Origin: a virus
Taxonomy: Duplodnaviria > Caudoviricetes
DNA: 27,899 nucleotides
Direction: 5' to 3' (one strand)
IMG/VR virus record: IMGVR_UViG_3300037307_000118
Span: 1-27,899 of that record
Below the pieces are notes generated by a model. The model did no database searches. It was not told the origin of the DNA and worked only from the letters and a program-made list of their open reading frames with translations. Positions 1-27,899 of the stretch are shown in pieces (within the stretch, counting starts at the first letter, position 1; each line of letters opens with the position of its first letter). Both the position numbers and the translations under genes were made by a program.

Positions 1-426
1 GCCGCGCAGCCGCTGATCGACAGGTACCCCGCTGCTGCGCCGACGCTGCTTGAAATGCTCAAGTGGACCATGACGGGCTTCAAGGGCGCGTCGTCGATCG
101 AGGGCGTGCTGGACAAGGCGATTGCGAACCTGCAGCAGAATCCGCCGCCGCAGCAGCCTGATCCCGCGGCGATGAAGGCGAAGGCCAAGCAGGGCGAGCA
201 GCAGGCGAAGTTGCAGGGCGACATGGCGAAGATCAACGCGCAGACGCAGGCCGACATGGTGCGTACGCGCACTGAGTTGCAGGCCGACCTTGTGCGGCAG
301 AACGCGCAGACGCAGGGCAAGATCAAGGAGCAGGCTGCGCAGCAGTTGTTCGGCACGATGGCTGATCAGCGCGCCGCAGGCGTGCAATCTTCGGAAGTCG
401 TCGGCTTCAGGCGCCCGGTGCAGTGA
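1..426 (+). CDS. portal protein, C-terminal part (5' truncated by window edge)
   Basis: Frame is open from base 1 (AAQPLIDRYPAAAPTLLEMLKW...). A PPPQQPDP linker followed by a Q/A/K-rich helical tail is typical of podovirus portal barrels, and the gene lies upstream of scaffold and capsid. Inferred from composition and synteny. Confidence 0.7.
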   Translation, partial: AAQPLIDRYPAAAPTLLEMLKWTMTGFKGASSIEGVLDKAIANLQQNPPPQQPDPAAMKAKAKQGEQQAKLQGDMAKINAQTQADMVRTRTELQADLVRQNAQTQGKIKEQAAQQLFGTMADQRAAGVQSSEVVGFRRPVQ

Positions 427-521
427 TGCGTCACACGTGGCATTGGAGCCCGGTGCAGTGATGCGTCACACGTGGCATTGGAGCCCGGTGCAGTGATGCG
501 TCACACGTGGCATTGGAGCCC
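413..521 (+). repeat. 35-bp tandem repeat, 3 exact copies plus 4 bp
   Basis: GCCCGGTGCAGTGATGCGTCACACGTGGCATTGGA at 413-447, 448-482 and 483-517, then GCCC. Confidence 0.98.
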
Positions 522-819
522 TGCGCAGGGGAAGCTGGTCGAAGGGCCTTCGCCGCGTCGCACAGATGGCAGTGGCGACGGCTGGAAGTACAGCGATCGG
601 CTCTACAGCGCTGCGCCGTTCAGGGCACATGACGGCACGCTGATTGACTCGAAGCGCAAGCATCGCGAGTACATGCGGCGGCACGGGCTCTCGACGGCAG
701 ACGACTTCAAGGGGACATGGGATCGCGCGGCCAAGCAGCGCGAACAGGCGTATACGGGCAGACATGACCGACGCGCGCGGCTCGAAGCTGTGCGGCGCGC
801 TGTCGCGAGGCGAGGGTAG
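496..819 (+). CDS. small conserved phage protein following portal (107 aa)
   Basis: ATG at 496 overlaps TGA (TGATG). DGTLIDSKRKHREYMRRHG resembles the small basic proteins commonly encoded after podovirus portals. Confidence 0.75.
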   Translation: MRHTWHWSPAQGKLVEGPSPRRTDGSGDGWKYSDRLYSAAPFRAHDGTLIDSKRKHREYMRRHGLSTADDFKGTWDRAAKQREQAYTGRHDRRARLEAVRRAVARRG

Positions 820-823
820 GCGT

Positions 824-3706
824 ATGGCTGATCCACTGGCCCCGAAATCCCTGCAGGCAGAGAATCGCCAGCGGCTGCTGAGCGACATTCTGCGCAATGC
901 TGCGGGGTTGCCCGAGGCAGCGCTCACGCTCGGTACAGGGCTTGTCAATCAGGCAGGCGCGGGGCTTGGCACGCTCGCGGGCATGGCAGGCAGCAGGCTG
1001 CGCGGTGAGCCCGTGGACCTCGACGCGGCCAGCGAGACTGCGCTGCAGCCTGACTTCACGTTCATGCCGCGTTCTACGGGCGGGCAGGAAGTGCTGCGCG
1101 GCATTGGCACGCTCACGGAACCGATCGATGAGGGGATGCAGTACGTCGGGCAGAAGGCCGCTGACGTGACGGGATCGCCGGCTGTGGGCGCGGGCGTTTA
1201 CACGGCCCTGAACGTGCTCGACCCGGAGCTTGCTGCGCCCGCTGTGGCGAAGGTCGCTGCTCTGCGTGGCGCGCAGAACGTGGCACGTTCCGGCGCGTCC
1301 GCGCCCGTGCCGTCGCGCTTCGGCCAGTCGGGCGCGTGGGCGATGAGCGACATTGCCGAAGCACCGGGCAACTTCGCCTTTCGTTCGCCTGCGCTCGATG
1401 CGTTCGATCGGCTCAAGCCGCAGGAGCAGGGGCGCGTCACGGGCAGGCAGCTGGGCAAGGCGCTGATTCGCGAAGGAGCGAAGAAAGAGGAGCTTGAATG
1501 GATGGGGCTCGATCCCATCATCAACAGCGACGATCTTGTCAGCACGGCGGACGTGCGCCGCATTGCGGAGTTCAACAAACCGGGTATCAGTTTCAGGTCG
1601 CTGCGTTCGGCGCAGGAAGAAACAGGTGCCACGGAAGACGACATTCTCGAAAAAGCTCGCAGCCTCGCATGGGAAGATCCTGACCTTCAGTACCCGGTCG
1701 TCATCTATCAGAACAGAGGGCGCAATCGCGAGGTGCTGGAAACTGTTGACGAAGAATATGAAGCGGAGAGATGGATCGACAGGGAAAGGATATCCTTCGT
1801 CGAAAACAACTTTGAAAGTGAAACGGCGCAGTTGCTGGATAACATCGAGGAGTATTTCAGCGAAGAAGAAATCGCGGAAATGTCGGACGCGGAAAAGAAG
1901 CAATGGGCGGAAAAGACTGCGCGCCTCAACCTTGAAAATCTGGCAGCCGAGCTTGACTACACGTTTGAGACTGACTACGGCGCAGACCCCGTTAACCTTG
2001 AAAGTCTGACGGACTACTGGGTAAATCGTGTAACCGATGATCCGGAAGGCTACGGGCTTAGTGTTCAACCGGACGACGCGCCTGCTTACGGAGAGCATAC
2101 GGTCGGCAGACGCGGGTCGGATCCGGAGTCCAACTACACGGTAAGCGCCGGCCGGCTCGTAACAGAAGAACGCTTCGGTCGCGGGAATGCCGATGCGCCG
2201 TCGTTCCTTCGTCCTTACATGGAAGGCGACAAGCGGGGCCCAGATGTTGATTCTCCGCAGCGCGACCTGCTGCTGAATGCGCCGAAGAACGAATCCCGCG
2301 CGTTTCAGATCGAGGCGCTGCGGCGCAAGGCGCGCGATGAAGATCCGGATGTTGAGAAGTACCGTGCGCCTGTAGATGAGACGCACTACGATGATCTGGG
2401 CAGCAACCAGCTGTTCTTCACGCGCGAGACGGATCAGAGCGCGCCGTCATGGGGCTCGGTGCGATCTGGTGTCGGGACTGTGCCGTACAGTAACTTGCGG
2501 CTTGCAAACGGTAAGGCGCTGCCCCGCACTGTGCGCTCCGACATGCCGATGCGGCTCGTGGAAGAAGCTCAGAGCGACTGGCTGCAGCTTGGGCGCAAAA
2601 CGGGGTGGGCTGATCCGAAGGGTCTGGAAAAGCTCAGGAAGGAAGACGCTGCGACTGCTGATTTATTCAGTGCAGAGAATGCTCGTCGGGAGAGTATGCA
2701 GCGGCAGGCCATCAGTGAACTGCCGCTCGCGCTCGAAGATGAGCGGCTTAGTGGCTTCATAGAACGGGCCAAGGCCGAAGTTGCTCAACACGGGCAGGAT
2801 GCGAGACCTGAGTTGTTTCAGCTTACGCAAATATTGCGCGAGTTTCAGGACGCCGTTGTCGAGAATCCCCGTGACTACACGCTTGATTGGCAGAGGAACG
2901 TGTCGCGCAGGCTTTTTCTGAAGATCTACAACGCAAGCCCTGCGGGAAGTCCCGCAGAGGATTTTTCGAATCAGATCTTGACTGGTCTTCAACAGCTGCC
3001 GGAACTTGTTTTAACCTCGCGCCGGAAAAAGCCGCTGCCGAGCGCACCGATGCGCGAAACGCGGCAGTACACGCAGCTTGCGCTGGCGGATGCCTTGCGC
3101 CGTGCTGTGCAGGAAGGGCAGCAGTACATCGCGTGGACACCGGGTGACGTGCACACGAAGCGCTGGGGCACGGATACGTTTCAGTACGCAGTAGACCCGA
3201 GTAACCCGCGCCTTGTTCGTTGGAGTACAACCGACGTTTCGCGGCAGAGAAGAGGCTCTGGGATGGAGAACCTGCAGGCGGCTGCGGAGGCGCTGTTTGA
3301 CAACCATTCTTCTAACACGCTGGATCTTGATGATCCTGAGCTTGACAAGAGGCTTACGGGGATTGTCGAGCAGTCGCTCAACTACGGTATGCACAGCTAT
3401 TCGCGCCCCGATGTAGCGCGCAGGAAGCGCGTAGAACTGATCCGTAAAGAGCTTGAGGCTGCTTCCAAGGCAGCGCAGGCAGGCGAGCGCAAGGCGGGGC
3501 ACTACTCGCCGCGCGCGATGGGCTACGAGCTTGCCTACGAGCCGATGGCGCAGGACATGGTGAACATCCTGCGCCGCGCGGGTGTAAAGGACCTGCCTGA
3601 AATCAGGGACATTGAAAATCCGTACTCGAAAGTCCCGCTTCGCGGTTTCGAAATCAGCCCCGAGGTTGCACGTGCCGCGAAGCGCGGGCTGGTATTGCCT
3701 TACTGA
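824..3706 (+). CDS. large (~960 aa) protein, putative virion-packaged/ejected polyvalent-type effector
   Basis: Likely start ATG 824 after GAGGG. G/A-rich N-terminus like ejection proteins, then motifs GAKKEELEWMGL, LVEEAQSDWLQLGRKTG and LALADALRRAVQEGQQYIAWTPG, of a type I recognise from large phage virion proteins. Confidence 0.8.
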   Translation: MADPLAPKSLQAENRQRLLSDILRNAAGLPEAALTLGTGLVNQAGAGLGTLAGMAGSRLRGEPVDLDAASETALQPDFTFMPRSTGGQEVLRGIGTLTEPIDEGMQYVGQKAADVTGSPAVGAGVYTALNVLDPELAAPAVAKVAALRGAQNVARSGASAPVPSRFGQSGAWAMSDIAEAPGNFAFRSPALDAFDRLKPQEQGRVTGRQLGKALIREGAKKEELEWMGLDPIINSDDLVSTADVRRIAEFNKPGISFRSLRSAQEETGATEDDILEKARSLAWEDPDLQYPVVIYQNRGRNREVLETVDEEYEAERWIDRERISFVENNFESETAQLLDNIEEYFSEEEIAEMSDAEKKQWAEKTARLNLENLAAELDYTFETDYGADPVNLESLTDYWVNRVTDDPEGYGLSVQPDDAPAYGEHTVGRRGSDPESNYTVSAGRLVTEERFGRGNADAPSFLRPYMEGDKRGPDVDSPQRDLLLNAPKNESRAFQIEALRRKARDEDPDVEKYRAPVDETHYDDLGSNQLFFTRETDQSAPSWGSVRSGVGTVPYSNLRLANGKALPRTVRSDMPMRLVEEAQSDWLQLGRKTGWADPKGLEKLRKEDAATADLFSAENARRESMQRQAISELPLALEDERLSGFIERAKAEVAQHGQDARPELFQLTQILREFQDAVVENPRDYTLDWQRNVSRRLFLKIYNASPAGSPAEDFSNQILTGLQQLPELVLTSRRKKPLPSAPMRETRQYTQLALADALRRAVQEGQQYIAWTPGDVHTKRWGTDTFQYAVDPSNPRLVRWSTTDVSRQRRGSGMENLQAAAEALFDNHSSNTLDLDDPELDKRLTGIVEQSLNYGMHSYSRPDVARRKRVELIRKELEAASKAAQAGERKAGHYSPRAMGYELAYEPMAQDMVNILRRAGVKDLPEIRDIENPYSKVPLRGFEISPEVARAAKRGLVLPY

Positions 3707-3724
3707 CAAACATCAGGACAACGA

Positions 3725-4819
3725 ATGAACGCCGAAGTCAATGACCTGCGCTCAGCGCTGGAAAGTGCCTATGACAACGCAGAAGCAGGGAGATCGACCG
3801 AGAACACCGCGCAGCCCGTTCGGGCTGAAGCAGCGCCGACCGAGACCCCCGCAGCCCCCGCAGCCCCCGTCGAAGATCGTGGCGACGGTCGCCGCGTTGA
3901 TGGCAGGTTTGCGCCGCGTGCGAAGCCCGTCGAGGCAGCCAAGCCCGACGTAGCGAAGCCTGTCGAGGCAGCGAAGCCCGAGGCAGCGAAGCCCGACGAG
4001 GCAACCAAGCCCGACGTGTCTGACAGGGCTCCGCAGTCGTGGAAGCCGGGTGCGCGGGAAGTCTGGTCGCAGTTGCCCGCTGAGGTGCGCGCGGAAGTGC
4101 ATCGGCGCGAGCGTGAGACGGCGCGCGTCATGCAGGAGACGGCGCAGGCGCGGCAGGTCACGGACTTCGTGTCGAAGCTGCAGCAGAAGTTCGCGCCTGC
4201 GCTGCAGGCTGAGGGCGTAGACGCGCTCACGGCAGCCGCGAACCTGATGAGCCTGTCTTCCCGGTTGCGCTTTGGCACGCCGATCGAGAAGGCGCAGCTG
4301 GCGGCGACGATCGTTCGTACCTACGGCGTCGATGTAGGCGCGCTGGCCGAAGCGCTCGATGGTGCGCCGCAGGGCAGCGCGCCTGCACAGCAACAGGCCC
4401 CGGTGTCTGATCCGCGAGTCGATCAGCTGTTCCAGCAGCTTGAGGCGGTCAAGCAGCAGCGGCAGGAGCAGGTGATCCGCAGGGCGACCGAGGAAGTCGA
4501 GGCGTTCGGGGCGGACAAGGAGTTCTTCTCCGACGTGCGCGACGAAATGGCCGACCTGCTCGAAGTCGCCGCCCGCCGGGGTGTTGACCTTTCGCTGGAT
4601 CAGGCGTATGAACGGGCCTGCAGGATGCAGCCCGAGATTTCGAAGGTCTTGGACGCACGGGAAGCTGCCAAGCGCGCTGAGAACACCAACCAGTTCACTC
4701 AGCGCGCCAGAGTCGCGGCTTCCAGTGTGCGGGGAACGCCGGCAACGGCGTCCACCCCATCGCCGGCGGACCTTCGTGCTTCGATCGAGGCGGCATTCGA
4801 ACAGGTCGGCGGAAGGTAA
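3725..4819 (+). CDS. capsid scaffolding protein
   Basis: Directly upstream of the capsid gene. Has an N-terminal DLRSALESAY helix, a disordered region with GRFA, APQSWK...WSQLP, coiled coils, and a C-terminal DLRASIEAAF helix. Confidence 0.85.
   Translation: MNAEVNDLRSALESAYDNAEAGRSTENTAQPVRAEAAPTETPAAPAAPVEDRGDGRRVDGRFAPRAKPVEAAKPDVAKPVEAAKPEAAKPDEATKPDVSDRAPQSWKPGAREVWSQLPAEVRAEVHRRERETARVMQETAQARQVTDFVSKLQQKFAPALQAEGVDALTAAANLMSLSSRLRFGTPIEKAQLAATIVRTYGVDVGALAEALDGAPQGSAPAQQQAPVSDPRVDQLFQQLEAVKQQRQEQVIRRATEEVEAFGADKEFFSDVRDEMADLLEVAARRGVDLSLDQAYERACRMQPEISKVLDAREAAKRAENTNQFTQRARVAASSVRGTPATASTPSPADLRASIEAAFEQVGGR
3920..4015 (+). repeat. degenerate in-frame AKP(D/E/V) peptide repeats in scaffold
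   Basis: AKPVEAAKPDVAKPVEAAKPEAAKPDEATKPD. Confidence 0.85.
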
Positions 4820-4941
4820 GAACTTCTTCGAAGTTCACTCTTTCGATGACAGCCCCGGACCGGGCGACGGGCCGAAGCGTGTAAACGCTCCACGGGAAAC
4901 GGTCAGGATTCAGGCTTAACCATCGGCAGAGGATTACTTCA

Positions 4942-5913
4942 ATGGCATTCGCCAATGTTTCCGACATCGTGGCAACCACGATCGAATCGCGTTCCAAGTC
5001 CATCGCGGACAACGTGACGAAGAACAACGCGCTGCTGTCCCGGCTTGAGCAGCGAGGCAGGATCAAGACCGTCTCCGGCGGCTCGAAGATCTTTCAGGAA
5101 ATCAGCTTCGCGGAGAACGGCAACGCGGGCTGGTACAGCGGCTATGACCTGCTGCCCGTTGCGGCGCAGGACGTGATTTCCGCTGCGGAGTACGAGTTCA
5201 AGCAGGCGGCGTGCCCCGTCGTCATCAGCGGCCTCGACATGCTGAAGAACAGCGCCAAAGAGCAGATGATCGATCTGCTTGAGGGCCGCATCGGCGTGGC
5301 TGAGGGCACGATGGCGAACCTGATCTCGGGCGGCCTGTACTCGGATGGCACGGGCGCGGGCGGCAAGCAGCTGGAAGGTCTGAACAAGGCTGTCCCGGTC
5401 TCCCCTGCGACGGGCGTCTACGGCGGCATCGACCCGGCGACGTGGACTTTCTGGCGGAACTATTCGCTGGATACCACGGCGGCCAACCTGACGGTTGACA
5501 AGATTCAGGGCTACTTCAACACGGCGTGGGCGGGGTTGGTGCGCGGCATGGATCGGCCGGACCTCGTCATGGTCGATTCAACCGTCTGGTCTACGTACAT
5601 GGCCTCCCTGCAGGCGCAGCAGCGCTTTACCGACGCGTCCAGCGCAGCGCTCGGCTTCCCGTCCATCAAGTTCATGGACGCCGACGTTGTTCTGGACGGC
5701 GGCATCGGGGGCTTCTGTCCTGCGGGTACCGCGTTCTTCCTGAACACGAAGTACCTGCACTACCGGCCGCACTCTCAGCGGAACATGGTCTCGCTCGCGC
5801 CGAACAAGCGCTACGCGATCAATCAGGACGCGGAAGTGCAGATCCTCGGCTGGGCAGGCAACCTGACGTGCTCGGGAAGGCAGTTCCAAGGGAGACTCGA
5901 CTTCAACGGCTGA
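4942..5913 (+). CDS. major capsid protein
   Basis: 323 aa; SDIVATTIESRSKSIADNVTKNNALL...WYSGYD...LYSDGT...YGGID...FLNTKYL is a recognisable phage capsid family pattern. RBS GAGGA, strongly biased codons. Confidence 0.95.
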   Translation: MAFANVSDIVATTIESRSKSIADNVTKNNALLSRLEQRGRIKTVSGGSKIFQEISFAENGNAGWYSGYDLLPVAAQDVISAAEYEFKQAACPVVISGLDMLKNSAKEQMIDLLEGRIGVAEGTMANLISGGLYSDGTGAGGKQLEGLNKAVPVSPATGVYGGIDPATWTFWRNYSLDTTAANLTVDKIQGYFNTAWAGLVRGMDRPDLVMVDSTVWSTYMASLQAQQRFTDASSAALGFPSIKFMDADVVLDGGIGGFCPAGTAFFLNTKYLHYRPHSQRNMVSLAPNKRYAINQDAEVQILGWAGNLTCSGRQFQGRLDFNG

Positions 5914-5940
5914 GATTTCAGCAGCTGATGATCGGACACT

Positions 5941-5969
5941 GGGCGCGGTTGTGAGCCGCGCCCCCTTTT
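5941..5969 (+). terminator. probable leaky rho-independent terminator after capsid gene
   Basis: Stem-loop GGGCGCGGT-TGTGA-GCCGCGCCC followed by CCTTTT. Confidence 0.7.
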
Positions 5970-5986
5970 CCAAGGAGCTAACGACC

Positions 5987-6595
5987 ATGCCAGCAGGACT
6001 TCCCGGCGCGACTCTCGCGCAGAATCAGGGCAACCCGTCGCAGGGGGCTGCCATCATTTTCGATCCGCTCAGCGGTCCGAAGGCGTCGCCGTTCGATGCG
6101 CGGAAGATCACGGGCTGGTCGGCAGGAACGCCGACCTATGCCAACGATCCGGACAACGTGTCAACGGGCGCGCTCGCAACGGGCATCGGCTTCGGCGACA
6201 GCGACCTTTTCGGCGCGAACCTGCCCGCAGTGAACGGCATCTTCCCGCCGGGCAACTTCACCGACGACTACGTTCCGGGGCAGGACCTGCCTTCGGGATC
6301 AGCGGCCGCGAATGCGTCGATCATGTACATCGGCGGTGGACGCAGTCTTGCTTCGGGCGTCGCAAACCCCTACGCGCTGGCGTCGGTGGGCATCTGCGGC
6401 GCAGGCAATGGCGGATCGCGCGATGGCGGCACGACGCCGTTCACGGGCTTCTCGCTCAAGACGGTCACTGCGTCGGGTACCGTGGCCAACGGTTCCGCAG
6501 TTGAGACGGGCTTCGTCAACCGCACGGGAGTTTCACTTGCGGCGGGACAGTCCGTGTTCGGATCTGCCACGGCTGCGCTCACCGACGTTTCGTAA
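5987..6595 (+). CDS. Gly-rich virion structural protein (possible capsid decoration)
   Basis: AAGGAG RBS then ATG 5987; 202 aa, G/A/S/T-rich, immediately after the capsid gene. Function inferred from position only. Confidence 0.7.
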   Translation: MPAGLPGATLAQNQGNPSQGAAIIFDPLSGPKASPFDARKITGWSAGTPTYANDPDNVSTGALATGIGFGDSDLFGANLPAVNGIFPPGNFTDDYVPGQDLPSGSAAANASIMYIGGGRSLASGVANPYALASVGICGAGNGGSRDGGTTPFTGFSLKTVTASGTVANGSAVETGFVNRTGVSLAAGQSVFGSATAALTDVS

Positions 6596-6601
6596 GCTGC
6601 C

Positions 6602-6916
6602 ATGTCGGCTCTGCACGGGCTGGCGGAGAACGGGGCCATTCCTGTAGGGGGTGGCCCCGTTACTGCTTGGCGCAACGGGCTGCCATTCAATGCGCTGGGC
6701 GAGCTTGTTGTTACGACCAACATCCCTACGCACTGGTCGAATGGTGTCGGCTTTCAGGGCAGCGCTGTGAGTGCACTTACCGGTGGCTTGCCTGTCAGCT
6801 GGTCCTGCGGGCTGCCATTCAACGCGGACGGCAAGCTGTGCATTGACCAGCTTGGCCCCGATCACTGGTCCAGCGGTACGCCGTTCAACACGGTCGGACA
6901 AGTGACGACTGATTAG
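6602..6916 (+). CDS. small repeat-containing structural protein
   Basis: 104 aa with four W-x-x-G-x-x-F units (WRNGLPF, WSNGVGF, WSCGLPF, WSSGTPF). Confidence 0.7.
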   Translation: MSALHGLAENGAIPVGGGPVTAWRNGLPFNALGELVVTTNIPTHWSNGVGFQGSAVSALTGGLPVSWSCGLPFNADGKLCIDQLGPDHWSSGTPFNTVGQVTTD

Positions 6917-6939
6917 CTCATCACAACAGGAAAACGAAC

Positions 6940-7536
6940 ATGCGGGAAGTGACCATCGAGGAGCAGGCGAGCAACGTCGATAACATGACGTTTGGTGACG
7001 ACCGTCTCGGCGTCGTGTTCTACACGCGCGTTGTCGAGGATGCGGAGCGTACGCAGGCAGAGGGCCGCAGGTGTTTCCGGGAGCGCGAGTACATCAAGAT
7101 CATGGTGCCCGGCGATCGGTACAACACGATCGACAGGCCCGTGCAGACGACGGGAACGATTCCCACGGATGACCGTCTGCGCTTCGCGAAGCAGTACGAG
7201 CGGTTCAAGCAGCAGAAGCAGCAGACTGCGCACGAGGGCACGCCGTTGTCGCTGTGGCCCGCGATTCCGGGGCCGCTCGCCGAGGAGCTTCGGTTCCTGA
7301 ACATCTTCTCGGTCGAGCAGCTGGCGGGGCTTGCGGATACCTACGTCTCGAAGCTTCCGATGGGTCAGTCGTGGAAGCAGAGGGCGCAGGAATTCCTCGC
7401 CGCGTTGAAGGATCAGGAGGCGATCAACAAGCTCAATGCGCAACTGACTGAGCGCGACACGCGCATTGATGCGCTTGAGAAGGCTATCGCCGATCAGGCT
7501 GAGCAGATCAGGAAGCTTCTGAGCAAAAAGGGCTGA
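6940..7536 (+). CDS. conserved phage protein with HhH-like segment and C-terminal coiled coil
   Basis: RBS AGGAAA; GTPLSLWP...EELRFLNIFSVEQLAGL; precedes the adaptor gene. Confidence 0.75.
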   Translation: MREVTIEEQASNVDNMTFGDDRLGVVFYTRVVEDAERTQAEGRRCFREREYIKIMVPGDRYNTIDRPVQTTGTIPTDDRLRFAKQYERFKQQKQQTAHEGTPLSLWPAIPGPLAEELRFLNIFSVEQLAGLADTYVSKLPMGQSWKQRAQEFLAALKDQEAINKLNAQLTERDTRIDALEKAIADQAEQIRKLLSKKG

Positions 7537-7539
7537 CGC

Positions 7540-8292
7540 ATGTCCCGGTTTCAGTCGGCAGGGGACCTGATTAACCGCGTTGCAGTCAGCGTTGGATTGC
7601 AGCGTACGGCGGACCCCTTTGCGTCGTCTGATCCTGCGTACGTGCAGCTTTGCACTCTGGCAACGGAGTGCGGCGACGATCTGGTTCAGGAGAACGACTG
7701 GCAGCAGCTGCAGCGCACTGAGTCGTTCGTGACGATGGTGGGCGATACGGGACTGTATCCCCTGCCAGACGATTTCAGCTACATGATCGAGCAGACGGGC
7801 TGGCAACAGGGTGCGCCGGGCGCGGCGTATCCCCTGCTGGGGCCTGCCTCGGCGCAATGGTGGAGCTACCTCGAAGCGTCGCAGCTGTACACGGTGACGA
7901 TCTACGCGTGGTTCCGCATCGCTGAAGGACTGCTGCAGCTGTGGCCGCAGCCGCCTGCGCCGGACATTCCGATCGCTTACAAGTACATCTCGCGGAACTG
8001 GGTGCTCGATGGAACCAGTTCGCCGACTGCGCCCGTTTACAAGAACAGCCTGCAGACTTCGAGCGATACGCCGCTGTTCGAGCCGATCCTGTTCCTGAAG
8101 AAGCTCAAGCTGGCCTTCCTGCAGGCGAAGGGCTTTGACACGGCGAAAGCCGAGGATGAGTACCGCGCCGCGCTCGACTCGTGGACGGGCAAGGACGTCA
8201 GCGCGCCCATCCTGAGTCTGACGAGCAGGCAGCATGGCTCGCGCTTCCTCGATTCGTACGTGAACGTCCCGGAAACGGGCTATGGTTCCTGA
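7540..8292 (+). CDS. head-tail adaptor (tail tubular protein A-like)
   Basis: 250 aa; ENDWQQL, YPLPDDF, LQLWPQP, YKYISRNWV; located directly before the nozzle gene. Confidence 0.8.
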   Translation: MSRFQSAGDLINRVAVSVGLQRTADPFASSDPAYVQLCTLATECGDDLVQENDWQQLQRTESFVTMVGDTGLYPLPDDFSYMIEQTGWQQGAPGAAYPLLGPASAQWWSYLEASQLYTVTIYAWFRIAEGLLQLWPQPPAPDIPIAYKYISRNWVLDGTSSPTAPVYKNSLQTSSDTPLFEPILFLKKLKLAFLQAKGFDTAKAEDEYRAALDSWTGKDVSAPILSLTSRQHGSRFLDSYVNVPETGYGS

Positions 8293-9919
8293 AGCGAACA
8301 AAGCCTTCGCTGAACTGACGCAGCGCAAGAGGCGGGGCCAGCGGCAACTGACGCGCCCTGTATTCATGCCGTCCCCGATGGGCGGCATCAATTCTGTTAC
8401 GAACATGATGACCGCGCCGCCTGAAGATGCGCTGTCGCTGGTCAACATGATTCCGAACGACTACGGCGTGCAGGTGCGTAACGGCTACGTCGAGCATTGC
8501 CAGCCCGTACCACTGGGCGATGGCATCAAGACGCTGATCCCGTTCGAGAACAGCGCCAGTGACACGCCTGTACGCAAGTTGTTTGCCTGCACGAGCGACG
8601 GCATCTACGACGTGACGACGGCGGGCGGTACGCCGGTCAAGGTCTACGACTTCGCCAACAAAGATGCGCGCGCAGGCTGGTGCTCGTGGGCGCACTACAT
8701 CAACACGGCGCAGGCGCAGTTCCTGCTCGTCTGCGACAACAGCAACGGGTACATCCTCTATACGGCGAGTACGGATACGTGGGCGGCAGGCACGGTCACG
8801 GGGCCTGCCACCGAATCAACCTTTGACTTCGTGACGATCTGGAAGAACCGCATCTGGTTCGTCGAGGGCAACAGCGGCCGCGCGTGGTACCTGCCAGTCG
8901 GTGAACTGACGGGCACGGCGAAGGAGTTCAACTTCGGCAACAAGTTTCGCTATGGCGGCTACCTCAAGTCGCTGTGGAACTGGACTGTCGATGGCGGCGA
9001 AGGGATGGACGATTACCTTGTCGCGCTCAGCAGCGCGGGCGACATGGTGGTTTACAAGGGAACCGACCCTGACACGACGGGCGGATTCATCATGCACGGC
9101 TCGTGGTACATCGGCCGCCCGACACAGGGGCGGCGCAATGGCGACGACGCAGGCGGGGAACTGCTGCTGCTCACGCAGTTCGGCCTGCTGCAGTGCTCGA
9201 AGCTGATCGCGGGCCTGCCTGCAACGGATGAGCAGGTGGCACTGAGCTACAAGATCAACCCCCGCATCAACCGTGTGTTGCAACGGGGCAATAACGTCTA
9301 CGGCTGGCAGATCAAGTTCGACCCTGCGAGTCAGCTGATCTTCGTGCTCTCTCCGCAGGAACAGGGCGCTGACTGGATGCAGTTCGTCTACAGCATGACG
9401 ACGCGCGCATGGGCGCAGTTCGTCGGCATTCCGATGAACTGCGCCGAAGTGCTGTTCAATAAGCTGTACTTCGGAGACAAGGACAATCGCGTTTACACGT
9501 ACTCCGGGAATCTGGATAACGTGATGCTGGATGATGCCGGGGCCAGCGCCGTGCCGGTCGAATGGACGTGGCTCTCGACGTACCAGACGCTCGGAGAGCC
9601 CGCGATCTACAAGCGCGTGCAATTCCTGCGCCCGCAGTTCATCGGGCTGGCGACGCCTTCCTACGTCATCTCTGCGCGCTACAACTTCGATCTTTCCGAG
9701 GTTGATACCACGCCGCCCTACGTCGTGCCTTCGGGCTCGTTGTGGGATTCCGCGCTGTGGGACACGGCGAAATGGAATGGCGGGTACGTTGTCGATACGC
9801 CGCCTCGTGGCGCGTACGGCATGGGACGCAGCGTTGCCATAGCGATGCGCGGGGAAAGCGCTGCCGAGACGGTGTTCATCGGCGTCGATGTACTGTTTGA
9901 TTCGGGTGGGATGCTGTGA
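8282..9919 (+). CDS. tail nozzle (tubular protein B / P22 gp10-like)
   Basis: 545 aa, aromatic and beta-rich; PSPMGGIN start, WKNRIWF, VVYKGTDP, WDSALWDTAKW near the C-terminus. Confidence 0.85.
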   Translation: MVPEANKAFAELTQRKRRGQRQLTRPVFMPSPMGGINSVTNMMTAPPEDALSLVNMIPNDYGVQVRNGYVEHCQPVPLGDGIKTLIPFENSASDTPVRKLFACTSDGIYDVTTAGGTPVKVYDFANKDARAGWCSWAHYINTAQAQFLLVCDNSNGYILYTASTDTWAAGTVTGPATESTFDFVTIWKNRIWFVEGNSGRAWYLPVGELTGTAKEFNFGNKFRYGGYLKSLWNWTVDGGEGMDDYLVALSSAGDMVVYKGTDPDTTGGFIMHGSWYIGRPTQGRRNGDDAGGELLLLTQFGLLQCSKLIAGLPATDEQVALSYKINPRINRVLQRGNNVYGWQIKFDPASQLIFVLSPQEQGADWMQFVYSMTTRAWAQFVGIPMNCAEVLFNKLYFGDKDNRVYTYSGNLDNVMLDDAGASAVPVEWTWLSTYQTLGEPAIYKRVQFLRPQFIGLATPSYVISARYNFDLSEVDTTPPYVVPSGSLWDSALWDTAKWNGGYVVDTPPRGAYGMGRSVAIAMRGESAAETVFIGVDVLFDSGGML

Positions 9920-10350
9920 AGCCGCGCATTCAATTCCGTGCGATGACGCCTCTCGACTACGAGGAATTCACCCGAGAGACTTCCTACTACCCCGGCCCTC
10001 AGTTCGGGGGCGTCATCGCATGGTTCCAGTCCGGCGGGAACGAAGTCGTCATGGGTGCCGTAGGGCTCGACAGCTGGACGCCGACGAGCGTCATGGCGCA
10101 TTGGTGGATCAGGCACCCGCGCTGCATCCTGCCGTTGTGGGCCGAGGTTACGGGCTACCTCGCGAAGTACGGCAAGCGCAAGGTCATCGGATCGACGCCA
10201 AGCGACAACGTGCGCGCGCTGCGCACGATGACGAACAAGCTCGGCTTCGTCGAAGTCGCGCGCATCAGGGATGCGTGGAACGTCGGCATAGATCTCGTCA
10301 TCACAGAGCACAGGATCGAAGCCGCGTTGCGGCTTGAGGCGGCGGCATGA
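9916..10350 (+). CDS. GNAT-fold protein (position of T7 gp13 / P22 gp14)
   Basis: GTGA overlap; VIGSTPSDNVRALRTMTNKLGFVE resembles the GNAT N-x-x-A...LGF motif; sits between nozzle and ejection genes. Confidence 0.8.
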   Translation: MKPRIQFRAMTPLDYEEFTRETSYYPGPQFGGVIAWFQSGGNEVVMGAVGLDSWTPTSVMAHWWIRHPRCILPLWAEVTGYLAKYGKRKVIGSTPSDNVRALRTMTNKLGFVEVARIRDAWNVGIDLVITEHRIEAALRLEAAA

Positions 10351-11609
10351 GCAAGTCAACCCCGAAGGCCCCTGACTACACGGCTGCGGCCATTGCGCAG
10401 GGCAACGCAAGCCGTGACGTGACGGAACAGCAGACGTGGGCGAACCGTCCGGACCAGTACACGCCGTTCGGTTCGCAGACGTGGCAGAACGCGCCACAGT
10501 ACGACCCTGCGACGGGCCAGACGCTCAACCGCTGGACGCAGACGACGACGCTTGCGCCCGAAGCGCAGCGCGCGCTCGACGCGCAGATGATGCTCGAAAG
10601 TGGCCGCTCGGAGCTTGGCGCGAGCTTGTTTCCACGTGCGCAGCAGGAATTCGGGCAGGCGATGGATTGGAGCAGGTTCCAGCAGGGCGGTGGAGTGCCG
10701 CAGGCAGGAATGCTGACGCCGGAGCAGCTGCAGCGCGGGTACGCGATTCAGGGTCCGGCGCTCGATCCCTCGCAGCGCTACTCCAATCAGGCGAACGAGG
10801 CGATCTATAACCAGTGGGCTTCGCGCGCGCTGCCGCAGCAGGAGCGCGACACGAACGCGCTGCGTACCCGCCTGTACAACATGGGGCTTCGCGAAGGCGA
10901 CGCTGTCTATGACGACGAGGTGCGCAAGCTGCGCGAGACGCAGAACGATGCCGCACGGCAGGCCGCGTATCAGGCGACGATCGGCAGTGGCGCGGAAGCG
11001 CAGCGTTACCTCGGCATGGACGCTGCGACCCGTGCGCAGCTGACGGGCGAGCAGCGCGACCTTGCGGGCTTTGGCAATCAGGCTGCGCTCGGGCAGTTCG
11101 GCATGGGCGCGCAGGCGGGGCAGCAGAACTACGGCCAGCAGCTGCAGTCGAGCCAGTACCAGACGCAGCTGCGCCAGCAGCAGATCGCCGAGGAGATGCA
11201 GCGTCGCGGCTTCAGCCTGAACGAAATCAACGCGCTGATTTCCGGGCAGCAGGTGGGAATGCCGACGATGCCCGGCTTCAATCAGGCGCAGCGCGCCGAA
11301 GTGCCGCAGTTCCTGCAGGCCGCAGGAATGCAGGGGCAGTCCGCGCTCGACGCCTACAACGCGCGGCAGGCGGGCCTGCAGGGGATGCTCTCGGGTTTCG
11401 GTTCGCTCGGTAGCGGCTTCATGATGAGCGACAGGCGGTTTAAACAGACTGTTCGCCGCATCGGATCGACGCCCGCAGGGACGCCGCTCTACTCGTTCCG
11501 GTACATCTTCGGCGGCCCTGAGATGGTTGGTGTCATGGCAGACGAAGTGCCGCATGCGGTCATGAAGATCGCGGGCATCAGCTTCGTCGATTACTCGAAG
11601 GTGAAGTGA
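10347..11609 (+). CDS. internal virion/ejection protein with C-terminal peptidase S74 (intramolecular chaperone) domain
   Basis: MSKSTPKAPDY start, NRPDQYTPFGS, Q/A/G-rich body; C-terminal SDRRFK...LYSFRY...GVMADEV...VDYSKV. Confidence 0.85.
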   Translation: MSKSTPKAPDYTAAAIAQGNASRDVTEQQTWANRPDQYTPFGSQTWQNAPQYDPATGQTLNRWTQTTTLAPEAQRALDAQMMLESGRSELGASLFPRAQQEFGQAMDWSRFQQGGGVPQAGMLTPEQLQRGYAIQGPALDPSQRYSNQANEAIYNQWASRALPQQERDTNALRTRLYNMGLREGDAVYDDEVRKLRETQNDAARQAAYQATIGSGAEAQRYLGMDAATRAQLTGEQRDLAGFGNQAALGQFGMGAQAGQQNYGQQLQSSQYQTQLRQQQIAEEMQRRGFSLNEINALISGQQVGMPTMPGFNQAQRAEVPQFLQAAGMQGQSALDAYNARQAGLQGMLSGFGSLGSGFMMSDRRFKQTVRRIGSTPAGTPLYSFRYIFGGPEMVGVMADEVPHAVMKIAGISFVDYSKVK

Positions 11610-11610
11610 C

Positions 11611-11988
11611 ATGTTCATGATCGACCCTCGCACTGGCCAGCCCATTGCGCCGCAGGCCCCCGCAGCGCCGCAGGCGGGTACGCAGAATCCTTACGGGCTT
11701 GATCCTGCGGTGCTCGAAGCAATGCTCGGCACCTATGGCGACACGCAGGAAATCAGCGCACTTGAGCGGCAGATGGCTGCGGCCGAAGCGCTGCGCCAGC
11801 CGACTCCGGAAGGGCGGCAGGCAGGGCGCGTGTTCGTCGCGGCTAATCCGCTCGAACATCTGGGGAAGGGCATCGGCGATTACCGTCTGATGAAGCAGCG
11901 GCAGGCGAACGAGGCCGCGCAGGCCGCCGCGCGCAAGCGCATCGATGAGAACGTCAGGGCCTACGGAAAGAACCTGCCCGGAGTATGA
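11611..11988 (+). CDS. small ejection-type virion protein
   Basis: 125 aa, A/Q-rich, GRVFVAANPLEHLG; lies in the ejection gene cluster. Confidence 0.7.
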   Translation: MFMIDPRTGQPIAPQAPAAPQAGTQNPYGLDPAVLEAMLGTYGDTQEISALERQMAAAEALRQPTPEGRQAGRVFVAANPLEHLGKGIGDYRLMKQRQANEAAQAAARKRIDENVRAYGKNLPGV

Positions 11989-11991
11989 GTC

Positions 11992-13023
11992 ATGGCTGAT
12001 TCGTTCAGCGCGCTTGAAGTGCTGCTTGAGCCTGCCGACCCACTGAATGATCCGTTCAGGCGGCAGGCCACGGCTGCGGCACTGCGCCGGCAAAACGCCT
12101 ATGGCGTGCTCGGGCAGCTGATGGGCGTACAGCCGACACAGCGGGCAGGCGTTGCGCTGCAGGACACGGCGCAGCAGTCCCTGCGCGGCCTTCTCGCCAA
12201 GCAGCAGGCGGACAAGGCCGCCGCTGCGCGCGCGGCTGAGCAGGCACAGCAGCAGCAGAACTGGCAGGCTGAGCAGGCACAGCAGCAGCAGAACTGGCAG
12301 GCTGAGCAGGCACAGCAGCAGCAGCGCCACCGCGATCAGATGGGGCTGCAGTACGCGCAGGAGCGGCGGCTTGCCGCAGCGCAGAACTCGGACCTGCGCG
12401 CGCAGTGGGCGTCTGCTGTCGATCCGGTCACGGGCAGCATGCGCCTGTACAACCGGTACACGGGTGAATGGCGCGACGAGACGCCTGCCGGTCCCGCCGC
12501 GCCAGCGCAGCTGCCGCAGTTCAATCCTGCGCTTGGTATGAGGCCGACTGAGCGCATGAAGAACGACCTCACGGGCATCCAGCAGCAGCGCGGGGCCATT
12601 CAGGGCGCAGTGGCTGCTGCCGAGCAGAATCCGCAGGCGTTCGGCTTCGGTCCGCGCAACCTGCTCGAACAGTTCGGCGGCCCCGTCGGTTCGGCGATCG
12701 CGGCATGGGCGCGCAATCCGCAGGACACGGCCGCACGGTCGTTCGTGCTGAACAACGTCTCCGCGATCATCAACGAGCGCGCGGGCGCGGCGCAGTCGGC
12801 GCAGGAACTGGCGCGGCTGCGGGGCTTCCTGCCGAACGAGACGGACAGCGTGAGGAAGGTACAGGCGAAATTCGGCGCGTTCCTGCAGTACCTCGAAGAG
12901 CGTGAGGCTGCGACGCGCGGGTATACCGTCGAGGAACTGCGCAACAACGCGCGCTCCACTGTGCCGCCTGTACGGCAAGGCTCGGGTGCGACGTCTGACG
13001 ACCCGATCGACTTGGGGGGCTGA
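11992..13023 (+). CDS. ejection (DNA transfer) protein
   Basis: 343 aa, Q/A-rich helical; ERAGAAQSAQELARLRGFLP is a motif type seen in podovirus DNA-transfer proteins. Confidence 0.75.
   Translation: MADSFSALEVLLEPADPLNDPFRRQATAAALRRQNAYGVLGQLMGVQPTQRAGVALQDTAQQSLRGLLAKQQADKAAAARAAEQAQQQQNWQAEQAQQQQNWQAEQAQQQQRHRDQMGLQYAQERRLAAAQNSDLRAQWASAVDPVTGSMRLYNRYTGEWRDETPAGPAAPAQLPQFNPALGMRPTERMKNDLTGIQQQRGAIQGAVAAAEQNPQAFGFGPRNLLEQFGGPVGSAIAAWARNPQDTAARSFVLNNVSAIINERAGAAQSAQELARLRGFLPNETDSVRKVQAKFGAFLQYLEEREAATRGYTVEELRNNARSTVPPVRQGSGATSDDPIDLGG
12235..12324 (+). repeat. 33-bp in-frame tandem repeat (AEQAQQQQNWQ, 2.7 copies)
   Basis: GCTGAGCAGGCACAGCAGCAGCAGAACTGGCAG at 12235-12267 and 12268-12300, partial at 12301-12324. 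Confidence 0.97.
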
Positions 13024-13026
13024 GGC

Positions 13027-14706
13027 ATGCCGTTCTTCCGTTTAAACGGGCAGGTCATCGAGGCTCCTACGCCCGATGCCGCTAGGGCGCGCTTTGCTCA
13101 GCGTGCTGCGCTGCAACAGCAGTACCAGTCCGAAGCTCCAAGTGCCGTTGAGGGCATGTCCGGTCCCCAGAGGTTCGTTGCCGGCATCGGACAGGGCGCA
13201 ACCCATGCCGGGCGGCAGGTGGGCAACCTTCTCGGCGTCGTGTCCGACGAAGCCCTGCAGGACGCCGCCAGCCTCGATAAGGGCCTGCTGGGCACGGGGG
13301 CCGGTCAGGCAGGGGCCTTCCTCGGAGAAGTCGCCGCCACGGCCCCCGTAGGCGGTCTGGTGGGGGCTGGCGGCAGGACTCTGGCTTCCCAGCTGGGTGC
13401 CAAGACCTTGGGGAAGAAGCTGGCGACCGTGGCGGCGGGTGGCCTTGGACAGGGCGCGGCCGAGGGCGCGCTGATGGCGGGACCGGGCGACCGGGGGGCG
13501 GGTGCGGCGATCGGCGGGGCTGCGGGCGCAGTGCTGCCCTACGTCGGCGGGACGCTCGTGCAGAGCGTGACTCGGGGCATCCGGCCTTCCGCCCCTGCCC
13601 GCGAACTGATGCGCAAGAACGTTGATCTGACGCCGGGGCAGATGAATCCCGGCAGCATGCTCGGGCAGCTGGAAGAGGCAGCCACGAACGTCTGGGGCGT
13701 TGGCCCCCTGATCCAGAGTGCCCGCGAAAGGGCTCTGCAGGGCTGGCAGCGCGCTGCACGCAGGGCAGTCCTGCCGCCGGGGGTAAACCCTTCGCAGGCG
13801 AACGGGTCGATTGATTCGGTCTATGCCGAGTACGGGCCTGCCTATGATGCAGCCAAGAAATTCCCGGTGTATCCGCGCACGATGCCCTTGACGGGACCGG
13901 GGGTGCCGCTCGCAAGCTTCTCACAGCGACCCGGCCTGTTCACGCTGGCTGCGCGCGATCCTGACGTCATCGCAGATGCCACCAAGCGCAAGGCAGTCGA
14001 TGCGTGGCTGCAGAACAAGCTCACGCAACTGCCCGGCGCGGGACGGCAGCTGGTAACCAGCGACGACCTGTTGAAGCTGCGCAGTGACATTCGTGACCAG
14101 ATCAGGAAGGCGTCCTTGGGACCTGCGGCTGATACCTCGCAGGCTGACCTGCTGCGCAACGCGGAACGTGCGGTTACGGATGTTCTTGATTCGCAGCTTC
14201 CTCCCGGCGTGCTGCAGGGGCTCAGAGCGACCGATGCGCAGTACGCGCAGTACAAGGTGCTCGAAGATGCGACCCGCCGCGCGGGGGATCAGCTGATGGG
14301 GGTGACGCCTTCGCAGTTGTCCGCTGCGGTCCGCGCAGCCACGCCGCACGGCGCTTATGCACGCGGGGCGGGCGGTGACCTGCGGAAGCTGGCGAGCACG
14401 GGCAAGCAGGCATTCGATACGCGTACGCCACCTACGGGCGTCCGCCTTGCAACGCTGGCAATCCCTGCAACCGTTCTTGCGACCAACCCTGTTGCGGGTG
14501 CTCTGCTGGCTGGCACGGTCGGTTTTGCAGCGGCGACTAGGAGCGGGCGCAGGATGCTGAGCGGGCAGACAGCGCCGCAGGACAAAGCGCGACGGCTTAT
14601 TGCGGCTCTGCGGCGCAAGGCAGGTCCCGGTAACCGCGCCGATGCCAAGACAGTCGGTATCGCAGCCAGCACGGCCGCAGGCCGCGCTGCTGAGGAGCAG
14701 GAGTAG
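13027..14706 (+). CDS. large ejection (DNA transfer) protein
   Basis: 559 aa with glycine-zipper-like hydrophobic segments (GAGAAIGGAAGAVLP) and DLTPGQ; last gene before the tail fibre. Confidence 0.75.
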   Translation: MPFFRLNGQVIEAPTPDAARARFAQRAALQQQYQSEAPSAVEGMSGPQRFVAGIGQGATHAGRQVGNLLGVVSDEALQDAASLDKGLLGTGAGQAGAFLGEVAATAPVGGLVGAGGRTLASQLGAKTLGKKLATVAAGGLGQGAAEGALMAGPGDRGAGAAIGGAAGAVLPYVGGTLVQSVTRGIRPSAPARELMRKNVDLTPGQMNPGSMLGQLEEAATNVWGVGPLIQSARERALQGWQRAARRAVLPPGVNPSQANGSIDSVYAEYGPAYDAAKKFPVYPRTMPLTGPGVPLASFSQRPGLFTLAARDPDVIADATKRKAVDAWLQNKLTQLPGAGRQLVTSDDLLKLRSDIRDQIRKASLGPAADTSQADLLRNAERAVTDVLDSQLPPGVLQGLRATDAQYAQYKVLEDATRRAGDQLMGVTPSQLSAAVRAATPHGAYARGAGGDLRKLASTGKQAFDTRTPPTGVRLATLAIPATVLATNPVAGALLAGTVGFAAATRSGRRMLSGQTAPQDKARRLIAALRRKAGPGNRADAKTVGIAASTAAGRAAEEQE

Positions 14707-14711
14707 AGCAA

Positions 14712-15986
14712 ATGGCCCGCGATTCGAACGGTAACTACACGCTGCCCGCAGGCAACCCTGTTGTCAGCGGTGAGGTGATCTCTACGGGGTGGGCCAACCC
14801 CACGCTCTCCGACATTGCGAACGAACTGACGAATTCGCTCGATCGGCAGGGGCGCGGTGGAATGCTCGCGCCCTTCAAGTTTACCGACGGCACGTCGAGT
14901 GCGCCGGGCATCTCGTGGTCCAGCGAGCCTTCATCGGGGCTTTACCGCGCAGGGTCTGGCGACATGCGCGCGACCATTGCGGGCGTGCCGCGTATGCGCT
15001 GGACGAGCACGGGCGTCGATGTCTGGGATTCGGTCAACTCTGTCTGGATCGCGCTGACGAACGCCTCGGGCAGCAACCTCGCTTTCCTCACGGCGGCCAA
15101 CGTCTACACGGCAACGCCGCAGCAGCTGAACAACGCGGCGGGTACGATCCAAGTCGTCAATGCGCTGCCTGCGCCGACTTCCGGCGTACGTATCGGGCTT
15201 GCGCAGATCGTCAGCAGCCCTTCTGTGGACATCTACACGGGCGGCGCATGGCGCGCGCTGCTGTACGGCAACTCGTCCGAAGCCGTACTGCGGGGTGATA
15301 CGGTTGAGTTTGAGGATTACACGGGCGCAGCGTCGTTCAGCGTCGCTGCGACGCAGGTCTACACGCACAACGGCAGGCCGCTGAACATCCTTGCGGCGGG
15401 TGACGCGACGGGCATATCGCTCGCGTCTGACGGCGCGCTGAATTCGAATACCACGTGGTCCTTCCGCATTCAGGGCGTTTCGCATCTCGGACTGACAGCC
15501 ACGGAATTCTCGCTGGTCAGCGGGCTGCGGCAGAATTTCTACGACTCGTCGAACGCGAACTTTTTCAACGTCTCGAACGTCGGCAATGCGCTGCAATGGA
15601 ATTCAAGCGCGGCGGGTGCCAGCTACGTCTGGCAGGTCAACGCAGCGTCTGCTGTGACGCTGCTGGGCGGCGTACCGAATTACCTGCAGATCGGTGGTAA
15701 CACGCGCCTGCAGCTGCTTGCGCTCAACGGCACGACGAACGTCGTTGCGGCTGTCGATGACGCGGGGCCTGCCCGCTGGGTCTCGGATACTTCCGTGACG
15801 GCGTACCAGTGGTACCACGGCAACGACGAATGGGTGAACCTGACGAGCTTCGGGATGCTGCTGTACAGCAAGGGCGCGGCGCTCTATCACGATAACGGGG
15901 TCCTGCAGAGCGGGCGCGTCATCGTCTCCGATCAGCCCGCGCCTTCGAGCGGGTATCCACCCGGCACGGTCTGGCTGCAGGTTTAA
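14712..15986 (+). CDS. tail fibre protein
   Basis: N-terminal virion-attachment type sequence MARDSNGNYTLPAGNPVVSG...WAN, GTSSAPGISW, beta-rich body, and C-terminal VIVSDQPAPSSGYPPGTVWLQV. Confidence 0.85.
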   Translation: MARDSNGNYTLPAGNPVVSGEVISTGWANPTLSDIANELTNSLDRQGRGGMLAPFKFTDGTSSAPGISWSSEPSSGLYRAGSGDMRATIAGVPRMRWTSTGVDVWDSVNSVWIALTNASGSNLAFLTAANVYTATPQQLNNAAGTIQVVNALPAPTSGVRIGLAQIVSSPSVDIYTGGAWRALLYGNSSEAVLRGDTVEFEDYTGAASFSVAATQVYTHNGRPLNILAAGDATGISLASDGALNSNTTWSFRIQGVSHLGLTATEFSLVSGLRQNFYDSSNANFFNVSNVGNALQWNSSAAGASYVWQVNAASAVTLLGGVPNYLQIGGNTRLQLLALNGTTNVVAAVDDAGPARWVSDTSVTAYQWYHGNDEWVNLTSFGMLLYSKGAALYHDNGVLQSGRVIVSDQPAPSSGYPPGTVWLQV

Positions 15987-15991
15987 ACACC

Positions 15992-18487
15992 ATGTCGATG
16001 CACGTCTACGGCGTCCCTGACACACCTGTACTGGTCAAGGGCATTGCGGTCTACGGTTCTCCCGACGTGCCCGTGCATGTGAAGTCGGGATGGGTCTACG
16101 ACGCTGCGGGCGTGCCGAAGCAGTTCTTCACCTCGGGGCGCATCGTCTCGGACGAGTTTGATTACGCGGACGGCTCGTTCCTCGGGCAGCAGGCAAACTG
16201 GATTCAGGGCAGCGGCGCGAACACGACGTTCCCGATCAGCAACGGCAAATGCCGCGGCATCTATGACACGTGGTACCCGCCGTACTACTGTTTCTGGAAC
16301 GATGGCGGCGTCGCGTTCTCGAACGACCAGTTCGCGGAAATCGTGTTCGAGCGCGTGGCTTCGGGCGAGGGTAACATCGGCCCCGGCGTGCGGATGACAG
16401 GTTCGCAGGGCTACTTCATCGAAGCGCATAACTCCTACGCTGTCGTGCGTCGCTGGAACGACTACGCGGTTCTCTGGGAAGGCAACGTCTCGATTCCTGA
16501 TGGCGCGGTACTGCGCATCACAGTGGAAGGCACTGACCTCTACTGCGAAATTAACGACGTGGAATTCTTCCGCACGACTTCTGCGACGCTCACGGGCGGT
16601 TCGCCGGGCATCGCAACCGTGTCACCTTCCGGTGCGAATGGCCCGAATGCGCTCTCGTGGCGGGGCGGTGACCTCGTGACCGAGGCAGAGCCGCCGCCTG
16701 CAGGAACGCCGGGCGATCCACCGGACCTCACGGCCATGCGGGTGTCGGGTGGCGTGGAACTGAGCGTCTACGCGACGCCGCCTGTCGGCAAGAGCATCAT
16801 CCGGTACGAAATCGAGTACTCAGCCGATGGCGTGTCGGGCTGGACCTCGACGCCGATTCCCGAAACGCTCGACATGTGGGGCAAGCGGTCCCGCGTTCCT
16901 GCCTCGCTGGAAAACACGACTCCGACGAAGTGGGTCGATCCCTCGGGCACGCTCGACGGGCACGCGGCGTACACGACCATTCAGGCAGCGGCCGACGCTG
17001 CCGTTCCCGGTGACGTGATCGTGGTCAACGGCACGTTCCACGAGAACATCGTCATCCTCAATTCCGGCACGCACGAGCAGCCGATCATCTTCCGCTCGTT
17101 CAACTACAGCGCGCCTGCCGTCGTGGACGGGCAGATGACGCTGCCGCTCGGGTGGAACGAGTCAGGCTATGCGCGCGGCAGTTCCACGCTCGTCAACATC
17201 ACGGCGAACTACGTTTACTGGGAAGCGATCAACGTCATCAACTCGGCACGTGCCAACATCATGGGTGGTCCGTCGAACAACAACGGCCATTTCCTGCAGG
17301 ACAACGAAGTCAATGAATGGTGGACTGGTATACGTATTACGCGCTGCGTGCTTCAGCGTTCTTACGAACGCATCGCGCACTTCTTCAACTGCGACTCCGC
17401 GATCGTCAGCGGCAACTGGTTCCTCGAAGGAGTCCTCAGCCAGTGGACAGGCCCCGTTTCAGGATGGCCGGGCGCGATATCAGTGTGCGGGAAGAACTAC
17501 ACGTTCACGGACAACATCATTGCTCAGGCAATCGGAGAAGGAACGCATCTTGCGCACCATATCTCGGCCGGCGGGCCGGACCGGCACACGCAGCTGGACG
17601 GAGCCTATTTTGCAGGCAACGTCATTTTCGATACGTGGAGTAACCCCCTCTACCTGACGAATGTGCGGAACATCATCGTCGAGGGCAACCTGATCTTTCA
17701 CACGGGCGACATTAAATTCTGCAAGAACCGCGACGATCAGCCGTACCAGCATCCGCCGGATGCCTGCTCCTTCGGCAGTGAGAGCGGCGATACCAGCGTA
17801 GGCGGTTACCCGCCCAGCGATGGCTTCATCGGCGGCTACAACATCGATTTCAGGAACAACGTCATTGTTGGCGGGCTCGTCAACTTGGTGTTCGACTACT
17901 GGCTTTCGTGCCAGTACAAGGACGTGAAGATCAGGAGCAACACGATCTACTCCGTGCAGCCGATGGGAGTCACGGGTCTCGGTTATGAGGCACTGATTCA
18001 GAACGAGCCGACGAACACGGAGAACCTGACAGTCCGCAACAACATCTTCTACGAGCCGGCGCATGCGATGTACCGCAACTACAATGCGCTCATCGGCACG
18101 AATCTGATCAATTCGAACTGGTTCAACCAGACGCCCCCGCCCGCGCTGGCCGCAGGCGCGATCATCGGCACTGATCCGGGGCTGACGAACGCGGCGTACC
18201 TGCCCTACGACCCGTGGCCGAATCTCGCCATGTTCGACACGAGCAACTTCCGGCTCGTGGATTCGAGCGTGTGCATCAACGCGGGCGTCCCGGACACGGA
18301 CATTACGGTGGACTGGTTCAACCGTCCGCGCCCTGTCGATCACATGGACTTGGGCGCGCACTCCCTGTCGCGGCCCACGAACGGCAGCGCGATATTCTCC
18401 GACCTCGGTCGCTACTGGCGGGCGCGCTATGTGGACAGCGCACAGACGGCTTCGGGCTGGTCAGATGTAGCGGATCGCGGGCCGTGA
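15992..18487 (+). CDS. receptor-binding adhesin / putative polysaccharide depolymerase (lectin-like, FN3 and right-handed beta-helix regions)
   Basis: YTTIQAAADAAVPGDVIVVNGTFHE beta-helix cap, Asn-ladder repeats (FTDNII, FAGNVI, VEGNLI, FRNNVI, VRNNIF), and closing motif NFRLVDSSVCINAG...RP...DLGAH. Confidence 0.85.
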   Translation: MSMHVYGVPDTPVLVKGIAVYGSPDVPVHVKSGWVYDAAGVPKQFFTSGRIVSDEFDYADGSFLGQQANWIQGSGANTTFPISNGKCRGIYDTWYPPYYCFWNDGGVAFSNDQFAEIVFERVASGEGNIGPGVRMTGSQGYFIEAHNSYAVVRRWNDYAVLWEGNVSIPDGAVLRITVEGTDLYCEINDVEFFRTTSATLTGGSPGIATVSPSGANGPNALSWRGGDLVTEAEPPPAGTPGDPPDLTAMRVSGGVELSVYATPPVGKSIIRYEIEYSADGVSGWTSTPIPETLDMWGKRSRVPASLENTTPTKWVDPSGTLDGHAAYTTIQAAADAAVPGDVIVVNGTFHENIVILNSGTHEQPIIFRSFNYSAPAVVDGQMTLPLGWNESGYARGSSTLVNITANYVYWEAINVINSARANIMGGPSNNNGHFLQDNEVNEWWTGIRITRCVLQRSYERIAHFFNCDSAIVSGNWFLEGVLSQWTGPVSGWPGAISVCGKNYTFTDNIIAQAIGEGTHLAHHISAGGPDRHTQLDGAYFAGNVIFDTWSNPLYLTNVRNIIVEGNLIFHTGDIKFCKNRDDQPYQHPPDACSFGSESGDTSVGGYPPSDGFIGGYNIDFRNNVIVGGLVNLVFDYWLSCQYKDVKIRSNTIYSVQPMGVTGLGYEALIQNEPTNTENLTVRNNIFYEPAHAMYRNYNALIGTNLINSNWFNQTPPPALAAGAIIGTDPGLTNAAYLPYDPWPNLAMFDTSNFRLVDSSVCINAGVPDTDITVDWFNRPRPVDHMDLGAHSLSRPTNGSAIFSDLGRYWRARYVDSAQTASGWSDVADRGP

Positions 18488-18657
18488 AGCCCGCGATCCT
18501 GCTTCTGTGCGCGCTGCTGGCAGGCTGCAGCGCTGTGCGAACGGAAACGGGCGTCGTGATCTGCTTGGGCTTCTGCTGGCACTTCAGGCAGGCGGTGGAG
18601 AAGCAGCCTGATTCGAGGGAGCCTGCGCCTGCGCCTGCGCCTGCGCCTGCGCCATGA
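18484..18657 (+). CDS. small lipoprotein (57 aa)
   Basis: GTGA overlap start; MKPAILLLCALLAGC is a signal peptide II with lipobox LAGC. Confidence 0.7.
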   Translation: MKPAILLLCALLAGCSAVRTETGVVICLGFCWHFRQAVEKQPDSREPAPAPAPAPAP

Positions 18658-18754
18658 TCTTATTCAGCAGCGGCAGTGCGTCGCGGATCGCCTGCTGTGA
18701 AAGCACCTGCAGGATGTAATCGACTTCCTTCTCGGTCAGCTTCAACTCGAACAT
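18584..18754 (-). CDS. small helical phage protein (56 aa, not in ORF track)
   Basis: Strong RBS GAGGAGG; MFELKLTEKEVDYILQVLSQQAIRDALPLLNKIMAQAQ... Confidence 0.8.
   Translation of the reverse strand: MFELKLTEKEVDYILQVLSQQAIRDALPLLNKIMAQAQAQAQAQAPSNQAASPPPA
18621..18653. repeat. hexamer microsatellite (GCCTGC)5
   Basis: Five perfect copies plus GCC, inside two overlapping antiparallel ORFs. Confidence 0.95.
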
Positions 18755-18766
18755 TCCCGTGCCTCC

Positions 18767-18934
18767 TCAGCGGGTCATGATGAAGTAGAACGCGGCAGAT
18801 ACGCCGATCAGCGCAACTACCTGCCATGCGCGCCAGCGGGTCTTCGTCCAGCGCGGCATGCCCGACAGGGAGCGCAGATGACGCTCTGCGCGCAGCGTGT
18901 CCTGAGACAGGTTCCTGAATCCTTCCGGGTGCAT
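18767..18934 (-). CDS. small membrane protein (55 aa, not in ORF track)
   Basis: GGAG RBS; MHPEGFRN...WRAWQVVALIGVSAAFYFIMTR with a C-terminal hydrophobic helix. Confidence 0.7.
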   Translation of the reverse strand: MHPEGFRNLSQDTLRAERHLRSLSGMPRWTKTRWRAWQVVALIGVSAAFYFIMTR

Positions 18935-18937
18935 GGG

Positions 18938-19204
18938 TTACTCCGCAATGTCCAGATGTTTCGGGCAGAGCCTGTACGCGTGCAGAGAAAGTACCTCGCC
19001 CTTCGTGTAGTGGCAAACCTTCAGGTCATCCGTGAGGAACGCCTCGCCGCGCAGGTAAGAGCGCTCTGCGCGCTGCAACGGCAGGTCCTTGAACACGAAG
19101 ATCGCAGTGCCGATGATCGCCGTCGTCCAGAGTGTCAGGTAGACGAACGGGCGAACCGCGTTGTCGGCAGGAAGCTCGCCCCGGTGGAAGTCAGGGTAGT
19201 TCAT
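18938..19204 (-). CDS. single-pass membrane protein (88 aa)
   Basis: Hydrophobic FVYLTLWTTAIIGTAIFVF followed by a small domain with 2 Cys; ATGA-coupled to the upstream ORF. Confidence 0.7.
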   Translation of the reverse strand: MNYPDFHRGELPADNAVRPFVYLTLWTTAIIGTAIFVFKDLPLQRAERSYLRGEAFLTDDLKVCHYTKGEVLSLHAYRLCPKHLDIAE

Positions 19205-19314
19205 CGTGCCCCCCTGTCGAGCATGCAGGCCACGCGCACGAACTGGCGACGGAACAGCAGGAAGGTCAACAGGTCGAGAACCGCGCAGGTCAGGAAACCG
19301 AAAACGAACATCAT
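19201..19314 (-). CDS. hydrophobic mini-protein (37 aa, not in ORF track)
   Basis: MMFVFGFLTCAVLDLLTFLLFRRQFVRVACMLDRGAR; ATGA overlaps at both ends. Confidence 0.65.
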   Translation of the reverse strand: MMFVFGFLTCAVLDLLTFLLFRRQFVRVACMLDRGAR

Positions 19315-19505
19315 GGCGTCATCCCCTTGTCAGCTGGTTGTACCCGCAATTCGCCGCGTCGTACGCGGTCGCAGAACTCAAAAGCTGCACGCACGGACAG
19401 CAGCGTATTGCGCCCCGTCGAAGCCAGCTGCAGCAGTTCGTCCGAAGTCAGCCGTTGCAGGTTCACGGGCAGATCGTTGCGCAGCCACGGCGAGACCTTA
19501 ATCAC
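19311..19505 (-). CDS. hypothetical protein (64 aa)
   Basis: GGGGAGGAG RBS then GTG at 19505; overlaps both neighbours. Confidence 0.65.
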   Translation of the reverse strand: MIKVSPWLRNDLPVNLQRLTSDELLQLASTGRNTLLSVRAAFEFCDRVRRGELRVQPADKGMTP

Positions 19506-19641
19506 GGCGCTCCTCCCCGGCCGCGCGGCGAATTTCGTGCAGCCTGTCGTAGAAGCTGAGCGCCCGGCGAGCGGCGGCACATACCGCGATCAGCACGAAC
19601 GTCAGTGCGGCACTCAGCAGAAAGGTCAGAAGGCCCCTCAT
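19498..19641 (-). CDS. small membrane protein (47 aa)
   Basis: GAGGA RBS and ATGA overlap; MRGLLTFLLSAALTFVLIAVCAAARR. Confidence 0.65.
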   Translation of the reverse strand: MRGLLTFLLSAALTFVLIAVCAAARRALSFYDRLHEIRRAAGEERRD

Positions 19642-19841
19642 CGATGCATCCTCTGCCTGACTTGCGCCCGCCAGTTCAGCCAGTGGCGCTGGCTTCCCAT
19701 GTCCTGCGGAATGCCGTGCTTGAAGCGCCTGCCGTCCGCAGTCTCGACCAGCCACCAACGGTGCTTGCTGTGGCCCGTTTCGATGATGCGCAGCCCCAGT
19801 TCCCGCAGTATCCGCTCCGCCTCGCGATAGTCGTTACGCAC
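19638..19841 (-). CDS. HicA-like small basic protein (67 aa)
   Basis: Helix-3 strands-helix pattern: RILRELGLRIIETGHSKHRWWLV...DGRRF...WRAQVR. Confidence 0.6.
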   Translation of the reverse strand: MRNDYREAERILRELGLRIIETGHSKHRWWLVETADGRRFKHGIPQDMGSQRHWLNWRAQVRQRMHR

Positions 19842-20628
19842 TGAACTTCTCCCGGCAAATGGGGCCGATACCGAAGTCGATCGACACCGGGTCGGTCAGC
19901 GGGCGCGAGCAGCAGGCGCAGCGCCCCGTCAACACGCCCTCGTCGCGCGCGGTATTCAGCGGGTCGGCTTCGATCTTGTGCAGCATGGCCAGCGCTTCGG
20001 CCAGCGCGGCATCGCGCAGGTACTTGCGGGACTGCGTGTAAACGCACGTAGCGCTGTCGATCCGTCCGGCGATTGAGCCGCCCCATTTCACCCAGATCAG
20101 GCTGCCGTCGTTCTTCAGGCTCAGTGTCAGCTTGCCGACCGTGAACCGCGCGAACCTGTTCAGGTTCACTAGCCCGCAGATAACCGGCAGGGTGATGGCC
20201 GGAGCAGGGACGGGCGCAGGGGCAGGGGCAGGGGCTGCCACTGACTGCACCAACCGCTCAACGTAGGGGCGCTGGCGATCGGTGAAGCGGCCATACTGCT
20301 CGAAACCGCTCAGAAGGCTCGTGGCAAAGCTCGTGTCGCGTCCCTGCAGGTACGGCAGGGCGGCCTTGAGGGCGGCTCCCAGCGCCTTATCCGGGCTCTC
20401 TGCGGGGGCGCTGACCAGCCGCTCGGCATGCGGGCGCTGGCGATCGGTGAAGCTGCCGTAGCGGGTGAATCCCGCCAGCAGGCTGCGGGCAAAGTCCGCA
20501 TCGCGGGCGGGCAGCGCCGGCAGAGCCGCCTGTAGTGCCACTGCGAGCGTGCTGTCGGTACTGATCGGGGTCTGTACGGGAGCGCAGACGATGGCCTGCG
20601 CGACGGTCTGCTTCCAGTTCGTGTTCAT
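19834..20628 (-). CDS. DUF6011-like zinc-binding domain protein with duplicated N-terminal helical module
   Basis: RBS AAAGGAG, ATG 20628; C-terminal GRCACCSRPLTDPVSIDFGIGPIC; two ~42-aa repeats containing FAxSLL...YGxFTDRQRP. Confidence 0.85.
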   Translation of the reverse strand: MNTNWKQTVAQAIVCAPVQTPISTDSTLAVALQAALPALPARDADFARSLLAGFTRYGSFTDRQRPHAERLVSAPAESPDKALGAALKAALPYLQGRDTSFATSLLSGFEQYGRFTDRQRPYVERLVQSVAAPAPAPAPVPAPAITLPVICGLVNLNRFARFTVGKLTLSLKNDGSLIWVKWGGSIAGRIDSATCVYTQSRKYLRDAALAEALAMLHKIEADPLNTARDEGVLTGRCACCSRPLTDPVSIDFGIGPICREKFSA

Positions 20629-20650
20629 GCGCGTCTCTCCTTTGGCTTCA

Positions 20651-20710
20651 GGAGGCGGCACCATGCCGCCCCTTGAAACCGGATCATACGGACTTCTTAG
20701 CCGCAGTCAA
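20651..20710 (-). promoter_or_regulatory. sigma70-type early promoter with 5' leader hairpin
   Basis: TTGACT (20710-20705), 16-nt spacer, TATGAT (20688-20683), then GGGGCGGCA-TGG-TGCCGCCTC. Confidence 0.8.
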
Positions 20711-20713
20711 CAT

Positions 20714-21007
20714 TTAGTTCGCTGCCTCGGGCCTGACCGTCCATTCAGGCAGGTACAGGTCCGGCCGCAGATCCGCAGGACAGAAGTCGCCGAGACGGCA
20801 CAGAGGCAGGACCCACTCAGCAGGGATTGGCATGGTCGGGCGCCTGCGCGCACGGCTCGTGTAGACCGTCACGGTAGCGTGGGACGCATGTCCCAGTCGC
20901 TTGCCGATGATCGCCGGCGAAACGCTTTCCCGCAGCTTCACGAGCGGGTGGACAAGCCTGCCCGTGGAGTCGGCGATCAGCTTGGGCTTCTTCGATGGCT
21001 TCTTCAT
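20714..21007 (-). CDS. Cro/YdaS-like helix-turn-helix regulator
   Basis: IIGKRLGHASHATVTVY HTH-like segment; IPAEWVLPL...ADLRPDLY carries the LRPD signature of Cro/YdaS proteins; AAGGA RBS. Confidence 0.75.
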   Translation of the reverse strand: MKKPSKKPKLIADSTGRLVHPLVKLRESVSPAIIGKRLGHASHATVTVYTSRARRRPTMPIPAEWVLPLCRLGDFCPADLRPDLYLPEWTVRPEAAN

Positions 21008-21011
21008 GGAG

Positions 21012-22385
21012 TCATTCCTTCTTCAGTGCGGTCATGAGGGACTTCTGGGTGCGATCCTTCGAGCGCAGGGCTTCGAGTACGCGCTCATCAATCGTGTTAA
21101 CAGCGACAATGTAGTGAATCGTGACGGGCTTCGTCTGTCCCTGCCGGTACACGCGCGCAATGAACTGATCGAATTCTTCGAGGTTCCACGTCAGCGTGAA
21201 CCACGCGACCGCGTTGCCGCCCGCCTGCAGGTTGAGCCCGTGCGCGACGCTGGCCGGATGCGCGAGCAGTACCGGGATTTCACCCCGGTTCCACGCATCG
21301 ACGATGCGGTTCGATTCGCCAATGCCGATGCCGCCGCCAAGGTACGGAATGTCCTTGTCCTTGAGGTGCGCGCGGATGCGCTCCACCTCGTGCTGGAACT
21401 GCACAGCGACCAGCAGGGGCTGGCCCTCCTGCTCTTCGATCAGGTCGGCAAGGGCTTCGATCTTGGCGTCGTGCAGGTGCACAGCGCCCTCGGTGCCGTA
21501 CACGCCGCCGCCGACGATCTGCCGCAGCTTCATGCCCTTCGCAGCGGCATTGGCCGCCGTGACCGCGCCCGATGTCAGTTCCGCGTAGAAGTCGTCTTCA
21601 ATGTCCTTGTAGGTGCTCTGCGCGCCAGCAGGCAGCGTGACCTCGATGCGGTTCTCGATCTTGCGCGGCATCTGCAGGTAATCCTCGGCCTTGAGCGCAA
21701 GCGTAATGTCCGCGATCTTGGCCTGAACGCGCGCCTGCGTGTCGCGACGCGGCGTCCAGAGCGAGTAGCCACCGTAATGCCGCTCTTCGGTGAAGTACTC
21801 GCGCCGGAAGTGCGTAATGAACCGTCCGAGGCGCTGGCCGCCGTCAAGCATGTAGATCTGCCCGAACAGGTTCTCGATCCCGTTCGGGGCTGGCGTGCCC
21901 GTCAGGATCCAGACCCGGCTGAAGCGATCGCGCAGCGCCTTCAGCGTCTTGTACCGCTGCGTCTGCGTGTTCTTCACCTTGGTGGACTCATCGAGGCACA
22001 GCACGTCGAAGGGCCACGGCTCGCCGCGCGCGGTCAGCTTCGCCAGCTGTGCAGACAGCCATGCCAGCCCCTCATAGTTGATAACGTACACGTCGGCTTC
22101 GCGGCGCAGCAGCACGTCCTTCTTCGGCCCGTGCAGGACCGCGACGCGCAGATGCGCGAAGTCCGTCCATTTCTGCACCTCGGTCGGCCAGACGCGGTAG
22201 CAGGGGCGCAGCGGGGCGACGACCAGCAGGCCGCGCGCCGCGTTGTTCTCCCTGAGCACCGAGAACGCGGCCAGCGTAGTTGAAGTCTTGCCAAGGCCGG
22301 GCTCGGCGAACATGCCGAATCCCGGCTTGCTTACCATCTCGGTCAGGGCACGTAGCTGGTACGGATGCGGGGTCCACGGGGTCAT
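21012..22385 (-). CDS. SNF2-family superfamily II helicase
   Basis: Walker A EPGLGKT, motif II LDES, motif III LTGTP, GLNLQ, motif VI ARVYRQGQ. Confidence 0.95.
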   Translation of the reverse strand: MTPWTPHPYQLRALTEMVSKPGFGMFAEPGLGKTSTTLAAFSVLRENNAARGLLVVAPLRPCYRVWPTEVQKWTDFAHLRVAVLHGPKKDVLLRREADVYVINYEGLAWLSAQLAKLTARGEPWPFDVLCLDESTKVKNTQTQRYKTLKALRDRFSRVWILTGTPAPNGIENLFGQIYMLDGGQRLGRFITHFRREYFTEERHYGGYSLWTPRRDTQARVQAKIADITLALKAEDYLQMPRKIENRIEVTLPAGAQSTYKDIEDDFYAELTSGAVTAANAAAKGMKLRQIVGGGVYGTEGAVHLHDAKIEALADLIEEQEGQPLLVAVQFQHEVERIRAHLKDKDIPYLGGGIGIGESNRIVDAWNRGEIPVLLAHPASVAHGLNLQAGGNAVAWFTLTWNLEEFDQFIARVYRQGQTKPVTIHYIVAVNTIDERVLEALRSKDRTQKSLMTALKKE

Positions 22386-22708
22386 CTGGTTCTCCTGCTC
22401 CCGGCACCATGCCGGGGGAGCGTGAGAATAGGGTCACCATTAGTCGCCGTCAACACTTCCCGGAAGTCTTCGACCGATCTGACATAGGCCACCGGATGCC
22501 CCATGCCGTTCAGTACGCCGGACCAGTAGTGCTGAATCCGGCTCGTCCGTCCCCCACGGGGGCGCTTGAACTCGATCAGGGCGTGGGTGCCGTCAGGACG
22601 CAGCAGAAGCCTGTCAGGGAAGCCCGCGAGACCATGGTGCAGCTTGGTCAGCAGGCCGCCGTGCTGCGCTGTAATGGCCCTGCAGGCCCGCTCGATGGAT
22701 GCCTCACG
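22382..22708 (-). CDS. VRR-NUC nuclease (start codon unresolved)
   Basis: REASIE...GFPDRLLL...IEFKRPRGGRTSRIQ...VRSVEDF matches the VRR-NUC PD-(D/E)XK pattern. No in-frame start codon at the expected position. Confidence 0.8.
   Translation of the reverse strand, partial: REASIERACRAITAQHGGLLTKLHHGLAGFPDRLLLRPDGTHALIEFKRPRGGRTSRIQHYWSGVLNGMGHPVAYVRSVEDFREVLTATNGDPILTLPRHGAGSRRTR
22397..22453 (-). promoter_or_regulatory. sigma70-type promoter with leader hairpin, embedded in the 3' end of the VRR-NUC frame
   Basis: TTGACG (22453-22448), 17-nt spacer, TATTCT (22430-22425), then CCCGGCA-TGG-TGCCGGG and the AGGAG RBS of the helicase. Confidence 0.75.
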
Positions 22709-23396
22709 CCGCCCGGCAGGGGCCGCCCTTGGCTTGGTTGTACGGGCATCCGGCGCAGAATCGGTTCGGGCGGGGCGGGTACTCGTCCGCGCCGAGAAGC
22801 CTGCCTGCGCGCTGCTCCCATTTGCGGGCGAGCTTGGGGGCATCGGCGCGTTTAAACGTTTTGGCATGAGGTTCCTCGTGGTCGAGATACCAAAGCTCGC
22901 CCTGCACTTCCTGCACGCTGTCGAACTTGGCGAAGCCTGCCAGTGCGTAGACCTCGACCTGCTCCATGTTCTGCGGATAGGGCTTGCCGGTCTTGAAGTC
23001 GATGATGACCAGCGTGTCGGCACCCGGCTGGTAGTGCGCGTCTATCTTCATGCGCAGCCACAGCGGGCCGTTGACGAGCGGGTGCCAGCCTTCTTCCAGT
23101 TCCCATTGCTGTTCGGGGATGGCACCGAATGCCTTCAGCCCCTGCAGCTGCGCGCGCCATGCGGGGCCGATTGCCGGATGCAGCCCCTCGGCGCTGACCT
23201 CGCCCAGCAGGAAGTGCTCGCACGTCAGATGGACTTCGGTACCACGGTCCATGGCGGGTGAGCTTCTGGCAGGCACGAGCCTGTAGCCGATCGCCTGCCA
23301 GTCCGCAGGCTCGAACAGGTAGCTCCAACGGTACTTGGCGGGGCACGTCTCGAAGTCCTTGAGGGCGCTGATCGTCCAGTGTTCGCGCTGCTTCAT
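22704..23396 (-). CDS. PD-(D/E)XK exonuclease, Cas4/AddB-like with probable Fe-S cluster
   Basis: SALKDFETCP, RGTEVH, KIDA, IIDFKTGK, QVEVYA and C-terminal CAGC...C (1+3 Cys). Confidence 0.9.
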   Translation of the reverse strand: MKQREHWTISALKDFETCPAKYRWSYLFEPADWQAIGYRLVPARSSPAMDRGTEVHLTCEHFLLGEVSAEGLHPAIGPAWRAQLQGLKAFGAIPEQQWELEEGWHPLVNGPLWLRMKIDAHYQPGADTLVIIDFKTGKPYPQNMEQVEVYALAGFAKFDSVQEVQGELWYLDHEEPHAKTFKRADAPKLARKWEQRAGRLLGADEYPPRPNRFCAGCPYNQAKGGPCRAA

Positions 23397-23482
23397 CGTG
23401 CTGTGCTCACGAAGCGGGGAAGCCAATGAGAACCACGATACCGAAAGCTCTGATGAATCCCATGTGCGTAACTCCCCCGTGC

Positions 23483-23767
23483 TCAGGCTTGCCCTGCGCA
23501 GCTGTCCTTCTCGCGCAGCGTGTTGGCCCTTTTCAGCGATTCGAACAGCAGCCGCATCGCCTCAACCGACGGCCTGTCGGCATCCTTCGACAGCAGCGCC
23601 GCCGCAGGGCAGAGGATTTCAAGCGCCGACTCTTTGTCGCCTTCATGCAGGTAGTAGTGCGCGCCGAGGATCACGTCACGCAGGAGTCGCCGCAGCACGA
23701 ACTCAGCAAACTCAGCCCCTAACGAGGTGAAAAAATTCTGCAGGATGGCGTCATCGTTTGCAGCCAT
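23483..23767 (-). CDS. hypothetical protein (94 aa)
   Basis: Fills the gap between polymerase and exonuclease on the operon strand. Confidence 0.6.
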   Translation of the reverse strand: MAANDDAILQNFFTSLGAEFAEFVLRRLLRDVILGAHYYLHEGDKESALEILCPAAALLSKDADRPSVEAMRLLFESLKRANTLREKDSCAGQA

Positions 23768-23801
23768 CAGCCGGCCTGCTCTGCAGTCAGTTCAATGCGC
23801 T

Positions 23802-25613
23802 TCATTTCATTTCTCCGAAGTTGGTACCGTAAGTCGGGTCGGTCTTGGTCGGTACGTCGAGCCTGAATGCTTCGACCATACACTGATCGAGCAGCGCGCT
23901 TGCCTTCTTCACCTTGCCCTTCGGCGCGCAGCCGACCAGCTGATCGTGGATCGTCATGAGGAAGCGCGTGTCGGTGCCCCTGATCTGCGGCCACCAGTTA
24001 CGCATCGCCTCCTTCGTCTGGTCAGCGCTGCCGCCCTGAATGAGGTAGTTCAGCAGCTTGTACTCTAACGTCCGCACTTCACCGCGCACCATCTCAGCCG
24101 GGGGTGAGTAGTAGCGCCGTCCGCCAAGCGTCAGGATGCATTCCCCGCGCCGGCCTATGCCTGAGACTTCGCGCATCAGCGCCTTCACGCTCGGCAGCGC
24201 GCAGTCATAGGCGTCCATCATCGTGCGCGCCGTCATCTCAGGCACGCCCAGCGAAGCCCCCAGTCTGGCGATGCCCATCCCGTAGACCTTGCCGAAGTTG
24301 ATTGTCTTGGTTGGCTTGCGCTCGATGCCGACGCCCGTCACCCTGTTGATAAGGTCACGCACGAACACGTGCAGGTCAAGGTCCGGGTTGTCGCGGTACG
24401 CCTGCGCCAGCACGCCATCTTCGTAGTGCGCGAGCAGCCGGAACTCCTGCTGGCTGTAGTCACGCGAGAACAGGACGTGCCCCTTCGGCGCGATGAGGTA
24501 GCTGCGCAGGTTCGGAAACGTCGTCCATCCGGCCGCGCAGCCCCACTTCTTCATCAGCGCGTGCAGCTGCTCGTACTTCTCCGGATTCGTCAGGTTCTGC
24601 AGATTCGGCGAGGAAGAGAGCCGCCCCGTGCGCGCGCCGTTGTCGGAGTAGTCGCGAACCTGATTCCAGTTGCAGTGCAGGGCCGTGCCCTGTTCCAGCC
24701 ACGGGCGCATGTACGTGGAGAGGCACTTCTCGATCGCGCTGCGGTAGAGCAGCAGGCCCTTCACGCGACAGTCAGGCAGCGCGGCAAGCAGTGCGTCCTT
24801 CGACGTGGAGAGCTTCCCGCCCGGCGTACGGGGCAGATGAATGCGCCCATCGCGGCTCAGGCACTCAGCCAGTTCGTCGCCCGAGTCGAAGTTGCCGGGG
24901 GCCGCGCCGCCCTGAATCTCCTTCGGCCACAGCATCCGCAGGTGCCGTTCGGTCATCACGAGCGCCTGCTCGTAACGGGCCGTGTCCCGTGCGAGCCGTC
25001 TGTGGTCCAGCGGAATGCCCTGCGCCGAATTGTCGAGCAGCATCGGCACAAGGTCGCATTCACGCCTGTAGGCTGCGGACATGCCCGCTGATCCGACCAG
25101 CGGCTGCAGATGGTTGTACAGGGCCAGCGTGCACTGCGCGTCAGCGATTGCGTAGGGACCGACCAGATCGGCGGGCGCGGCGCTGATGAGCATTCCGCAC
25201 TGCCTGTCAGTCGGCGCGCGCCCCGTGGGCATCTTCACGTTGGCCTGCAGCCAGTGGCGCACAGCGTCACGCTCGACGGGCAGGCGTTTCAGGTACCGCT
25301 GCGCCAGCGGCTTCAGGCCAAGCTCGCCGTAGGGGTCGAGCAGGAAGGCGAGGAACATCGTGTCGTTTACACGCTCCGGGAACGGCAGCCCCATGCGCTC
25401 GTGCGCCACGGCAATGTCAAAGGCCGCGTTGTGACACAGCAGCGGCTCGTTCCAGTTGCGCCGCAGCACGTCGAGGCCCGCTGCTTCCGTGGCGTTGTTC
25501 ATCGTGGGGTGTCCCCACGCAAAGTAGTCCGTGGGGGTCGCCACGCCAACAGGCTGCGGCGGGTAGGCAGGACGAGGCTCGATGGCCTTCGTCTCGAAGT
25601 CGAAGCAGAACAT
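23802..25613 (-). CDS. polA: DNA polymerase family A (3'-5' exonuclease plus polymerase)
   Basis: ExoI DFET, ExoII HNAAFD, ExoIII YAIAD; RTGRLSS, motif A DYSQQE, motif B RKPTKTINFGKVYG, NYLIQG, motif C IHDQ. Confidence 0.97.
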   Translation of the reverse strand: MFCFDFETKAIEPRPAYPPQPVGVATPTDYFAWGHPTMNNATEAAGLDVLRRNWNEPLLCHNAAFDIAVAHERMGLPFPERVNDTMFLAFLLDPYGELGLKPLAQRYLKRLPVERDAVRHWLQANVKMPTGRAPTDRQCGMLISAAPADLVGPYAIADAQCTLALYNHLQPLVGSAGMSAAYRRECDLVPMLLDNSAQGIPLDHRRLARDTARYEQALVMTERHLRMLWPKEIQGGAAPGNFDSGDELAECLSRDGRIHLPRTPGGKLSTSKDALLAALPDCRVKGLLLYRSAIEKCLSTYMRPWLEQGTALHCNWNQVRDYSDNGARTGRLSSSPNLQNLTNPEKYEQLHALMKKWGCAAGWTTFPNLRSYLIAPKGHVLFSRDYSQQEFRLLAHYEDGVLAQAYRDNPDLDLHVFVRDLINRVTGVGIERKPTKTINFGKVYGMGIARLGASLGVPEMTARTMMDAYDCALPSVKALMREVSGIGRRGECILTLGGRRYYSPPAEMVRGEVRTLEYKLLNYLIQGGSADQTKEAMRNWWPQIRGTDTRFLMTIHDQLVGCAPKGKVKKASALLDQCMVEAFRLDVPTKTDPTYGTNFGEMK

Positions 25614-25630
25614 GAGTTTCGTCTCCGGGG

Positions 25631-25705
25631 AAAGAGCCGATGCGGGCAGCGCTCGGCAAACACGCCTTGGTGACGACGGCAGGGAAAGGAGACTACCCTG
25701 CCGCC
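25631..25705 (-). terminator. two stem-loops between SSB-like gene and polA, second one terminator-like
   Basis: On the minus strand GGCGGCAGGG-N11-CCCTGCCGTC, then GCCGAGCG-CTGCC-CGCATCGGC followed by TCTTT. Confidence 0.5.
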
Positions 25706-25720
25706 GATCGCCCGATCAGG

Positions 25721-26497
25721 TCAGAACTTGCGCTTGCGGGCAGGCGCTGCGACAGCCTTCGCCTTCGCCGGCTGCTCCTCCGGTACCGTGTAGCCCTTGC
25801 TCAGTTCGCGCTCAGCCTCGTCGAGCCGCGAAGCAATGGCATCCATGGTCGCATCGTCCTGCTCGAACACGGTCGCCTGATAGCTCAGGGCGTACTGCGT
25901 ACGCGGATCGACCTCGTTCGTCAGCATCGTCACGACGCCCCAGATGGGGCCATTCGGCAGCAGCGCGTCCACGTAGCTGCGGAAGCCCTTGGAGTTGAGC
26001 ACCGAAGGTGCGCCCGTGATGATCTGCGCCGCGCGCACCCGCTCAGGCGATTCGAGCGCGTCAGCGTGAATGGCCGCGAATACAGCGCCCTCCTTGCACG
26101 CCTTGCCCTTGCCGTTCTGCGCAGTGCCGAACTCGTTCAGGCGGCAGATCGCGCAGCGCTCCGACTGCGGCACTGCCGCGTTGCCCGCAGGCTTCACGCC
26201 GTCGAGCGAGTAGCAGTCAGGCGACGCGTACACGTCGGGCTGGTACATCGCCGAGTAGTACGTGCGCTCGTAGCCGTAGGAGAGAATCACGAGCGGCAGC
26301 GGATTGTCGAGACGGTTGCCCGCAAGAGTGATCGCGCCGCCCTTGAAAGACAGCCGGTTGCCGCTCGACTGCGGCAGCTTGGCCGCGACTTCCTTCGACT
26401 TCGCGATGGACGCCGCTGCCTTCTCGCGCCAGTTGCTGACAACCACTGCCTTCGTGGCAGCCGTGGCCAGCGCAGTGCTCTGCTTCTTCGATGCCAT
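25721..26497 (-). CDS. putative ssDNA-binding/recombination protein with four Cys
   Basis: RBS GAGGA, ATG 26497; PDCYSLDG...CAIC...NEFGT...GKGKACK pattern typical of the gene adjacent to phage polA. Confidence 0.75.
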   Translation of the reverse strand: MASKKQSTALATAATKAVVVSNWREKAAASIAKSKEVAAKLPQSSGNRLSFKGGAITLAGNRLDNPLPLVILSYGYERTYYSAMYQPDVYASPDCYSLDGVKPAGNAAVPQSERCAICRLNEFGTAQNGKGKACKEGAVFAAIHADALESPERVRAAQIITGAPSVLNSKGFRSYVDALLPNGPIWGVVTMLTNEVDPRTQYALSYQATVFEQDDATMDAIASRLDEAERELSKGYTVPEEQPAKAKAVAAPARKRKF

Positions 26498-26555
26498 GGT
26501 CCGTTTCCTCAGTTGCTCAGTGAACCGCAGGGACCGCTGCGGTGCCGGTTGATGA

Positions 26556-26584
26556 AGACTATATGAGGCCACTCCGACCCGCAA
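26556..26584 (-). promoter_or_regulatory. possible sigma70 promoter for the SSB-like gene
   Basis: TTGCGG, 17-nt spacer, TAGTCT in a ~100-bp intergenic gap; followed by hairpin ACCGCAG-CGGTCC-CTGCGGT. Confidence 0.45.
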
Positions 26585-26598
26585 CCAGACGCTGTCAA

Positions 26599-26991
26599 CT
26601 ACCTGCGCGTCGTCACGCTCAGGTCCGTGCGCTCTCCGGGGCGTACGCCGGGGATGTTCAGGCCATCCTCCCACCGCACACGGCACGCGCCGACTGCGGG
26701 GCGCTTCTGCACGAGGTCCCACGCCTTCATCCTGCCAACGTACTCGAAGAATGCGCGGTCGTCGTACAACTCCGCGAACGTCGTGCGCTTGAGGCTCACA
26801 GTCGCTTCCTTCACCGCGACGCTTTCGAGCTTCGCCGCGATCAGCGCATCGCGCAGTTCGTTTTCCAGCGCATCAGCCGCGTCCTTCAGCGGCTTCAGCT
26901 TGGCTTCGGCCTTCTTCACTGCCTGCTGCGCCTTCCACAGCGCCTTCGCGGCAGCCTGCAACTCGGGCAGGGACCTGATGGTGTCCGTCAT
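26599..26991 (-). CDS. conserved phage replication-module protein (coiled coil plus small domain)
   Basis: N-terminal coiled coil, FFEYV...WDLVQKR and IPGV near the C-terminus; usual neighbour of the SSB-like gene. Confidence 0.8.
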   Translation of the reverse strand: MTDTIRSLPELQAAAKALWKAQQAVKKAEAKLKPLKDAADALENELRDALIAAKLESVAVKEATVSLKRTTFAELYDDRAFFEYVGRMKAWDLVQKRPAVGACRVRWEDGLNIPGVRPGERTDLSVTTRR

Positions 26992-26993
26992 GG

Positions 26994-27311
26994 CTACATC
27001 ACCCCCGCCTGCGTGCTGGTCGCAATGGTGCGGCAGAGGTTCACTGCCTGCCCGCGCACGAGTCCGAGGCCACCGTCATCGGAGTGCATGTAGGCGGCGA
27101 TGAAGCACTTGAGCGTAACCTCCGCGCTGGGCGTGCCCGCGCAGAGATCGACGGCCAGTCCGCGAGGCATCTCAAAGGACGATGCAGAGAGCAGCATGTA
27201 GCACTTCACGGGCTCAGGCAGCTTGGCGAACTCGGGAGTCGCGGGCTCCGCGCCCGCTGCGACATCCGCAGCGAGCACGAGCAGGGAAGGGATCAGGTAT
27301 CGGGTAATCAT
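26994..27311 (-). CDS. putative secreted protein with two Cys-pair repeats
   Basis: RBS AAAGGAG; hydrophobic N-terminus ending AGA; KC...RGLAVDLC and KC...RGQAVNLC. Confidence 0.75.
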   Translation of the reverse strand: MITRYLIPSLLVLAADVAAGAEPATPEFAKLPEPVKCYMLLSASSFEMPRGLAVDLCAGTPSAEVTLKCFIAAYMHSDDGGLGLVRGQAVNLCRTIATSTQAGVM

Positions 27312-27323
27312 GGTTCGTCTCCT

Positions 27324-27551
27324 TTACAGGTCGTCGTTGAGGTCGTCGATCTTCTGCGCATCGGCATGCGACTGCGCAACCAGCTGCTTGTCGAGCCGGC
27401 GCTCCATCCTGCGCAGCGCCTCGCGCGACCTGTCCCACGCGCGTACCGCGCGGGCAAGCCTGCGCTCGATCCGCTCGTGCGCTTCGAGCGCCTTCGCGTA
27501 AGTCGCGCCGGGGCCGCGCCTGCCGCGCGGGGCGTCCCTGAGGACAATCAC
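27324..27551 (-). CDS. hypothetical basic coiled-coil protein (75 aa)
   Basis: GTGA overlap with the upstream gene, GGAG RBS. Confidence 0.65.
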   Translation of the reverse strand: MIVLRDAPRGRRGPGATYAKALEAHERIERRLARAVRAWDRSREALRRMERRLDKQLVAQSHADAQKIDDLNDDL

Positions 27552-27820
27552 CGGACACTCCGCTTGTAAGCGAGCGTCGTGGCGTCCGCCGCAAATTCGC
27601 CCGCGATGCGCAGATTGGTGAGGAACCGGTCGTAGTCGCCGTTCTCAAGGTGCAGCAGGGCGGCCTGCGCGAAGCTCGCGGCATTGGCCGCTAAACCACG
27701 CTCACTGACTCCCGACCCGCCGACCGGCATGGGGGTGCTGGTCTGGTTCTGCTTCACGAGCGCACAAACCGTGCGCGAAACACGGTTGCGGGCGTTGCCG
27801 ATCTGCCTTGCGATTGTCAT
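27548..27820 (-). CDS. hypothetical early protein (90 aa)
   Basis: AAGGAG RBS; first ORF after the promoter at the window end. Confidence 0.7.
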   Translation of the reverse strand: MTIARQIGNARNRVSRTVCALVKQNQTSTPMPVGGSGVSERGLAANAASFAQAALLHLENGDYDRFLTNLRIAGEFAADATTLAYKRSVR

Positions 27821-27841
27821 CTGATCGTCTCCTTCAGGTTA

Positions 27842-27899
27842 GGGCAGCACCATGCCACCCATGAGCAGGCACTCTACAGGGGTTATTAGTACCTGTCAA
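27842..27899 (-). promoter_or_regulatory. sigma70-type early promoter with 5' leader hairpin
   Basis: TTGACA (27899-27894), 17-nt spacer, TAGAGT (27876-27871), then GGGTGGCA-TGG-TGCTGCCC. Confidence 0.8.

Follow-up and report, generated by a model that had tools for sequence, protein, structure and literature searches.

We find that three early transcripts of this phage likely begin with an RNA hairpin, a GC-rich stem with a preferred RUGGU pentaloop (AUGGU in this genome) that sits directly behind host-type promoters. The explanation we favor, and to which we give an even chance of being right, is that of a 5′-terminal stem-loop that would shield early messages against entry of RppH and RNase E, given predicted start sites and a presumed lengthening of mRNA life. 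It is poorly understood how lytic phages relying on the host polymerase outcompete host mRNA beyond transcription, and a portable, short 5′ protective module would be a simple answer that could also be useful for building expression constructs. Should the loop prove irrelevant, the element would be an ordinary 5′ stabilizer in a new phage clade; if a host factor reads the UGG loop, many phages would be exploiting an undescribed bacterial RNA-recognition step.

Three leader hairpins in one genome

The window (the whole stretch of DNA analyzed, 27,899 nt) was scanned for promoters over positions 17900-27899, where only three sigma70-like promoters appear (-35 boxes at 27899, 22453, and 20710), when 1.2 are expected in shuffled sequences. 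An earlier note on this DNA had placed a hairpin between the -10 box and the ribosome binding site (RBS) of three early transcripts, and so it is: the hairpin core starts 15, 11, and 14 nt after the -10 hexamer for P1, P2, and P3, and these are the only three promoters of the early arm (Table 1). In agreement with that note, the core GGCATGGTGC has exactly three perfect matches in the window, at 20658-20667, 22404-22413, and 27847-27856 of the minus strand. Three more sites differ from it by one base, a number expected by chance. Three random 30-mers of the minus strand share a 10-mer in 1 of 200,000 draws.

The RNA folding z-scores of the isolated hairpins are -3.4, -2.4, and -2.8 for P1, P2, and P3, and they weaken to -1.6, -1.4, and -0.3 when the whole leaders are included. 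From the end of the stem to GGAG there are 11, 4, and 9 nt in the three leaders; in P1, the 3′ arm can instead pair with the Shine-Dalgarno in an alternative fold. A contig from a second study is identical to the window over 20515-20735, the P1 region.

Table 1. Promoters, putative control elements, and adjacent genes of the early arm, in window coordinates.
Feature	Positions	Strand	Description
Operator-like element, P3	27886-27899	-	TTGAC-N3-TACTAA, degenerate; putative function
Promoter P3	27871-27899	-	TTGACA, 17 nt, TAGAGT; the -35 box coincides with the contig end
Leader hairpin 3	27842-27860	-	8 bp, two G-U, AUGGU loop; predicted +1 near 27862
Shine-Dalgarno GGAG	27829-27832	-	serves a 90-aa ORF (27548-27820) without family match
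Operator-like element, P2	22440-22454	-	GTTGAC-N3-GACTAA; putative function
Promoter P2	22425-22453	-	TTGACG, 17 nt, TATTCT
Leader hairpin 2	22400-22416	-	7 bp, no G-U, AUGGU loop; predicted +1 near 22418
SNF2-type helicase	21012-22385	-	first gene after P2; Shine-Dalgarno 22392-22395
Cro/YdaS-like helix-turn-helix (HTH) protein, 97 aa	20714-21007	-	last gene ahead of P1; may bind the -35 repeat
Operator-like element, P1	20697-20711	-	GTTGAC-N3-GGCTAA; putative function
Promoter P1	20683-20710	-	TTGACT, 16 nt, TATGAT
Leader hairpin 1	20652-20672	-	9 bp, one G-U, AUGGU loop; predicted +1 near 20674
DUF6011-containing protein	19834-20628	-	first gene after P1; Shine-Dalgarno 20637-20640

Conservation across the clade

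The hairpin is conserved in related phages, where the earlier note had proposed to look for it. A curated set of 29 clade promoters includes 23 with the hairpin, and 17 distinct hairpins; by genome, there are three hairpin promoters in the window, four in G001, and six in G002. The clade element consists of a GC stem, a C-G closing pair, and a pentaloop, which is RUGGU in 12 of the 17 distinct hairpins and has been replaced, with the fold kept, by GUCUU, AUUCC, AUGUC, ACGUC, or GAGUU in the other five. The "invariant core" of the earlier note is thus a property of this genome (all three copies are exact), whereas across the clade what persists is the fold, the position, and the preferred RUGGU loop. 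No promoter-proximal RUGGU hairpin was found in BUCT555 and AXL3.

In a loop-anchored, ungapped alignment of 12 hairpins, 95% of the pairing cells are paired, and changes on both sides occur at 6 of the 7 pairs. The covariation score is 0.77 versus 0.20 for shuffled alignments (0 of 500 shuffles reach it), and at most 0.37 when slid. The argument that G-U wobbles on the transcribed strand favor an RNA also stands (six internal G-U versus two A-C on the sense strand); the folding energy is no better on the sense strand (8 vs. 7 of 17). Nearest-neighbor energies give the RUGGU loop no special stability (31st-50th percentile). The RUGGU loop is always on the transcribed strand, including at a divergent promoter on the other strand; in G001 and G002, no further hairpin-type promoter was found on that strand, which carries the primase, terminase, and virion genes. 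Because fold and position are kept while the letters of the stem vary, and because unrelated phages favor UGG (see below), the element likely acts as an RNA.

A probable stem-loop at the predicted 5′ end

The position of the element was measured on 16 distinct hairpins, with start sites predicted from the -10 spacing. Counted from the -10 box, the stem begins at 7-12 nt (mean 9.3, standard deviation 1.4), and it is followed by the Shine-Dalgarno at 1-11 nt (standard deviation 2.8), always outside the stem, and by the AUG at 11-23 nt (standard deviation 3.2). The stem begins about 2 nt past the predicted start; by a simple start rule, the predicted number of unpaired 5′ bases is at most 2 in 17 of 23 hairpin leaders, and at most 5 in all 23. 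The predicted starts are mostly AU or GU, purine-then-U starts being common at bacterial promoters anyway. Five of the six hairpin-free leaders are 15-18 nt long, which makes the hairpin an add-on module.

A stem at the extreme 5′ end, preceded by about two unpaired bases (as predicted), would hinder 5′-end-dependent decay by RppH and then RNase E, and the ribosome site beside it would stay open. According to two reports, neither RppH nor RNase E can do with fewer than two unpaired 5′ bases, and both favor three or more; RppH also favors a purine at position 2 and is blocked by a 5′ stem-loop (PMC8833179; PMC3997798). Two unpaired bases are the RppH minimum, and therefore the protection would be partial. 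The share of E. coli mRNAs affected by RppH is just about 10% (PMC3997798), and in a large synthetic-UTR model decay rates are unaffected by hairpin height (PMC11541907). That the fold survives replacement of the loop fits a steric element. There is a close likeness to the ompA/papA-type 5′ stabilizing stem-loops, which also have a stable stem a few bases from the predicted 5′ end with the ribosome site open, and a fold kept whatever the letters of the stem; what differs here is a preferred RUGGU loop common to paralogous leaders and unrelated phages, and a stabilization that is only predicted (PMC3997798; PMC8833179).

The covariation, the wobble pairs, and the position support an RNA hairpin at the 5′ end of early transcripts, and among the functions that the earlier note had proposed, a 5′-end protection signal is the best supported. 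To call the element a protein-recognized, invariant core was an overstatement, as 5 of 17 distinct hairpins have another loop and 6 of 29 promoters have no hairpin; the preference of unrelated phages for UGG leaves room for a host reader. A steric guard does not account for the retention of RUGGU in paralogous leaders whose stems differ, or for the preference for UGG in unrelated phages. The loop is favored yet replaceable, and if it has a reader at all, a host factor is a better candidate than the phage's own Cro. Shut-off of transcription is likely a separate matter, achieved when the Cro-fold protein binds the inverted repeat that covers the -35 box.

The UGG loop in unrelated phages

We sampled IMG/VR for a promoter followed by SGC-RUNGU-GCS, with the clade and start-codon artifacts removed, which left 71 distinct cases. 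The middle base of the loop is G in 31 of them, in 18 of the 31 with a stem of at least 5 bp, and in 10 of the 14 with a strong stem and an RBS (25% expected), versus 8 of the 25 with a weak stem and no RBS, a strong-versus-weak contrast that is not significant (Fisher P 0.08). AUGGU is 2.7-fold above the per-loop expectation, and about 9-fold when stem and RBS are included, as a scaled estimate. Promoter-proximal GC hairpins are common in phages and have many different loops, as seen in 106 distinct GGGC-N5-GCCC cases, 44 of them with an RBS. NUGGN occurs in 4 of the 44 RBS-linked cases (P 0.005-0.02) and RUGGU in just 1 of the 106. Among terminator-like hairpins RUGGU is found in 0 of 24, and among other hairpins in 2 of 294. 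The idea that the exact core is universal is weakened by a GGCA-NNN-TGCC sample, in which TGG accounts for 5 of 90-96 distinct loops.

Alternative explanations

The preference for UGG could mean that RUGGU serves near the 5′ end as a docking tag for a conserved host factor, and that unrelated phages have converged on this loop to boost early expression. Such a pan-phage RUGG-loop tag would be read by a host component (the exit channel of RNA polymerase or NusA, an enzyme or blocking protein of 5′ decay, or the ribosome through its 30S subunit), prioritizing phage over host mRNA. We consider this rather unlikely, in both its general and its pan-phage form. The enrichment of the middle G in strong RBS-linked cases, the excess of AUGGU, the NUGGN loops, and the near absence of RUGGU from terminator-like and other hairpins all speak for it, as does a clade locus (L273) that keeps the RUGGU loop despite an altered closing stack. 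They are set against the five replaced clade loops, the single RUGGU among the GGGC-N5-GCCC hairpins, the Fisher test above, and a second promoter-proximal copy in only 1 of 80 pattern-selected loci; no candidate factor emerged, and the loop is without the GGA of CsrA. The reader could instead be the phage's own Cro-fold protein, binding both the -35 repeat and the leader hairpin and so closing off the ribosome site toward the end of the early phase, which we find improbable. The layout is indeed that of acr-aca operons, and the arrangement described for the Aca1/Aca2 motifs shares with our element a promoter inverted repeat, a hairpin directly past the start and then an RBS, an HTH gene in the unit, and several operons co-regulated (PMC13551039). 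The best structural match of the 20714-21007 product, which lies inside a regulated operon, is the Cro of Xfaso 1, with a middling Z of 6.5 (rmsd 2.2 over 62 residues; the top rows are all HTH), and the YdaS family is assigned in 4 of 11 members. An operator-like inverted repeat, GTTGAC-N3-GTCAAC in G001 and G002 and degenerate in the window, covers the -35 box, and in the window the first loop base (to A) and the operator half-site are altered in all three copies, together with a deviant Cro helix. But one helix, NH[ST]TASIY, co-occurs with five loops (GUGGU, GUCUU, AUGGU, AUUCC, and AUGUC; the HTH tree is poorly resolved), so that the loop class does not track the HTH and the Cro-fold protein is probably not the loop reader. 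At the helicase-Cro promoter of G003, L266, L267, and L268, the repeat is kept and the hairpin is absent; the loop recurs in unrelated phages; and no Acr family was matched among the scanned window and early proteins (Pfam/PHROGs), many early ORFs being unannotated. In contrast with Aca1/Aca2, no acr genes were found, the HTH is Cro/YdaS-like, and the loop does not follow its helix; in that study, Aca10 and Aca12 did not bind their own motifs, and Aca1 bound without silencing (PMC13551039).

The hairpin might also be a passenger of a PeSL-like promoter cassette copied between sites, a quite improbable reading in which the identity of the loop comes from common ancestry and a leader would do as well with any other stable hairpin, or without one. 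In G002, three promoters are indeed flanked by 26-27-nt repeats and two leaders are nearly identical, the window helicase leader is closer to an early-gene leader of G002 than to its orthologous leader, and some promoters lack the hairpin. However, the three window cassettes share 1-4 of 8 spacer positions and little outside the boxes, the compensated changes in the stem show selection on the fold, and descent cannot account for UGG in unrelated phages. The PeSL cassettes of the T4-type phages RB49 and phi1 similarly repeat a sigma70 promoter, a GC stem-loop, and a Shine-Dalgarno (PMC2839356), and G002 shows signs of cassette copying. In PeSL, most stems lie over or ahead of the promoter and serve as terminators, and about 100 bp of shared sequence drives gene shuffling (PMC2839356); ours is transcribed first, 7-12 nt past the -10 box, has no U-tract, and is found in 3-6 copies, also ahead of core replication genes, in a podophage clade of about 39 kb. 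We regard a boxB/nut-like site for a phage N-like antiterminator, another proposal of the earlier note, as very improbable. In lambda, boxA adjoins boxB; no boxA-like word was found near any hairpin, each operon has its own promoter, and the loop is replaceable. A stricter scan for Rho-independent, terminator-like sites to read through found none on the window early strand (weak in-gene matches are at chance level), and the leftward early arm of G001/G002 has only one, after DUF6011. Among the early proteins scanned there is no NusG/KOW or other RNA-binding family and no match to an N-like family, N proteins being hard to detect. What the element does share with lambda nut and LoaP leaders is a small promoter-proximal hairpin with a conserved loop, in G001/G002 also at the divergent promoter, and leader hairpins do recruit antiterminators such as LoaP (PMC12691694); it differs in having no boxA, no GNRA- or UNCG-type loop, no promoter-to-gene terminators, and no antiterminator family found. 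Finally, we give next to no credence to a DNA operator or cruciform over +1 to +20, the earlier note's alternative. In its favor, the core reads as a palindrome with a spacer, and at P1 and P2 either strand of the DNA folds into an equally good hairpin; the template strand of P3, on the other hand, folds poorly (z -0.75), and G-U wobbles and the constant strand of RUGGU do not fit. An operator at +1 is unlikely because the stems vary freely in compensated pairs and because the -35 box bears its own operator-like repeat.

Other classes and searches

The earlier note did not recognize a described family, and Rfam gives no matches at gathering threshold and none over the hairpins at E-values up to 10. 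CsrA/RsmA sites have a GGA in the hairpin loop; ours read RUGGU, and GGA is in no clade loop, so that class was rejected. An N4-type DNA hairpin promoter combines a GNA/GAG-type template-strand triloop with a phage virion RNA polymerase, and was also rejected: the template loop is CCA, there are sigma70 boxes upstream, and no RNA polymerase was found among the scanned window proteins. Two further ideas, ribosome stalling at an SD-like GGUG and tRNA D-loop mimicry, were dropped as too short. Antisense complements of the loop, 7-8 nt long, occur at many places, none an intergenic loop among the matches listed, with about 11 kb of the phage outside the window.

In the literature, no description of the element was found among the matches listed (motif figures in supplements could bear on novelty), and those listed for the literal motif are unrelated by title; "UGG loop" does not occur in the matches listed for that phrase. 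The DNA polymerase search for relatives found none, and a genome-collection search gave one weak partial match, with no host. BLAST matches in cultured phages are a terminator in PVA8, two in-gene hits, and, in Satis, one intergenic GUGGU hairpin ahead of an RBS and without an obvious promoter. In one core-motif search, 2 of 36 distinct matches are tRNA 5′ ends.

Three leader hairpins and their genomic setting

The 10-mer core (GGCA-UGG-UGC) occurs in three exact copies, 14, 11 and 15 nt behind the sigma70-like promoters P3, P2 and P1, the only three that a promoter scan finds in 17900-27899, and each copy is followed by GGAG and a start codon. The hairpins that the earlier note placed between promoter and RBS are thus real, and our coordinates and G-U positions agree with those it gave. 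Chance was gauged with sets of three random 30-mers, which had a 10-mer in common in 1 of 200,000 draws. The stretch 20515-20735 is reproduced unchanged in a contig of another study. In the P1 leader, CUCCU at the hairpin's 3′ end has the Shine-Dalgarno (SD) sequence as an alternative pairing partner, a possible switch; this pairing is not found in orthologous leaders.

The window spans an entire virus contig of 27,899 bases with about 64% G+C (see the table for its layout). The closest cultured capsid is that of Stenotrophomonas phage BUCT555 (71%), and helicase identity is 70-77% in three IMG/VR relatives. One of these, G001, is a complete genome of 39 kb, so that about 11 kb must be absent from the window; primase, terminase and further early genes of G001 are indeed missing. 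The window end, 27899, coincides exactly with the TTGACA of P3; the assembly probably broke off there because the promoter is repeated.

Features of the window
Feature	Position	Strand	Remarks
Virion genes		plus	
Replication/early arm		minus	family-A polymerase, PD-(D/E)XK exonuclease, VRR-NUC protein, SNF2 helicase, DUF6011 protein
P1 leader hairpin	20652-20672	minus	
P2 leader hairpin	22400-22416	minus	
P3 leader hairpin	27842-27860	minus	
Alternative CUCCU-SD pairing (P1)	20637-20655	minus	possible switch
Operator-like spaced repeat	20697-20711, 22440-22454, 27886-27899	minus	GTTGAC-N3-GRCTAA; TACTAA at P3
Cro/YdaS-like HTH protein, 97 aa	20714-21007	minus	previously unannotated; conserved in clade

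Covariation and placement in related phages

Relatives were gathered by a helicase search and by alignment of the small ORF beside P1, which gave three phage contigs (G001, G002 and G003) and eleven metagenome contigs. From this clade we picked 29 promoters by eye, each having a credible -10 box and an SD further downstream, leaving out reverse readings of the palindrome described below, in-gene matches, a duplicate locus (L270, of L266) and two hairpin-less promoter-like sites (G001 32756 and G002 17494). A hairpin is present at 23 of the 29 (23/31 if the two hairpin-less sites are counted); a script identified 22, and the other stands at a divergent promoter of G002 whose SD the script mis-parsed.

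Five loop bases are enclosed by a stem of 5-10 pairs, whose closing pair is C-G in 16 of 17 distinct hairpins. The core was thought invariant, which does not hold across relatives: G001 and G002 read GCG-UGG-UGC, including at a divergent promoter on the opposite strand, and in 5 of the 17 hairpins the loop is replaced. The 17 loops are GUGGU (9), AUGGU (3) and GAGUU, GUCUU, AUUCC, AUGUC and ACGUC (1 each), setting aside L271, an AUGGU hairpin with shifted closure. In every loop, the two outermost bases form one of the combinations G-U, A-U or A-C, against a background of 34/106 for such pairs, a hint of wobble-type closure.

The outer stem does covary, as had been proposed. In an alignment of 12 clade hairpins that is centered on RUGGU and needs no gaps (omitting two further RUGGU leaders that are near-duplicates), pairing holds in 95% of cells and 6 of 7 pairs vary on both sides. 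Stem covariation is 0.77, vs. 0.20 in shuffled alignments (0/500 reach it) and at most 0.37 in slid ones, although these sequences are related and the shuffle figures are not to be read as probabilities. Across the clade genomes, BUCT555 and AXL3, the stems at copies of GCRUGGUGC are 6-9 pairs long behind promoters vs. 3-6 elsewhere (12 vs. 11 sites, P 3e-5). Judged by such comparisons of sequence, the hairpin is a real RNA leader element.

The stem is anchored to the predicted start of the transcript. The distance from -10 box to stem is 7-12 nt (s.d. 1.4), and those from stem to SD (1-11 nt) and from stem to AUG (11-23 nt) are more variable. With starts predicted by a simple rule, no more than two 5′ bases, mostly AU or GU, stay unpaired in 17 of 23 leaders. 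In hairpin leaders the SD is not part of the stem; of the 6 leaders that lack a hairpin, 5 measure just 15-18 nt. At locus L266, the helicase leader is identical to the DUF6011 leader but for the clean absence of the hairpin.

The window's helicase leader (22385-22420) is closer to an early-gene leader of G002 (20401-20367) than to the orthologous helicase leader, which suggests that leader modules may move between genes. The sole early-arm terminator lies 3′ of DUF6011 (G001 24579, G002 8835; minus strand); in G001 the last small leftward gene lies beyond it, and in G003 that gene is itself followed by a terminator. In BUCT555, hairpins with other loops occur in several leaders, and variable inverted repeats flank promoters with TTGACA between the arms (e.g., 3892, 6485, 16569, 31136).

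A Cro-fold protein and the -35 repeat

Nearly every clade promoter has GTTGAC-N3-GTCAAC, or a degenerate form of it, over the -35 box; it is a perfect palindrome in G001 and G002. The 97-aa ORF has a confident predicted fold (pLDDT 91), with Xfaso 1 Cro as best structural match (Z 6.5, rmsd 2.2 over 62 residues, a middling match); the top matches are all HTH regulators, and a match to YdaS is obtained for 4 of the 11 family members (best E 4.5e-4). In the window, recognition helix and operator half-site deviate together. We infer that the Cro-fold protein probably binds the -35 DNA repeat, and repeat and ORF likely form a pair. The recognition helix NH[ST]TASIY co-occurs with five different loops, which disfavors Cro as the reader of the loop (L267 is a partial exception, in a poorly resolved tree). 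In four relatives, the promoter driving Cro has the repeat but no hairpin.

Loop preference in unrelated phages

The loop preference extends across lineages, and is the most interesting feature of the element. A scan for a promoter followed by GGCATGGTGCY reports 81 stretches, 36 of them distinct, two of which are tRNA starts; the remaining 34 include 19 with an RBS and 12 with a stem of at least 7 pairs. When the triloop is left free, TGG is the commonest, yet it accounts for 5 of 90-96 distinct cases (10/64 sample). By rough scaling of that sample, UGG is enriched about 2.7-fold overall and about 9-fold with stem and RBS once start-codon artefacts are removed. In the cleanest control, varying only the middle loop base (one sample, 27/64 parts scanned, clade contigs and two artefacts removed), UGG makes up 31/71 overall, 18/31 with a stem of at least 5 pairs, 10/14 with stem and RBS, and 8/25 of weak cases without RBS (strong vs. 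weak, Fisher P 0.08). For a GGGC stem with a free pentaloop, RUGGU is found in 1/106 and NUGGN in 4/106, all four with an RBS. These counts indicate that GC-rich 5′ hairpins with varied loops are common in phage leaders, UGG being a favored minority.

Among 1.8 Mb of non-clade loci, RUGGU closes 0/24 terminator-like and 2/294 other strong hairpins, and the loop has no special nearest-neighbor energy. Unrelated phages mostly have a single promoter-proximal copy. Streptomyces phage Satis has a long intergenic GUGGU-loop hairpin just before an RBS (L524:601-640) with no obvious promoter in front, and a complete 54.6-kb phage (G009; L518, L521) has two more long RUGGU hairpins before RBSs, without TTGAC-type promoters.

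What the hairpin may do

The reading that we favor, at roughly even chances, is that the hairpin would fold once the first 25-30 bases have left the polymerase, and would then shield the 5′ end of the message. Among the options of the earlier note, 5′-end protection is thus the one best served by start anchoring and free stem change. It also fits the replacement of loops and the absence of the hairpin from very short leaders. The loop preference is left unaccounted for, which keeps alive, as a distinctly less probable reading, a loop that tags the RNA for a host factor. Two other options of the earlier note come out weaker. Nut-like antitermination, for which we find neither a boxA nor, on the window's early strand, any terminator, is very unlikely (the comparisons used the consensus features of boxA, CsrA and N4); a DNA operator at +1 is the least probable of all. 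That the hairpin is the passenger of a copied cassette seems quite unlikely.

Control by Cro in the manner of Aca proteins is unlikely too: the clade shares its layout of -35 repeat, leader hairpin and HTH gene with the Aca1/Aca2 operons as outlined in PMC13551039, but a single Cro helix would have to serve five loops, and Cro's own promoter can do without the hairpin. As for 5′ protection, RppH and RNase E require a minimum of two unpaired 5′ bases, both doing better with more, and RppH favors a purine at position 2, as summarized in PMC8833179 and PMC3997798; in a synthetic-UTR study, hairpin height did not matter for decay (PMC11541907).

By its predicted starts, the element may work like a 5′-terminal stabilizer. 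It resembles the PeSL cassettes as outlined in PMC2839356, but lacks their terminator feature. It has no match in Rfam, and we found no description of it in the literature searched (mostly titles and the starts of abstracts), in line with the view that it is not a described family.

Dispersed words

Over the whole contigs of G001 and G002 (L257-L260), four dispersed words are strongly over-represented: GTTTAAAC (18 sites in G001, four in the window), CTTTAAAG (15 sites in G002), CTAACTAC (28 in G001, 23 in G002) and CTATCTAC. They often lie at RBS-start junctions, and also within the loop of a terminator on the plus strand.
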